64,000 bases of DNA from Candidatus Dormiibacterota bacterium (GTDB lineage: Bacteria; Chloroflexota; Dormibacteria; Aeolococcales; Aeolococcaceae), in NCBI GenBank assembly GCA_963718525.1, contig OY970355.1:769730-833729 (forward strand), in the 5' to 3' direction. The translations under genes and the position numbers were made by a program. Shown here piece by piece: positions 1-64,000 of the stretch. The stretch's first letter is position 1, and each line of letters opens with the position of its first letter. The notes beneath the pieces were generated by a model, which made no database searches, was not told where the DNA came from, and saw nothing but the letters and a program-made list of their open reading frames with translations.

Positions 1-245
1 ATGAACAGGATGACCGCCATGACCGTGAGCCCCGGCGCGGTGACTGCCGCCGCTCGAGAGATCGGGACGCCGGTGGCGGACTCAGTCACGCCGGCCCCAA
101 CGGCGGCGAGGACCAGGAGGAAGGTTCCGAGCAGCTCCGAGAACAGCCGGCGCCACTCCCTCGCCGGGTCAGCGAACTCTCGGACCCATCGTCCGTCGTC
201 ACGGCCTCCGGGGTCGATGCGATACGGAGCCCGTTGTACGCCCAC
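1..245 (-). CDS. MIP/aquaporin-family channel, N-terminal fragment (gene runs off the left edge of the window)
   Basis: Absent from the ORF track because there is no stop inside the window. My translation of the minus strand from GTG 245..243 gives VGVQRAPYRIDPGGRDDGRWVREFADPAREWRRLFSELLGTFLLVLAAVGAGVTESATGVPISRAAAVTAPGLTVMAVILF. This matches the conserved start of MIP channels (AE-x-LGTF-x-LV-x-x-G-x-G, then TM2). The first NPA box would lie just outside the window. Start codon uncertain. Confidence 0.5.
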   Translation of the reverse strand, partial: MGVQRAPYRIDPGGRDDGRWVREFADPAREWRRLFSELLGTFLLVLAAVGAGVTESATGVPISRAAAVTAPGLTVMAVILF

Positions 246-360
246 AGGCTTGATTTTAAGCTCTCGGTTCGCTAGCGTACCAAGCGACGAACTCCTGATA
301 AATCTGCGACCGGCTCAGGGGCTGAACCCGCGTAGAACAAGTTTGTGAGGAGGATCTCGG

Positions 361-756
361 GTGGAGGAGATTGTGAAGGTCCTCGTTATCGAGGACGACG
401 CCGAGGCTGCGGAAATGTACCGCCTGCGACTGGCCGGAGACGGCTACGACGTGGTCGTCGGGAGCGATGGGGAAGAGGGGTTGCGGCTGGCGGTCGCCGA
501 GCTACCCGACTTCATCTATCTCGACCTGCGACTGCCGAAACTCGACGGCTTCGAAGTGCTCGAGCGCCTGCGCGCCATGCCTGCGACGGCGCAGATCCCC
601 GTCATCATCCTGAGCAACTACGGCGACCGGGAGTTGCAGCAGCGGGGATTGCAGCTGGGAGCGCTCGAGTTCCTGGTCAAGGCCGACGTGACGCCGCGCG
701 AGCTCACCGACAAGGTCGAGCAGACGACGGGGGCATTGCCGACCGCGCTCGCCTGA
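361..756 (+). CDS. Receiver-only response regulator (CheY-like)
   Basis: 131-aa ORF starting at GTG 361, with GAGGAGG at 347-353 (7-nt spacing). Receiver signatures are VLVIEDD, YLDLRLPKLDG (phospho-acceptor Asp) and FLVKAD (conserved Lys). No output domain. Confidence 0.85.
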   Translation: MEEIVKVLVIEDDAEAAEMYRLRLAGDGYDVVVGSDGEEGLRLAVAELPDFIYLDLRLPKLDGFEVLERLRAMPATAQIPVIILSNYGDRELQQRGLQLGALEFLVKADVTPRELTDKVEQTTGALPTALA

Positions 757-802
757 AACGTCGGCGTGACGATTCGGACGCCATGTCTCATAGCAGCGTC
801 GC

Positions 803-1255
803 CTAGGACGATGCGGGCGCGGCCTGATCGGCCAACTCCGCGGCGCGCCGGGCCATCTCCTCGTCCGAGACGTCCTCGACGTGCGTGGCGAAGTACCACT
901 GGTTCCCAAACGCATCCTGCACACCGGACATCCGGTCACCATAGAACTCGGTCGTCGGCTCGCGCAGTGAAGTGGCGCCAGCGGCCATTGCACGCGCGTA
1001 CGTGGCGTCCGAATCGGTGACATACACGTGCAGCATCGCTTTGGTCGCGGCATCCGGCGATGGAGGATCGGCGAGCATCACCACGGAGTCGCCCACGCGC
1101 GTCTCTGCGTGACCGAGCCGGCCGTCGGGTCCGGGGAGACGCATGATCTCGGTGCCTCCGAGCACATCGACGATGAAAGCGATCAGACGTTCGGCGCCGT
1201 CGACGACGAGATACGGCACAACGTTCTGGTAGCCGGATGGCTTGTACTCGGGCAT
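803..1255 (-). CDS. VOC (glyoxalase/bleomycin-resistance/PhnB-like) family protein
   Basis: 150-aa ORF. N-terminal YQNVVPYLVVDGAERLIAFI and C-terminal YGDRMSGVQDAFGNQWYFATH are typical of the PhnB-like VOC fold. Confidence 0.8.
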   Translation of the reverse strand: MPEYKPSGYQNVVPYLVVDGAERLIAFIVDVLGGTEIMRLPGPDGRLGHAETRVGDSVVMLADPPSPDAATKAMLHVYVTDSDATYARAMAAGATSLREPTTEFYGDRMSGVQDAFGNQWYFATHVEDVSDEEMARRAAELADQAAPASS

Positions 1256-1340
1256 GACTTGCTCCCCTGAGAACCGACGCCTGAAATTCTATCCGGGAGA
1301 TCCATTTGGATGACCATAAAATCGTGCGGTTCTGTAACCG

Positions 1341-3716
1341 ATGGACCACCAAGTGTGGGAGGCAATGTTCGGTTGTGGACCTAACCTTCTGTGCGTGGCT
1401 GCTGCTTATCCACGACTTCGCGCCGCCACCGTTGCCCTCGCGGCTCATTCAGCTCCGCGGTGGGTGCGCGGCGCGTATGCGACCCTGGGGGTCCTGCTCC
1501 TCGCGTACTTTGTCTCGCTGATCGTCCGCGCACCGACCCAATCCAATACGCTCGTCGACGGGTGGGGCATTGCGGCCTTCGAACTCGCTGCCAGCGCCCT
1601 CTGCATCTGGCGAGCGGTGTCGACGCGCCGGCGGACGATTCCGCTCATGCTTGGCCTTGGGATCCTCTCGTGGAGCCTTGGCGACACCATTCTGACGGCT
1701 GAAGCGGCGGGAGGTGGAACGCCCCCGGTGCCATCACTTGCTGACGTGTTCTGGCTGGGTTTCTACCCGCTCGTGTACGTGGCGCTCGTACTCCTGACAC
1801 GCAAGCATCTCAACCGCGTCGGAGCGGCGACATGGCTCGACGGGGCCGTGGCCGGCCTCGGCGCTGCAGCGCTGTGCGCCTGCTTTGCCTTCAACACCAT
1901 CCTGAGCTCCGTTGGTGGTAACGCAACGACGGTTGCGACGGATCTCGCCTATCCGATCGGCGATGGCCTGCTGCTCATCCTCGCGGTCGGGGGCACTGCA
2001 ATCATTCCCGGTCGAAAGCCGCAGTGGCTCCTGCTTGCGTCCGCCATCGGCGTGACTGCAATCGGCGACACGTTCAATCTTTTCGCAAGCTCAGGGACGA
2101 CGTCGCATCTCGGCGCGATCTTCAACGGGATCGCCTGGCCGATCGCGATTCTGCTGATCTCGGTGGCGGTCTGGGTCCGTCCCCTCGTGGCCAGCCCGCT
2201 GGCGCCGTCTGCGAGCGCCGGGTTTCTCCTTCCCGGCCTTGGCGCATGCGCCGGTCTCTCGATCCTGTTGGTCGACACGTTTCACCAGGTGAGCCCGGTC
2301 GCAATCGCGCTTGCCACGGCGACTCTGATCACGGTCGGCGTTCGATTGGCACTTTCGGTGCGCCGACTTCGATTCCTCACCGAAATGCGTCACCGCCAGG
2401 CGATCACGGATCAATTGACCGGTCTCGGAAACCGCAGACAGCTGTTCAACCTGCTGGACGCGTTCTTCGCCGATCAGGCCGACACGGAGACCGTCGAGCG
2501 CCATCTTTCGCTGCTCTATGTCGACCTCGATCATTTCAAAGAGATCAACGACTCGTTCGGTCATGCTGCCGGCGATGACGTGCTCCGACAGTTGGGGCCA
2601 CGTTTGACCAGCCGCCTTCGCGCCACGGACTTCCTTGTCCGCGTCGGAGGAGATGAGCTCGCCGTCCTCATCATGGATACGGACTCGGACTACGCGGTGG
2701 CCGTCGCCCAGCGACTCGTCGCCGAGCTCGAGCAGCCCTTTGAGCTCGACAAGCTCAGCGTCAGGGTGGGCGCCAGCATCGGCATCGCCAGTGCGCCAAC
2801 CGATGCCAACGACAGCGTCTCGCTCCTGCGATGCGCGGATCTTGCGATGTACCGCGCCAAGGTCGGCAGGTCACCGTACGAGACCTACCGGCGCGACGTC
2901 GATGATGAGGGCAACCGGTTGCGGCTTGTCGACGAGTTGCGACATGCCATACAAACTCATGAGCTCGAGGTGTATTACCAGCCCCAGATCGACCTGATCA
3001 CGGGAAAGATGTCTGCGATGGAGGCGTTGGTCCGCTGGCCGCACCCGCGCGTTGGGATGATCCCTCCACTCGACTTCCTGCCGCTCGCCGAGGAAGCCGG
3101 TCTGATGCAGTCCCTGACCGCGCTGGTCCTCAACCAGGCAGTGCGGCAATGCGCGGCATGGCGAACTGCCGGTCGGGATCTCACCATCTCAGTCAATGTT
3201 TCGGCGAGCAACCTCCTCGATTCCGGGTTCAGCGAATCGGTCATGGCGACGCTGGCGGCCCATGACGTTTCCCCGTCATCGTTGATTCTCGAGATCACCG
3301 AGACCACCATCATCAGGGACTTCGATCTCTGCAAGGCCGTCATTGAACAACTCCGCGGCCTCGGACTCGGTGTGTCGATCGATGACTTTGGCGCCGGGGT
3401 GACCTCGCTGGCCTATCTGGGAAGCCTCGCCGTCAGCGAGCTCAAGCTCGACCGCAGCTTTCTGACTCGCCTCGCGACCGGCGACACGGAGAGAAATCTC
3501 GCGCTGGTCAGAGCAACGATTGCACTGGGCCACAAGCTGAACATGCGTGTCGTCGCCGAGGGCATTGAAGACGTGGATGCGCTGAATCTCCTTGCCGCAA
3601 TTGGCTGCGACATGGCCCAGGGCTACTACATCAGCCATCCGATGCCGGCGCGAGAGCTTGGTCCCTCGGGGTCGATGTACAGCAATATCGCCGAGTCCGA
3701 CAACGCTGTTGCGTGA
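1341..3716 (+). CDS. Membrane-bound GGDEF-EAL protein (diguanylate cyclase/phosphodiesterase)
   Basis: 791-aa ORF. The N-terminal region of about 330 aa is multi-helix and hydrophobic. The GGDEF domain has RATD (an I-site-like RxxD) five residues before GGDEL. The EAL domain has MEALVRW, EITETT and DDFGAG. Exact start uncertain. Confidence 0.85.
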   Translation: MDHQVWEAMFGCGPNLLCVAAAYPRLRAATVALAAHSAPRWVRGAYATLGVLLLAYFVSLIVRAPTQSNTLVDGWGIAAFELAASALCIWRAVSTRRRTIPLMLGLGILSWSLGDTILTAEAAGGGTPPVPSLADVFWLGFYPLVYVALVLLTRKHLNRVGAATWLDGAVAGLGAAALCACFAFNTILSSVGGNATTVATDLAYPIGDGLLLILAVGGTAIIPGRKPQWLLLASAIGVTAIGDTFNLFASSGTTSHLGAIFNGIAWPIAILLISVAVWVRPLVASPLAPSASAGFLLPGLGACAGLSILLVDTFHQVSPVAIALATATLITVGVRLALSVRRLRFLTEMRHRQAITDQLTGLGNRRQLFNLLDAFFADQADTETVERHLSLLYVDLDHFKEINDSFGHAAGDDVLRQLGPRLTSRLRATDFLVRVGGDELAVLIMDTDSDYAVAVAQRLVAELEQPFELDKLSVRVGASIGIASAPTDANDSVSLLRCADLAMYRAKVGRSPYETYRRDVDDEGNRLRLVDELRHAIQTHELEVYYQPQIDLITGKMSAMEALVRWPHPRVGMIPPLDFLPLAEEAGLMQSLTALVLNQAVRQCAAWRTAGRDLTISVNVSASNLLDSGFSESVMATLAAHDVSPSSLILEITETTIIRDFDLCKAVIEQLRGLGLGVSIDDFGAGVTSLAYLGSLAVSELKLDRSFLTRLATGDTERNLALVRATIALGHKLNMRVVAEGIEDVDALNLLAAIGCDMAQGYYISHPMPARELGPSGSMYSNIAESDNAVA

Positions 3717-3832
3717 GGCGGTGCTGTTGGTGACACAGCACACCGCGCGGGCTGCGTTCGCTCATCACCAGATCCCCGGGATCAGGCGTTTGGTGCGACT
3801 CTCATACGCGCGATAGGCGCAAGCCAAGCCGA

Positions 3833-3869
3833 GGGCCGCCTCCAGGGTTTGGAGGCGGCCCGATCTTTT
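3833..3869 (+). terminator. Rho-independent terminator candidate downstream of the GGDEF-EAL gene
   Basis: Perfect 12-bp stem GGGCCGCCTCCA (3833-3844) / TGGAGGCGGCCC (3850-3861), 5-nt loop, then GATCTTTT (T-tract 3864-3869). Confidence 0.6.
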
Positions 3870-3910
3870 ACGAACGACATACCGTTGGATCAGTGACGGG
3901 GGGCCGAGCA

Positions 3911-4096
3911 TCAGGATCTGCTCAGGCCGCCCGCCACGAGACGCCGCTCGCGAACTCGACGCGCCGGGCGCCGGGTCACGAACCGCCAGAAGGTACGGAT
4001 TCGGTCGATGTTCGGCACTGCGAACATCCCGATCGCGACAGCTGCGAAGGTGCCGGCTGCGAGGTCGATGTTGAGAAGGATTGCGTCCGTCGTCAT
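3911..4096 (-). CDS. Hypothetical small membrane protein (61 aa)
   Basis: ATG preceded by AAGGAGA at 8-nt spacing on the minus strand. One hydrophobic helix (AAGTFAAVAIGMFAV) followed by an Arg-rich tail. No family recognised. Confidence 0.4.
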   Translation of the reverse strand: MTTDAILLNIDLAAGTFAAVAIGMFAVPNIDRIRTFWRFVTRRPARRVRERRLVAGGLSRS

Positions 4097-4200
4097 GTCA
4101 GAGTCTCCTTGTCAGTTGTGGTTGATTCGACACTGACGACGCTAACGACGTGACCTCCGAGCCTCCTTGGACATTTCTGGGATTTCTCTCAGTCTTACGC

Positions 4201-4923
4201 TCACCGTCCGGTGGTTGCCGATACCCTTTGGTATTCGGTCGGATCTGTCACACGCGCCAGTGCGAATGCCTCACGGCGTTCGAAGCAGGTGCCGCACGTA
4301 CCGCAGTGCGTCGCACCCCCCTTGTAGCACGACCAGGTTCGCTCGAATGGCACGTTCAACTCGCTGCCGATTCTGACGATGTCAGTTTTGGTCATCGCCA
4401 GAAACGGCGTGATGATCTCGATGCTGGCGAGTCCCTCGACGGCCAGGTTGACCATCGACTCGAACGCATGCACAAATTCCGGACGGCAGTCCGGGTAGAT
4501 GAAGTGATCGCCGGTGTGCGCACCGAATGCGACCGCGCCGGCCTCGCGAGTCACCGCGAGTGCGCACGCGATGCTGAGCATGATCGCGTTGCGATTTGGC
4601 ACCACCGTGATCCTCATGCTCTCGTCGGCATAATGGCCGTCCGGGACCGTGACGTTCTCGTCTGTCAGCGCCGACCCGCTCAGAACATTCGTGAGTCCCG
4701 CCGCATGCAGATCGATGAGCGTCCACGGTGCGTCAAGGTCCGCCGCCATCCGCCGTGCGAACTCCAGCTCCTTGCGGTGTCGCTGGCCGTAGTCGAACGA
4801 GATCGCGTTGAGCGCATATCCCTGCGCCCGAAGCGAGTAGGCCATTGTTGTCGAGTCCAGGCCCCCGGACACCACGGCGACCACGCGACGTTCGGCGATC
4901 ACCGTGTTGCTGGAGTCCGGCAC
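4201..4923 (-). CDS. queC: 7-cyano-7-deazaguanine synthase
   Basis: 240 aa. PP-loop VVSGGLDSTT and C-terminal Cys cluster CYKGGATHCGTCGTCFERREAF, typical of QueC. The start may be the internal GTG at 4902. Confidence 0.9.
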   Translation of the reverse strand: MPDSSNTVIAERRVVAVVSGGLDSTTMAYSLRAQGYALNAISFDYGQRHRKELEFARRMAADLDAPWTLIDLHAAGLTNVLSGSALTDENVTVPDGHYADESMRITVVPNRNAIMLSIACALAVTREAGAVAFGAHTGDHFIYPDCRPEFVHAFESMVNLAVEGLASIEIITPFLAMTKTDIVRIGSELNVPFERTWSCYKGGATHCGTCGTCFERREAFALARVTDPTEYQRVSATTGR

Positions 4924-4974
4924 GATCGGCCGATTGTCTCCGATGCAACGCCGACGGGGCGCGGCCCGGCCCCC

Positions 4975-5045
4975 CGCATATTACAGTAGGACTATCATAT
5001 AATCTGCTAATCTACCCAATGGATTGGATCTAGGAGGTCGAGGCT
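4975..5045. promoter_or_regulatory. AT-rich divergent intergenic region (queC <-> micro-ORF). Probable promoters.
   Basis: A sharp local drop in GC within high-GC DNA. TATAAT at 4998-5003 on the plus strand, small palindrome CCAATGGATTGG at 5016-5027, AGGAGG at 5032-5037. No experimentally defined motif was matched. Confidence 0.3.
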
Positions 5046-5123
5046 GTGTTGACAGTGATCCTGATCATCGTTCTCGTAGTGCTTCTCGTCGGCGGCGGCG
5101 GCTACTTCTGGCGCTCGCTGTGA
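5046..5123 (+). CDS. Candidate 25-aa hydrophobic micro-protein
   Basis: Below the ORF-track cutoff. GTG 5046 lies 8 nt after a perfect AGGAGG (5032-5037). Translation is (M)LTVILIIVLVVLLVGGGGYFWRSL, ending at TGA 5121-5123, 22 nt upstream of the next gene. Confidence 0.4.
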   Translation: MLTVILIIVLVVLLVGGGGYFWRSL

Positions 5124-5145
5124 CGGGTCGTCAGGGCAGCCGCGC

Positions 5146-5616
5146 ATGAAGAGGCTGCTGCGCGGCGCAGTCGCCGGAGCCGTGGCGACCGCGCCGATGA
5201 GCGCCGTCATGGTGGGCGCAAAGAAGTTCGGGCTCATGGGCGGCATGCCGCCCGAGAAGATCACAGCGAAGATCCTCAAGCGGACTGGTAACCGGCCGAG
5301 CTCTCAGCAGCAGGACGCTCTCGCCACCGTGTTCCACTTCGCATTCGGGACGGCTGCGGGAGCGGCCTTCGGTGTCGTCGCACCCAAGCGCCTGGTCGCT
5401 CGTGTGCCTCTGGGCGTGGCATACGGAACATCGATCTGGGGTATCAGCTATATGGGATGGGTGCCGGCGTTCGGCATCATGCCGCCGTCGCACCGGGATC
5501 GGCGTGATCGACAGGTGGTCATGTTCGCCGGCCACCTCATGTATGGGGCGGTCCTCGCCATTCTCGTCGGAAGGCCTGCGGACCAGAACGCATCAGAGGG
5601 TGACCGTCAGAGCTGA
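5146..5616 (+). CDS. Hypothetical integral membrane protein
   Basis: 156-aa ORF with 3-4 hydrophobic segments (AVAGAVATAPMSAVMV, FHFAFGTAAGAAFGVV, MFAGHLMYGAVLAILV). Family not confidently recognised. Confidence 0.6.
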   Translation: MKRLLRGAVAGAVATAPMSAVMVGAKKFGLMGGMPPEKITAKILKRTGNRPSSQQQDALATVFHFAFGTAAGAAFGVVAPKRLVARVPLGVAYGTSIWGISYMGWVPAFGIMPPSHRDRRDRQVVMFAGHLMYGAVLAILVGRPADQNASEGDRQS

Positions 5617-5746
5617 CGCTCCGTCCCCAGCGCAAGCGTTGTTCTGCTTGAAAAGCGAAGCGGCGGTCGGGGTCAACCAGGCCGCTCATTCTCAGCCCGG
5701 GACCCCTTCCGCCGCTCACCAGCGGTTGATGTTCAGTACTCGAGCG

Positions 5747-6085
5747 TCAACGCTTCCCGCCGGCCATGAGCTGCCGCCAGCCCCGGACGTTGATCTCCAC
5801 GCCATGGCGCTTTGCCGCCGCGCGAATCCTTCGCCATGCCCTGTCACGCTCCGCGTCAGACACGCCCTCGACCTGATCGAACCGTGCGATGGCGTTGCGC
5901 ACATGGGACGCATCGGTCAGCGGTTCCTTGCGCTCAGCGGGAAACGCGAAGCGCTCGGCACTGAGCGCGTTGCGATCACGCTCGCGCAGCTCATGGCCGC
6001 GCTTCGGTGCCGCTCCCTTGTGACTGGCACGCTGCGCGGCTTTCACATTGGTTCGTGCCGCCTCTTTCTGCCGTTGAGTGGCCAT
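5747..6085 (-). CDS. Conserved hypothetical protein (DUF6582-like)
   Basis: 112 aa, GGAGG upstream of the ATG. The motif FAFPAERKEPLTDASHVRNAIARFDQV resembles what I recall of the DUF6582 family. The family name is from memory. Confidence 0.55.
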   Translation of the reverse strand: MATQRQKEAARTNVKAAQRASHKGAAPKRGHELRERDRNALSAERFAFPAERKEPLTDASHVRNAIARFDQVEGVSDAERDRAWRRIRAAAKRHGVEINVRGWRQLMAGGKR

Positions 6086-6235
6086 CCGATGACCTCCAGA
6101 TACTTATAACGAACCTATAACTAATAATGATGGCTGCGTACCCGATGTGGCAAGCGCGTGCCCAACCAATGATTGCCGGCGGCGCAGGGATCGCCGGGGC
6201 GGCACCCGGCGGGCCCCGGCGATTCCGCCACGGCG

Positions 6236-6763
6236 CTACCGCGCTCCGGCGCCGACCTTGCCGAGCATCTCAAGGGCCGCTTTCGAGAACGCCTCGAGGT
6301 CACCCGGCTGCCGGGATGTGACCAGGTTGCCGTCGACGACGACCTCCTTGTCGACGACGTTGGCTCCAGCCGCCCTGAGATCCACCTGGATCGTCTTCCA
6401 AGCGGTCATCGTCCGTCCCTCGACCACGCCCGCTGTGAGCAGCAGCTGGGGGCCGTGACAGACTGCGAAAACAGGTCGCTCGCGATCAAAGAAGGCCTTC
6501 GTGAACGCGACCATGCGCTGGTCGGCGCGCAGGTGATCCGGGGAATATCCACCCGGGATGAAGAGCGCGTCAAACTCGTCTGGGGACACCTCGTTGATGC
6601 TTCGGTCGACGCGAACGACCTCCTTGCCCTGCTTGCCAGTCAGCCTGGCGTCGCGCTCGAGCCCGATCACCACGACCTGATGCCCCGCGGCTGTGAAGGC
6701 GTCGTACGGCTTGCGGAATTCGGAATCCTCAAAATCGTTGTCGAGCAGGCAGGCAATTCTCAT
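6236..6763 (-). CDS. DJ-1/PfpI family protein (type 1 glutamine amidotransferase-like)
   Basis: 175 aa. Nucleophile elbow AVCHGPQLL and FIPGGYSPDHLR are typical PfpI motifs. Confidence 0.9.
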   Translation of the reverse strand: MRIACLLDNDFEDSEFRKPYDAFTAAGHQVVVIGLERDARLTGKQGKEVVRVDRSINEVSPDEFDALFIPGGYSPDHLRADQRMVAFTKAFFDRERPVFAVCHGPQLLLTAGVVEGRTMTAWKTIQVDLRAAGANVVDKEVVVDGNLVTSRQPGDLEAFSKAALEMLGKVGAGAR

Positions 6764-6849
6764 AGCCTTCTCCTCGTGTGGGTTTGGTGGATAACTCTGG
6801 GGAAAGCGTATAGCCGCAGTACCAGATTTCGTACCCAGCCCGTGGACCG

Positions 6850-7572
6850 TCAGCCGCGCCGCAGCCGGGCACCGAGCGCGAGCGCGTTGCGGACGGCGTT
6901 GCCCGCCGTGTCGTTGTTGAAGTACACGAAGGCATCACGGTCGAGGCGGGCAAGCCGGTCTGCGTACGCGTTGATCACAGTTCGCCCGTAGTTGCCGTTC
7001 GTGCCCCGACCACCGTGGAGGCGCAGATACAGCCAGTCAGCGGTGATCCACTCGGGGTTCTGCAGCAGTCCCGCGCGGTCGGCCCACACCAGTGCGGTTC
7101 CGTGGCTACGGAGGATCTCCCTCACGCCGTCCGCGAACCAGGATGCATGCCGGAACTCGACGGCCACCTTGACCTGATCCGGGAACGCTCTCAACGCGCC
7201 GTCGAGCCGCGCATCGTCCCTGACCAAGGTTGGGGGCAGCTGCACGACGATAGGCCCAAGGTGCTGCCCAAGCCGCACCGCACGTTCCATGAAGAGGTGC
7301 ACTGGACCATCCGGGTCACGCAGGCTGCGGATGTGCGTCAGGTAGCGGCTCATCTTCACCGCGAAGAGAAATCCGGCCGGCACCGACGCGCTCCAGGTAT
7401 CGAAGTTGGCGGCTGACGGGAGCCGGTAGAAGCTGTTGTTCAGCTCGACGGTGTCGAAAATCTCGGCGTAGCGCTGCAGCCATGCGCGCTGCGGGAGGCC
7501 GTTGGGATAGAGCCCGCCTCGCCAGTCGGCGTATTGCCATCCGGATGTCCCGATGCGGATGTGCTGCGCCAC
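6850..7572 (-). CDS. DUF72 family protein
   Basis: 240 aa. The N-terminal IGTSGWQYADWRGGLYP and NNSFYRLP are DUF72 hallmarks. Confidence 0.9.
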   Translation of the reverse strand: MAQHIRIGTSGWQYADWRGGLYPNGLPQRAWLQRYAEIFDTVELNNSFYRLPSAANFDTWSASVPAGFLFAVKMSRYLTHIRSLRDPDGPVHLFMERAVRLGQHLGPIVVQLPPTLVRDDARLDGALRAFPDQVKVAVEFRHASWFADGVREILRSHGTALVWADRAGLLQNPEWITADWLYLRLHGGRGTNGNYGRTVINAYADRLARLDRDAFVYFNNDTAGNAVRNALALGARLRRG

Positions 7573-7593
7573 CCGAGTACCCGCGACCGCCGT

Positions 7594-7929
7594 TCAGTCG
7601 AAGCGGTCGTCGTAGCCGGCCCGGTGGGGGCAGAGTTTGTCGAGCAGCGCTCCCTGCCACGTCATCAGTGCATCGTGGAGCCTGGCGCCGGATCTCGCTG
7701 TCCAGACGGCCGCAGGTGCGGGAACGGTGATGGTGCGCGCGAGATCGGCGATCTGAGTTCGCACATCCGCGGGCACGACGCCGTCAGCCTGCAGGTTCTG
7801 AGCCTCGACTGCCTCGAGAAGGTCCTCGAAGTCCTGTAGCTGCCGAGCGCGCTCGTGGCGCTCCTCGACGAGAGTGCGCGCGCTCGCATGAGCGAGACTT
7901 CCCTCCTGAATGGCACTGGCGATACCCAT
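7594..7929 (-). CDS. Hypothetical protein (111 aa)
   Basis: ORF divergent from the HspR-like gene. No recognisable family. Confidence 0.4.
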   Translation of the reverse strand: MGIASAIQEGSLAHASARTLVEERHERARQLQDFEDLLEAVEAQNLQADGVVPADVRTQIADLARTITVPAPAAVWTARSGARLHDALMTWQGALLDKLCPHRAGYDDRFD

Positions 7930-7990
7930 CTGGACGTGACCTCGTGGCTGTCGGTAAAGGTGATAGTGATACTATAAGTATGCAGGCCAG

Positions 7991-8020
7991 GGAGTCAAGC
8001 AGCCATCTTGAGTGGACTCC
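7991..8020. promoter_or_regulatory. HAIR-like inverted repeat (candidate HspR operator)
   Basis: AGTCAAG (7993-7999)-N7-CTTGAGT (8007-8013), nested in GGAGTC (7991-7996)...GACTCC (8015-8020). It lies just downstream of a TATAAG -10-like hexamer (7973-7978) and upstream of the HspR-like gene. Confidence 0.35.
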
Positions 8021-8110
8021 GGGAGCCCAATTGGACTTTGCTTGCCCCATTCACGGTGCACGCGACTAGAATCGAGAACATGATGATCGGGCACCACATC
8101 GACCACACCC

Positions 8111-8488
8111 TTGATCCATGCGGCAGCGCACAGGGTGTCGAACGTGGCTGTTGAGCTGTTGGCTCCGATGTCGGAGCGGATGCTCGACCTGGACAAGCCG
8201 CTGTACACGATCAGTGTCGCTGCGGAAATCCTTGCGTCGCATCCGCGCACGCTGATGATGTACGAGACCATGGGTCTCGGCGTCCCGGCGCGCACCGCAA
8301 CCAACCGGCGGCGCTATACGCAGCGCGACATCCTCACGCTGAGTGCAATTCAGCGGCTCACCCGGCAGCACGGGCTGAACATTGCCGGCGCACGTTATGT
8401 CATCAAGTGTCTGCAACTCCTGGACGCACACGGCATTCCGCGTCCGCCCGAGCTCGCCGGCATCGACCTGGAGCACGTCCGGCTCTAA
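8111..8488 (+). CDS. MerR-family regulator, HspR-like
   Basis: YTISVAAEILASHPRTLMMYETMGLGVPARTATNRRRYTQRDILTLSAIQRL matches the HspR-type MerR helix-turn-helix. The ORF opens at TTG 8111. ATG 8168 or ATG 8180 are more likely starts. Confidence 0.8.
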   Translation: MIHAAAHRVSNVAVELLAPMSERMLDLDKPLYTISVAAEILASHPRTLMMYETMGLGVPARTATNRRRYTQRDILTLSAIQRLTRQHGLNIAGARYVIKCLQLLDAHGIPRPPELAGIDLEHVRL

Positions 8489-8663
8489 TCGCGACGGAAG
8501 CGGGCACGGCGAACATGCCCCTCTCGGGTTCGACGGGTATCGCGCGCGGTCGAACGGGTCTCCCCCCGATTCACGCATCGTATAGTTCAAGACCCACAGA
8601 TCATGATAGCGCTCGTAGTACCATTGCCCGACCTCTACATTCGCCATGCAGGGAGGGACAACG

Positions 8664-8939
8664 ATGGGGAAACATGATCCGGAGGCATTCCAGGAGCTCT
8701 TCGACGCGGAGCCCTCGGAGGCCTCGCAGGATGACGCCGTCGCGTGGGTGGACCTGTACCGGCGGCTGATCGCGATGATGGAACGGCAGCTCGACGAGAC
8801 CCGGGCATTCGCGGCGAGCGTCCCGGACGCGGTGAGGGAATACCTCGGTCGCGAGAACATCACCATCCTCGAGGAGGAGATCGAGATCTTCCGACGCAGG
8901 CTGAGTCACTGGACGAACACCGGCAAGGGGCAGTCATGA
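8664..8939 (+). CDS. Hypothetical small protein, paralog A (91 aa)
   Basis: ATG 8664 is preceded by GGGAGGG (8651-8657). It shares the motifs DDAV-W---Y--L and F-RRL--W with the next ORF. Confidence 0.55.
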   Translation: MGKHDPEAFQELFDAEPSEASQDDAVAWVDLYRRLIAMMERQLDETRAFAASVPDAVREYLGRENITILEEEIEIFRRRLSHWTNTGKGQS

Positions 8940-9304
8940 CGGAGCTTCCGCCGCAGCGAGATCAGGGCAACAACCCGGACAAGACCGCCCCGGACGCCGA
9001 GGTGGCGGCGCTCGAGCAGGTGCAGCCGGATCGGTTGCTCGAGGGTGAGGACGAGAGCACCCAGCACGTCGACGACGCCGTCCACTGGCTCAAGGTCTAC
9101 ATGGAGTTACTCGAATTCAAGCGCTCCGTTCTTGCGACAGCGGAGGAGCACGTCGGCACGATGGATCCCGACGCCGGCGCGGAGGTGCAGAAGACCGACC
9201 TCAAAGCCCTCCATGCGGAGACCCTGCGATTCGAGCGGCGCCTGGTGTACTGGCGCGGGAGGGTCGCGGCTCTGCAGGACCAGGCCGGAACGAGCAACGG
9301 CTGA
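8936..9304 (+). CDS. Hypothetical small protein, paralog B (122 aa)
   Basis: Its ATG overlaps the stop of paralog A (ATGA 8936-8939). DDAVHWLKVYMELL and TLRFERRLVYW parallel DDAVAWVDLYRRLI and IEIFRRRLSHW of paralog A. Confidence 0.55.
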   Translation: MTELPPQRDQGNNPDKTAPDAEVAALEQVQPDRLLEGEDESTQHVDDAVHWLKVYMELLEFKRSVLATAEEHVGTMDPDAGAEVQKTDLKALHAETLRFERRLVYWRGRVAALQDQAGTSNG

Positions 9305-9316
9305 TTCGCCACGCCC

Positions 9317-9913
9317 TCAACTGTTCGGGAGGCCGTTCCAGCTGAGCAGCGCGGTCCAGTCGTTCTCGAACCCGAGCGTCGACGGAGAAGCCGTCGCGAG
9401 GTGCAGGTGCTGCGCAGCCACAGCCGGGAATTCGAGCCACAGCGCCGTGAGGACGCGCAGCTGGTGGCCGTGGCCGAAAAGGAGCACGTCGCCGTCGGTT
9501 GACAGCACTCGCTGAATCACCCGTGCGGCACGGGCGGCGACGTCGTCGATCGTCTCGCCGCCGATGACGCCGTCATCAAACAGATTCCAGCCGGGTCGCT
9601 CCCGCTGAATCTCCGCGCTGGTCTGCCCTTCGTATTCGCCGTAGTCCCACTCGATGAGATCGGGATCGACCACGGCGCGCTCGCCAAACCCGGCGAGCTC
9701 GCAGGTCTGCCTCGCGCGCTGCAGCGGGCTCACGAAGACCGCCGCGAACGCACGACCGGCGAGGCGGGCGACCAGCGCCTGCGCCTGCCGGCGTCCCTCC
9801 GCGGTGAGCGGGAGATCGGTGCGCCCGGTGTGGCGCTTCTCCAGGCTCCATTCGGTCTCCCCGTGGCGTACGACAACGATCCGCTGCGAGGTGTTGGGCC
9901 GGCGAGCTTCCAT
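9317..9913 (-). CDS. Histidine phosphatase (phosphoglycerate mutase-like) family protein
   Basis: 198 aa. The catalytic RHGET motif occurs in VVVRHGETEW, and LFGHGHQLR lies downstream. Confidence 0.85.
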   Translation of the reverse strand: MEARRPNTSQRIVVVRHGETEWSLEKRHTGRTDLPLTAEGRRQAQALVARLAGRAFAAVFVSPLQRARQTCELAGFGERAVVDPDLIEWDYGEYEGQTSAEIQRERPGWNLFDDGVIGGETIDDVAARAARVIQRVLSTDGDVLLFGHGHQLRVLTALWLEFPAVAAQHLHLATASPSTLGFENDWTALLSWNGLPNS

Positions 9914-9924
9914 GAGGCGCGACT

Positions 9925-10776
9925 CTAGCCGGAGCGCTCTGGATCCGCGGGGTCAAACTCCGGCTCGGTGCCGACGACACGCCAGAGGCGTTCAGCGACC
10001 GCGGCGGTGATCGCGTCCGGGTCCTGCGCGCGCTGGTCCACCCAGAAGTGGCAGCGCAACAGCGGTACCTCGCGGTCGAGCGTCGGCTCGAAGACGACCG
10101 CGGGCTTGGCCTCGATCCCCGGCACCTCCCCGATCGCAGCTCGTGCGCGGCGCGTCAGCTCCTCGAGATCGACCGCCGCGGGGATCCGGACACCGACGGT
10201 GAGCCGGCGGGTGTCGTAGTGGGTCGTGTTGATCACGATCCCGGTGAACACGGTGAGGTTCGGCAGAATCGCGAGCTCGCCGACGCCGGTGCGGAGGGTC
10301 GTGGTGCGCAACGTGATGTTCTGCACGGCCCCGGTCTGATCCATGACGGTGATCGTGTCGCCGAGCCGGAAGGGCTGTTCGAGCAGCAGCCAGATTCCGG
10401 CGAGCACGTTGCGCAGCAGGTCCTGGAATGCCAGGCCGATCGCAACGGTCCCGAGACCAGCGGCTGTGAGGATCACTGCGACGTTGACGCCGTAGACCAC
10501 CAGCGCGCTGATCACTGCGACGACGTAGGTGGTGACCGTGATCAGGTTGCGGACGAGCGTCCGCACTTGCCGGTCCGCTTTGCCCCGGCGCATCGCCCAG
10601 AGCACGAGCATTCGTGTCAGACGGCCGACGAGGTAAAGGATGACGAAGATCGCGATCGCGGCGAGCAGATGCTCCACGAGCGGTCCGACAAGCCCGCTCT
10701 GATCGTGTGCCTGGATCGACCTGCAGACGAAGTCGAACCAGTTGCTCGAGTCGCACGCCTGGGCCGTGGCGATCAT
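9925..10776 (-). CDS. Mechanosensitive ion channel (MscS family)
   Basis: 283 aa. Three N-terminal TM helices, then LAFQDLLRNVLAGIWLLLEQPFRLGDTITV, the typical MscS pore/beta-domain junction. Confidence 0.85.
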   Translation of the reverse strand: MIATAQACDSSNWFDFVCRSIQAHDQSGLVGPLVEHLLAAIAIFVILYLVGRLTRMLVLWAMRRGKADRQVRTLVRNLITVTTYVVAVISALVVYGVNVAVILTAAGLGTVAIGLAFQDLLRNVLAGIWLLLEQPFRLGDTITVMDQTGAVQNITLRTTTLRTGVGELAILPNLTVFTGIVINTTHYDTRRLTVGVRIPAAVDLEELTRRARAAIGEVPGIEAKPAVVFEPTLDREVPLLRCHFWVDQRAQDPDAITAAVAERLWRVVGTEPEFDPADPERSG

Positions 10777-11492
10777 GGTCGCGCCGTACGCGTGTCAGGC
10801 CACACGGCGAGCGGAGTCGAAGCCGAAGCCGCTAGGACGAACTCGGTGTCGTCGCCGGCGCCCTCGGCAGCCTCGGCCTCGCCCTCGGCGGGCACAGCCT
10901 CCGCCTCCTCGGCCTCGGCGGCAACGCGAACCTGCGCGACCTTGAGGACGAGCTCGTCGGGGTCGACGCCGGTTGCGAGCGTCACCCGTTCTGGAAGCGG
11001 CACCTCGGCGAGCCGGATGCCCTGGTCGATCTCGGTCAGCCCGGAGATGTCGACGTTCAGCTGGGCGGGAATGTCTCCCGGCATGCACTCGACCTTGACC
11101 GACGTGATGATCTGCTGGAGCACGCCCAGCTTCAGCTCTGTCACCGCCGGCGATTCGCCGATCGGGATCAGCGGGATCTCAACGGTCAGCTTCTCGCGGA
11201 GGTTCACCGCGAACAGATCGACGTGCATCAGCTGGGTGGTGCGCGGATTGACCTGCAGCTCGCGGATCAGCACCTTGCGAGCGCGCCCGCCGTCGAGCGC
11301 GAGGTCGACGAGGTGGCTGTGGCCGGCATGGTGCCAGACGCGCTGAAGGCTGCGCGCCTCGATCGAGAGCGGCATCGGCTCGACGTTGTGCCCGTAGAGG
11401 ACAGCGGGCACCTCGCCACGGCGCCTGACGGCGTGGACGTGACGGCCTGTCTCCGTACGGTGGGACGCGCTGAGTTCGAGGGAAGCTGCCAT
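10773..11492 (-). CDS. rplY: 50S ribosomal protein L25 / general stress protein Ctc
   Basis: 239 aa. RRRGEVPAVLYGHNVEP and HLVDLALDGG are typical of the L25/Ctc N- and C-domains. Acidic Ala/Glu-rich tail. The stop overlaps the mscS start (ATGA 10773-10776). Confidence 0.9.
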   Translation of the reverse strand: MAASLELSASHRTETGRHVHAVRRRGEVPAVLYGHNVEPMPLSIEARSLQRVWHHAGHSHLVDLALDGGRARKVLIRELQVNPRTTQLMHVDLFAVNLREKLTVEIPLIPIGESPAVTELKLGVLQQIITSVKVECMPGDIPAQLNVDISGLTEIDQGIRLAEVPLPERVTLATGVDPDELVLKVAQVRVAAEAEEAEAVPAEGEAEAAEGAGDDTEFVLAASASTPLAVWPDTRTARP

Positions 11493-11502
11493 CTCTGCCC
11501 GG

Positions 11503-12090
11503 TTACTCTACCGGCTCGGCAGTCGCTGCCGAATTCACAGCTGCGGCGATCGCCTCCAGGGCAGCATCGACGGTGCCATCTCCGCGGGCGGGTTTCGCAT
11601 CGGGGTCGGCCGACGCGGGGGTCTCCGGCCAGGCTGCTGAGGCCGCCGCGATGAGCCGCCTGGCGGCCGTCGGGCTCCCGTCGGGGAGGACGAAGTATGG
11701 CCACGCCACGTCGGACACCTCCTCGCCATCGCCGGGTGCAGCGAGGATCTCGAGCGCCCGGTCCAGCGCCGCGCGACGGACGTCGGTGGCACCCGCCTCG
11801 ACCTCGGCATGCACGGCATCGTGGAGGCGCAGCGACGTTGCGGCGATGTCGGTCTCGCGGCGGCGCGGTGGCCCGGTCTCCTCAGCGCCGTGGAGCATGA
11901 AGATGCCCCCGTTCCAGACGGTCCGCCACGTCTCCTCGCCGTCGCCCCGGATCACCCTGCAGACCTCTTCGCCGCCGCTCACGTCCAGCCATGCCTGACG
12001 GGCGCCGTTGCCGCGCAGGAAGGTCAACCAGAGGTCCAGGCTGTCGCCGATCGGTTCGAACGCCTGCCCGTCCACCCAGACGTACGACAT
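11503..12090 (-). CDS. Hypothetical protein (195 aa)
   Basis: Uninterrupted ORF between recognisable genes. No family recognised. Confidence 0.45.
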   Translation of the reverse strand: MSYVWVDGQAFEPIGDSLDLWLTFLRGNGARQAWLDVSGGEEVCRVIRGDGEETWRTVWNGGIFMLHGAEETGPPRRRETDIAATSLRLHDAVHAEVEAGATDVRRAALDRALEILAAPGDGEEVSDVAWPYFVLPDGSPTAARRLIAAASAAWPETPASADPDAKPARGDGTVDAALEAIAAAVNSAATAEPVE

Positions 12091-12209
12091 CTTGCGGAAC
12101 GCTGCGAACGCCGGGTGCCGCGGCGCCGCGTCCGCCCTCGCGTCTCCCGGGTCACTGACGAACCGCCCAGCGCGTGCCGACGCGACCGCGAGGCAGAGCA
12201 GCCCGGGGG

Positions 12210-12641
12210 TCAGGCCGCCGCCCCCGCGCCGAAACGCCCCTTGACGTAGGAGACGGCCTCGTCGAGCGAGGTGCCGGGGGTGAACACCTTGTCGACCCCG
12301 AGCTGCTCGAGCGCGGTGACGTCGGAGTCGGGGATGATCCCGCCGCCGAAGACGACGATATCGGCCGCATCGCGCTCCTTGAGGAGACGGATGATCTCCG
12401 GGAACAGGGTCATGTGCGCGCCACTGAGCAGGCTGATGCCGATCCCGTCGACGTCCTCCTGGATCGCCGCTTCGACCACCATGGCCGGCGTCTGGTGCAA
12501 CCCGGTGTAGATCACCTCGACACCGGCGTCGCGGAGCGCCCGGGAGATCACCTTGACGCCGCGGTCGTGGCCGTCGAGTCCGACCTTGGCGGTGAGAATT
12601 CTGATCTTGCGTGCGGTCGCCGGAGCGGCGGTGGCGTCCAT
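12210..12641 (-). CDS. Stand-alone cobalamin-binding domain protein (methylmalonyl-CoA mutase C-terminal / small-subunit type)
   Basis: 143 aa. KVGLDGHDRGVKV carries the DxHxxG B12-binding motif, followed by GISLLSGAH and VFGGGIIP, typical of MCM-type B12 domains. Confidence 0.85.
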   Translation of the reverse strand: MDATAAPATARKIRILTAKVGLDGHDRGVKVISRALRDAGVEVIYTGLHQTPAMVVEAAIQEDVDGIGISLLSGAHMTLFPEIIRLLKERDAADIVVFGGGIIPDSDVTALEQLGVDKVFTPGTSLDEAVSYVKGRFGAGAAA

Positions 12642-12684
12642 CTAGCTTTGATGTTAGTGCTTGGGCGGGTGAACTTCGATGCGT

Positions 12685-13431
12685 TCAGCCGCTCTGGGGC
12701 ACGTCATCCGGGTCCGGCATCGCGGCGACCGCGGCTTCGGCGAGGCGGCGGGCGACGGTGAGCGCGCGATCGGCATGGGGCAGGTGGTCCCGGTCGACGC
12801 TCGCAACGGCGGCGAGGCCGTCGCGCGCGCCCACCAGCGCGCCGGCGAGGCTGGCTGCGACCGCCGTGCCGGAGGCTGCCGCGGCGAGCACATCATCGAA
12901 TGGGTTCTCGGTTGCGAGTGCGCAGATCGCGCGCTGGAGGGTCAGACCAGGGTCTGGATCCGAGACGTCCATCGGCGGGCCGCCCTCGACCACGCGGAGC
13001 CGGTCGAGCAGCGCCATCGGCGCGTCCTCGAGCAGCGATTGGCGGACGCGGATGAGCGACGTGGCGAGGTCGAATCGAAGCAGATCGGCGATCAGCAGGG
13101 CGGCCGCGACCGCGGTCACGGCGGTGCCCTCATCTGCGCCCGCCATGGCGACGCAGCGGTACGCGTCGCGGCGCAGCCGGGGCCGGTCAAGCGGGCTGAG
13201 CAGCCCGAAGGGAAGTGCGCGGAGGAGCAGGCCGGCGGCGCCCGCCCGTGACGGGCGCTCGAGCCCGCGCTGGCGCAGATCGGCGTCGTCGAAGCCGCCG
13301 CAGGCAGCCGCCGACTCGGCGACGCCGACCAGGTCGGCGGTGCCGGCCGCGGTCCCGGCAGCGTGTTCACCGGCAAGAGCGCCGATGAAGCTCGCCTCGA
13401 TCCGCCCGGGGAGATCGTCGATCAGCGTCAT
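12685..13431 (-). CDS. Hypothetical protein with weak ADP-ribosylglycohydrolase-like features (possibly degenerate)
   Basis: The ORF-track entry 12685..13902 has an Arg/Ser/Pro-rich first 157 aa and overlaps the neighbouring gene. From ATG 13431 the protein reads MTLIDDLPGRIEASFIGALAGEHAAG...ASGTAVAASLAGALVGARDG. This loosely parallels the N- and C-terminal ARH motifs but lacks the acidic metal ligands. Confidence 0.35.
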   Translation of the reverse strand: MTLIDDLPGRIEASFIGALAGEHAAGTAAGTADLVGVAESAAACGGFDDADLRQRGLERPSRAGAAGLLLRALPFGLLSPLDRPRLRRDAYRCVAMAGADEGTAVTAVAAALLIADLLRFDLATSLIRVRQSLLEDAPMALLDRLRVVEGGPPMDVSDPDPGLTLQRAICALATENPFDDVLAAAASGTAVAASLAGALVGARDGLAAVASVDRDHLPHADRALTVARRLAEAAVAAMPDPDDVPQSG

Positions 13432-13807
13432 CAGCGGAACGCTATCCTGTCCAACGATGCCGACGTCGGAACGCGCTGCCGCCGCCGTCCGTGCGATCGC
13501 GAGCAGTGCCGTACTGCGCGCGGCCCCCGGGCTCCTCGGCCAGAGCCGCTGGCGCGGCCCGCGACCTGCCGCCGTTCGCATCGAGCGAAGCCGGGTGCAC
13601 GGCGACGACGGCGTGGTTGCGGACCAGACCGCCCTGACGCTCTGGTTCGGCGAAGGCCCGTCACTCTCGGGCGTGTCCGTTCGTGGCCGAGCGACACGGG
13701 TCGCGGTGAGGACGCTCGCCGGCGTGGTCGCGACAGTGGCGATCGGCGCTGCCAGCGCGTTCGTCGCCCGCCAGGAGGCGAGCCGGCTCGGAAGTGGCCC
13801 CCGCCTC

Positions 13808-14638
13808 CTACTCCGCGAGCCAGGGAAGGACAGCGGGTCCTGAGATCCGCGACCGGCGGGACACGGCGCGGACATCGTGTCCATCGGTGACCACGACCTC
13901 ACGCGAACAGGGATTCATCGCCTCACGCCACTCCCGGAGCACCCGGCGCTGAAACCGATCCGCTGAGGGCAGCGAGGCAGGCAGCGCGAGGACGACGCCC
14001 CGGTCGGGGACGCCGAGGAGCACGTCGCCGCCCGCGCGCTCGGTCAATGCCGCGAGCACGCGAGGCGCCAGGAGCAGGCTGCCCTGGAACAGCGCATCCG
14101 AGGCGACGCGCCACCCGTCGGCGGGAATGCGATCCGTCCGCGCGATGCGTTCGACCAGCGGATCGAAACGCTCGGCGGTGTTGGCGGTGGCGATGCGCTG
14201 CACGTCCTCGTCGGTCAGACCGGCGGACGTCCATTCGTTGCGAGGGACACCGCGCATGATCGACCCGGGAAGCTCTTCGGCGACGAATGCAGTCATGTCG
14301 GCCGCGACCGGAGCACGAAGCAGATCGCCCACACGACCGTGACTCCCGAGAAAGCGGTCGTTGCGCACACACCAGAGCAACCGCGACATCGACAGCGTCG
14401 TCGCAGGCTGCGGAGTCAGTTGGTGTTCGACTGATGCCACGTACTCACCGATGAGTGCGGCCACCTTCTCGGGCTGGCGTTCGCACGCGTGGTGGAGCGG
14501 CGCAAGCGGCAGCATCACGTCGAGTCCCGAGCCGGTGACATGCAGCGCGAAACGCCCGGCGTCCACCTGGACATTCGCGCTGCGATAGCGCGAGGTGAGC
14601 TGCAGGCGGATCCGCTCCGCGAAGGCAGCGCGATCCAT
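13808..14638 (-). CDS. Hypothetical protein (276 aa)
   Basis: Long ORF with ordinary amino-acid composition. No family confidently recognised. Confidence 0.5.
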   Translation of the reverse strand: MDRAAFAERIRLQLTSRYRSANVQVDAGRFALHVTGSGLDVMLPLAPLHHACERQPEKVAALIGEYVASVEHQLTPQPATTLSMSRLLWCVRNDRFLGSHGRVGDLLRAPVAADMTAFVAEELPGSIMRGVPRNEWTSAGLTDEDVQRIATANTAERFDPLVERIARTDRIPADGWRVASDALFQGSLLLAPRVLAALTERAGGDVLLGVPDRGVVLALPASLPSADRFQRRVLREWREAMNPCSREVVVTDGHDVRAVSRRSRISGPAVLPWLAE

Positions 14639-14644
14639 GCGGCT

Positions 14645-15379
14645 CTACTGGGTTGCCGCGGCGAGCCGGGATCGCAGCAGCGTGATCAGCGATTCGTCGC
14701 CGCGGTGCGTGAGCCCCTCGCCGGGGACGCGTCCCCACAGCCACAGGAACAGCTCGCCTGGGTCGCCGGACAGCGTCGCATTGGGAGATGTCCTGCGCCC
14801 GGGAGTGACCGCGGTGCGCGTGCTCTCGAGCACCACCGACCAGGACGCATCGCCGGCAAGCACTTCGACAGTCCCCGTGCTCGGAGCAGCGGTGCCATCC
14901 TCCTCGTCCCCGGCCAGCATGACCGTCAGCACTTCGTCGATGCCATCGATAGCGAGCATGGCGTCAATCGCGCTCGGTGGCCCGAACTGCGCCTCGACGT
15001 CGACGCGATGAACGACGGTTTCCAGCGCCATGCGCCGGTACCAGAACCCGACGGTCTGGTCGGGCTCCCACCACGACCACGCGTGATCCTTCGGCGAGTG
15101 CGCGGCGAGCTCCGCCAGCAATTTCGCATGCTCATCGCCAAACCATTCGACCGTGTCCTTGCCGTATGGCTCATCGGTGACCCACTCACCCTCGTTCGGC
15201 TCGCGCCCGAGCCGCATGGCCATGACCTTGTGGTCATACACCTTCGCCAGATGCGCGACCACCTCGCGCACATCCCACGGCGGACACACCGGCACAGGAC
15301 GATCCAATCCACGCGGTGCCACCGCGGCAATCAGGTCGCCTTCCGCCCGAATGTGATTGAGATACCCCCTGAACTCCAC
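14645..15379 (-). CDS. Maleylpyruvate isomerase-family (DinB/MDMPI_N) mycothiol-dependent enzyme-like protein
   Basis: 244 aa. N-terminal VPVCPPWDVREVVAHLAKV and internal RRMALETVVHRVD match the TIGR03083-type DinB fold as I recall it. Confidence 0.75.
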   Translation of the reverse strand: MEFRGYLNHIRAEGDLIAAVAPRGLDRPVPVCPPWDVREVVAHLAKVYDHKVMAMRLGREPNEGEWVTDEPYGKDTVEWFGDEHAKLLAELAAHSPKDHAWSWWEPDQTVGFWYRRMALETVVHRVDVEAQFGPPSAIDAMLAIDGIDEVLTVMLAGDEEDGTAAPSTGTVEVLAGDASWSVVLESTRTAVTPGRRTSPNATLSGDPGELFLWLWGRVPGEGLTHRGDESLITLLRSRLAAATQ

Positions 15380-15383
15380 CCGT

Positions 15384-17540
15384 CTACGCCGCTCCTCGCT
15401 TCGAGCTCACGTAGTCGACGAGGACGTAGTCCCCCAGCCGATCCGGGCTGATGAAGAACGCGCGACCGCGGTTGAGCCGGGTCATCTGGTTCACGAATTG
15501 CACGAGGTGATGATTCGACTCCAGCATGAACGTGTTGATGACGATGTTTTCGCGCGTGCACCGCTTCACCTCGAGCAACGTCTTGTGAAACGTCTCGGGC
15601 AGCGGCGGATAGAAGAACACCGGACGCCCATTCTCGATATGCGCCGTCGGCTCCCCGTCACTCACGATGATGATCTGTTTGTTCTCTCCCGGATCCCTCG
15701 CCAGCAACCGCCGGGCCAGCATCAACCCATGCTGCATGTTGGTGCCATACACATACTCATTCACCGACAGATGCGGCAACGCAGCCGGCTTGATCTCCCG
15801 CGCCAGATCACTGAACCCAATGATGTGCAAGGTATCCCTGGGATACGCGCTGCGTATCAACGAATCCAGCGCCAACGCCACCTTCTTCGCAGCATAAAAA
15901 TATCCCCGCAGCGGCATCGATCAACTCATATCAAGCATCAACACCGTAGCCGACCGCGTCAGCGTATCGGACCGATGCACGACAAAGTCCTCTGGCAAGA
16001 GCCGAGGCACAGAACGCCGCGAAGCTCGCTGAGCGAAGGCTGGTGGGGATTCTGGCGGAGGCTGAATAGTCCGGTTTGAAGCCGGAGCCGGAATCCCCGC
16101 CGGCCGTGTGTCACGCTGATCGAAATCGCGGTCGTTGGCATCGGCTTCGCGCCGTACCGCGTTCATGAGCGTTTCCCTGACGTCGAGGTCGAACACGTCC
16201 CCGAATTCGTATGGCTTGGTGTCCTCCTCGCGGTCTCCGCCCTGTCCGTGCCGCGACACGGGATGGTCCCCGAAACGATCGCGACGCAGCCGCGCGAAGA
16301 GATCGCCGAGCGCCTTCTGTCCGATGCGCCGCAGGCCCCGTGCGGTGAGCCGCATGCCTTCCTCGTCGCGCTCGACGAGCCCACGCTGTTCGAGCTGATC
16401 GGTCATGCGCTGGAGGCGCGCGAGATCGCGTGCCGCGTTGTCACCGAGCACGTCACGCAGTGCTTCCTCTGTGGCGCTGTCGAGGGGTTCGCCGCGGTAC
16501 ATCCCACGCAGCCCGCGCTCCAGCTCCTCGATGGATTGCAGGCGATCCATGACGCCCATCGCCTCGTCGAAGGGAAGCTGTTCGTTGCCGAAGAAGGAAT
16601 ATCGCTGGCCGAGGTGACGGCGATCGGAGAGGAGCTCGAGTCCGCTCATCAGCTCGGCAAGCTGCGCCTGCAGCTCAGGGTCGCCGAACGTCGCCGAGAT
16701 CATCTCCTCCAGCTGGCTGCGCATCTCCGGTGACAGCGACTGCATGAGCGAGTCCATGCGTGCCATCTGGGCGGCGAGCTGCGCGAGGAACTCGTCGAAG
16801 GTTGCGGGCGCGTCGGGAAACATCGAGCCCCACTTCTTCAGGAAGTCCTCGTAGTTGTGCTGGAGCTGCGCTTCGGGGACGCCCTCGAGCTTCTGGCGCA
16901 CCAAGGCGTTGAGGTCGCGCGCCATCTCGCGCAGAGCGCTGACGTGCTGTTGCGACATCTGACCCATCTGCTCGGCCATCTGCTTGAAGTACGTGTTGAC
17001 GACGTTCTGCTTGATCTCCTCGACCAGTTTCTGAAACGCCTGCTCGGCGCGCTGGTCCATGAACTCATAGCCCTGCAGCTCGCGGATCACCCCGCCCGGT
17101 TCCTGGGGCAGATTGTTGAGATGCTCGCGGCGTTTCTTCGCCACACGCTCGAGAATCCGCTTCGCACTGCCGTCGGTTGCGTTCTTGACCCGCTCGTCAA
17201 TCCCCTGGCGCTCGAGGCGAAGCACGTTGTCGAGCTTTTCCTCGATGTCCTTGAAGACGTTGTCGAGGCTGTAGCGCTCGAGCTGTTTCTGACGCTGCTT
17301 GCGCAAACGCTCCATCAACTCCTCGAGCCCCGCGAACTTGCGTCCGTCACGGTCGCGCCAGCCCTGGCTGAGCAGGCGGCGCAATGCCGTCTCGAAATCC
17401 CACCCGTGGAAGACGTCTTCGCTCAGCCGGTCGAAGAGCGCGTCTGCCTCATCGCCGAGTGGATCCTGAGAACCGTCCCAGATGCTGAAGCGGTGCTGGC
17501 GGGGGTTTCGCCGCGGCGCCGCGAGCGGTTCATCCTCCAT
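15384..17540 (-). pseudogene. Large VWA-domain protein (partner of the ChlI-like ATPase) interrupted by one in-frame TGA. Either a pseudogene, a readthrough gene or a base error.
   Basis: ORFs 15921..17540 (real start ATG 17540, MEDEPLAAP...) and 15384..15917 are in the same frame, separated only by TGA 15921-15923 and one Ser codon. The junction reads VLMLDMS-*-SMPLRG, a MIDAS DxSxS motif with the stop at the x (usually Gly) position. The rest of the VWA fold follows (IIIVSDGEPT). Confidence 0.75.
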
Positions 17541-18930
17541 AGACCGCGCTTCCCTCGAGTGCGGTCTTGTTGAGGCGTTTGCCGAGATGCAGACCTTCGA
17601 GCACGAACTCGAGCACCGCGACGCGCATCGCATCGGTGTCGGGCTCGCCGAGGCGCTGGCGCGCGCGCTCGACGCCGGAGAGCTCGGTGAGCGCCTGCGC
17701 GTAGTCGGAGATCGGGTGCTGATCGCCGACCTCGACGGTGAAGCCGCCACGTTCGAAACGCTGCACCAGGTCGCTGAATTCCTGAACGGTGAAGTGACGT
17801 CGGAAGACGTTGTTGCACGCGGTGCGCATCAGCTTCTCGAGCACGGCGCCGTCGTCACCGTCTTCCCAGGTCTCGAGCTCGATCTTTCCGGCCGTCGATG
17901 ATGTCAGTGCGGGCAGGTCGCTGATCCGGGCGACCGCCTCCCGCTCGCCGGTTCGCAGCGCGCGGCGCAGCGCTCCGGCGGCGAGGTTCTCGTAGTTCGC
18001 GGTGGTGAGCCGGACCGATACGCCGCTGCGCTGGTTCACCTGCGGGTGGCGCCGTGCGACGTGCGACAGCTCGGCGACGATCTCCTGCATGAATCCGGGA
18101 ACGGTCACCGGAACGGGCATGTCGTCGAACGTCGTCCGCTCCTGCTCGGCGATGGCGATCTCGTCGTCGAGGCTGCGTGGGTAGTGCGTGCGCACCTGCG
18201 CTCCGAAGCGGTCCTTGAGCGGTGTGATGATGCGCCCGCGGTTGGTGTAGTCCTCAGGGTTCGCCGTCGCGACGACGTACACGTCGAGGGGAAGACGCAG
18301 GCGGTAGCCGCGGATCTGCACATCGCGCTCTTCGATGATGTTGAGCAGGCCGACCTGGATGCGCTCGGCGAGATCGGGGAGCTCGTTGATGGCGAAGATC
18401 CCCCGGTTGGTGCGCGGGATGAGCCCGTAATGGATGGTGAGCTCGTCGCTGAGATAGCGACCCTCGGCCACCCGGATGGGATCGACCTCGCCGATGAGGT
18501 CGGCGATCGACGTGTCGGGAGTGGCCAGCTTCTCGGAATACCGCTGTTCGGGGGTGAGCCACGAGAGCTCGGTGGCATCTCCGTGGTCGGCCACGAGATC
18601 GCGGCAGCGACGGCAGATCGGCGCGTACGGATCGTCGTTGATCTCACACCCCGCGATGGCCGGAACCGCGTCGTCGAGCAGGGTGACCAGCGCCCTGATG
18701 AGTTGCGATTTCGCCTGCCCGCGCTCGCCGAGCAGCACCATGTCCTGGCCCGCCAGGATCGCGTTCTCGATCTGAGGGATCACCGAGTTGTCGTACCCGC
18801 GGATGCCGACGAACAGTTCCTCGCGATTGCTGAGCTTGCGGATCAGGTTGCGGCGGAGCTCGGTCCTGACCGGCAGGACGCGGTACTCCGCACGACGCAA
18901 TTCACCGATCGTGGACGGGGCCTGGGACAT
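17530..18930 (-). CDS. AAA+ ATPase, Mg-chelatase ChlI/BchI-like
   Basis: 466 aa. Walker A LLGERGQAKS, then FAINELPDL and ATANPEDYTNRGRIITPLKDRF, typical of the ChlI-like clade. The 3' end overlaps the VWA gene by 11 nt. Confidence 0.85.
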   Translation of the reverse strand: MSQAPSTIGELRRAEYRVLPVRTELRRNLIRKLSNREELFVGIRGYDNSVIPQIENAILAGQDMVLLGERGQAKSQLIRALVTLLDDAVPAIAGCEINDDPYAPICRRCRDLVADHGDATELSWLTPEQRYSEKLATPDTSIADLIGEVDPIRVAEGRYLSDELTIHYGLIPRTNRGIFAINELPDLAERIQVGLLNIIEERDVQIRGYRLRLPLDVYVVATANPEDYTNRGRIITPLKDRFGAQVRTHYPRSLDDEIAIAEQERTTFDDMPVPVTVPGFMQEIVAELSHVARRHPQVNQRSGVSVRLTTANYENLAAGALRRALRTGEREAVARISDLPALTSSTAGKIELETWEDGDDGAVLEKLMRTACNNVFRRHFTVQEFSDLVQRFERGGFTVEVGDQHPISDYAQALTELSGVERARQRLGEPDTDAMRVAVLEFVLEGLHLGKRLNKTALEGSAVYGG

Positions 18931-18942
18931 CGCATCCCAAGC

Positions 18943-20415
18943 CTACACCGGGGCGGGGAGTCGACTGCCGCGCCCCGCCAGGGTCGCGCTGGTTCTTTGG
19001 TCGAGCAACTCGCGCGCCGCGGCAACGAGACGGCCCGCAAGTTCCTGCTCCTGACCGAAGTGCAGGTGGATGAACGACGCGAGCATGAGCGGATCGGTCC
19101 AGCCCTCGCAGCCCAGCGGCTCGCCGTCGCAATCGTGCATCGTGTACGCGGGGTTGAGGCAGTCGCCGCCGGACAGCATCCGGCTGAAGTGGAACTCGTG
19201 CCCGCGCAGACGAGTCCCGACCGGACCCAGCATCGACGGCGTCGCAATGCTCAGGTCGCGATATCCGCTGTGCAACGTACCCGCCTCGAGCGCGATGTCG
19301 ATCGGGATGATGCCGGCCATGTGATGGACGGCACCGTCGCTGGTCCGCAGCGACCGAGCGGAATACTGCAGCCCGAATCCCTCCGCGTAGACGGGAACGC
19401 CGTGGGCCCGGGCGCGCCTGAAGGATTCGATGAACGGATGGTTGCGCGCAAGCCTCGGCACATATGCCTCCGAGATGCCACCGCCCATGTAGATGAGACC
19501 AAGGTCGCGTGGCAGCGCGGAGTCCTCGAGCGGCGAGAAGGTGATGATCTCCGCGCCGGCGGCTTCGAGCAACTCGAGATTTTCCGCGTAGTAGAAGGAG
19601 AATGCGTCGTCGAAGGCCACGCCGATGCGCACCGGCTGCTCGCTCGGTCGGTCGACGTGGCGGCGTGGCGCGGGATGCACGGGAGGCGATCCCTCCATGA
19701 GCCGTTCGATGAGGTCGAGATCGCAGTGGCGGGTGACCGCCTCGCCCAACTCCGAGATCGCCTCGTCCACGTGCGGGTTCTGCAGCAGCGGGAGCAGCCC
19801 GGTCCGCAGCTCGGGGATGCGCACCGACTGGATGTGGGGGAGAGCGCCGAGCACCGGCATCCTCGCAAGCGACCAGACGGCATCCTCGATGACGCGGCGG
19901 CGATAGTCGTTGGGGACGTCGTTGAGGATCACGCCGATCACGCTGCCGGCGCTGTCGAGCTGCTTGATCCCCAGTGCCGCCGCGGCCGCGGTTTCGCCCA
20001 TGGCCCATGCGTCGACCACCAGCACGACCGGCGCCGCGATCATGCGCGCCACCTCCAGCGTGCTTCCCGGGAACTCGTGGGGAGCGGATCCGGCGCATTC
20101 CGGTGCCATCCCATGGCCGTCGAGCACACCCATGGCTCCCTCGACGATCGCCCGGTCCGCACCGAGTGACCCAAGCGCGAATGAGCGGCGCACCCCCTCG
20201 CGTCCGAGCAGCCAGGAATCGAGGTTGCGACACGGCCTCCGGCTGGCATGCGCGAGGTATGCCGTGTCGATGAAGTCGGCGCCGACCTTGAAGGTCTGGA
20301 CGGTCAAGCCGCGTGCGCGCAGCGCGGCGGTGAGACCCAGGCTGATCGAGGTTTTCCCGGAACCCGAACCCAGGCCGCCAACCACGAGCCGAGGAATCCC
20401 GACGTCCTCGAGCAT
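18943..20415 (-). CDS. cobB: Cobyrinate a,c-diamide synthase-like protein (CobB/CbiA family)
   Basis: P-loop GLGSGSGKTSISLGL, FKVGADFID, and a C-terminal GATase-like domain ending RGHEFHFS. The likely start is ATG 20415, with GGAGG 6 nt upstream. The ORF-track start 20601 adds an implausible extension. The expected AECGG nucleophile motif reads AEGFG. Confidence 0.8.
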   Translation of the reverse strand: MLEDVGIPRLVVGGLGSGSGKTSISLGLTAALRARGLTVQTFKVGADFIDTAYLAHASRRPCRNLDSWLLGREGVRRSFALGSLGADRAIVEGAMGVLDGHGMAPECAGSAPHEFPGSTLEVARMIAAPVVLVVDAWAMGETAAAAALGIKQLDSAGSVIGVILNDVPNDYRRRVIEDAVWSLARMPVLGALPHIQSVRIPELRTGLLPLLQNPHVDEAISELGEAVTRHCDLDLIERLMEGSPPVHPAPRRHVDRPSEQPVRIGVAFDDAFSFYYAENLELLEAAGAEIITFSPLEDSALPRDLGLIYMGGGISEAYVPRLARNHPFIESFRRARAHGVPVYAEGFGLQYSARSLRTSDGAVHHMAGIIPIDIALEAGTLHSGYRDLSIATPSMLGPVGTRLRGHEFHFSRMLSGGDCLNPAYTMHDCDGEPLGCEGWTDPLMLASFIHLHFGQEQELAGRLVAAARELLDQRTSATLAGRGSRLPAPV

Positions 20416-20607
20416 GAGGTGCCTCCGGATACGCGCTGGTAGGCTTGCTCTCTCGCCGGCAGGCTCGGCGACGCTCGCCGGGCTCGCGCACCCGACGCTA
20501 GCACCGGCGGTCGGCGGGGGCAAGTGCAGAAGTTGTAACGGTGCTTGGGCGCGCTCAGGTGGTGGCGTGGGGTTGCAGCGCCCGAACGGTCCGGCGTGCA
20601 TAGCGAC

Positions 20608-21192
20608 TCATGGGATCAATCCGGCGGCTCGGCGTGCGCGCTCGACGGCGGGTCGTATCGGGCAGGCGGCGAGATGGTCGTCGACCACGCCGCCGGCCTG
20701 CATCAGTGCGTAGACCGTCGTCGGGCCAAGGAAGCGAAAGCCTCGGCGTTTGAGTTCACGCGCGAGTGACGCGGCCTCGGGCGTCGTCGAGGGTACGTCG
20801 GTCCACGCTGACGGTGCCGGTCGCCGTGATGCCCGTTGATCCGGCCGCAGCAGTGACGCAAGCGGCTCGCCGGCGTCGCGCAGCTGCAGAATGGCGCGCG
20901 CGTTCCCAATCGTCGCATCGATCTTCGCCCGATTGCGCACGATGCCGACATCTTCAAGGAGGCGTTTGACGTCTGGTGGATCAAAGCGCGCAACGACATC
21001 AGCGTCGAAATTCGCGAACGCCCGGCGGAAAGCGTCGCGCTTGGCAAGAATGGTCCGCCAGGAGAGCCCCGCCTGGAACGCCTCGAGGCTCAAGAGCTCG
21101 AACAGCGCCCGCTCATCGGGCACCGGAAAGCCCCACTCGGTGTCGTGATACCGCTCATACAGGGGATCACCGTCGCCGAAACACCTTCTCAT
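20608..21192 (-). CDS. tag: DNA-3-methyladenine glycosylase I
   Basis: YHDTEWGFPVPDERALFELLSLEAFQAGLSWRTIL is the Tag signature. The start ATG 21192 overlaps the ligase stop (ATGA 21189-21192). Confidence 0.9.
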   Translation of the reverse strand: MRRCFGDGDPLYERYHDTEWGFPVPDERALFELLSLEAFQAGLSWRTILAKRDAFRRAFANFDADVVARFDPPDVKRLLEDVGIVRNRAKIDATIGNARAILQLRDAGEPLASLLRPDQRASRRPAPSAWTDVPSTTPEAASLARELKRRGFRFLGPTTVYALMQAGGVVDDHLAACPIRPAVERARRAAGLIP

Positions 21193-22145
21193 CCGGGCCG
21201 CTCTCGAACCACCTCGGCCGGTCGCTTGTCGTCGCGCAGCCCGAGGAAGCGCGGTTGCCGGAGGCGGCCATCGTTCGTCCATTCTGCGAAGCCGATCTGC
21301 GCGACCACTTCGGGCCGGGTCCAGTGCGTGCCGCGCGGAATCGGTCTCGCGTCGATGAACGGCGGCTCCGATATCTCGAGGGATCGCAGCCGAGCGCCGA
21401 GATCGCGGAGCCTGGCCGCCGTGTAGCCGGTGCCGACCTTTCCGGCGTACCGGAGTCGACCCTCCTCGTGATACCCCACGAGCAGCGCACCGAAATCAGT
21501 CCGGCTGCCCGTTGGATCGGTGTAACCGCCGATGACGAACTCCTGCTCCCAGACGCATTTCAGCTTCAGCCAGTCCTTCGAACGCCCGGGCACGTACGGC
21601 GCATCAGCACGCTTGGCGATGAGTCCTTCCCAGCCTGAACGGCACGCGTCGTCAAACCGCCGCTGAGCGTTGTCCCGCCAGGCTTCGGAGAGTTGCAGGG
21701 CCGCGCTCGGCCGGATTGCCCGCGTCAATCGGGCGCGACGCTCTTCAAGCGGCCGGTGAGTGAGGTCCTCGCCGTCAATCTCCAGGACGTCAAAGACGCA
21801 GTAGACCACCGGGTACGCGGCTATCTGCTGGGGGGAAGGTGCGGTGGCGCCGAGACGCTGCTGAAGCCGGCTGAAGGATGTCTGCTCGCCTTGGTATGCG
21901 ACCACCTCACCGTCCAGCAGGAGGTCGGGTGCGCGCTGTGTGACCAGGGCAGCGCACACCTCGGGGTACGTGGCGGTGAGGTCCTTGCCCGTGCGCGACT
22001 CGAGCCGCACGTTGCCGCCCCGTTTGCGCGCAACGCAGCGCTCGCCGTCGAACTTGCGCTCGAGCAGCCAGTCGCCACCGAAGTCGCGACGGTCGGTCAG
22101 GGTCGCCAGCATCAGGGGAATGGGCACACCCGGATGGTCCCGCAT
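21189..22145 (-). CDS. Stand-alone ATP-dependent DNA ligase (LigC / LigD ligase-domain type)
   Basis: 318 aa. Adenylation motif I in LLERKFDGER (KxDG), WEGLIAKR (motif V-like), and a C-terminal OB domain. No polymerase or nuclease domains. Confidence 0.85.
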   Translation of the reverse strand: MRDHPGVPIPLMLATLTDRRDFGGDWLLERKFDGERCVARKRGGNVRLESRTGKDLTATYPEVCAALVTQRAPDLLLDGEVVAYQGEQTSFSRLQQRLGATAPSPQQIAAYPVVYCVFDVLEIDGEDLTHRPLEERRARLTRAIRPSAALQLSEAWRDNAQRRFDDACRSGWEGLIAKRADAPYVPGRSKDWLKLKCVWEQEFVIGGYTDPTGSRTDFGALLVGYHEEGRLRYAGKVGTGYTAARLRDLGARLRSLEISEPPFIDARPIPRGTHWTRPEVVAQIGFAEWTNDGRLRQPRFLGLRDDKRPAEVVRERPG

Positions 22146-22184
22146 ATCAGGCGCGTCTGTGGCGACAGGTCCTTGCTGCCGCGG

Positions 22185-22979
22185 CTACGCTCGTTTGACC
22201 ACCACGTATTCCACGGGTTGCAGCCCGCAGTGCCATCGATCAGCGATTGGCTGCAGAACAGGACGGATCCGCATCGGGTCGAATCCCATCGGTGCGACGT
22301 CGAGGATTCGGCCGCCATGCGCCTCGATGACTGGTCGAAGGAGCGCTTGCGGAAGCGGGAACATGTGCATTCGCGGTGGGAGCGGGGGACCTTCGCGGTC
22401 ATTGAAGCCGGCGTACGCCTTTTCGAGTCGGACGCGGAGACGGGTCGAACGCTGTCGCATGCGCTGCAGCGCCGACAACGCCGAGAACATCGGTCCCCCC
22501 GCAACCTCGTGCGCGTGAAAGACCAATATTCCACGGTCGCGCGCGAGAACCCGGACGAGCTCCCCAACATACGCGAGCGCATAGCGGCGAGGGATGTGTT
22601 GGAGAACGCGCGTGGAGTAAACGCATGCAAAACGCCCATCTGCAAAGATGGAGAGGTCAGCCCGTTCGTTCAACGTAAACGTCAGACGATCGGGGCTCGG
22701 ATTGAAGCCGCGTGCAAGCTCCAACATCTTTGGAGAGATGTCCACCCCTGTACAGCGGGCAAATACTTCCGAAAGGGGTTGGCTGACACGACCGAGCCCG
22801 CACCCAAAGTCGAGAGCCTCGCCGTCGCGGTCGATCCGGAGACCGCACGCCTCGACGTGGCTGACGGCTGCTTGAATATCCCGTTGACCGGACTGCCAGA
22901 AGCGTGCCAGCTCTTCGTAGGAACCGCCTTGCGGACCGAGCTCGGTGCAGACCGCCCAAAGGGGATCGGTCTGCGCCAT
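22185..22979 (-). CDS. Class I SAM-dependent methyltransferase
   Basis: ALDFGCGLGRVS (motif I) and VYSTRVLQHIP. The ORF-track N-terminal extension to 23612 overlaps the divergent gene and looks non-coding. The start is ATG 22979 or an upstream GTG near 23180. GC is visibly lower than in the neighbouring genes. Confidence 0.7.
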   Translation of the reverse strand: MAQTDPLWAVCTELGPQGGSYEELARFWQSGQRDIQAAVSHVEACGLRIDRDGEALDFGCGLGRVSQPLSEVFARCTGVDISPKMLELARGFNPSPDRLTFTLNERADLSIFADGRFACVYSTRVLQHIPRRYALAYVGELVRVLARDRGILVFHAHEVAGGPMFSALSALQRMRQRSTRLRVRLEKAYAGFNDREGPPLPPRMHMFPLPQALLRPVIEAHGGRILDVAPMGFDPMRIRPVLQPIADRWHCGLQPVEYVVVKRA

Positions 22980-23216
22980 GTATTCCCAGTCACTCGAGGT
23001 TTCTTTCAGCGATGCCACAAACGCTGTTCTCCGGTTGGGGAAGGCCGTGCTCCCACGGCACGGTGCGGCAGCATCGTAGCGGGTGACCGTCGCACCGAAC
23101 TCCCTCGCGAGGTCCTCGTCGTCAGCTCCTGGTCGTAACGACGCGCCGTACTTGCTCCGCAGACCGCTGTACAGTCGCACCCACCGCGGACGTGCAACCG
23201 CGGGCGGCAGCGGGGC

Positions 23217-23855
23217 TTGTGGAGGAACGATGTGGCCGGAAACCAATGGCCGCTCATACGGGCTGAGCGGGTGGCTCTGATCGCGGACCTGGAGACCATC
23301 AGCGATGCGCAGTGGTCGACGCAGTCGCTCTGTTCGGCGTGGACTGTCCGTGACGTGCTCGCGCACATGACCACCACTGCGAAGATGACTCCCGGACGGT
23401 TCTTCGGGAGGTTCGCCAGTACCGGATTTCAGTTCAACGCCATGAATGCGAAGGGCGTGAAAGAGGAATTGCGAGCGACCCCGGCCGACACGCTCGCGGG
23501 CTTCAAAGCGCAGTTGGATCGGACCACCGCACCACCAGGACCGACCGATGCGATGGTCGCCGAGGCGGTGATCCACGGCGAGGACATCCGTCGCCCGCTC
23601 GAAATCGCGCACAGCTACCAGCCCGAGGCGCTGACCCTGGTCGGCGATTTCGTGATCCGCGGCAACCTCCTGCTCGGCGGCAAACGAAGGGCCACCGGCC
23701 TCACCCTGGTCGCGACGGATGCGGACTGGACCCGCGGAACAGGCCCGGAGGTCACGGGACCGCTGCCTTCGATGATCCTGGCGCTCACCGGGCGCAAGGC
23801 CGGCCTCGCGGATCTGACGGGGGATGAACTCGCGACGCTGACCGGACGGGTCTAA
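23217..23855 (+). CDS. Maleylpyruvate isomerase-family (DinB/MDMPI_N) protein, second copy
   Basis: 212 aa. WSTQSLCSAWTVRDVLAHMTTT is the typical N-terminal DinB-fold motif, and EAVIHGEDIRRPL lies downstream. The TTG 23217 start is uncertain. Confidence 0.75.
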   Translation: MWRNDVAGNQWPLIRAERVALIADLETISDAQWSTQSLCSAWTVRDVLAHMTTTAKMTPGRFFGRFASTGFQFNAMNAKGVKEELRATPADTLAGFKAQLDRTTAPPGPTDAMVAEAVIHGEDIRRPLEIAHSYQPEALTLVGDFVIRGNLLLGGKRRATGLTLVATDADWTRGTGPEVTGPLPSMILALTGRKAGLADLTGDELATLTGRV

Positions 23856-25589
23856 CCCGCAGGCGCCGTCGCCACTGCGGCGGCCGGCTGCCCGCTCAGG
23901 GTCACGGCTCGCGCCGGGCGCAGGTCCCGGAGGCGTGCCCGGACGCGCTGAAACCCCTGGAAGCTATCCACCTCGAGGCCGAAGCAGGCATCGACCATCT
24001 TCCCTCGTGGGAGGTGATCGGCGAGATTGGGCTTGTTGAACGCGATCGAACTCGAGGACGCCGGAACCGGTCGACAGCACCACTCGGACGTGCTGACCCT
24101 CCGATCCGAACGTCGACGTGCCGAGCACCCTGGCGCTGCAGACGGCCAGCAGTGGCGCCGGGTTGCCCTGACCACTCGGCTCGAGCTGGTCCAACGCCCG
24201 GCACAGCTCGGGCGTGACATCGATCCCCGAGATCTCGCTGTCGATGGTGAAGTCACGCACGCGCTCGACGCCCGCGTTCTGCTCGCAGACCGAGGCGGTG
24301 ATGAGCTTTCGAAACTCGTCGAATCGCGAGGGATCGAGGCTGAAGCCCGCTGCAGCGGCATGCCCGCCGTAGCGGAGCAGCGACGGCGCGGCGCCATCGA
24401 GCGCTTTGACGATGTGAACACCGCCGGATGAACGAGCCGAGCCCTTGGCCTCGCCGGGATCGAGGCAGGCGATGAACGTCGGCCTGGCATAGCGCTCGGC
24501 GAGCCGACCGGCCACGAGCCCGACGATGCCCATGGGCCAGTCGGGATTGCCCAGCACGATCGCCGCAGCGTCGTCATCGATATCCGCGACCAGTTCCTCC
24601 GCCTGGGCGAGCGCGACCGCCACGGCCTGCTGGCGCAACCGGTTCTGGGTGTCGAGGTCGACGGCGAGGCGCTCCGCCTCGTCCGGGTCATCGCAGAGGC
24701 ACAGTTCGAGCGCCAGGCGCGCGTCCTCCATGCGGCCGGCCGCGTTGATGCGTGGTCCCACCGCGAACGCGATGTCGGTCCCCCTCGGGGGTGGCGTGAT
24801 GCCGGCAACCTCGCAGAGGGCGCGGAGACCGGGCAGGTCGGCGATTCGCGGCAGGCCGTCACGGACGATGACGCGATTCTCACCGCGCAGCGGCATCATG
24901 TCGGCGATCGTCCCGAGCGCGGCGAGCCCGAGCGATGCCTCGGCACTGCCCTCGGGTACCAGACCCCTCGATTCGAGCGCCTGGACGAGCTTGAACGCCA
25001 CGCCCGCGCCGGCAAGCCCGTCGAAGGCATAGGTCGAGCCGGGGAGCTTGGGGTTGACCAGCGCGTCGGCCGGCGCCAGCTGAGGTGGCGACCCTCCGGG
25101 GGCGAGGGCCAGGTGATGGTCGGTGACCACCAGGCGCACGTTCGCCGGGCGACCTGCCGCGGCCTCGACGCTGCTCGTCCCGCAGTCCACGGTGATGACG
25201 CAGCGGGCGCCGCGTGCCCCGAGCTCGGCGAGTGCGGCCGCGTGGAGGCCGTACCCCTCGGTCATGCGGTTGGGGATGTACGGAAGGACCGTGGCGCCGG
25301 CGGCGCGCAGAGAGCGCGTGAGCATCGCGCAGGCGGTGACGCCGTCCGCGTCGTAATCACCGTAGATCGCGATCGTCCCGCCCTCGTCGATGGTCGCCCG
25401 GATGGCTGCAACGGCCGCCTCCATGGCCGGCAGGCCGAACGGATCGTGGTAGCCGCCGGTGACGTCAAGGAAGGCGGAAGCGGCGGCCTGGTCGAAGCCT
25501 CGCGCCGCGAGCACCTGACCGACGACCGGGTGCAACCCGGCCAGGGGCTCGGCGTGGCTCAGCCGCCAGCGGCGCGGCGCCGGCTGCAC
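23852..25589 (-). pseudogene. recJ: Single-stranded-DNA-specific exonuclease RecJ with a +1 frameshift near the C-terminus (assembly error or pseudogene)
   Basis: ORF 23964..25589 carries the DHH motifs (IYGDYDADGVTA, VTDHH, GGHAAAAGF). After ...GSGVLE the conserved C-terminal segment (S)IAFNKPNLADHLPRGKMVDACFGLEVDSFQGFQRVRARLRDLRP continues in the frame of ORF 23852..24883. Confidence 0.85.
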
Positions 25590-25598
25590 CGGCGAACC

Positions 25599-26261
25599 TC
25601 AGGCGCCCGAGACGGGGGGCGCCGGCGGGGCGCCGGGTGCAGCCGATGGAGCGGGCGCGGCCCCGGGTGCCTGCCCGTAGGTCGCATTGGTGATAGCGCT
25701 GAAGTCGACCTTCGGCGCCTCGCCGACCACCGCGCGCTGCGCCGGATCGATCTGGAAGAACTCGGCGTTCTGGAAATGGAACATGTTGGCGATCACGTTC
25801 GATGGGAACGCCTGGACGCGACGGTTGAACTGCTGCACGTTTGCGTTGTAGATCGAACGCGATGCCTGGATGCGGTCCTCGGTGTCGGCGAGCGTCGCCT
25901 GAAGTTGCAGGAAGTTCTGATTGGCCTTCAGCTCGGGGTAGTTCTCCGCCACCGCGAAGAGGTGACCGAGAGCCATCTGGAACGGACCCTCCGCGGCGCT
26001 GGCGGCGGCCGGCCCCTGTGCCTGCAGCCCGACCGAACGGGCCTGGGCGACCTCCTCGAAGACGCCGCGCTCGTGAGCCGCGTAGCCCTGGACCGTGGAG
26101 ACGAGGTTGGGGATGAGGTCGTAGCGCCGCTTGAGCTCGGTGTCGATGTCAGCCCAGGCGTTCTGCACCGCGTTGCGTTGGGAGACGAACTGGTTGTACG
26201 AGACCACCAACGCGAGCGCGATGACCACGATGATGACGAGGACGACGATGAGGACTGTCAC
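25599..26261 (-). CDS. lemA: LemA family protein
   Basis: 220 aa. An N-terminal TM helix, then YNQFVSQRNAVQNAWADIDTELKRRYDLIPNLV and YNANVQQFN, the classic LemA motifs. Confidence 0.9.
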   Translation of the reverse strand: MTVLIVVLVIIVVIALALVVSYNQFVSQRNAVQNAWADIDTELKRRYDLIPNLVSTVQGYAAHERGVFEEVAQARSVGLQAQGPAAASAAEGPFQMALGHLFAVAENYPELKANQNFLQLQATLADTEDRIQASRSIYNANVQQFNRRVQAFPSNVIANMFHFQNAEFFQIDPAQRAVVGEAPKVDFSAITNATYGQAPGAAPAPSAAPGAPPAPPVSGA

Positions 26262-26324
26262 GAGACGTCTCCTTCGGAGCTGGGAATGAGTGCGGGTCCT
26301 AGGGTACCTCGGAGGGAGTCGCGA

Positions 26325-26978
26325 TCAAACGCCGGCTTGGTTCACGCGGACGAGGGCGGGGATCCGTTCGACGATCAGCGCGGTTGCGTCGAAGATGGCG
26401 CCGATCTCTGTCACCGGCCGCCGGTGCGCGTAGACCATCAGGTGCTCCGGTCCGAACACGACGTGATAGCCGTGATCCAAACCGAGGAGTGTCTCGATCA
26501 TCTGCGCGTCGATCAACTCCACGGCAAACGTATCGTCACTCGATTGCACGTTGAACCTGTCGTTGAAGTCGATGGACTCGAATCGAATGCCCGGGGCGCC
26601 GACGGACTTCTCCGCGAGCGCGCCGATGGCGCTGCGAGGGGAGACAGTCACCTGGGGCATCGGCACGCCGAGCGTGGTGAGGACGTTGGAGAACGACACG
26701 GTGTTCTGGTTCTTGCCGTCGGAAACAACGTACGAGTAATCGCAGTAGGTCACCGGCAGGCCGTTCCACGGTCCACGCAGAACGTTGTGCCAGTAGCGGC
26801 GCTGTCCTTCCCGGAACAGGGAGTACCCGCAATCACCGAGCTCCCAGTCGTTGCCGATGACGGTGAGGCCGTGCGCGCCCGCAAATGTTGCGATGTCGCG
26901 GATGCGCTGCTGACTCGCGAAGTACGAGACGAATCCGACCACGACAACGAAGATGAAGAAGACGACGAAGAGAACCAT
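26325..26978 (-). CDS. Hypothetical N-terminally anchored protein (lemA-adjacent)
   Basis: 217 aa with one N-terminal TM helix (VLFVVFFIFVVVVGFVSYF). Family not confidently recognised. Confidence 0.5.
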   Translation of the reverse strand: MVLFVVFFIFVVVVGFVSYFASQQRIRDIATFAGAHGLTVIGNDWELGDCGYSLFREGQRRYWHNVLRGPWNGLPVTYCDYSYVVSDGKNQNTVSFSNVLTTLGVPMPQVTVSPRSAIGALAEKSVGAPGIRFESIDFNDRFNVQSSDDTFAVELIDAQMIETLLGLDHGYHVVFGPEHLMVYAHRRPVTEIGAIFDATALIVERIPALVRVNQAGV

Positions 26979-27013
26979 TCAGCGATGCGCTCTCGACACG
27001 TCTGAGCGAGGGC

Positions 27014-29758
27014 TCAGCCGTCCATGAGCTGACGCAGCACCAGGGGCAGGATGCCCCCATTGCGCAGATACTCGACGTCGGTCTCGCTGTCGAGACGGGA
27101 CACGGTTTCGAACTCAATGTCTGCCTGGCCGGCGCGGCGCGCACTCACGTGCACGATCGAGCCGGGCGAAGCTCCGGCGACGCCGCGAATCGTATAGAGC
27201 TCGGTGCCGTCGAGACCGAGCGTCTCGGCGCCTTCGCCGGGACGGAACTGGAGCGGGAGAATGCCCATGCCGACCAGGTTGCTGCGGTGAATGCGCTCAT
27301 ACAACTCGGCGATCACCGCGCGAACCCCCTGGAGCAGCGGGCCTTTTGCGGCCCAATCGCGCGACGAGCCGGAGCCGTACTCCCGTCCTGCGATCACGAT
27401 GAGCGGGACGCCGTCCTGCTGATACAGCTCGGATGCCTCGAAGATGGTCATCAGAGCGCCGTCGGGAAGGTGCACGGTGAAGCCGCCCTCCTTGCCGTCG
27501 GCGAGCTGGTTGTGCAGCCGGATGTTCGCGAAGGTGCCGCGAACCATCACATCGTGGTTGCCGCGCCGCGCACCGTAGGTGTTGAAGTCACGAGGCTCGA
27601 CCCCATGCTCGCGCAGGTAGGCGGCCGCGGGACTCGTGCCCGCGATGCTGCCCGCCGGTGAGATGTGGTCGGTGGTGATCGAGTCGCCGAGGAGCGCAAG
27701 CACGCGCGCATCGATGATGTCGTCGGGAGGCGTCGGTTCCGGTGACATGCCGACGAAGTACGGTGGTTCGCGGACGTACGTCGACTCGGCGTCCCAGTCG
27801 AAGAGGGCGCCCGCCGGGGACGGCAGCTGCTGCCAGTGCTCGTCACCGTCGAAGATGCGCGCGTACTCGCGCGTGTACAGGTCGCTCCCGAGGGCTGCGC
27901 GCACGGTCTCGGTCACCTCGTCAGCGCTCGGCCAGATGTCGCTGAGGAACACGGGTTGCCCGTCGTGCCCGGTGCCGAGGGAGTCGCTGGTGAGATCGAT
28001 GTCGAGGCGGCCCGCCAGCGCGTAGGCGACGACCAGCGGCGGCGACGCTAGGTAGGCGGCCCGCACCTGCGGGTGGATGCGGCCTTCGAAGTTTCGATTG
28101 CCGCTCAGCACGGCCGCGACCGTGAGGTCCTCCGCGTCGATGCGCTCGGCGACGAGCTCGGGGAGCGGTCCGCTGTTGCCGATGCAGGTCGTGCAACCGT
28201 AGCCGACGAGGTTGAAGCGGAGCTGCTCCAGGGAACCGAGCAATCCGGCCCGCTCGAGGTAGTCGGTGACCACGCGCGACCCGGGTGCGAGCGACGTCTT
28301 GACGTACTCGGGGGGCATCAGGCCCCGAGCGACCGCGTTGCGCGCGAGCAGTCCGGCAGCCACCATCACCGTGGGGTTGGACGTGTTCGTGCATGACGTG
28401 ATCGCCGCGATCACCACCGATCCATCGCGGACCTGGTCGGAGTCGGCGGGTCCGTTGGCGACGGGCTCCTCGGCCACCGCGTCCGGGTCGATGCCGCCCT
28501 CTTCCTCGAGCCGCGACACCTCGTCGTCACCGAGGGCATCGCCCGATGCCGGTACGGTTCGCTGCGCCCACACGTCGGTGAACGATTCCCAGACGTGTGG
28601 CAGCGCGACTCGATCCTGCGGCCGCTTGGGACCGGCGACGCTCGGCACCACGCCGGCCAGATCCAGCTCGACGATCTCGCTGAAGATCGGGATCTCCGAG
28701 TCGTCGGTGCGGAACATGCCCTGTTCCTTGGCATAGCGCTCGACCAGGTCGACGTGGTCAGGATCGCGGCCGGAATCGCGCAGGTACTCGAGGGTCCTGG
28801 TGTCGATGGGAAACAGCGACGCGGTGGCGCCGAACTCCGGCGACATGTTCGAGAGGGTGGCTCGGTCGGGCACCGACATCGAGCTCAGACCGCTGCCGCA
28901 GAACTCGACAAACTTGTTGACCACACCATGGCTCCGGAGCAACTCCGTCAACGTGAGCACCAGGTCGGTCGCAGTCGTCCCGGCCGGCAGCGCGTTGTGA
29001 AAGCGAACGCCCACCACGACCGGCGCGAGCAGGAAGAGCGGCTGGCCGAGCATGCAGGCCTCGGCCTCGATGCCACCGACTCCCCAGCCGAGCACCCCGA
29101 TGCCGTTGACCATCGGTGTGTGTGAGTTGGTTCCGACCAGCGTGTCCGGCAGGGCCATGCGGACACCACCGATGTCGCGCACCTGTACCACCTGGGCCAG
29201 GTACTCGAGGTTGATCTGGTGGACGATCCCCATCCCGGGCGGGACAACCCGAAAGTCCTGGAACGCCTGCTGCGCCCAGCGGAGCAGCGAATACCGCTCC
29301 CGGTTGCGCTCGTACTCCCGCGCGATGTTGCGTTCGTACGCCTCGCGGTTGCCGAAGGCGTCGACCTGCACCGAGTGATCGATCACCAGGTCGACCGGAA
29401 CTAGCGGATCGATGCGCATCGGATCGCCCCCGTTCCGGGCGACCGCGGAGCGCATCGCGGCGAGGTCGACGACCGCCGGGACGCCCGTGAAGTCCTGCAG
29501 CAGGACCCGGGCGGGCATGAACGCGCGCTCGCGGTCGGCGCCCGAGCCGGTGCCGTCCCAGCGTGCGATCGCCTCGACGTCTCCCGCCCGGACCGACGGG
29601 GCGCCGGAGTTGCGAACGCTGTTCTCGAGGAGGATCTTCAGCGTCACCGGCAATCGGGAGACGTCACCGATGCCGCGCTCGGCGAGCGCGCCGAGACGGT
29701 GGTAGGAAACCCCCGGCAGCAGCACCGCCCTGGTGCCGTAGGGATCAACGTCAGCCAT
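27014..29758 (-). CDS. acnA: Aconitate hydratase A
   Basis: 914 aa from ATG 29758 (MADVDPYGTR...). Aconitase motifs VGTNSHTPM, ITSCTNTSNP, CTTCIGNSG and NRNFEGR are present. The ORF-track start 29878 adds 40 implausible residues. Confidence 0.95.
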   Translation of the reverse strand: MADVDPYGTRAVLLPGVSYHRLGALAERGIGDVSRLPVTLKILLENSVRNSGAPSVRAGDVEAIARWDGTGSGADRERAFMPARVLLQDFTGVPAVVDLAAMRSAVARNGGDPMRIDPLVPVDLVIDHSVQVDAFGNREAYERNIAREYERNRERYSLLRWAQQAFQDFRVVPPGMGIVHQINLEYLAQVVQVRDIGGVRMALPDTLVGTNSHTPMVNGIGVLGWGVGGIEAEACMLGQPLFLLAPVVVGVRFHNALPAGTTATDLVLTLTELLRSHGVVNKFVEFCGSGLSSMSVPDRATLSNMSPEFGATASLFPIDTRTLEYLRDSGRDPDHVDLVERYAKEQGMFRTDDSEIPIFSEIVELDLAGVVPSVAGPKRPQDRVALPHVWESFTDVWAQRTVPASGDALGDDEVSRLEEEGGIDPDAVAEEPVANGPADSDQVRDGSVVIAAITSCTNTSNPTVMVAAGLLARNAVARGLMPPEYVKTSLAPGSRVVTDYLERAGLLGSLEQLRFNLVGYGCTTCIGNSGPLPELVAERIDAEDLTVAAVLSGNRNFEGRIHPQVRAAYLASPPLVVAYALAGRLDIDLTSDSLGTGHDGQPVFLSDIWPSADEVTETVRAALGSDLYTREYARIFDGDEHWQQLPSPAGALFDWDAESTYVREPPYFVGMSPEPTPPDDIIDARVLALLGDSITTDHISPAGSIAGTSPAAAYLREHGVEPRDFNTYGARRGNHDVMVRGTFANIRLHNQLADGKEGGFTVHLPDGALMTIFEASELYQQDGVPLIVIAGREYGSGSSRDWAAKGPLLQGVRAVIAELYERIHRSNLVGMGILPLQFRPGEGAETLGLDGTELYTIRGVAGASPGSIVHVSARRAGQADIEFETVSRLDSETDVEYLRNGGILPLVLRQLMDG

Positions 29759-29895
29759 GACCGGCCCATCTTCGCATCCGGCGGCGGCGCGAGGCGGCGG
29801 CGGCCAGATGTGATTCGGCCGCGCTGGGAAACAGTCGGATTGACCACAACACGCGCACCGCGCGGCTATTCTTCTCACCCTGACGGCACGTTTGC

Positions 29896-30792
29896 ATGGG
29901 AGTTTGTGTGGCCAGCAGCCAGAGAACTGACATCCGCCCGGAGCATCAGCTCTACCACGAATACACGACCGATGTCGACCAGGCTCGGACCAACGTGCAC
30001 TACGAGCAGCCGCCCGAATTCTTCCTGCTCATCACCGGCGGCGAGTGGAACGTGTATTCGGCCAACCTGTGGGACCCGGGCACAGAGGATGACACCGGCT
30101 CACAGCAGGCGAAGCTCGACCTGATCGCCAGGCTCGCGGGTCTCCAACCGGGCATGCGCCTCATCGATGTCGGCTGTGGCTGGGCCGGCCCGCTCACCTA
30201 CCTCTGCGACACGTACGGGCTCACCGGGACGGGGCTGACGCTGTCGCCAACCCAGAAGGGCTACGCCGAGCAGCGCATCGCGGCGCGTGGCACGGACGCG
30301 AAGATCGTCCTCAGCCACTGGGAGGACTACACGCCCGAGGAACAGGTCGACGCGATCTACACCGACGAGGTGATCGTCCACTTCTTCAACCTCTCGGGCT
30401 TCTTCACCAAGTGCCATGACTGGCTCAAACCGGGCGGCGTGATGATCAACAAGGAGCTTCATCTCAAGCACCCACGCCACGCCAAGCTCGAGCGTGGCGG
30501 CGAGTTCGTGAGCCAGATCTATGGGGACACCGGCAACTACCGAACCCTCGCGGAGGAGACCCGCCTCGCCAATGACGCGGGATTCGACATCGAGCGGGTG
30601 CATCACATCGAGCGGCGGCACTACGAGGTGACCATCGACCACTGGCTGGCCAATATGCACAAGCACGCCGACCGGCTCAGGGAGATGGTCGGCGACCAGC
30701 ACTACCGTGATTTCAGGGTCTACCTGCGGCTTGCCCGCCACATCCAACGCAACGTGACCCTGGATGTGGTGGTCTGCCGCAGGTTCGATTGA
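29896..30792 (+). CDS. Cyclopropane-fatty-acyl-phospholipid synthase family SAM-dependent methyltransferase
   Basis: 298 aa. VHYEQPPEFFLLITGGEWNVYSANLW and LIDVGCGWAGP are CMAS-family motifs. Confidence 0.85.
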   Translation: MGVCVASSQRTDIRPEHQLYHEYTTDVDQARTNVHYEQPPEFFLLITGGEWNVYSANLWDPGTEDDTGSQQAKLDLIARLAGLQPGMRLIDVGCGWAGPLTYLCDTYGLTGTGLTLSPTQKGYAEQRIAARGTDAKIVLSHWEDYTPEEQVDAIYTDEVIVHFFNLSGFFTKCHDWLKPGGVMINKELHLKHPRHAKLERGGEFVSQIYGDTGNYRTLAEETRLANDAGFDIERVHHIERRHYEVTIDHWLANMHKHADRLREMVGDQHYRDFRVYLRLARHIQRNVTLDVVVCRRFD

Positions 30793-30800
30793 GCGGCTCG

Positions 30801-31535
30801 TCAGGTTGGGGTCGAGAGCTGCGCGAGATATGACGTGAGGTGGGTGTAGGCGCCGGTCGCGAGCAGGATGCCCAGCGCCACCGTGATCACACCGCCGGCC
30901 AGGGTCAGGGGCCGCACGAGCCGGTTGAGACGGCGGGGAAGCTCGGGGAGCGACGCGCAGAGCAGCGCAACCGCGATGAACGGCAGGCCCAGCCCGAGCG
31001 AATACACCACGAGGAGCACCGCACCGGTGACTGCGTGCGAGCTGAGCGCCGCGAGGGTGAGTGCCGCGGCGAGGTATGGCCCGACGCACGGCGTCCAGCC
31101 GAGACCGAAGACGACGCCGACCAGGAAGGCTCCGAGCACACCGCGCCGGCGCAGCCGTTCCGGCAGCTGGAAACCCTGGGTCCGCTCGAGCAGGCCGATC
31201 CTGACCACGCCGATGATGGCGAGGCCGAAGAGGATGACCGCGACACCGCCGACGATCTCGACGACGCGCCCGCTCACCGCGCCGTTGGCGACACGTGCGA
31301 TACCGCCGGCGGTGAGCCCGAGGAGAACGAAGACGACCGTGAACCCGGCTACGTAGAGCAGCGATCCCGCCAGGAGGCGGAGCCGGAAGCTGTGCCGGTC
31401 AGGGTTGCTCAGCTCGGCTGCGCTGACCCCCGACACGCACGCGAGGTAGGCGGGCAGCAGCGGAACCGTGCACGGCGCGAGGAAAGAACCAAGCCCCGCG
31501 ACGAAGGTCGCGAGCAGCGTCGCAATCGAGAGCAT
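30801..31535 (-). CDS. ccdA: Cytochrome c biogenesis / thiol-disulfide transporter CcdA (DsbD family)
   Basis: 244 aa with six TM helices. The two conserved Cys lie in FLAPCTVPLLPAYL and GWTPCVGPYL. Confidence 0.85.
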   Translation of the reverse strand: MLSIATLLATFVAGLGSFLAPCTVPLLPAYLACVSGVSAAELSNPDRHSFRLRLLAGSLLYVAGFTVVFVLLGLTAGGIARVANGAVSGRVVEIVGGVAVILFGLAIIGVVRIGLLERTQGFQLPERLRRRGVLGAFLVGVVFGLGWTPCVGPYLAAALTLAALSSHAVTGAVLLVVYSLGLGLPFIAVALLCASLPELPRRLNRLVRPLTLAGGVITVALGILLATGAYTHLTSYLAQLSTPT

Positions 31536-32579
31536 CAGCCGAACGTGAAGGTGTAGATGCGGAAGCCCGCCGGCACGGTGAGATCGATCAGATGGTAGCC
31601 CGGCGAGATTCCTGCCAGCAGCTGGAACAGGTCCTGCCGCGTCACCGTGAAGCCCGAGTCGGTGAGCGCCGCGCCACCGCTCCCGGCGCCGACCGCCTTT
31701 CCGTCAAGTTTGACTGAAACAGGCAGGGCTGTGCCGGCCGTGCCGGCCACGATGTACACGGTGTCAGCCGTGAAGTTGAGCCGGACGTGTCCGCTCGTGT
31801 CGGCCTGCAGATACTGCCCGTCGTCCGTCCATGTGCCGGTCACCTGGATCGCATTCTGGGCCTGGGGCGCGCCAGGATCCGGGTACCTCTGTGGCGAGCC
31901 CAGGGCGCCATAGGCCTCGTTGTCGGCAAGCTGCCCGCGCTCGCTGCCCGCATAGAGCTCGGGCGTGGTGTTGCTGGGAACCGGTGTCGACGAGGGCAGT
32001 GGCGCCGTATGCACGTTGAGCAGCGCGGCCACTGCCGCATCGGTCTGCGTGTAGTCACCCTCCCCGAAGCTGTTGTAGGCGATCCGGCCCTGCTGGTCAA
32101 GGAGGTACTCCGCCGGCCAGTACTGGTTCTGGTACGCGTTCCATGTGGCCATCGCGCTGTCAATGGCCACCGGCCACGTGACCCCCAAGCGCGTGACGGC
32201 CGCTGCGACGTTGGCGGGAACCTTCTCGAAGTCGAACTCCGGGGAGTGGACGCCGACGATCACAAAGCCGTCGGACTTGTACGCGTCGTAGAGGACTTTG
32301 AGGTGGGGGAGGGTGCGCACGCAGTTGACGCACGAGAACGTCCAGAAATCGATGAGCACGACCTTGCCGCGCAGGTCCTGAAGGGTCAGCGGTGAGCTGT
32401 TGAGCCAACCGTCGATGCCGGTGAAGTCGGGGGCCGGCTGGCGCTGACTTCACGGGCAGCACCTGGCCGCCGGTGCTCGACGCGGTGGCCGCCGGGGGCG
32501 GGCTGCTGGCCACGGTGAAGAGCACCGCGCCGACGATCAGCACGGCGACGGTTGCGAGGGCCAGCCGGTATCGGGTCAC
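31535..32579 (-). pseudogene. DipZ-like extracytoplasmic thioredoxin (TlpA/ResA family) with C-terminal beta-sandwich domain, +1 frameshift after the signal anchor
   Basis: ORF 32160..32579 begins with a signal anchor (MTRYRLALATVAVLIVGAVLFTVASS...GGQVLPVKSAPAGP). The thioredoxin part (PDFTGIDGWLNSSPLTLQDLRGKVVLIDFWTFSCVNCVRTLPHL) continues in the frame of ORF 31535..32359. The frames meet at a C5 run (G5 on the plus strand, 32429-32433). Confidence 0.75.
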
Positions 32580-32650
32580 GTCGCTTCACCGGCACTGTAC
32601 GGGCTCTGCGTTGAGGAACCATTACGAAGCCGGTTCCCGTCTGCTAGCTT

Positions 32651-34687
32651 GTGCGCGACCTTCGGTCGCAGATGAATCCGATGAGCAACCACGCCCCCGA
32701 CCGGCTGCTCGGCGATCGGAGGCGAGTGGTCGTCGAGCACGTGCGACCAACCGTCGACGGCGGCGAGTTTCCTGCCAAGGCCACGCGCGGACTTCCGTTG
32801 CGAGTGACCGCGCGCGCGTTTGCCGACGGCCATGACCCCTTGCTCGCGTGGGTGTGGCACTGGCCCGGCGCACGCCCGCTCGCACCCGACGCCCCGCCTC
32901 CCGGCATGGTCGAGGTGCCCATGGAGGCGGAGCCACAGGATATGTTCGGCGCCTGGATCAAGACCCGCCGGCTGGGCGCGTGGAGCTTCGCGGTGGTCGG
33001 CATCCGCGACGTCTGGGGAGGGTGGGCTCGCGACCTGACGATCCGCTTCGAGGCGGGCGTCGACGTCGAGCTCGACCTGGCCGACGGGGCCGCGCTGGCC
33101 GCCGCCCGGGCGGAACTCCCCGTCGTCTCCAAATCCGACCGCCGCGCGCTGACCACGCTCAGCGCCAAGCTGGCCGCGCCGGCCCCCGCCGAGACGAGAG
33201 TGCAACTGGCGACGCGCGAGGCAACCATGGGGCTCATGCGCCGGACCGCCGATCTCAGCCACGCCACGATCTCGGGTCCCTACGCCCTGTGGGTCGACCG
33301 CGAGATCGCCGGCTACTCCGCCTGGTACGAGATGTTCCCGCGGTCGGAGGGGGCGGTACCCCCCCGAAGTGGCACCTTCAAGCTCGCTCAGAAGCGTCTC
33401 CCGGCGATCGCGGCCATGGGGTTTTCGGTGCTCTACCTGCCCCCGATCCACCCGATCGGGATCACTCATCGCAAGGGTCCGAACAACTCGACCGAGTGCT
33501 CGGCGGGCGACCCGGGGAGCCCATGGGCGATCGGATCGGCGCTCGGCGGCCATACCGCCGTGGACCCGGCGCTTGGCACCATCGACGACTTCGATGCGTT
33601 CGTCGCTGCCGCCCAGGCCGCGGGCCTCGAGATTGCCCTCGATTACGCGCTGCAGTGCAGCCCGGATCATCCTTGGGTCACCGAGCATCCCGAGTGGTTC
33701 CGGCACCGGTCGGACGGATCGATCCGCTACGCGGAGAATCCGCCGAAGCAGTACCAGGACATCTATCCGCTGGATTTCGACAGCGAGGACGCCACAGGGC
33801 TCTGGCTCGCACTCCGCGACGTGATGCGGTTCTGGATCGGCCACGGCGTGCGCATCTTCCGCGTCGACAATCCGCACACGAAGGCATTCCCCTTCTGGGA
33901 GTGGCTGATCGCGGAGATCCACCGCGAGTGCCCGGACGTGATCATGCTCGCCGAGGCGTTTGTCCGCCCATCCGTCATGCAACGGCTGGCCAAGATCGGT
34001 TTCTCCCAGTCGTACACGTACTTCACCTGGCGCAACACCGTCTGGGAGCTCGGCCAGTATCTGACAGAGTTGTCCCAGACTGAGGTGGTCGACTGGTTCC
34101 GGCCGAATTTCTGGGTGAACACGCCCGACATACTGCACGCGACCCTGCAGCACGGCGGACCCAATGCCTTCAGAATGCGCGCGGTCCTGGCCGCGATCAC
34201 GTGCCCGTCGTGGGGGATGTACAGCGGCTACGAGCTGTGCGAGAGCACCGCGGTGCGCGAGGGAAGCGAGGAGTACCTCGATTCAGAGAAGTACCAGCTC
34301 CGGCCTCGCGACTGGACGCAGCCCGGTTCGATCGCACCGTTCATCGCACGGCTGAACGAGATCCGTGACGGCCACCGTGACGCCATCGCGCAGTTGAGCA
34401 CCCTGCGCCTGCACCATATGACCGACGATTGGATGCTCTGTGTGTCACGGTCGACACCCGAGAAGGACGACGTGGTCGTCCTGATCGTCAACCTGGATCC
34501 CCTGCATCCCCGGGAGGCAAGTACCTGGCTCGACCTCGGTGCGCTCGGCGTCGCCGCGGACCGGCCGTTCGATGTTCATGATGAGCTCGGAGGTGAGACC
34601 TACACGTGGCACGGCGCGGCGAACTACGTACAACTCGACCCAGCGTGGCAGCCGGCGCACATCCTGCACGTGCGTCCACAGCAATGA
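32651..34687 (+). CDS. glgE: Alpha-1,4-glucan:maltose-1-phosphate maltosyltransferase
   Basis: 678 aa. The N-terminus [19 protein letters not shown]...AFADGHD and the GH13 core ([15 protein letters not shown]) match GlgE. The start could instead be ATG 32672 or 32681. Confidence 0.9.
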
Positions 34688-36348
34688 CGTCCGGCGTTGA
34701 TCTCGCCGACGATCCCCTGTGGTTCCAGAAGGCGGTGTTCTACGAGCTCTCGGTACGCGCCTTCCACGACGGGAACAACGACGGCATCGGCGACTTCGCG
34801 GGTCTGATCGGCAAGCTCGAATACCTCGAGTGGCTTGGTGTCGACTGCTTCTGGCTGCTCCCATTCCAGCAGAGCCCGCTGCGTGACGGCGGGTACGACA
34901 TCTCGGATTACCGCGTGGTGCTGGCAGATTATGGAAACGTCGAGGATGTCAAGCGGCTCGTCGACGAGGCCCACCGCCGCGGCATCCGCGTGATCATGGA
35001 CCTCGTCATCAACCACACCAGTGATCAGCATCCCTGGTTCAAGAGCGCGCGCTCGTCCCCGGACAGCGAGTACCGCGACTGGTACATGTGGTCGCCCACC
35101 AAGAACAAGTTCACCGAAGCTCGGATCATCTTCGTCGACACGGAGACGTCGAACTGGACGTGGGATGACGAGGCCGGCGCGTACTACTTCCACCGCTTCT
35201 TCAGCCACCAGCCGGATCTCAACTACGACAACCCGCGAGTGCGTGCTGAGATCATCGATGTCTGCCGCTTCTGGCTCGACATCGGCGTGGACGGGTTCAG
35301 GCTCGACGCTGTTCCGTACCTCTTCAAGCGCGAGGGAACCAACTGCGAGAACCTGCCGGAGACGCACACCTTCCTGGCCGAGCTGCGCGCGACCATCGAT
35401 GCCGAATATTCGGGAAAGGTGCTCCTCGCCGAGGCGAACCAATGGCCGGAGGATGTGGTCGACTATTTCGGCACGCCGGAGCTGCCGGAATGCCACATGT
35501 GCTTCAACTTCCCGCTGATGCCGCGGATGTTCATGGGGCTGCGTCGCGAGCAGCGATATCCGATCACCGAGATCCTCGATCGCACCCCGGCGCTCCCGCC
35601 CAACAGCCAGTGGGGCATCTTCCTGCGCAACCACGACGAGCTGACCCTCGAGATGGTGACCGACGAGGAGCGCGATTACATGTGGGGCGAGTACGCGAAG
35701 GACCCGCGCGCCAAGCTCAACCTGGGGATCCGGCGCAGGCTCGCGCCGCTGCTGAACAACGGACGCCGTCAGATGGAGCTGTTCCACGGGCTCATCCTGT
35801 CGCTGCCCGGCAGTCCGATCCTGTATTACGGAGACGAGATCGGCATGGGTGACAACGTGTACCTCGGCGACCGGGACGGGGTTCGGACCCCGATGCAATG
35901 GACAGCCGACAGCAACGGCGGTTTCAGCCAGGCGGATTTCGCGCAGTTGTACCTGCCGCCGCTGATGGATCCGGTCTACGGGTACCAGGCGTGCAACGTC
36001 AGCGCGCAGCGCCGCAACGAGTCCTCGATGCTGCATTGGGTGCGCCGCTTCATCGCAGTCCGCAAGCGTTTCCCGGTGTTCGGCGAAGGCAGCTTCGAGG
36101 CGCTCGACGCCGCCAACCCGTCGGTATTCGCGTTTCTTCGCAGGCTGGATGGACTGACGGTGCTGTGCGTCAACAACCTCTCGCGATTCGCCCAACCGGT
36201 CGAGCTCGACCTGCGCCGGTATGACGGGACGACGCCCATCGAGATGCTCGGCAGGGTGCACTTTCCGCGCATCGGAGAGCTGCCGTACCTGCTGACGATG
36301 GGTCCCCACGGCTTCTACTGGTTCACCCTGGAGCCCCCGACCGGATGA
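34684..36348 (+). CDS. treS: Trehalose synthase (maltose alpha-D-glucosyltransferase)
   Basis: [39 protein letters not shown] and [11 protein letters not shown]. The start ATG 34684 overlaps the glgE stop (ATGA). Confidence 0.95.
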
Positions 36349-37871
36349 GCTCGCAGGACGGCGGCGTGACCGCCATGCTCCGCGAGCATCGCATCGACAA
36401 TTGCGAGGGCGCGCTCGCCGACTACATCGCACGGCAGCGTTGGGCCGGTGCCCAAGGACGCACCATCGAGACCACGGCAATTGTCGATGCGGCGATGATC
36501 AGCGCGAGCTCGCCAGTCCTGCTGCACACCCTGACCGCGGTCACGTTCACCGATGGCCGCACCACGCGGTACGCGCTCCCCCTGGGCATCCGCACGGTTG
36601 GTGACCCCATCGTCGAACGTGCGCCTGAATTCATGATCCCGTGGGCGGAGGCGCCGACTCCGATCGTCCTCTACGACGCGGTCGGCAACTCGACGTACAT
36701 CGAATGGCTGCTCGGCGCAATTCGCAACCAGCTCGTGCTGCACACGACCAGCGGGACATTGCGTTTCTCGTGCCCTGATCCTGAGGCGCTCGACACCGGC
36801 AACCTGTCGTCGGTACGCCTGCTGAGGGTGGAGCAGAGCAACACGTCGGTCGAGGTGGGCGACGCGATCTTCCTCAAACATCTGCGCCGAGTTGAGACGG
36901 GACCCTCGCAGGAACTCGAGATGGCGGACGCGCTTCAGGCTGCGGGATTCAAACACCTCGCGCCGGTGCTGGGTCGCGGCTTGTGGGAAGCGCGCGACGA
37001 GGCGCCGTCGCCGCTCGTGATCGTGCAGCCGTTTCTGCACAACAGCACAGAGGGATGGGCGCTTGCGCTCACCTCGCTGCGCGACCTCTATGCCAACGCG
37101 GAGTCGGCAGGCCCCGGCGATCCCGCGCAGCGCCGCGCTCTCGTCGATGACCAGGATGCCGCGTTCCTCGCCGAGTCGATGCGCATCGGCAAGGTGATCG
37201 CTGAGATGCACATCGCCCTGGCGTCAGGGTCTCCCCGCAGCGACATGGCGCCTGCGCGGCTGACCGAGGAATCGCTCGATGCGTGGGCGAAGAGCATGAC
37301 CGCCGAGCTCGATCACCTCCTCGCTCGCGACGATCCGGCGCTCGACCCGCTCCGCGACGCCAGGGAGGCCGTGGTGACTCGCTTCGACCAGATCCGCGGC
37401 CTCTCGCCGGGCGGCCTGCTGACCCGGATCCACGGTGACCTGCACCTCGGCCAGCTGCTGCGGATCGACATCGGCTGGGTGATCCTCGATTTCGAAGGCG
37501 AGCCCGACAGAACCCCCGAGGAGCGGCGCCGGCTCAGCTCGCCACTCCGGGATGTGGCGGCCATGCTTCGCTCGTTCGACTACGCGGCAGCCGCGGCAAT
37601 CGTCGAGCGCACCCCGCTGGACAGCGCGGACGCGAAGCTGCTCCTCGGTTACGGTGAGGCGTGGGCCGATGCCAACCGCGATGCCTTCTGGAGCGCGTAC
37701 CTCGAGACCATCGGCTCCCGGCCCATCCTGCCGGCCCCGGGACCGTCGCTCGTGCTCCGCCGCGCCTTCGAGGTCCAGAAGGCGATTTACGAGATCGGCT
37801 ACGAGCTGGGTCACCGCCCGAGCTGGGTTCAGATCCCGCTGCGGTTCCTGCTCCGCGGTACCAACCAGTAA
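36345..37871 (+). CDS. mak: Maltokinase (Pep2/Mak), not fused to TreS
   Basis: 508 aa. The position between treS and glgB and the kinase-like motif [12 protein letters not shown]...ILDFEGEP support the call. The start overlaps the treS stop (ATGA 36345-36348). Confidence 0.8.
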
Positions 37872-37881
37872 CCATCGACCT

Positions 37882-40086
<2,205 letters not shown>

Positions 40087-40217
40087 CCCGGGCCCAATCG
40101 TGAGAATGGGGTGGCATACCTGCGGGCCGAGAGTGGACGAGCAGCGATCGATCGAATTCGTGATCACATCGCGGGCGCGTCGCGCCCAGGCGAGACCGCT
40201 CTGAGCAGACACGAGGG

Positions 40218-40607
40218 TTGACCCACACCATGAACACCGACGAGGCCCGCACCCGGCTGCTGACCGAGCGCGCCAGGATCGAGGAGCTGCGCAGCGCGGC
40301 GAACCGGCTGACCGCCGATGCGCAGGAGGCAACCGAACGCGAGCTGTCCTCGGCGGAACAGCACCCTGCGGAGCTCGCGAGCGAAACCATCGGGCTCGAG
40401 ATCGACCACAGCGTTCTCCAGCACGCGGAGCTGGAACTTGCGGAGCTCGAGGCTGCGGTCATACGCGTCGACAACGGCGCGTACGGCAAGTGCGAGGCGT
40501 GTGGCCAGCCGATCAGTGAAGCTCGCCTCGAAGCGATCCCGACTGCGCGGTTCTGCATCGAGGACCAGTCGAAACACGACAAGAACGGGCGGCGCAACGG
40601 GCGCTAG
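40218..40607 (+). CDS. TraR/DksA family zinc-finger protein
   Basis: 129 aa. A coiled-coil N-terminus and C-terminal GKCEACGQPISEARLEAIPTARFCIED. This is CxxC-N17-C with Asp where the fourth Cys is normally found. Confidence 0.8.
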   Translation: MTHTMNTDEARTRLLTERARIEELRSAANRLTADAQEATERELSSAEQHPAELASETIGLEIDHSVLQHAELELAELEAAVIRVDNGAYGKCEACGQPISEARLEAIPTARFCIEDQSKHDKNGRRNGR

Positions 40608-40638
40608 CCCCAAGCCGCGGCCGATGTCGCGCGCCGAG

Positions 40639-42168
40639 TCAGTGGCGGAAGTGACGCTCCCCCGTGAGCACCACCGCCAAGCCCAGCGCGTCGGCCGCCT
40701 CGGTGACCTTCGAGTCGTTCTTGCTCCCGCCCGGATGGATCACGGCGCGCACCCCGGCGTTGCCCAGGGTCTCCAGCCCGTCCGGCATCGGGAAGAACGC
40801 GTCCGAGGCGGACACCGCACCGGCTGAGCGGTCGCCCGCACGCGCCACCGCCAGCTCTGACAACTCCACGCGCGACATCTGCCCCGCGCCTACGCCGACC
40901 GCCATGCCGTCGCGGACGATGACCACAGCGTTGGACTTGACGTGCCGGCAGACGCGCCAGGCGACGAGGAGATTGCGCCACTCGGCGTCGTCGGGCTGGC
41001 GCCGGCTGGCGACGGTCATGGTCGAGCGGTCGGTGATCACGCGGTCGCGAGTTTGGACGAGCAGGCCCCCGTCGATGCTCCTGACGTCGATCGGCTCTGC
41101 GCCCGATGGCCGGTCGACGATCAGGACGCGGATCCGCGGTTTGGTGGCCAGGTGCGCCGCTGCATCATGGTCGACGGCTGGACAGACGACGGCTTCGAGG
41201 AATGTCTCGGTGAGCGCGGTCGCGGTGGCAAGGTCGATCGGGCGATTGACCCCGACGATGCCGCCGTAGGCGGATCGCGGATCGCATTTGTAGGCCCGGC
41301 GATAGGCGTCGACCGCGCCGTCGCCCGTGGCGAAGCCGCACGGGTTGGTGTGCTTGATCACGCACGCGGCGGGCTCGTCGAACTCGGCCACCAGGGCCAG
41401 CGCGGAGTCGACATCGAGCCAGTTGGTGAAGGACAGGGGCGCGCCCTGCAGCTGACGCGCGTGCGCCATGCCGCCGGGTCGGCCCGCGACGGCGTAGAGC
41501 GCGCCACGCTGGTGCGGGTTCTCGCCATAGCGGAGCTCGTGCAATCGCGGGCCGCCGACGGTGAGCTCCGCGGGCAGCGCCTCGCCCGCAATGGCACTGC
41601 GCAGCCAGGCGGCAACCTGGGTGTCGTATGCGGCGACGTGCGCGAATGCCTCAGCAGCCAGGCGGTGGCGGGTCGCCTCGGCGACCGAGCCGTGCTCGCG
41701 CAGCTCGCCGAGGACTGCGCCGTACTGCGCCGGCGACACCACGACGGTGACCGAGTCACGATTCTTGGCGGCGGCGCGAATCATCGTCGGGCCGCCGATG
41801 TCGATGTTCTCGACAATCGTGCCGTCATCCGCACCGCGGGCGAGCGTCTCGGCGAACGGGTAGAGGGAGACGACCACGAGGTCAATCGGCTCGTAGCGGC
41901 TTTCCGCGAGCTGGCGCATGTGGTCGGGATCGTCGCGACGGGCGAGGATGCCCGCATGGATCGCCGGGTGGAGCGTTCGCACCCGCCCGTCGAGCATCTC
42001 CGGGAACCCGGTGACGTCGGCGACCGCCTGGACCTCGAGCCCCGCGTCGGCGAGGGCCCGGCTGGTGCTGCTGGTCGCGACCAGGTCGTAGCCGTGGTCG
42101 ATCAGCCCACGAGCGAAGTCGACGAGGCCGGTCTTGTCGCTGACCGACAGCAGAGCGCGCTTGCTCAC
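40639..42168 (-). CDS. purH: Bifunctional AICAR transformylase / IMP cyclohydrolase
   Basis: 509 aa from GTG 42168 (VSKRALLSVSDKTGLVDFARGL...). The start overlaps the purN stop (GTGA 42165-42168). Confidence 0.95.
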   Translation of the reverse strand: MSKRALLSVSDKTGLVDFARGLIDHGYDLVATSSTSRALADAGLEVQAVADVTGFPEMLDGRVRTLHPAIHAGILARRDDPDHMRQLAESRYEPIDLVVVSLYPFAETLARGADDGTIVENIDIGGPTMIRAAAKNRDSVTVVVSPAQYGAVLGELREHGSVAEATRHRLAAEAFAHVAAYDTQVAAWLRSAIAGEALPAELTVGGPRLHELRYGENPHQRGALYAVAGRPGGMAHARQLQGAPLSFTNWLDVDSALALVAEFDEPAACVIKHTNPCGFATGDGAVDAYRRAYKCDPRSAYGGIVGVNRPIDLATATALTETFLEAVVCPAVDHDAAAHLATKPRIRVLIVDRPSGAEPIDVRSIDGGLLVQTRDRVITDRSTMTVASRRQPDDAEWRNLLVAWRVCRHVKSNAVVIVRDGMAVGVGAGQMSRVELSELAVARAGDRSAGAVSASDAFFPMPDGLETLGNAGVRAVIHPGGSKNDSKVTEAADALGLAVVLTGERHFRH

Positions 42169-42809
42169 ACCTGCGCCGCCGCCGGCGCCGGTAGCACCCG
42201 AACACGGTTGCCGTCCCGCCGCAGCCGATCCGTGCTCCAGAGCGCCACGGCGCGGGGTAGCAGCTCCCACTCACGTTCGTGGATCCGGCGACGCAACGCC
42301 TGGACGTCGTCGTCCATCTCCACAGGTACGGCGGCCTGGAGCACGATCGGTCCCCCGTCGGCCTCGCCACGTTCGAGCAACTGCACGGTGCACCCGGTCA
42401 CGCGCACGCCGCGCTCGAGGGCCCGCTCGACGGCGTCCATGCCGCCCGCGAAGGCGGGAAGCAGCGAGGGATGCACGTTGAGGATTGCGTCGGGATAGGT
42501 ATCGATGAAGTCGTCACTCAGGATCCGGTCGTATCCGGCGCACACCACCAGGCGCACTCCGGCTGCCTGGAAGCGCTCGCGAATCTCGCGGTCCCTCGCG
42601 GCGGCGTCTCCACCGAACTCCGACTGGGGCAATGCGACTGCCGGAACGCCCCACCCGCGCGCGACGTCCAGGGCATGCGCGCTCCGACGGTTCGAGATCA
42701 CCAGCGCCACTCGAGCGGGGAACTCGGGATCCCTGCAGGCCTGGAGCAGCGCGTCGAGGTTGGTCCCGGCTCCCGATACCAGCACCCCGACGGGGGTACG
42801 TTCGCTCAC
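42165..42809 (-). CDS. purN: Phosphoribosylglycinamide formyltransferase
   Basis: 214 aa from GTG 42809. VLVSGAGTNLDAL and NVHPSLLPAFAG are present. The start overlaps the purM stop (GTGA 42806-42809). The ORF-track start 43214 lies inside purM. Confidence 0.9.
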   Translation of the reverse strand: MSERTPVGVLVSGAGTNLDALLQACRDPEFPARVALVISNRRSAHALDVARGWGVPAVALPQSEFGGDAAARDREIRERFQAAGVRLVVCAGYDRILSDDFIDTYPDAILNVHPSLLPAFAGGMDAVERALERGVRVTGCTVQLLERGEADGGPIVLQAAVPVEMDDDVQALRRRIHEREWELLPRAVALWSTDRLRRDGNRVRVLPAPAAAQV

Positions 42810-43828
42810 CGGAGAATGACCCGCCGCGTGCCCGACTGCGGAACAACCTCTCCGATGCGCCACACCGGGATCCCGGCAGCCGACGCTATCGACGGGAAGT
42901 CCGGGGGAACGATCACCACCATCCCCACGCCCATGTTGAAGGTGCGCCACATCTCCTCGAAATGGACGCTGCCGGCATTCTGAATGGCAGTGAAGATCGG
43001 CGGAATGTTCCACGTGGAACGCTCGATGGTCGCGGCGAGGCCGGTGGGGAGTACGCGCGGGACGTTGTCGATCACCCCGCCGCCGGTGATGTGCGCCATG
43101 GCACGCACGTCGGTCAGCGCGCGCAGCTCGCGAATCGCCTGCAGGTAGCAGCGGTGTGGCTCGAGCAGCAGATCGACCAGCGGCCCGTCCGTGCCCGGAA
43201 GGACATCGGTCCACTGCAGCTCGTGCTCGGCGACGATGTGGCGGACCAGAGAGTAGCCGTTGGTGTGCAGCCCGCTGCTCGGCAGCGCGAGGAGTACGTC
43301 GCCCGCTTGGACCCGGCTCCCGTCGATGATCGCCGACGCCTCGACGGAGCCGACGATGAAACCGGCGATGTCGTAGTCGCCCAGCGCGTAGACCCCCGGC
43401 ATCTCGGCGGTCTCACCGCCGATGAGCGCGCAGCCGGCAGCCCGGCAGGCCTCGGCGATGCCCTCGATGAGCTCAGCGAGGTGCTCCGGGACCAGCTTGC
43501 CCGTGGCGTAGTAGTCGAGGAAGAAGAGCGGCTCCGCGCCGCAGCACAGGATGTCGTTGACGCAGTGGTTGACCAGGTCGACACCGATGCCGCGGTGCCG
43601 CCCCGTGGCGATCGCGACCTTGACCTTGGTGCCCGCCGAGTCGGTGCTGGAGGCCAGGACGCGTCCGTGTGGTGTCCCCGGCTCCAGGGCGAACAGCCCG
43701 CTGAACGCCCCAATACCACCGAGCACCTGGGGGGTGTGCGTCGATGCGATGGTGCGCCGGATCAGGCTGACGGCGCGGTTGCCCTCATCGATGTCGACGC
43801 CGGCGTCCGCGTAGCGAAGATCACCCAT
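42806..43828 (-). CDS. purM: Phosphoribosylformylglycinamidine cyclo-ligase (AIR synthetase)
   Basis: 340 aa. YADAGVDIDEGN, DGVGTK-like STDSAGTKV, and GGETAEMPGVY. Confidence 0.95.
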   Translation of the reverse strand: MGDLRYADAGVDIDEGNRAVSLIRRTIASTHTPQVLGGIGAFSGLFALEPGTPHGRVLASSTDSAGTKVKVAIATGRHRGIGVDLVNHCVNDILCCGAEPLFFLDYYATGKLVPEHLAELIEGIAEACRAAGCALIGGETAEMPGVYALGDYDIAGFIVGSVEASAIIDGSRVQAGDVLLALPSSGLHTNGYSLVRHIVAEHELQWTDVLPGTDGPLVDLLLEPHRCYLQAIRELRALTDVRAMAHITGGGVIDNVPRVLPTGLAATIERSTWNIPPIFTAIQNAGSVHFEEMWRTFNMGVGMVVIVPPDFPSIASAAGIPVWRIGEVVPQSGTRRVILR

Positions 43829-43908
43829 CTGACACAGAGTGTATCGGCGGTCTCACATGGGACGCGGAATGGCGACGAACCCACGCGCTTCAGCGCTGCG
43901 GTGTCACC

Positions 43909-45729
43909 ATGTATGCACACGGTCCAAGTCCAGGAATCAAAACCCACCTCGTGAATCCCACCGATACCTCGGACCCGACGTACTTCCATCGGGTCGTGGA
44001 TTGCCAGTGGGCCTGCCCGGCCCACACCAACGTCCCCGAGTACATCCGGCTGATCGCTCAGGGGCGGTACACGGACGCGTACATCTCGAACCGCGAGTCC
44101 AATGTGTTTCCCGGGATTCTCGGGCGCACCTGCGATCGCCCCTGCGAGCCTGCGTGCCGGCGAAGCAGGATCGACGGCTCGCCGGTGGCGATCTGCCGCC
44201 TCAAGCGCGTCGCCTCCGACCTTCGCGGCGACATCACCGACCGCCTTCCCCTGATCCCCTCGATCAAATCAGGACGCCGTGTCGTCTGCATCGGCGCCGG
44301 GCCGGCATCCCTCACCGTGGCCAACGACCTCATGCCGCTCGGCTACGAGGTGGTCATCCTCGAGCAGCACGACCAGGCCGGTGGCCTCATGCGCACCAAC
44401 ATCCCGGCCTTCCGGCTGCCCGCCGAGGTGATCGACGAGGAGATCGCGACCATCGTGGACATGGGCGTCGACCTCCGGCTGAATACCCCTGTGTCGAGTC
44501 TCCGCAGCCTGCTCGAGCAGGACTTCGATGCCGTGTTCGTCGGCACCGGCGCGCCCCGTGGCAAGGATCTCGACATCCCGGGGCGACGCGAGAGCGATCG
44601 GATCCACATCGGGATCGACTGGCTGGAGTTGGTCGCGTTCGGTCACACCGACAAGATCGGTGAGCGCGTGCTGATCATCGGCGTCGGCAACACGGCGATG
44701 GACTGCTGCCGCTCGTCGCTCCGCCTCGGCGGCACCGACATCAAGGTGATGGCGCGCCGCCCACGCTCGTTCTTCAAGGCTTCGTCGTGGGAGCTCGAGG
44801 ACGCCGAGGAGGAGGGCGTCGAGATCATCGTGAACCACGCGCCGACGCGATTCGTCATCGAGGACGGGCGGCTCGTCGGCATGGAGTTCGAGCGTCTCGA
44901 ATGGGATGAGCAGGCACGTCACTCCAAGGTCGTCGACACGCTCGTGATCCCGTGCGATGACGTCATCCTCGCCATCGGACAGGAGAACGCGTTTCCGTGG
45001 ATCGAGCGCGACCTCGGCGTCGAGCTCGGCGACTGGGACATGCCGGTGGTGGACCCGGTCACCTTCCAGTCGTCGCTGCCGGGCGTGTTCTTCGGCGGCA
45101 ACTCCGCGATGGGGCCGAAGAACATCATCTGGGCGGTGGAGCATGGTCATCAGGCGGCGATCTCCATCCACAACCACTGCGAGCACATCGCGGTGACGGC
45201 GCGACCGCCGCAGGGCATCAACCTCGTCAGCCAGAAGATGGGCCTCACCGAGTGGAGCTATCACAACGACTACAACCCGTCCTCACGCCAGCGCATGCAG
45301 CACGTTGAGCTCACGCGCCGGTTCCAGAGCATCGGCACGGAAGTGGAGCTCGGCTTCTCCGCCGAGCAGACCGCGCGCGAGGTGCAGCGCTGCCTCAACT
45401 GCGACATCCAGACGGTGTTCCAGGCACCGCTCTGCATCGAGTGCGACGCGTGCATCGACATCTGCCCCGTGCAGTGCCTGACGATCACGGAGAACGGCGA
45501 TGAGGCCGACCTCCGCAGGCGGCTCTCTGCCCCCGCCCGGAACCTCGACCAGGCGCTGTATGTCTCAGCGGCGCTGCCGCAGACCGGGCGAGTCATGGTC
45601 AAGGACGAGGATCTGTGTGTCCACTGCGGCCTCTGTGCCGAGCGCTGCCCGACCGCCGCGTGGGACATGCAGAAGTTCGAGCTCTTGATACCGCTTGCGA
45701 TTTCCACGCCGATCCCGGTGACGACCTGA
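43909..45729 (+). CDS. GltD-like NAD(P)H-dependent FAD oxidoreductase with C-terminal 2x[4Fe-4S] ferredoxin domain
   Basis: 606 aa. N-terminal Fe-S Cys motifs (CQWACPAHTN, CDRPCEPAC), dinucleotide fold VVCIGAGPASL and VLIIGVGNTAMD, and C-terminal CLNC...CIECDACIDICP and CVHCGLCAERCP. Confidence 0.8.
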   Translation: MYAHGPSPGIKTHLVNPTDTSDPTYFHRVVDCQWACPAHTNVPEYIRLIAQGRYTDAYISNRESNVFPGILGRTCDRPCEPACRRSRIDGSPVAICRLKRVASDLRGDITDRLPLIPSIKSGRRVVCIGAGPASLTVANDLMPLGYEVVILEQHDQAGGLMRTNIPAFRLPAEVIDEEIATIVDMGVDLRLNTPVSSLRSLLEQDFDAVFVGTGAPRGKDLDIPGRRESDRIHIGIDWLELVAFGHTDKIGERVLIIGVGNTAMDCCRSSLRLGGTDIKVMARRPRSFFKASSWELEDAEEEGVEIIVNHAPTRFVIEDGRLVGMEFERLEWDEQARHSKVVDTLVIPCDDVILAIGQENAFPWIERDLGVELGDWDMPVVDPVTFQSSLPGVFFGGNSAMGPKNIIWAVEHGHQAAISIHNHCEHIAVTARPPQGINLVSQKMGLTEWSYHNDYNPSSRQRMQHVELTRRFQSIGTEVELGFSAEQTAREVQRCLNCDIQTVFQAPLCIECDACIDICPVQCLTITENGDEADLRRRLSAPARNLDQALYVSAALPQTGRVMVKDEDLCVHCGLCAERCPTAAWDMQKFELLIPLAISTPIPVTT

Positions 45730-45731
45730 AC

Positions 45732-47550
45732 ATGGCAGAGGAGCGTTTTCAGCAGACCCGGTCCAAGGTGAACGACTTCGCCCTGAAGCTCGCCAACGTC
45801 AACGGCACCGGGTCGTCAAGCGCCAACAACCTCCTGATGCGTTCCATCTTCCGCATGGGCGTGCCCGTGTCGGGGAAGAACCTGTTCCCGTCGAACATCC
45901 AGGGGCTGCCGACGTGGTACGAGATCCGTGTCAACAAGGATGGTCACGTCGCTCGAGCCCGTGAGTACGATCTGATGGTGGCCATGAACGGGCAGACATA
46001 CGCTCGCGACATCGCCGAGGTTGCGAGCGGCGGCTTCACCATGTACAACTCATCGTGGCCGCTCGACCGCGATCTGATCCGCGAGGACGTCACCTATCTC
46101 GGCGTGCCGCTCGCGGAGATGTGCAACGACGAGTTCCGCGGACCGCGCGAGCGGATCCTGATGAAGAACATCGCCTGCGCCGGCGTGCTGGTGGCGATGC
46201 TCGGCATCGACATGGACGTGATCGCGCAGTTGCTCACCGAGCAGTTCGCCGGTAAGGACCGCCTGCGCGAGTTCGAACCAGCGTGCGCTCCGGCTCGGCC
46301 ACGATTTCGCGACCTCGCATTTCGAGCACCCGCTGCCCTGCCGCGTCGAGACCATGAACGCAACCCGAGGATCGATCCTCATCGACGGCAACACGGCCGC
46401 GGCGCTCGGCTGCGTGTATGCCGGCGCGACGGTTGCGGCCTGGTACCCAATAACGCCGTCAACGTCGCTCATGGACGCCTTTGCCAAGTACTGCGCCAAG
46501 TTCCGGCACGATCCCGAGACCGGCCGCAACAACTACCTGGTGTTGCAGGCCGAGGACGAGCTTGCCGCCATCGGCATGGTCCTCGGCGCGTCGTGGGCGG
46601 GAGCACGCGCGTTCACGTCGACGTCGGGGCCGGGCATCTCGCTGATGCAGGAGCTGCTCGGCATGGGGTACTACGCGGAGATTCCCGCCGTCGTGTTCGA
46701 CGTGCAACGGGTGGGACCGTCCACGGGGATGCCGACCCGCGTGCAGCAGGCCGATATCCTGGCGTGCGCGTACGCGTCGCACGGCGACACCAAGCACATC
46801 CTGCTGTTCCCCGCGCATCCGGCGGAGTGCTTCGAGATGGCAGCGACCGCGTTCGACCTCGCCGAGCGCTTTCAGACCCCCGTGTTCGTGCTCTCCGACC
46901 TCGACATCGGCATGAACGACTGGGTGAGCCCGGCGCTCACCTGGGACGATTCCTACGTGCCCGACCGGGGACGCGTGCTCGGCGCGGCGGACCTGCGTGA
47001 GCTCGAGGTGTTCCACCGTTACGAACCTGCGGATGCGGAGTCGGTCGCGGCGCGCACGCTCCCGGGTGTGAGCGAGCTCGGGGCCTATTTCACGCGCGGG
47101 TCCGGCCACACGATCGAGGGCGGGTACACCGAATACCCCGAGGAATACCAGGCGGTCCTTGATCGCCTCGCGCGCAAGCACACGGCGGCCGCCGAGCACA
47201 CGCCGGCACCCCTCGTGGAGCAGCACGCGCACTCGCAGCTCGCGATCGTGACGGTGGGAAGCTGCGAGCTCGCAGTCCTGGAGGCAATTGAGCTGCTCGC
47301 GAAACGCGACGTCATCGCGGACTACATGCGCATCCGGGGCTTCCCCTTCGGCGCCGGGGTGCGCGCGTTCCTCGAAGAGCATTCGACCATCGTGGTCGTC
47401 GAGCAGAACCGCGACGGGCAGTTGCGCACCCTGCTCACGCTCGAGACGCCCGTGTCGAAGGAGAAGCTGCGGTCCGTGCTCGCCTACGGCGGGTACCCGT
47501 TGAGCGCCGAGGACGTCGTCGACGGCGTCACCAAGATCCTGGAGGCCTGA
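45732..47550 (+). pseudogene. korA: 2-oxoacid:ferredoxin oxidoreductase alpha subunit with a +1 frameshift (assembly error or pseudogene)
   Basis: From ATG 45732 (MAEERFQQTRSKVNDFALKLANVNGTGSSSANN...) the sequence is good up to ...EQFAGKDRLRE. The continuation SNQRALRLGHDFATSHFEHPLPCRVETMNATRGSILIDGNTAAALG... lies in the +1 frame (ORF 46354..47550 and its upstream open stretch). The junction is at GAGTTCGAAC, 46269-46278. Confidence 0.85.
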
Positions 47551-47552
47551 CG

Positions 47553-48602
47553 ATGCCATCCATCGTCAAACCGATCGTCACGCACCCCGGCCTCGAGCGC
47601 AACGCGCTGGGGTTGAGCATTCGCGACTACGAAGGGGGGATGTCAACGCTGTGTGCAGGATGTGGCCACGACTCGGTGACCGCGGCGATCACGCATGCGT
47701 TGTGGGAAAGCAATACGCCGCCGCACATGATCGCCAAGCTGAGCGGCATCGGCTGCTCCGCGAAGACGGCCGCGTACTTCGCGCGCGGCGCGCACGGCTT
47801 CAACGGCTGTCACGGACGCATGCCACCGATCGCGACCGGGGCCAGCGCCGCGAACCGCGACCTGCTCTGCATCGGCATCTCCGGAGACGGTGACTCGCTC
47901 TCGATCGGTCTGGGCCACCTCGCGCACCTGGTGCGGCGCAACGTGCGCATGGTCTACGTCATCGAGAACAACGGCGTGTATGGTCTGACCAAGGGCCAGT
48001 TCTCCGCGTCGGCCGATGTCGGCTCGACGACGAAGCGCGGCGAGGCCAACCACCTGCAGCCGATCGACCCGATCTTCCTCGGGCTTTCGGTGGGGGCCAC
48101 GTTTCTTGCGCGTGGCTTCTCCGGCGACAAGCGCCAGCTGGTACCGATCTTCCGTGCTGCGATGGCCCATCGCGGGCTCGCGATCATCGACGTGATCTCG
48201 CCGTGCGTCACGTTCAACGACCACGAGGGCTCGACGAAGAGCTATCTCTTCACACGCCAGCACGACGTGCAGATGACCGTGACCGATTTCGTGCCGCCCG
48301 CCGAGGAGATCTCGGCGACCATCCCCGACCAGGGTGTCGTGAGCATCCCGATGCACGACGGGGCCACGCTGCGGTTCCGCACAGTGCCGGACGGCTACGA
48401 CCCGACCGATCGCATGGCCGTGATGGAACACCTGATGGCTGCGCGCGGTCGCGGCGAGATCGTGACCGGCCTGCTCTACATCGACGAGCGGTCGTCCGAC
48501 CTGCACGAGCTGGGCAACACCACCGACCTGCCGCTCACGCGGGTTCCCTACCAGAAGCTCTGCCCGGGCTCGGCTGCGCTGGCGGGGGTCGGTTTCCGCT
48601 AG
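47553..48602 (+). CDS. korB: 2-oxoacid:ferredoxin oxidoreductase beta subunit (TPP-binding)
   Basis: 349 aa. CAGCGHDS, the GDGDSLSIG TPP motif, and NNGVYGLTKGQ. Confidence 0.9.
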   Translation: MPSIVKPIVTHPGLERNALGLSIRDYEGGMSTLCAGCGHDSVTAAITHALWESNTPPHMIAKLSGIGCSAKTAAYFARGAHGFNGCHGRMPPIATGASAANRDLLCIGISGDGDSLSIGLGHLAHLVRRNVRMVYVIENNGVYGLTKGQFSASADVGSTTKRGEANHLQPIDPIFLGLSVGATFLARGFSGDKRQLVPIFRAAMAHRGLAIIDVISPCVTFNDHEGSTKSYLFTRQHDVQMTVTDFVPPAEEISATIPDQGVVSIPMHDGATLRFRTVPDGYDPTDRMAVMEHLMAARGRGEIVTGLLYIDERSSDLHELGNTTDLPLTRVPYQKLCPGSAALAGVGFR

Positions 48603-48647
48603 GTCGTCGAGGGTCGCTGCGCAGACGTGCGGCTCATGCGGGACCGA

Positions 48648-48914
48648 TCAGAGACGACACCGTCCTGCATCGGATCGAGTTCCACGTAGTCCGACCTCTC
48701 CTGTCCTGACCGGCTCGACCGCTGCCAGCGGAGAAGGCAGGTGCTGCAGTGCGTATTCCAGACGCGCGAAACTGTCCGCGCGGCGCGCCGCCTCGTCCAC
48801 GGTCCGCAACAGTTCCACCCGCGTCGGATAGTGGTACAGGTCGAGATCCTCGTGCAGATCAGCGAGCCATTGCCGGGCGCGCGTCTGGTCTGCCGTCGAC
48901 AGCAGTACTTTCAT
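48648..48914 (-). CDS. Hypothetical protein (88 aa)
   Basis: ATG preceded by a purine-rich AGGGGGAACGGGGA. No family recognised. Confidence 0.3.
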   Translation of the reverse strand: MKVLLSTADQTRARQWLADLHEDLDLYHYPTRVELLRTVDEAARRADSFARLEYALQHLPSPLAAVEPVRTGEVGLRGTRSDAGRCRL

Positions 48915-48985
48915 TCCCCGTTCCCCCTAAGAAACCCTGCCTCTAAGAGTAGCGTTTGGGGCGATCGAAGTCTATGGGCTGCTTG

Positions 48986-50357
48986 TCACTGGGTGATGAT
49001 CACGGGCGTGCCCATCGGCGTCCATGAGTAGGCCCATTGCATGACCGGCGTCGGGATATGCACGCAGCCGTGGCTGGCGATGGAGGTGTTCTCGCTCCCC
49101 GGGCCGAACATCGACGGGGGCTCCCAGGACGCATCGTGCAGGAAGTAGCCGCCGACGTCGAACTCCATCACCCAGGTGACCGTGCCCGTCGGATACCAGA
49201 ACGGCGACCCCTTCGGCCACGGCGACACCATCGTGAAGGGCGACGCCTTGTAGAAGACGTGGAAGTCGCCGGTGGGAGTGCGGAGGTAGGGACGTCCGGT
49301 GGTGATGGGAGTGGCACGGACCACGCAGCCGTTGTCGTAGAAGATCGCTTCCTGGAGCGTGAGGTTGAGAGTGATCACCTTTCCCGAAGGTGCCACGTGC
49401 CCGCATTGGTCGGCGCCGAGCGCGGCCGCCACCGATGTCTGCAACGCCACGATCTGCACGGCGACGGCGTTGAGCTGGGACGTTTCCCGCGCGGCGCGGA
49501 AGTTCGACGAGAGCGTGTTGTAGCGCGCCAGGAAGCCCGCCGCCCCCGGAGTCGAACTCGGCCGCCGCCTGGTCCACGCTGTACAGGAGCGGAGGCAGGC
49601 CCGCCGCGACGTTGTGGTTGAGGCCGAGCAGGGCGTGAAGCGCCTGGACCGCCCCGACCAGCGTTCGAATCGTCGTGGTCGCGTCGACGTGGGTGGTCAC
49701 CTCGGTGAGCAGCGTCGTCGTCAACGCCGGAACCTGGCCCGGGTCGAGCTTGTCGTGGCGCGCCTTCACCACCGCTGAGTTCGCCTGGGCGATCAGGCCG
49801 TTCAGGCCGCCGTACACCGCGACCTCGGCGTTGAGCTGGTTCATCAGAGCGCCGGTGTGCACCGCGGTGATGTCCCCGGTCCACGTGCTGATCAGCTGCT
49901 CGACAGCGATCGGCGTCGCGGCGGCCGCCAGCTCCTGGTTCCACTGGCGCTCGGCGGCGACCCAGCTCGCGGGGATATACGTCGAGAACTGAGCGGACAG
50001 CTGTTCCCAGCTGGTGAACACCAATGCCGCCTGACTCCGCGCGGCGGTGAGAGCGGCGGTCCAGGCGCTCGTGGTCCGCGTGTCGAGGCTGTCGAGCAGA
50101 CTCTGCCCGGTGCCGAACCACCACTCCGGCGACCAGCCAGGGCTCTTCGAGAACGGCGATGCGGCGAGCTGACTCCGCAGCGGTTCCAGACTGGCAGCCG
50201 GCTCGCCGGCCGCGACCTCGGTGCCCCATCGCTGCTCGAGGGCGGCGGCATGGTGCGCGAACGACGCCTGACGATCGCCGGCCATCACGGTCACCGCCGT
50301 ACCCGTGCCAACCAGTGCGACGCCGAGCCCCGCAGCGACGATCGGCCATACGCGCAT
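48986..50357 (-). pseudogene. Membrane-anchored L,D-transpeptidase (YkuD domain) with a +1 frameshift between the N-terminal region and the catalytic domain
   Basis: ORF 48972..50357 gives a signal anchor (MRVWPIVAAGLGVALVG) plus a helical region of about 270 aa up to ...YSVDQAAAEFDSG. The sequence AGFLARYNTLSSNFRAARETSQLNAVAVQIVAL... and the YkuD domain (SHGCVHIP) continue in the frame of ORF 48986..49459. The frames meet at a G5 run (C5 on the plus strand, 49543-49547). Confidence 0.75.
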
Positions 50358-50458
50358 CGCTGCAAATCCTACGCGACGTGCGGCCTGGTCAAGCTAATGA
50401 GCCCCGTGAGCGAGGCGGCTGCCGGCGCACCGGCAGGAAATCATCGGCGATCGACCGA

Positions 50459-51370
50459 TCAAGCGCGGCTGGCGAGAAGTCCTGCCACGATTGCGGGGTC
50501 GAAGTTGCCGCCGCTGAGGACTAACACCGTGGGGTTCTCGGCGATTCCCGCCGGCACGCTTCCATTGAGGTATGCGGCCAGCGTGAGCGCGGCCGTCGGC
50601 TCGATGGCGAGCTTGAGGCGGGTCCAGGCAACACGCAGCGCATCCCGGAGCTCGGCCTCGGACACGGTCACGATGTCGCGCACCAGCGCGTCGCCGACGA
50701 TCACGCCGAAATTTCGGTCGCCGATCGATTTGCTTTTCACTCCCTCCGCGAGCGTGGCCGGATCGGAGGCGAGCGACCGTAACGCACCCGCATGCAGGCT
50801 TTGAGCGGCGTCGTCGGCGACCTCGGGTTCCACCCCGATGACTGCGGTCCCGGGGGAGAGCGCGGACGCGGCGAGCGCGATTCCCGAGATCTGACCTCCG
50901 CCGCCGACCGGTACCACCACCGCCCCCGCCGCGGGCGTGTCTTCGAGGATCTCCAGACCAACGGTTCCCGCTCCGTGAATGACATCCCAGTCGTCATACG
51001 GATGGATCAGGCGGAGCCCTTCGGAACGCGCAATCTCCTCCGCGATCGCCTCGCGGTTGTCGTAGGTCACTCCATCGGTGACGACGATCGCACCGTACGA
51101 CCTGATGCCGTCGATCTTGGCGGGGGTGACCCCTTCCGGCACGACGATGGTCGCCCGCAACCCTGCGACCTGGGCTGCACACGCAAGTGCCTGGCCGTGG
51201 TTGCCGGAGCTGTGCGTGACGACACCGAGCACGCCCGGCTCACGCTCGAGGAGGCTCAGCACGGCATTGAAGGCGCCGCGAGCCTTGAATGAGCCGGTGC
51301 GCTGCAGTGACTCGGGTTTGACCATCAACCCGGCGCCGATGTCAGTCCGCAACAGCGGAGTCCTGCGCAC
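50459..51370 (-). CDS. PLP-dependent threonine/serine dehydratase family protein
   Basis: ESLQRTGSFKARGAFN (PLP lysine) and SSGNHGQALA. The ORF-track start GTG 51370 removes about 27 conserved-looking residues (LDEIRNAAARIRSH) that are open in frame up to the purF stop. Confidence 0.8.
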   Translation of the reverse strand: MRRTPLLRTDIGAGLMVKPESLQRTGSFKARGAFNAVLSLLEREPGVLGVVTHSSGNHGQALACAAQVAGLRATIVVPEGVTPAKIDGIRSYGAIVVTDGVTYDNREAIAEEIARSEGLRLIHPYDDWDVIHGAGTVGLEILEDTPAAGAVVVPVGGGGQISGIALAASALSPGTAVIGVEPEVADDAAQSLHAGALRSLASDPATLAEGVKSKSIGDRNFGVIVGDALVRDIVTVSEAELRDALRVAWTRLKLAIEPTAALTLAAYLNGSVPAGIAENPTVLVLSGGNFDPAIVAGLLASRA

Positions 51371-51447
51371 GTGGCTCCGGATCCGCGCCGCGGCGTTGCG
51401 GATCTCGTCCAGGTGCCCCCGGGCTCCGGAGTCGATCGACCGGTCGC

Positions 51448-52926
51448 TCAGGAGGTGACCGCTACCGGGATCTCCAGCGCCAGCTTGTCCATCTCGAGTT
51501 GCGCGGGAACATCCACGGGGTACGAGCCGGTGAAGCAGGCAAAGCAGAATCCGTTGCCGTCGGGCTGCCCCATGGCGCGGCGCAGACCCGCGAGGCTGAG
51601 GTAGCGCAGTGAATCGGCGCCGAGCATCGCGCCAATCTCACGCTCGGTATGGCCGGCGGCGATGAGCTCACGGCGCGACGCGATGTCGATCCCCATGAAG
51701 CATGGCCATGCGATCGGTGGCGAGGCGATGCGCATGTGCACCTCGCGCGCGCCGGCACGGCGCAGCTCGTCGATGATGCGGCGCGACGTGGTGCCGCGCA
51801 CAATCGAGTCGTCCACGAGGACCACGCGGCGGCCCTCGAGCACATGGCGCATCGGGTTGAACTTCAACCGGATCCCGGCTTCGCGCAATCGCTGCGTCGG
51901 CTGGATGAAGGTACGCGTGATGTAGCGCGACTTGATCATGCCTTCCGCAAACGGCAGCCCAGCCTGTTCCGCGTACCCGATCGCTGCCGGGGTGCCACTG
52001 TCAGGCAACGTGATCACGATGTCCGCGTCCGCGGGCGCCTCTCTTGCGAGCTCGCGACCCATCTGGCGCCGCAACTCGTACAGCGACTTGCCCATCATCA
52101 CGCTGTCGGGCCTGGCGAAATAGATGAATTCGAACGAGCACATCGCTCGGTGCGAGGCGGTGCGCTGGATCTTCGTGCTGCGCATCCCCGACGCATCGAC
52201 GGTGACGATCTCGCCGGGCTCGATCTCGCAGATGAAGGTCGCCCCGACAACGTCGAGCGCGCACGTCTCGCTCGCCATCACGTAGCCGGTGCCACCGGGC
52301 GCGTCAACGTCGCCGAAGCGGCCGAGGCAGAGTGGGCGGATACCGAGCGGATCGCGTGCCGCAACCAGCGAGTCCTTGGTCAGGAACACGAGGCAGTACG
52401 CACCCTCGACGCGCGGCAGCGCTTCCGCGAGCGCCTGCTCCAGCGTGTCCGCCTTCGTCTGCGTGAGCAGTGCGCCGAGGACCTCGGTGTCACTCGTGGT
52501 CTCGAAGTCGAAGCCCTTGGTGATCAGCTCGTCGCGCAGTTTGGTGGCGTTGACAAGGTTGCCGTTGTGCGCGATCACCACCGGGCCGATCGTCGGATGC
52601 TCGACGGAGATCGGTTGCGCGTTGAGCAGGCGTGCGCTGCCCGTGGTGCTGTAGCGCGTGTGCCCGATGGCGATGTTGCCCTTGAGACCGTCGATGATCT
52701 CCTGGTCGAACACCTGCGAGACGAGACCCATCTCCTTGCGGATACGAATCTCGCGACCATCGCTCACGGCGATGCCGGCGGACTCCTGTCCGCGATGCTG
52801 CAACGAGTACAGGCCGAAGTACGTCAGGTTGGCGACGTCCTCACCCGGATGGAACACCCCGAAAACGCCGCATTCCTCGTGGAGGTGGTCGTCGTCGAAG
52901 GCGTCCACGCCGGCCTGATCACTCAC
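51448..52926 (-). CDS. purF: Amidophosphoribosyltransferase
   Basis: 492 aa. N-terminal nucleophile CGVFGVF, then [10 protein letters not shown] and the PRPP loop [13 protein letters not shown]. Confidence 0.95.
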
Positions 52927-55135
52927 GCTCTATCAACGCTCCTTCGTGCACCTGGCGCGCATCGGCGAGCGGCACGTCAATGCAGCCGGTCACAACGACC
53001 CTCTCGCCTCCCACGGAGCCGAGATCACGGAAGGGGACCGAGTGCCGCCCTGCCAGCTCGTGCAATCGCACAAGTGCCTCCCTGGCGAAGCTGATGACGA
53101 ATCGAGATTGAATCTCTCCAAAGAGTATACCGGCCGCCCCGTTAATCAACCCTTCATCCTGTTCGAGCTCGTCCAATGCGACCCATGCGCCTATGTCGCC
53201 CAGCAGACATGACTCGGCGATTGCGACAGCGATACCCCCTTCGGCGCAGTCGTGCGCCGAATGCAGCAGCCCGGCTGCGATTGCCTCGAGGATGAACCCC
53301 TGGACCCGTCGCTCCAGCTCGATATCGAGACGGGGCGGGGTCCCCGAGTGGACGCCGTGAGCCATCCTCTGGTACTCGCTGCCATCGAGCTCCGCATCGA
53401 TCGGACCAACCAGCGCGATGAGGTCACCCTCCTCACGAAATCCCGCGGTGCATCGGTGCGCGACGTCGTCGATCACCCCGACCATGCCGATGACGACGGT
53501 CGGGTCGATCCCAGTTCCGCCCGTGTCGTTGTACAGGCTCACATTGCCGCTCACGACGGGGATATCGAGCGCCCTGCACGCCTCACCGATGCCCTCGACG
53601 GCATCGTGCAGGTCCCACCACACATCCGCATGCTCTGGATTGGCGAAGTTGAGGCAGTTCGTGACCGCGGCGGGCGTCGCACCGGTGGCGACGACGTTCC
53701 GCGCCGCTTCGCACACCGCGATCATCGCGCCACGCCTCGCGTCGAGCGCGGTGTACGTGGAGTTGCCGTCGGTGGCAAGTGCGAGGCCGAGCGCGGTTCC
53801 ATCGACACGAACCATGGCCGCGTCGCCTCCGGGAAGGATGACCGTCCCATCGCCAACCTGATGGTCGTACCTTCTGAAGACCGGCGCACGGCTGCCGAGG
53901 TTCGGGCTGCCGAGGAGTTGGAGCAGTGCCTTCCCGTGCGTCAACGACAGCGCACGGCCGGATACGTCGGGAGGTGCCGGGCGGTTCGGGCGCGGACCCG
54001 GCGCCCCACGCGGCGGAGCACCGTCGACGAGGAGGTCGAGCGGCAGGTCGCAGACTTCGTCGACACCATCACGCACCACAAAGTGCTGCTCGGGCAGGAT
54101 CACAGCGACCACGTCGGAGTGGAGGTCCCAGCGGTCGAACACCTCCTGCAGGGAGCGCACGTCCTCGGGCCGGGCAACGATCAGCATTCGCTCCTGCAAC
54201 TCGCTGAGCATCACCTCATAGGGGGTCATGCCGGTCTCCCGACGCGACACGCGCGCAACGTCGACCTCGATGCCGCACGCCCCGCGGTGCGCGAGCTCCG
54301 CAGTGCTTCCGCACAGCCCGGCTGCACCAAGATCCTGCATCGCGATCACGCGCGGATCGCCCGCGAGCTCCAGGCACGCCTCCATCAGGCACTTCTCGAG
54401 AAACGGGTTGCCGACCTGGACGGCGGGACGCCGGGCCGCACTGTCGGCGTCGAGGACAACCGACGCGAAGCTGGCGCCATGGATGCCGTCACGGCCGGTG
54501 TCGGCACCGACCAGGAGGACCAGGTTGCCGGCTCCGCTGGCAGTTGCGCGCGTCAGCTTGCCCTGCTCCACGATGCCGACGCACATCGCGTTGACGAGGC
54601 AGTTGGTGCGGTACAACTCATCGAAGTACAGCTCGCCGCCGACGGTCGGCACCCCGATGCAGTTGCCGTAGCCGCCAACTCCTGCAACGACACCGTCGAA
54701 GAGGTGACGCTGATGTGGCTCATCGAGCGGGCCGAACCGCAGCGAGTCCAGCAGCGCGATGGGACGCGCACCCATCGTGAAGATATCGCGCAGGATGCCG
54801 CCGACGCCCGTCGCCGCACCCTGGTACGGCTCGATCGCGCTCGGGTGATTGTGCGACTCGATTTTGAAAACGCACGCGAGACCGTGTCCGATATCGACGG
54901 CGCCGGCATTCTCTCCCGGGCCCTGGAGCACACGGGGTCCTTGGGTGGGAAGGCTGCCAAGCAGCGGCTTGCTCGTCTTATAGCTGCAGTGCTCGCTCCA
55001 GAGTGCCCCGACGATGCCGAGCTCGAGGCGATTCGGTTCGCGTCCGAGCGATTCGACCAGATGGACGTATTCCGAGCGCGTCAGCGCGACTTCGGCCAGA
55101 TCCGCGTCACTCGCTGCCGCGAGCACGCTGGTCAC
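52919..55135 (-). CDS. purL: Phosphoribosylformylglycinamidine synthase subunit PurL
   Basis: 738 aa from GTG 55135, which overlaps the purQ stop (GTGA 55132-55135). [12 protein letters not shown] and [21 protein letters not shown] are present. Confidence 0.95.
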
Positions 55136-55851
55136 GACGCCGCTGTGACCGGCATCACGCCGTTTCTGCTCATCGACTGCGCGACGCTCTCGAACAGCCG
55201 CATCCCGTCTGACGACCCCAGCAACGGCTCGCACGCACGCTCCGGGTGCGGCATCATCCCGAGCACGTTGCGACGCTCATTCACGATGCCCGCGATGTCG
55301 CGCGTCGATCCATTCGGCGTGTCGCCCTGGACCGGCGAACCATCCTGTCGCACGTACCGAAATGCCACCCGCTGCTCGCGCTCGAGCATGTCGAGCGTCT
55401 CGGCATCAGCAACGTAGCGCCCTTCCCCATGCGACACCGGAACCTGCAGGATCTCACCGCGCATGCACCCCGACGTGAACGCATTGTCACCAGCTTCAAC
55501 GCGCAACCAGCTCGGTGCACAGCGAAACTCGAGCGAGCTATTGCGCGTCAACGCTCCGGGCAGCAGGTGCGCCTCGCAGAGAATCTGAAACCCGTTGCAG
55601 ATCCCCCAGACCAATCCACCGGTATTCGCAAACTCGGTGACCAACTCCATCAGCGGCGCGAACCGAGCCACGGCGCCGGCCCTGAGGTAGTCCCCGTACG
55701 AGAATCCCCCCGGCAGGATAACGCAATCCGATCCCTGCAGGTCTCGATCCTTGTGCCAGAGCATCACCGCCTCATGCCCCGCCAGCTCAACCGCATGCCT
55801 GCAATCGCGATCGGACCACGTCCCCGGAAACACCGCAATGCCGAACCGCAT
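55132..55851 (-). CDS. purQ: Phosphoribosylformylglycinamidine synthase glutaminase subunit PurQ
   Basis: 239 aa from ATG 55851 ([17 protein letters not shown]). Nucleophile elbow GICNGFQIL and MMPHPER. Confidence 0.9.
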
Positions 55852-56032
55852 CAACGCCTCTCCAGCTGCCCCGACATCAGCCCACGGACGGCGCCGGGCG
55901 CCCAAGCTCCGGGCGCCACACGGCGAAATGCGTGGTAGGAATCAGCAAGGCGAGATGGTGCGATTCCCCCGATCAAGCCGGACAGCCGATGCCCGATGCC
56001 AACGCTCCCCCCAGCTGCGAGTCGCGTCCGAA

Positions 56033-56160
56033 GGGTGGGGAGGGCGTGGGCGGAGGCGGGCCGTCTCGCAGCCCGGGCTACCCCCCCGGGCGAGAGCGAG
56101 GGGCGGAACGGCGAAGGCGTTCCGCCCCCGTGCCCGCCGCAGCCCACGCCCTCCCCACCC
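56033..56160. repeat. 128-nt nested inverted repeat (outer 29-bp stem enclosing two hairpins) in the purS-purQ spacer
   Basis: The outer arms 56033-56061 and 56132-56160 are complementary at 27 of 29 positions, 19 of them contiguous. The inner hairpins are 56071-56077/56085-56091 (7 bp, 7-nt loop) and 56100-56110/56118-56128 (11 bp perfect, 7-nt loop). Confidence 0.8.
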
Positions 56161-56161
56161 C

Positions 56162-56431
56162 TCACCGCGCGTGCTCGCTAAGCACGCGGATGGACGCGAT
56201 GCGCAAGTCTTCGATCACCGTGTTGCGCAGCAGCTGCTCGCACATGGCCTCGACCTGCGCACGAACCGCGACCTCATCGTCGCCCTCGACCTCGAGCTCC
56301 AGGTGCTTGCCGACGCGCACGGAGCGCACCCCTGGGAAGCCCAGGCGATGCAGTCCGTCGCGCACCACGAGGCCCTGTGGATCGTTGACAACGGGCTTCA
56401 ACACGACCACGACCTCGACGGCGAACGTCAT
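56162..56431 (-). CDS. purS: Phosphoribosylformylglycinamidine synthase subunit PurS
   Basis: 89 aa from ATG 56431 (MTFAVEVVVVLKPVVNDPQG...). The start overlaps the purC stop (ATGA 56428-56431). The ORF-track start 56620 lies inside purC. Confidence 0.85.
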   Translation of the reverse strand: MTFAVEVVVVLKPVVNDPQGLVVRDGLHRLGFPGVRSVRVGKHLELEVEGDDEVAVRAQVEAMCEQLLRNTVIEDLRIASIRVLSEHAR

Positions 56432-57324
56432 TCGGCAGTGACCCCTGGGATCTCGATTCCGCAGATGCGCCGGGCAGCCTCGATGTAGCGCTTGGTGGTG
56501 CCGCGGACCACCTCGTCGGGAAGCGCGGGACCGGGATCGGTTTTGTCCCAGCCCAATGTCTCGACGTAGTCGCGAACGAACTGCTTGTCGAACGAGACCG
56601 CGGGCTCGCCCTCGCGCCACTCTGACATCTCCCAGAAACGCGACGAGTCCGGCGTGAAGATCTCGTCGATGAGAGTCAGCTTCCCGTTGATGAAACCGAA
56701 CTCGAACTTGGTGTCGGCGAGGTAGATGCCCACGCTCTCGCAGCGCGCCGTGGCGTAATCGAAGAGCCGTAGCGACGCGGACTCCAGCTCCTCCGCGAGT
56801 GACTGACCGAGGAGCCCGCGCAACTCGGTGCGCGAGATGTTGACGTCGTGGCCGTCATCCTTCTTGATCGCGGGCGTGAACCGCGGCGACGGGAGACGCG
56901 AGGAGTCGCGAAGCCCCTCCTGGAGCGGCTCGCTCGCGAGCGTTCCCTTGTCGCGATATTCCTTCCAGCCGGATCCACTGATGAATCCGCGGACCACGCA
57001 CTCGACGTCGATGCGCTGCGCGCGTGCGACGTGCATCGACCGCGGCAACCAATCGCTGCGCACCGCTTCAGGAATCGCCTCCTCGTCGTCGGCCAGCAGG
57101 TGATTGGGCATGATGGCTGCGGTCTGAGCGAACCACCAGCGCGACATCTGGGTCAGCACCGTGCCCTTTCCCGGAATCGGCGTCGGCAGGACGACGTCGA
57201 AGACGCTCAACCGGTCGGTCGCGATCATCAACAGCGTGCCGTCGGCAAGCTGGAACGTGTCCCGCACTTTGCCGCGCCGGAACAGATTGAGATCACCGAT
57301 GTCCGCAGCGCTCATCACCTGCAT
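56428..57324 (-). CDS. purC: Phosphoribosylaminoimidazole-succinocarboxamide synthase
   Basis: 298 aa. GKVRDTF, ATDRLSVFD and LADTKFEFG. Confidence 0.95.
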   Translation of the reverse strand: MQVMSAADIGDLNLFRRGKVRDTFQLADGTLLMIATDRLSVFDVVLPTPIPGKGTVLTQMSRWWFAQTAAIMPNHLLADDEEAIPEAVRSDWLPRSMHVARAQRIDVECVVRGFISGSGWKEYRDKGTLASEPLQEGLRDSSRLPSPRFTPAIKKDDGHDVNISRTELRGLLGQSLAEELESASLRLFDYATARCESVGIYLADTKFEFGFINGKLTLIDEIFTPDSSRFWEMSEWREGEPAVSFDKQFVRDYVETLGWDKTDPGPALPDEVVRGTTKRYIEAARRICGIEIPGVTAE

Positions 57325-58703
57325 CAGCTCATCCTCCCGCCGGCCAGGCCGGCCTCTATTGCGAGCGCGGGCGCCGAAGCGTCAGGCGCAGCTCGCTCGG
57401 GTGTTGCCGTCGACAGACCGAGGCGACGGTATGTCTCATCAATATGCGCGAGGTACGGTTCGACGTCGAAGCTGTGCGCGATGCTCGTCTCGGGAAGCGC
57501 CGCAGCGATGTCGGCGTCGGTGGAAACCAGGTCGCGGAACGAGCCCTCTCCGTCACGCGCGCGCGCCGCAAGTGCCTGCACAGCGCGGTAGGCACGCTCC
57601 CGGGGCCATTCCGCCTCGACGATCAAGGCGGTGAGCACCTGTTGCGAGAACACGATGCCGCCGTGCAGCTCGATGTTGGCGGCCATGTTCTCGGGCTTGA
57701 CCCGAAGGCCCTCGACGATTCGCGTGGAGAGGCGCACGATGTAGTCGCTGAGCGCACAGGCGTCGGGGAGGATCACGCGCTCGGCCGACGAGTGCGAGAT
57801 GTCGCGCTCATGCCAGAGTGCGACGTCCTCCATCGCCGTCATCGCGTAGCCACGAAGCACTCGAGCAAGCCCGCAGATGCGCTCGCAGAGAATCGGATTC
57901 CGCTTGTGAGGCATTGCGGATGAACCCTTCTGGCGCTGCCCGAACGGCTCCTCGACCTCGTCAACCTCGGTGATCTGGAGCAGCCGGATGGTGGTGGCCA
58001 GCCGTTCGAGCACTGCCCCGAGCAGGGCCAGTGCGGTGACGAACGACGCGTGCCGATCGCGCGCGAGCACCTGCGTGGCGACGGGCGCGGTCGCGAGCCC
58101 GAGCCCCTCACACACGTGCTCCTCGACCTCCGGCGGAACGCTGGCATGGGTGCCGACCGCGCCGGTGATCTGACCAACCGCAATTTCGGCGGTCGCCGCC
58201 GCGAGCCGCGAGCGCGCGCGGCGCACCTCATCGACGAAATTGGCGAGCTTGATGCCGAGGGTCAGGGGCTCCGCATGGACGCCATGGGTGCGTCCCATCA
58301 TCACCGTGAGCCGGTGGCGCTCCGCCTGTTCGACGAGCGCTCCGATCAGCGATTCGACGTCGGAGTCGATGACCGCCGCCGCGTCGCGCAGCTGGGTCGC
58401 GAGGGCCGTGTCGACGACGTCGGACGAGGTCAGCCCCAGATGGAAGTACCGCCCGGCGTCGCCGACAGTCTCCTGCACCGCCGCGACGAACGCGGCCATG
58501 TCGTGTCCCTGCTCGGCCTCGAGCTCGGCGATGCGGTCGGCGTCGATGGATGCCCCCTGCAGGGCGGTCAGCGCTTCGACGGGAATCCGGCCGATTTCCG
58601 CCCAACCTTCGCAGGCGAGCAACTCGACATCCAGCCAGCGGCGCAATCGCGATGCGTCACTGAAGACTTTCGCGATCTGTTGCGGGGCGTACCGGGGGAT
58701 CAC
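57324..58703 (-). CDS. purB: Adenylosuccinate lyase
   Basis: 459 aa. The fumarate-lyase signature GSSAMPHKRNP and HLGLTSSDVVDTA. The stop and the purC start share one nucleotide (TGATG at 57324). Confidence 0.95.
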   Translation of the reverse strand: MIPRYAPQQIAKVFSDASRLRRWLDVELLACEGWAEIGRIPVEALTALQGASIDADRIAELEAEQGHDMAAFVAAVQETVGDAGRYFHLGLTSSDVVDTALATQLRDAAAVIDSDVESLIGALVEQAERHRLTVMMGRTHGVHAEPLTLGIKLANFVDEVRRARSRLAAATAEIAVGQITGAVGTHASVPPEVEEHVCEGLGLATAPVATQVLARDRHASFVTALALLGAVLERLATTIRLLQITEVDEVEEPFGQRQKGSSAMPHKRNPILCERICGLARVLRGYAMTAMEDVALWHERDISHSSAERVILPDACALSDYIVRLSTRIVEGLRVKPENMAANIELHGGIVFSQQVLTALIVEAEWPRERAYRAVQALAARARDGEGSFRDLVSTDADIAAALPETSIAHSFDVEPYLAHIDETYRRLGLSTATPERAAPDASAPALAIEAGLAGGRMS

Positions 58704-58722
58704 CTACGTTCATTCTATCGGG

Positions 58723-59601
58723 GTGGCCACTGGCACCCCCCTGCCCCTGGTGATCGCGCACCGGGGCGCCTCGCGTGACGCGCCGGAGAACACCATCGCG
58801 GCGTTCGAGGCGGCAATCGCGCTGGGCGCGGACGCGGTGGAGCTCGACGTTCGCCGGACCGCGGACGGCGTGCTCGTCGTGCATCACAACGCGTCCCGCC
58901 GCGGGGTCCCCCTGGCCATGCTGACCTACTCCGGTCTGGTGCGTCTGAGCCGCTTCGAGCCGCCCAGGTTCGATGCCGTCCTGGATCTCTGCGCAGGGAG
59001 GATCGCGCTCGACGTCGAGATCAAGGAGGCCGGATACGAGGCCGAGGTGGTCGAGGCGGCCTCGAGCCGGTTTGCTCGCGAGCAGCTGCTGTACACGTCG
59101 TTCGAGGAGTTGGTGATTGCCACCATCCGGCAGCTGGCTCCCGACGCGCGCTGTGGTCTGCTGCTGGGCCCCGGCCGGCTGCGCACGCGCGCTCAGCGGT
59201 ACGAGGCACTCCCTTTCGATCTCGCAGAGCGCTGCGGCGCGGATTTGCTCGCCGTCCATCAGTGGCTGGCTCCTCTTCGAGGCCGGAGCCGGCGGATTCC
59301 GGGCACCGGGCTGCTCGCCGAGGCGCAGGCGAGGGGCTTCCCGATGATCGTCTGGACCGTCGACGGTCCCCAGCGTCTGCGCGCCTACCTTGCGGATGGC
59401 CGGGTGGCGGGGATAATCACTGACCTGCCCGGCCTTGCGGTCGAGACCCGCCGCGAGCTGGTGTCCGGGGTTAGTGGGGAAGGGACGAGGAGCCGCCGGG
59501 GTCCGGCACCCGGGGAGCAGGACGACTTTATGCCATCGCATGTAACCGGACCACGCCGACCCGCGTTGAATGATCGAGTGCGCCCGGTGATCCCGAGATG
59601 A
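58723..59601 (+). CDS. Glycerophosphodiester phosphodiesterase family protein
   Basis: From GTG 58723: [43 protein letters not shown] is the GDPD signature. The ORF-track start 58240 is antisense to purB. There is an unusually long tail of about 45 aa after the domain, and the stop overlaps the sigma-factor ATG (ATGA 59598-59601). Confidence 0.85.
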
Positions 59602-60161
59602 CGCTACCTCGGGCGTATGAAGACCAGCTTGTCGAGCGTGCCAAACAGGACGCCGACGCCTTTGGGGAACTGTACGACCACTACTTCGGCCAGATCTACC
59701 GGTTCGTGTTCAGCCGCCTCCGTGACCAGGAGGCCGCTGAGGACGTTACCTCAGAGGTCTTCTTCAAGGCACTCCGCGCAATCGGGCGATACAAACCGTC
59801 AGGCCACCCATTCAGCGCCTGGCTCTATCAAATCAGCGTCAACGCAATCAATGATCACTATCGAAGCCGCAAACCGACCTCGAGCCTCGACAGCGCCATC
59901 GCTGTCGCCGATCCGGCTCGTCCTGTCGACGACCGCGTCGTGGACAGCGCCGAGGCGGCACGCGTCTGGGCTGCCATCGACGACCTCCCGCCGCAACAGA
60001 GAGCAGCCATGACCCTCAAGCTCGGTGAGGACCTCAAGCTCGCCCAGATCGGAGAGATCCTCGGCAAGAGCGAGGGCGCGGTCAAGCTGCTCATCCATCG
60101 CGGCATGATCGGTGTCCGCCTGCGCCTCGGTGTCGTCGTCGCCGTCGAGGAGAAGAGCTGA
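59598..60161 (+). CDS. ECF-type RNA polymerase sigma-70 family factor
   Basis: 187 aa. Region 2 is FGELYDHYFGQIYRFVF...AEDVTSEVFFKA...FSAWLYQISVN. Region 4 is LPPQQRAAMTLKLGEDLKLAQIGEILGKSEGAVKLLIHRG. Confidence 0.9.
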   Translation: MTLPRAYEDQLVERAKQDADAFGELYDHYFGQIYRFVFSRLRDQEAAEDVTSEVFFKALRAIGRYKPSGHPFSAWLYQISVNAINDHYRSRKPTSSLDSAIAVADPARPVDDRVVDSAEAARVWAAIDDLPPQQRAAMTLKLGEDLKLAQIGEILGKSEGAVKLLIHRGMIGVRLRLGVVVAVEEKS

Positions 60162-62428
60162 TGGCCTGGATGGGCGGGTGGTTCGATCCCGAGCTCGAGG
60201 ACCTGTTTCACGACGAGCCTGAGCTCCTCGAAACCGCACAACGGCTTCGCTCGGCTCGCCCGCAGGTCGAAGCCGATCCACGCTTCCAGAATCGACTTCG
60301 CGCCCAGCTGTTCGCCGAAGCGTCGCGGGGCCGCGGCGCCCGCGGGGTGCGCCGCTGGTGGCGTCTCGGACCGAGCCATTTCGCCTGGGGTGGCGCCTTC
60401 GTCGGGGCCGCGCTCATCACCGCCACGGTGCTCACGTTCGTAACGAATCACCCGACGGACGAAACCGTGACCGCGTTCTCGCAGCTCACCGCCCAGCACT
60501 CGGTGAGCATCTCGCAGGTGATCACCGTCGCGTTCAACCAGCCGATGGACCAGCACGCCGTGGAGGCGGGCGTCCACATTCAGCCGGCGATCAAGGTGTC
60601 ATACACCTGGAAGGACAACGACCTGGTGATCACGCCGGCGTATCACCTGTCGGCGAACACGCCCTATACCGTCACGATCGCGCAGACGGCGATCCGCGCG
60701 GCATCGGGCGCTTCGGCTGCCGCGCCGATCAACATCACCTTCGGAACAGAGCCGACCCCGGCTCCCGGCCCGGCGGCACCGCCGTCGCTCAACCCGGTGA
60801 CCCTCGGTTCGAATGGGACCGGTGGGTCGCTGTTCTACGCCCCGGACGGTTCGCTCATCAGCACGGTCGGCCTCCTCCCAACGTCGCCGACAGCAACCGC
60901 GACACCATCGGCGACTCCCACCCCGTCGGCAAGCCCGACCGCGACCCCTGAGGGTGGCATCACCGGTGCGCCCGGCGTGCCTGGAGGGCTCGTGCAATTC
61001 TCGGGCGCCGGCATGACCAAGCAGCTCGGACCGTCGCCCAGCGCCGCGGCATTCTCTCCCAACGGCAGGTACCTGGCGACCGCGGTGCCAGACGCCGGTG
61101 GCGGTTCGATGATCGTCACCAGCCAGAGCGACGGGACCCACTCGGTGCCGCTCATCGACTCACCGGCTGCCGTGACCGCACTGACGTGGTCGTCGAACGA
61201 TCGAATCATCTATACGGACGGGACCAACATCGTCTCGGTGGACCTCACCAAGGCGACCACGCAGCTGTACACCCTCGCGGGCGGCGCGGGCACGATCACC
61301 GAGCTTGCCTCGGGCGGTGCGTACGCCTACGTCGCGCCCTCGACCGGCACCGGCGGGTCGCTGCTGCACATCCGCGCCGGAACGGAGCAGGTGCTCTCGG
61401 GCGCGGGGGCCGACGTCGCATTCAGCGGTGACGGCAAGACCGTCGCATGGATCGACGAGTCGGCACAGCCCGCCCGTCTGCTCACGGAGGCGGTCGGTCA
61501 GAGTGCTCCCACGGTCGTTCCGATGCCCAACTCATCGGCCAGCCCAAGCGACGTCACCATCGACATGAACGGCGATGAGGCGGCATTCCTCAGCACCAAG
61601 TCCTCGGGCGTCGCAGAGCTCGCGATCGTGCAGCTGCCGAGCGGCACCGTGCTCGCGGTGCAATCACCCGCGAATGCATCCCAGCTCACGCTGTCCCCGG
61701 GTGGTGATCAGGTCGCCTTCGTCTCGAACACCGCGGGCGGCGCCTCCATTGAACAGGCCACCGTCCCGGGCACCAGGAGCCGGGCGAACCAGCCGCAGAT
61801 TCCGGCGGGTGCCAACGCCACCCTGCAACGATTCGTGCAGGCCCAGGTCGGCCAGGACGGCCAACCAGATCTCGGCGCGCTCGCGGCACTGAGTGCCGCG
61901 AATGTCGATGCCGCATCGACGACGCCCCAGGACCTCAGCCGGGCCTACGTGATCAGCACCTACCTCGAGCCCCAGGGTGGCGTCGGAGCGAGCATCGAGC
62001 TGATCGTCGACCCGAGCTCCGGACACACCACGGCCCGCGTCGCCAGCGAGACGCTGCTCATCGCCCAGGACCCCAGCGGCCGGTACCTTGTGATGCAGGC
62101 GCAGACGTCGCCGCTTCGTGACGAGTTGGCAGGACCGCACGTGGTTCAGGTGACCTCGATCACCACCAACGGCGTCACCACGCTCCAGGTGAGCTTCGAC
62201 AGTGACATCGACCCGGGCACCGTCGCGGGCTCGATCGCCGTCATGTCGGCGTCGGGCAACATCCTCTTTTCGACGGCGGTGTACAACCCCGACACGCGGA
62301 CCGCCACGGTCACGATCCAGAACGCGCCGTCCGGGACGTTGACCCTCGACATCGCAACCACGCTTGCCGACTTCGAGGGACAGGCGCTTGCGCACAGCTT
62401 CGAGACCAAGGTCCAGGCAAACTCCTAG
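60161..62428 (+). CDS. Membrane-anchored protein coupled to the ECF sigma gene (putative anti-sigma factor) with Ig-like and PD40/TolB-like beta-propeller regions
   Basis: 755 aa. The ATG shares one nucleotide with the sigma stop (TGATG). A single TM helix (WGGAFVGAALITATVLTFV) follows about 70 cytoplasmic residues. Then come SbsA-like Ig segments, a Pro/Thr/Ser/Ala linker, and PD40-like repeats (FSPNGRYLA, FSGDGKTVAW, LSPGGDQVAFVS). Confidence 0.6.
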   Translation: MAWMGGWFDPELEDLFHDEPELLETAQRLRSARPQVEADPRFQNRLRAQLFAEASRGRGARGVRRWWRLGPSHFAWGGAFVGAALITATVLTFVTNHPTDETVTAFSQLTAQHSVSISQVITVAFNQPMDQHAVEAGVHIQPAIKVSYTWKDNDLVITPAYHLSANTPYTVTIAQTAIRAASGASAAAPINITFGTEPTPAPGPAAPPSLNPVTLGSNGTGGSLFYAPDGSLISTVGLLPTSPTATATPSATPTPSASPTATPEGGITGAPGVPGGLVQFSGAGMTKQLGPSPSAAAFSPNGRYLATAVPDAGGGSMIVTSQSDGTHSVPLIDSPAAVTALTWSSNDRIIYTDGTNIVSVDLTKATTQLYTLAGGAGTITELASGGAYAYVAPSTGTGGSLLHIRAGTEQVLSGAGADVAFSGDGKTVAWIDESAQPARLLTEAVGQSAPTVVPMPNSSASPSDVTIDMNGDEAAFLSTKSSGVAELAIVQLPSGTVLAVQSPANASQLTLSPGGDQVAFVSNTAGGASIEQATVPGTRSRANQPQIPAGANATLQRFVQAQVGQDGQPDLGALAALSAANVDAASTTPQDLSRAYVISTYLEPQGGVGASIELIVDPSSGHTTARVASETLLIAQDPSGRYLVMQAQTSPLRDELAGPHVVQVTSITTNGVTTLQVSFDSDIDPGTVAGSIAVMSASGNILFSTAVYNPDTRTATVTIQNAPSGTLTLDIATTLADFEGQALAHSFETKVQANS

Positions 62429-63186
62429 CCGGCTGTGCTCCCAGTGGTGCACCACAGCGTTGCCCGAACCGGGATGCGCATGGTCCCATCAGCGGCCGTG
62501 CAGCGCTCCAGCGCGCGCTGACACATCGCTCGACCTTCGCGCAGGGCCGGCTCGGATGTGTCGGTCAGCTCGGCGGCGATCGGCCGTTCGACCACCATCG
62601 CCGCCCAGTAGTCCGCAATACCGTCGAAGCGCACCACGTCGTTGAGCGTCACCGCCTCCCAGTGCGTTGCTTGCACGGGATATGGGCCGGCGAGCGCGCT
62701 TGCCAGGAAGAGGGAGTCAATTCCAGTGACGGCGCGCAGAGCGTCGAGCAGTGCGACTTCGTGCATCGGTGGTTCCGACGCGTCCCACGTGAGCACGCCG
62801 GCGCGGCCACCGGGACGCGTTGCGCGCCTCGCTGCGTCGAGCAGCAACTCGCCGTCCCAGAACCCGTAGGTGCAGAGCGACGCCACGCGGTCGCATGACG
62901 CGTGGCCCAGCGGGATGCCGCCTCCAGCAGCGAGCAATGTCGATGCACCACACCCGGTGTCCGAGACATCACGCTCGGCGTCTCCGAGCAGTGCGGTCTC
63001 CGTGTCGACGAGCATGACGTGCCCGCGAGTCCCGACTGCACTGCCAAGCGCAACCCCACCAACGCCCGTGTCGCAGATGAGGTCGCACGCGGCCTCACCC
63101 GCTTGCACGCCGAGCAGCGCGACCACCTGCTCGGCAAGCGGCCGAAGCACCGCGCGTGCGTACAGCCGCCCGAAGCGCGGCTCCAC
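62425..63186 (-). CDS. Hypothetical protein with a weak class I methyltransferase-like fold
   Basis: 253 aa from GTG 63186, 4 nt after the accC-like stop. ACDLICDTGVGG resembles SAM motif I and RPGGRAGVLTWD resembles the post-II region. The ORF-track start 63345 overlaps the upstream gene. Confidence 0.45.
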   Translation of the reverse strand: MEPRFGRLYARAVLRPLAEQVVALLGVQAGEAACDLICDTGVGGVALGSAVGTRGHVMLVDTETALLGDAERDVSDTGCGASTLLAAGGGIPLGHASCDRVASLCTYGFWDGELLLDAARRATRPGGRAGVLTWDASEPPMHEVALLDALRAVTGIDSLFLASALAGPYPVQATHWEAVTLNDVVRFDGIADYWAAMVVERPIAAELTDTSEPALREGRAMCQRALERCTAADGTMRIPVRATLWCTTGSTAG

Positions 63187-63190
63187 GCCG

Positions 63191-64000
63191 TCAGCCCGAG
63201 ACGGCGATCGCGGCGGAGATGGCAGCGACGCGCGCCGGGTCGCGGACCACGCGCCGGAACGGCTCCTGCTGTTCCGCCCATGCGTCCGCCGCCGCAACCA
63301 GCTCCGGATGCTGCTCGATGAACGCGGTGCTGTACGTCCCGGCACGAAAGTCCGGATCAGCGATCACGGCAAGGTGGTACGCGATGTTGGTGCGTATCCC
63401 GTTGATGACGTACTCCAGCAACGCGCGGCGCATCCGATCGAGCGCCATGTCACGCGTCGGTCCATAGGTGATCAGCTTGGCGATCATCGGGTCGTAGTTG
63501 GGGGAGACCAGCCCGGCGCTCACCAGCGAGCTGTCGACGCGCACACCCGGACCTGCGGGCTCGTGGTAGCCGGTCACCTGCCCGGGCGAGGGAAGAAAGC
63601 CCTTCGCGTAGTTCTCCGCATTGATCCGGCACTCGACGGCATGTCCGCGCGGCACCACCTCCTCCTGGGTCAGCGACAGCCGCTCCCCAGCTGCGATGCG
63701 CAGCTGTTCGGCCACGAGGTCGATGCCGTAGACGAGCTCGGTGACCGGATGCTCGACCTGCAGGCGGGTGTTCATCTCGAGGAAATAGAACTCACCCTCG
63801 CGGTAGATGAATTCGACGGTGCCGGCGTTGACATATCCGACCGCCTTTGCGGCAGTGACCGCGGCGTGTCCCATCCGCGCGCGGGTCGCCGCATCGATGA
63901 CCGGTGAGGGCGCCTCCTCGACGATCTTCTGATGACGGCGCTGGACGGAGCACTCCCGCTCTCCGAGGTGGATGACATTGCCGTGCGTGTCCGCAAGCAC
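63191..64000 (-). CDS. accC: Biotin carboxylase subunit of an acyl-CoA carboxylase, C-terminal part (5' end outside the window)
   Basis: HLGERECSVQRRHQKIVEEAPSP, EFYFLEMNTRLQVEHPVTE, RINAE and YDPMIAKLI are biotin-carboxylase ATP-grasp and C-domain motifs. Confidence 0.9.
   Translation of the reverse strand: MLADTHGNVIHLGERECSVQRRHQKIVEEAPSPVIDAATRARMGHAAVTAAKAVGYVNAGTVEFIYREGEFYFLEMNTRLQVEHPVTELVYGIDLVAEQLRIAAGERLSLTQEEVVPRGHAVECRINAENYAKGFLPSPGQVTGYHEPAGPGVRVDSSLVSAGLVSPNYDPMIAKLITYGPTRDMALDRMRRALLEYVINGIRTNIAYHLAVIADPDFRAGTYSTAFIEQHPELVAAADAWAEQQEPFRRVVRDPARVAAISAAIAVSG

Follow-up and report, generated by a model that had tools for sequence, protein, structure and literature searches.

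Work on palindromic repeats in operons has mostly treated them as elements of RNA stability or termination. The closest described counterparts of the element reported here are ERIC (127 bp), YPAL and the 107-bp Correia element (PMC2229807; PMC10969869), which resemble it as imperfect palindromes (~126-127 bp for the nearest in length) that occupy transcribed intergenic sites of operons in either orientation. The same accounts ascribe to ERIC-type MITEs a low to moderate copy number, a contiguous open frame, co-transcription and a conservation above that of the surroundings, and in these respects too the elements are alike. Rickettsia palindromic elements (RPE) resemble it in having an open frame that lets the palindrome sit in translated sequence (PMC10969869, citing Ogata et al. 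2000); RPE lie inside protein-coding genes and form part of the protein, whereas the present element lies between genes. REP units are defined as hairpins of 20-40 bp with GTAG or CGTC (PMC3733652; PMC3116915). Their inverted doublets, the REPINs of REP/REPIN-RAYT systems, are likewise extragenic palindromes, form long hairpins, persist vertically and often follow stop codons (PMC3116915; PMC3337134; PMC3733652).

A second body of work concerns translational coupling, which is thought to need overlap or near adjacency of the two genes. According to PMC12548453, coupling works best where the genes overlap or lie very close together, and it operates via unfolding and/or reinitiation; the partners are frequently subunits of the same complex (Huber et al. 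2023, cited therein), and in genes VII/IX of phage f1 coupling fails if a hairpin follows the upstream stop. In leader or relay cistrons (ATGA and TGATG overlaps, f1 VII/IX, synthetic bicistronic designs) the upstream frame ends at the next start and the ribosome unfolds the structure around it, as set out in PMC12548453 and PMC6302717.

Here we describe a palindrome that lies between purS and purQ in a Dormibacterota genome and is one copy of a low-copy dispersed family of ~126 bp in this phylum. This very stable hairpin sits where coupling should be most sensitive, in essential purine-synthesis and TCA-cycle operons of many species of an uncultured phylum. From the reading frames around it we propose, at a probability of about 60%, that the spacer acts as a translated relay mini-cistron that keeps translational coupling across the hairpin.

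The palindrome at the purS-purQ junction

In the window (the whole 64-kb stretch of DNA that was analysed), purS lies at 56162-56431 on the minus strand (89 codons plus the TGA stop at 56164-56162; PF02700 on the protein of the identical contig L001) and its ATG overlaps the purC stop (ATGA). It is followed by purQ at 55132-55851 on the same strand (239 codons, ATG at 55851-55849) and then by purL with a 4-nt overlap. An initial sequence-only reading had pointed to this junction for its 310-nt spacer amid overlapping pur genes. The stop, start and spacer length that it gave were correct and the other junctions do overlap, by 1-4 nt in the gene calls of L001. A Shine-Dalgarno-like GGAGAGG (55857-55863, minus strand) is located 5 nt upstream of the purQ ATG in the window genome and is absent from many relatives, as scored in the 15 nt upstream of the ATG at every locus.

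The nested inverted repeat announced for the spacer was recovered at 56030-56163. Its outer stem stood where it had been placed (56033-56061/56132-56160), with arms that are in fact slightly longer. The arm that is 5' on the transcribed strand covers 56132-56163 and the 3' arm covers 56030-56061; the arms are 32 nt long and 91% complementary, and the 5' arm reaches the purS stop codon, of which it includes the GA. Between the arms, both inner hairpins described earlier were found. H1 (56100-56128) consists of an 11-bp perfect stem (56100-56110/56118-56128) and a 7-nt loop. H2 with its extension (56062-56099) has a 7-bp GCCCGGG/CCCGGGC stem (56071-56077/56085-56091), the 7-nt loop GGGGTAG on the sense strand and a further pairing of CTCGC with GCGAG that extends the stem. 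The G+C content of 56033-56160, put at roughly 80% before, is 82%, compared with 66.8% for the window. In an inverted-repeat scan, this palindrome was the longest inverted repeat of the 64-kb window. The boundaries common to the family described below enclose 126 bp at 56034-56159, GGTGGGGAGGGC...GCCCTCCCCACC, with no assigned strand.

Fold prediction for the purS-sense (minus) strand gave the three-way junction that had been anticipated, with -118.6 kcal/mol compared with -84.7 +/- 4.2 for dinucleotide shuffles (z -8.1), none of the 200 shuffles being as stable. RNA of the opposite strand was predicted to fold at -114.1 kcal/mol (z -8.4). The stability of the structure and its place in the message, immediately behind the purS stop, would suit a pur-specific cis-regulatory RNA by which the purS:purQL ratio is set, be it a riboswitch, an attenuator or an intrinsic terminator. 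However, the earlier impression that no riboswitch class is recognisable was borne out by an Rfam scan of the region with E-values up to 10: the best E-value was 0.12, and the best matches were miRNA hairpin models far below their gathering scores. Eight other loci gave no Rfam match at gathering thresholds. Between 55700 and 56500 we found neither a hairpin with a U-tract of the terminator type, the 3' arm being followed by CUUCGGACG, nor a promoter, in a search for sigma-70-like sites that may not be the type of the host phylum; a promoter-like site at which transcription could restart downstream is thus missing as well.

A dispersed repeat family in Dormibacterota

PurQ is 100% identical to a protein of a Candidatus Dormibacterota MAG. 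Close PurQ homologues all came from Dormibacterota, and in all relatives reached via homologues of 79-90% identity the element lies directly 3' of purS. A search for the paired 12-nt termini, with one genome per GTDB species, matched 15 loci, 12 of which were Dormibacterota loci with near-identical interiors: four at purS|purQ, six at sucC|sucD (succinyl-CoA synthetase beta/alpha) and two elsewhere. Thirty further copies were retrieved from JGI metagenomes by a pattern of the interior only. Four recurring contexts were added to the first two, namely ABC ATPase|permease, ParA-like|DUF503-like, large protein|transaldolase-like, and a CcdA-like gene facing a convergent gene. The family now counts about 50 copies of 123-128 bp at no fewer than six recurrent intergenic junctions. 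GTDB representative genomes carry at most two copies by exact-terminus matches, and in four MAGs two copies lie on different contigs or at different positions. The window copy matches the family consensus at 89.7% identity and was recovered by a profile search with E = 3.9e-31; blastn-short, the inverted-repeat scan and nhmmer --max found no second copy in the 64-kb window. A search for tRNA or tmRNA genes next to the non-pur copies, prompted by a tRNA-like flank, returned nothing relevant.

At one locus of a more distant relative (L056, PurQ 77% identical), the element is missing and purS and purQ overlap by 4 nt (ATGA). This overlap is the ancestral arrangement, an empty site. The presence of the same element at sucC|sucD and at least four other junctions, together with the normal overlap in L056, means that the element has no pur-specific role. 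The sequence-only reading had named scattered near-identical copies as the observation that would show this; such copies exist, although they are few and not many. Among the four roles it had listed, insertion of a REP/MITE-like element is the one that is supported, by copies at several junctions, often two per genome, and by the empty site. Copies outside pur loci are unlikely to be assembly chimeras, because independent assemblies repeat both their orientation and their context (L002/L037, L005-L007, L027/L052 and L023/L047).

How, then, does the family compare with known repeats? At 123-128 bp, and with no transposase encoded, the element is well below the approximate 300-bp limit of MITEs. 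It has terminal inverted repeats (arms of 18-32 bp), is dispersed at low copy number over six or more contexts across the clade, and shows both filled and empty sites, L056 being empty and L032 and L017 representing lineage-specific singleton contexts. Inspection of all flanks by eye revealed no direct repeat, and hence no target-site duplication, around any copy, while in L017 and L026 the flanks extend the palindrome. The 5-20-kb neighbourhoods of the copies contain no transposase gene. In contrast to ERIC-type elements, the Dormibacterota family shows no sequence similarity to them, belongs to a different phylum, was detected in two or three copies per genome, lacks a TA or any other target-site duplication and forms a nested three-way junction. 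The inverted pair of tagged 20-40-bp hairpins that makes up a REP doublet was not seen either: unlike in REP/REPIN, neither arm folds back on itself as a hairpin, and GTAG is confined to the H2 loop. Against the tens to hundreds of copies per genome, together with a RAYT gene, that mark REP/REPIN-RAYT systems, the exact-terminus matches of at most two per representative genome would put the copy number one to two orders of magnitude lower. This is a new phylum-specific palindromic repeat family. It is similar in kind to MITEs and ERIC, and we file it neither as a MITE, since there is no target-site duplication, nor as a REP/REPIN, since the unit structure disagrees and the copy number appears too low.

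The element was found in both orientations at the same sites. With M denoting the arrangement of the window copy relative to pur transcription and P the reverse, purS|purQ copies are in M in the window and in L003, L004, L005, L012, L022, L024, L027, L031 and L044, and in P in L002, L009, L034, L037, L038, L042, L048, L053 and L054. Four pairs of sisters in a tree built from 560 nt of coding sequence upstream carry the element in opposite orientations. Inversions were also seen at sucC|sucD (L028, L029, L045), at ParA|DUF503 (L026 compared with L036) and at the convergent locus (L041 compared with L040 and L050). Independent assemblies of the same population, the four groups named above, agree in orientation, which argues against assembly artefacts. 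Inversion in place is so frequent that a strand-specific RNA such as a riboswitch is ruled out. The attenuator proposed earlier is likewise unlikely, given the flips between close relatives and the lack of an energetic preference for either strand. With unrelated junctions occupied by the same element and a normal junction where it is absent, we give a pur-specific regulatory RNA of any kind hardly any credence.

Small inversions flanked by short inverted repeats are not known to need a dedicated recombinase, and from the arrangement of the arms the flips would be the expected product of recombination or template switching between them. Inversions of this type are a recurrent rearrangement in chloroplast genomes, according to the abstract of PMC12371153. 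A programmed invertible switch (inverton), with the arms as recombinase sites and the two orientations as expression states, would also place a segment flanked by inverted repeats both ways at the same site in close relatives, as we observed at four or more loci. Yet no promoter-like sequence was present inside or near the element and no recombinase gene in the neighbourhoods examined, and replicate assemblies of one population show a single orientation. Moreover, both orientations keep the frame open and fold equally well, so that no difference in output is predicted. We therefore consider an inverton very improbable.

Conservation and covariation

For the comparison of conservation, loci were retrieved through PurQ only, which avoids bias from the element's own sequence. 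Normalised for orientation, the element was 87-93% identical between genomes, compared with 54-70% for third-codon positions of purQ and purC in the same genomes (85% in one closer pair). The rest of the spacer in these loci measured 20 to 182 nt. Within the element, the terminal 12 nt GGTGGGGAGGGC were nearly invariant. A five-helix structure accommodated 35 distinct copies, with standard pairs in 97.3% of cells. Compensatory changes were seen at 18 of 48 pairs, compared with 6.7 +/- 1.3 in column shuffles and 0-5 in slid-partner controls, and all five helices covary: helix 1, formed by the outer arms, has compensatory changes at 11 of its 18 pairs, the H1 stem (helix 3) in three pairs, and H2 with its extension comprises helices 4 and 5. 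A neutral insertion, which the earlier reading had also considered, does not fit an element that is far more conserved than flanking synonymous sites and whose stems covary.

Covariation in a DNA palindrome is by itself no proof of selection on RNA, as templated repair from arm to arm gives the same result. The sense-strand fold was the more stable one in only 11 of the 35 copies, for which the direction of transcription is known; there is no sense bias, and irrespective of how the copy is transcribed, one of the two readings of the palindrome folds slightly more stably. RNA-level selection on the sense strand was rejected on this basis. Relaxed constraint in the convergent context found only weak support (2/4 compared with 31/35). 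The strong sequence conservation of loops and junctions is not explained by a purely structural role or by a relay, and suggests a sequence-specific partner such as a transposase, recombinase or RNA-binding protein.

These properties bear on the view that the element is a selfish or neutral DNA palindrome devoid of host function. Its sequence and symmetry would then be maintained by repair of one arm from the other, by gene conversion among copies or by a recent new insertion, and the reading-frame pattern described below would be a chance inheritance. Palindromes can covary without selection, and no strand-specific signature was detected. Copies at different loci of one genome can be identical (L022 and L018, 126/126), which points to conversion or recent movement, or have genome-specific variants in common (L013 and L019). 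Tandem partial copies occur in L005-L007 and L017, and the singleton contexts L032 and L017 are equally in keeping with such an element. On the other hand, orthologous occupancy persists across lineages with 15-20% coding divergence. In addition, indels in the spacer downstream of the element keep the phase of the reading frame, which conversion between element copies cannot explain, and the same stop-on-start geometry recurs at five unrelated junctions. We regard a purely selfish or neutral palindrome as improbable.

A reading frame across the spacer

Translation of the sequence revealed an ORF of 104 codons plus stop (55851-56165, minus strand) that spans the 310-nt spacer exactly and runs through the element in frame 0. 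This ORF is not part of the earlier reading and is absent from public gene calls for the window genome. It opens with a GTG at 56165-56163 that overlaps the purS stop (GTGA) and closes with a TGA at 55853-55851 that overlaps the purQ ATG (TGATG). The 5' arm offers a possible further entry, an SD-like GGGGAGGG followed by an in-frame GTG at 56147-56145, which is ATG in most family members. In both orientations, frame 0 reads the element as GGT GGG GAG GGC ATG and holds the start codon of the arm, preceded by GGGGAGGG. Downstream of the element, a non-element tail (55854-56029, minus strand) completes the ORF. It ranges from 20 to 248 nt between genomes, mostly in phase, and a profile search did not detect the window tail (182 nt) as a degenerate copy of the element.

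The frame whose stop falls on the downstream start (TGATG at purQ, ATGA at sucD) extends uninterrupted back through the element at almost all pur and suc loci, often with a start codon that overlaps the upstream stop. Counted from the first base of the element, a stop overlapping or abutting the downstream ATG is reached in frame 0 at 30 of 33 pur and suc loci, in frame 1 at two and in frame 2 at none. Grouping the loci by context and length gave 15 distinct classes, with 137-374 nt from the start of the element to the ATG, and one phase is common to 13 of them (binomial P = 3.1e-5). The phase is kept over spacers of 148 to 390 nt, tail lengths differing by multiples of three or being offset by an indel inside the element (L005). 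Loci within a context share ancestry, and the truly independent observations behind these counts are about five contexts and roughly ten indel events.

The other contexts show the same design. At the ABC junction, the stop of frame 0 and the ATG of the permease share an ATGA, and an ATGA overlap also closes the frame at the transaldolase-like junction (L023). For ParA|DUF503, whichever way the element points, entry into frame 0 is through an ATGA or GTGA overlap and the stop falls 6 nt short of the ATG. Bridging in frame 0 was thus seen in five independent contexts. At two loci, L032 (ABC ATPase) and L058 (sucC), the upstream host gene itself terminates on the TGA of the arm, which overlaps the arm's ATG. 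Public gene callers do predict the bridging ORF, with overlaps of 1-4 nt at both ends, in L057 (390-nt spacer) and L058 (277-nt spacer).

Openness of the frame was downgraded as evidence, since other frames and the antisense strand are often open in this DNA of 75-80% G+C. Among 31 distinct spacers, frame 2 was open in 21 and antisense frames in up to 27, and frames 0 and 2 are both usually stop-free through the element in either orientation, with only frame 0 being used. The case consequently rests on the phase and on the stop landing on the start codon. There were exceptions. In L004 the element has 124 nt and the frame is closed; purS of the same MAG also appears frameshifted, and we suspect indel errors in this assembly. 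In L019 (127-nt element), the ORF ends 19 nt before the ATG, and in L003, L029, L030 and L035 the upstream link is out of phase. The bridging ORF is still present in L053 and L054, which carry a divergent 128-nt variant.

A relay would account for this geometry as follows. The element would have entered an ancestral purS/purQ junction with an ATGA stop/start overlap and thereby separated two translationally coupled genes by a hairpin of ~-100 kcal/mol. A structure of this stability, 126 nt long, would break coupling and could occlude a start codon located 11-20 nt downstream. Ribosomes would initiate either on the codon shared with the purS stop (GTGA) or on the start codon that the 5' arm carries, and translate the element in frame 0, melting the hairpin on the way. 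Termination on the purQ start codon (TGATG) would then permit reinitiation and/or leave the start site unfolded, and expression of purQ would depend on this passage. The insertion could persist because the whole spacer serves as a small relay cistron. For the window, the putative chain of couplings would read purB/purC TGATG, purC/purS ATGA, purS/relay GTGA, relay/purQ TGATG and purQ/purL GTGA. The 42 codons of the element contain no stop in the used frame on either strand, so that inversion at its site would leave the relay unbroken.

Known coupled cistrons have an upstream stop that overlaps the downstream start or lies a few nucleotides from it; this is the arrangement in the window, at 30/33 loci and in the five contexts. 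PurS/PurQ, SucC/SucD and ABC ATPase/permease are pairs that belong to the same complex, like many coupled pairs. In contrast to known coupling, the Dormibacterota relay frame consists largely of a repeated palindrome inserted between genes that once overlapped directly, and we know of no natural relay frame made largely of such an inserted repeat. Unlike the frame of ERIC-type elements, the ORF is a separate mini-cistron that overlaps its neighbours and is not fused to a host protein. In few-term look-ups, reviews of MITEs and of translational coupling yielded no description of a coupled relay mini-cistron.

The main rival as primary function is an RNA-level role independent of translation. 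The element would then serve in processing or stabilising the message within the operon, either as a substrate of RNase III or as a barrier to 3'-exonucleases, so that the cistrons on its two sides decay independently, and the ORF would be incidental. A perfect 19-29-bp stem and a very stable fold on either strand would suit such a role, as would a position that is always transcribed intergenic DNA of operons and a structure kept by compensatory changes. An orientation-independent duplex is compatible with the flips, a relay is superfluous in the one context where the flanking genes converge, and there are precedents in Correia, ERIC and REP elements (PMC10969869; PMC2229807). However, this role does not predict the conserved phase with a stop on the downstream ATG in five contexts, nor the sequence conservation of loops and junctions, and RNase III would cut essential operons at formerly tightly coupled sites. 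We judge it unlikely as the primary function. It is compatible with a relay and may be a second effect of the same element: by analogy with other co-transcribed MITEs, the untranslated hairpin would probably also be an RNase barrier or target.

Beyond the relay, the make-up of the element permits a more far-reaching suggestion. Each 5' arm combines the SD-like GGGGAGGG, a start codon and an ATGA stop/start coupler, so the family could be, as a tentative idea that we consider rather unlikely, a mobile 'translationally transparent' palindrome specialised for junctions with stop/start overlaps. An element with these features could settle even at the closest junctions of essential operons and turn around there with the genes still coupled; this would be a niche and an adaptation not described so far for bacterial repeats.

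If the relay ORF is translated, it shows how coupling can be extended in nature, by simple means, over hundreds of bases of structured sequence, on the principle of synthetic bicistronic designs. This would explain how such insertions are tolerated and would add dozens of unannotated small ORFs to Dormibacterota genomes. With one element, two orientations and several spacer lengths, the family also offers a compact system in which unfolding and reinitiation models can be tested. For annotation, it serves as a warning that operon 'gaps' of 150-400 nt in GC-rich genomes may be translated.

Selection on the encoded peptide was considered and rejected. Substitutions in the tail are spread evenly over codon positions (84/62/71, no third-position excess), the two orientations encode different peptides, GGEGMNCAGHGVGTPSPFRPSLSPGGVAPAARRPRSVHALPT in M and GGEGMNGAGPSRSRGYPPRRERGAERQRRSDPVPSAVHALPT in P, and the product of the relay ORF matched no Pfam family. 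Compared with RPE, the Dormibacterota peptide thus shows no protein-level constraint and changes with orientation. If the ORF is translated, it would be the act of translation that matters and not the product. In a collection of 5.8 billion protein clusters, the peptide is carried by 17, nearly all of them 51-67-aa 'hypothetical proteins' and one a fusion to PurS.

Partial arms and G-runs in pur and suc copies

Several loci carried fragments of the element beside a full copy. At L017 2754-3088, a locus from another genome or metagenome, as are the other L-numbered loci, a full copy of the element was clustered in tandem with two partial ones; the full copy was 125 nt long with frame 0 closed, and its palindrome continued into the flanks (CCGTTGAT / ATCAACCG). 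An additional partial arm, GGGGCATGAACTGCGCCGCACAC, was found upstream of the full element at sucC|sucD (L014 2142-2171, and also L018, L020, L030 and L035), where it supplies REGGA*, the C-terminal end of SucC. Downstream of some pur copies there was likewise an additional partial arm, GCGCAGTTCATGCCCTCCCCACC (L004 9940-9980 and L022). These extra arms suggest an earlier tandem or partial duplication, or that an arm was captured and became the end of a host gene.

In the window, the 5' arm on the minus strand (56143-56161, GGGGTGGGGAGGGCGTGGG) matches a G-quadruplex motif with its four G-runs. The fourth G-run is missing from most relatives, which have GCATGAAC where the window has GCGTGGGC, and the G-quadruplex-type motif is thus specific to the genome of the window.

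Apparent frame changes and an interrupted pur operon

A predicted protein of 139 aa (P0124), encoded on an 86-kb ENA contig, is a fusion of PurS with the peptide that the element encodes (…SEAPSMIARGGEGMNCAGHG…). In this genome the stop codon of purS is lost or shifted, so that PurS would continue into the relay frame, the reading frame proposed to run through the element. Apparent frameshifts were also observed in purS (L004/L015) and in sucC (L008, L020 and L058), and in the same contigs the G/C runs of the element differ in length by 1-2 nt. These are MAG contigs named MFD... or belong to the same ENA accession series. We suspect that both features are assembly indel errors, which would account for some exceptions to the rule that the frame 0 stop meets the downstream ATG.

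In a Dormibacterota MAG (GCA_016464795.1; L055 1-5714), toxin-antitoxin cassettes interrupt the pur operon. Upstream of purQ there are MazE/PIN, TacA/GNAT and PIN genes, a PhdYeFM/PIN pair separates purQ from purL, and purS is not adjacent.

Elements at convergent genes and in other phyla

A subfamily with diverged arms (GGTGGGAAGGGGATGG...) is found where a CcdA/DsbD-like gene faces a convergent neighbour (L040 4214-4339, L041 7905-8027 and L050 5217-5344, with further members in L039 and L043). Its elements, of 123, 126 and 128 nt, are separated from the stop codon on each side by 23-28 nt, and their orientation flips at this locus as well. Placement between convergent stop codons would suit a bidirectional transcript-end hairpin.

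Palindromes of ~130 bp with the exact 12-nt termini GGTGGGGAGGGC...GCCCTCCCCACC were also present in unrelated phyla, in an Enterovirga sp. MAG (L010 5864-5993 and L011 6905-7035) and a Solirubrobacterales MAG (L021 534-662). Despite the identical termini their interiors are unrelated. They may represent separate repeat families that share a terminal motif, or the match may have arisen by chance in GC-rich sequence. In Enterovirga, the flanks are also part of the palindrome.
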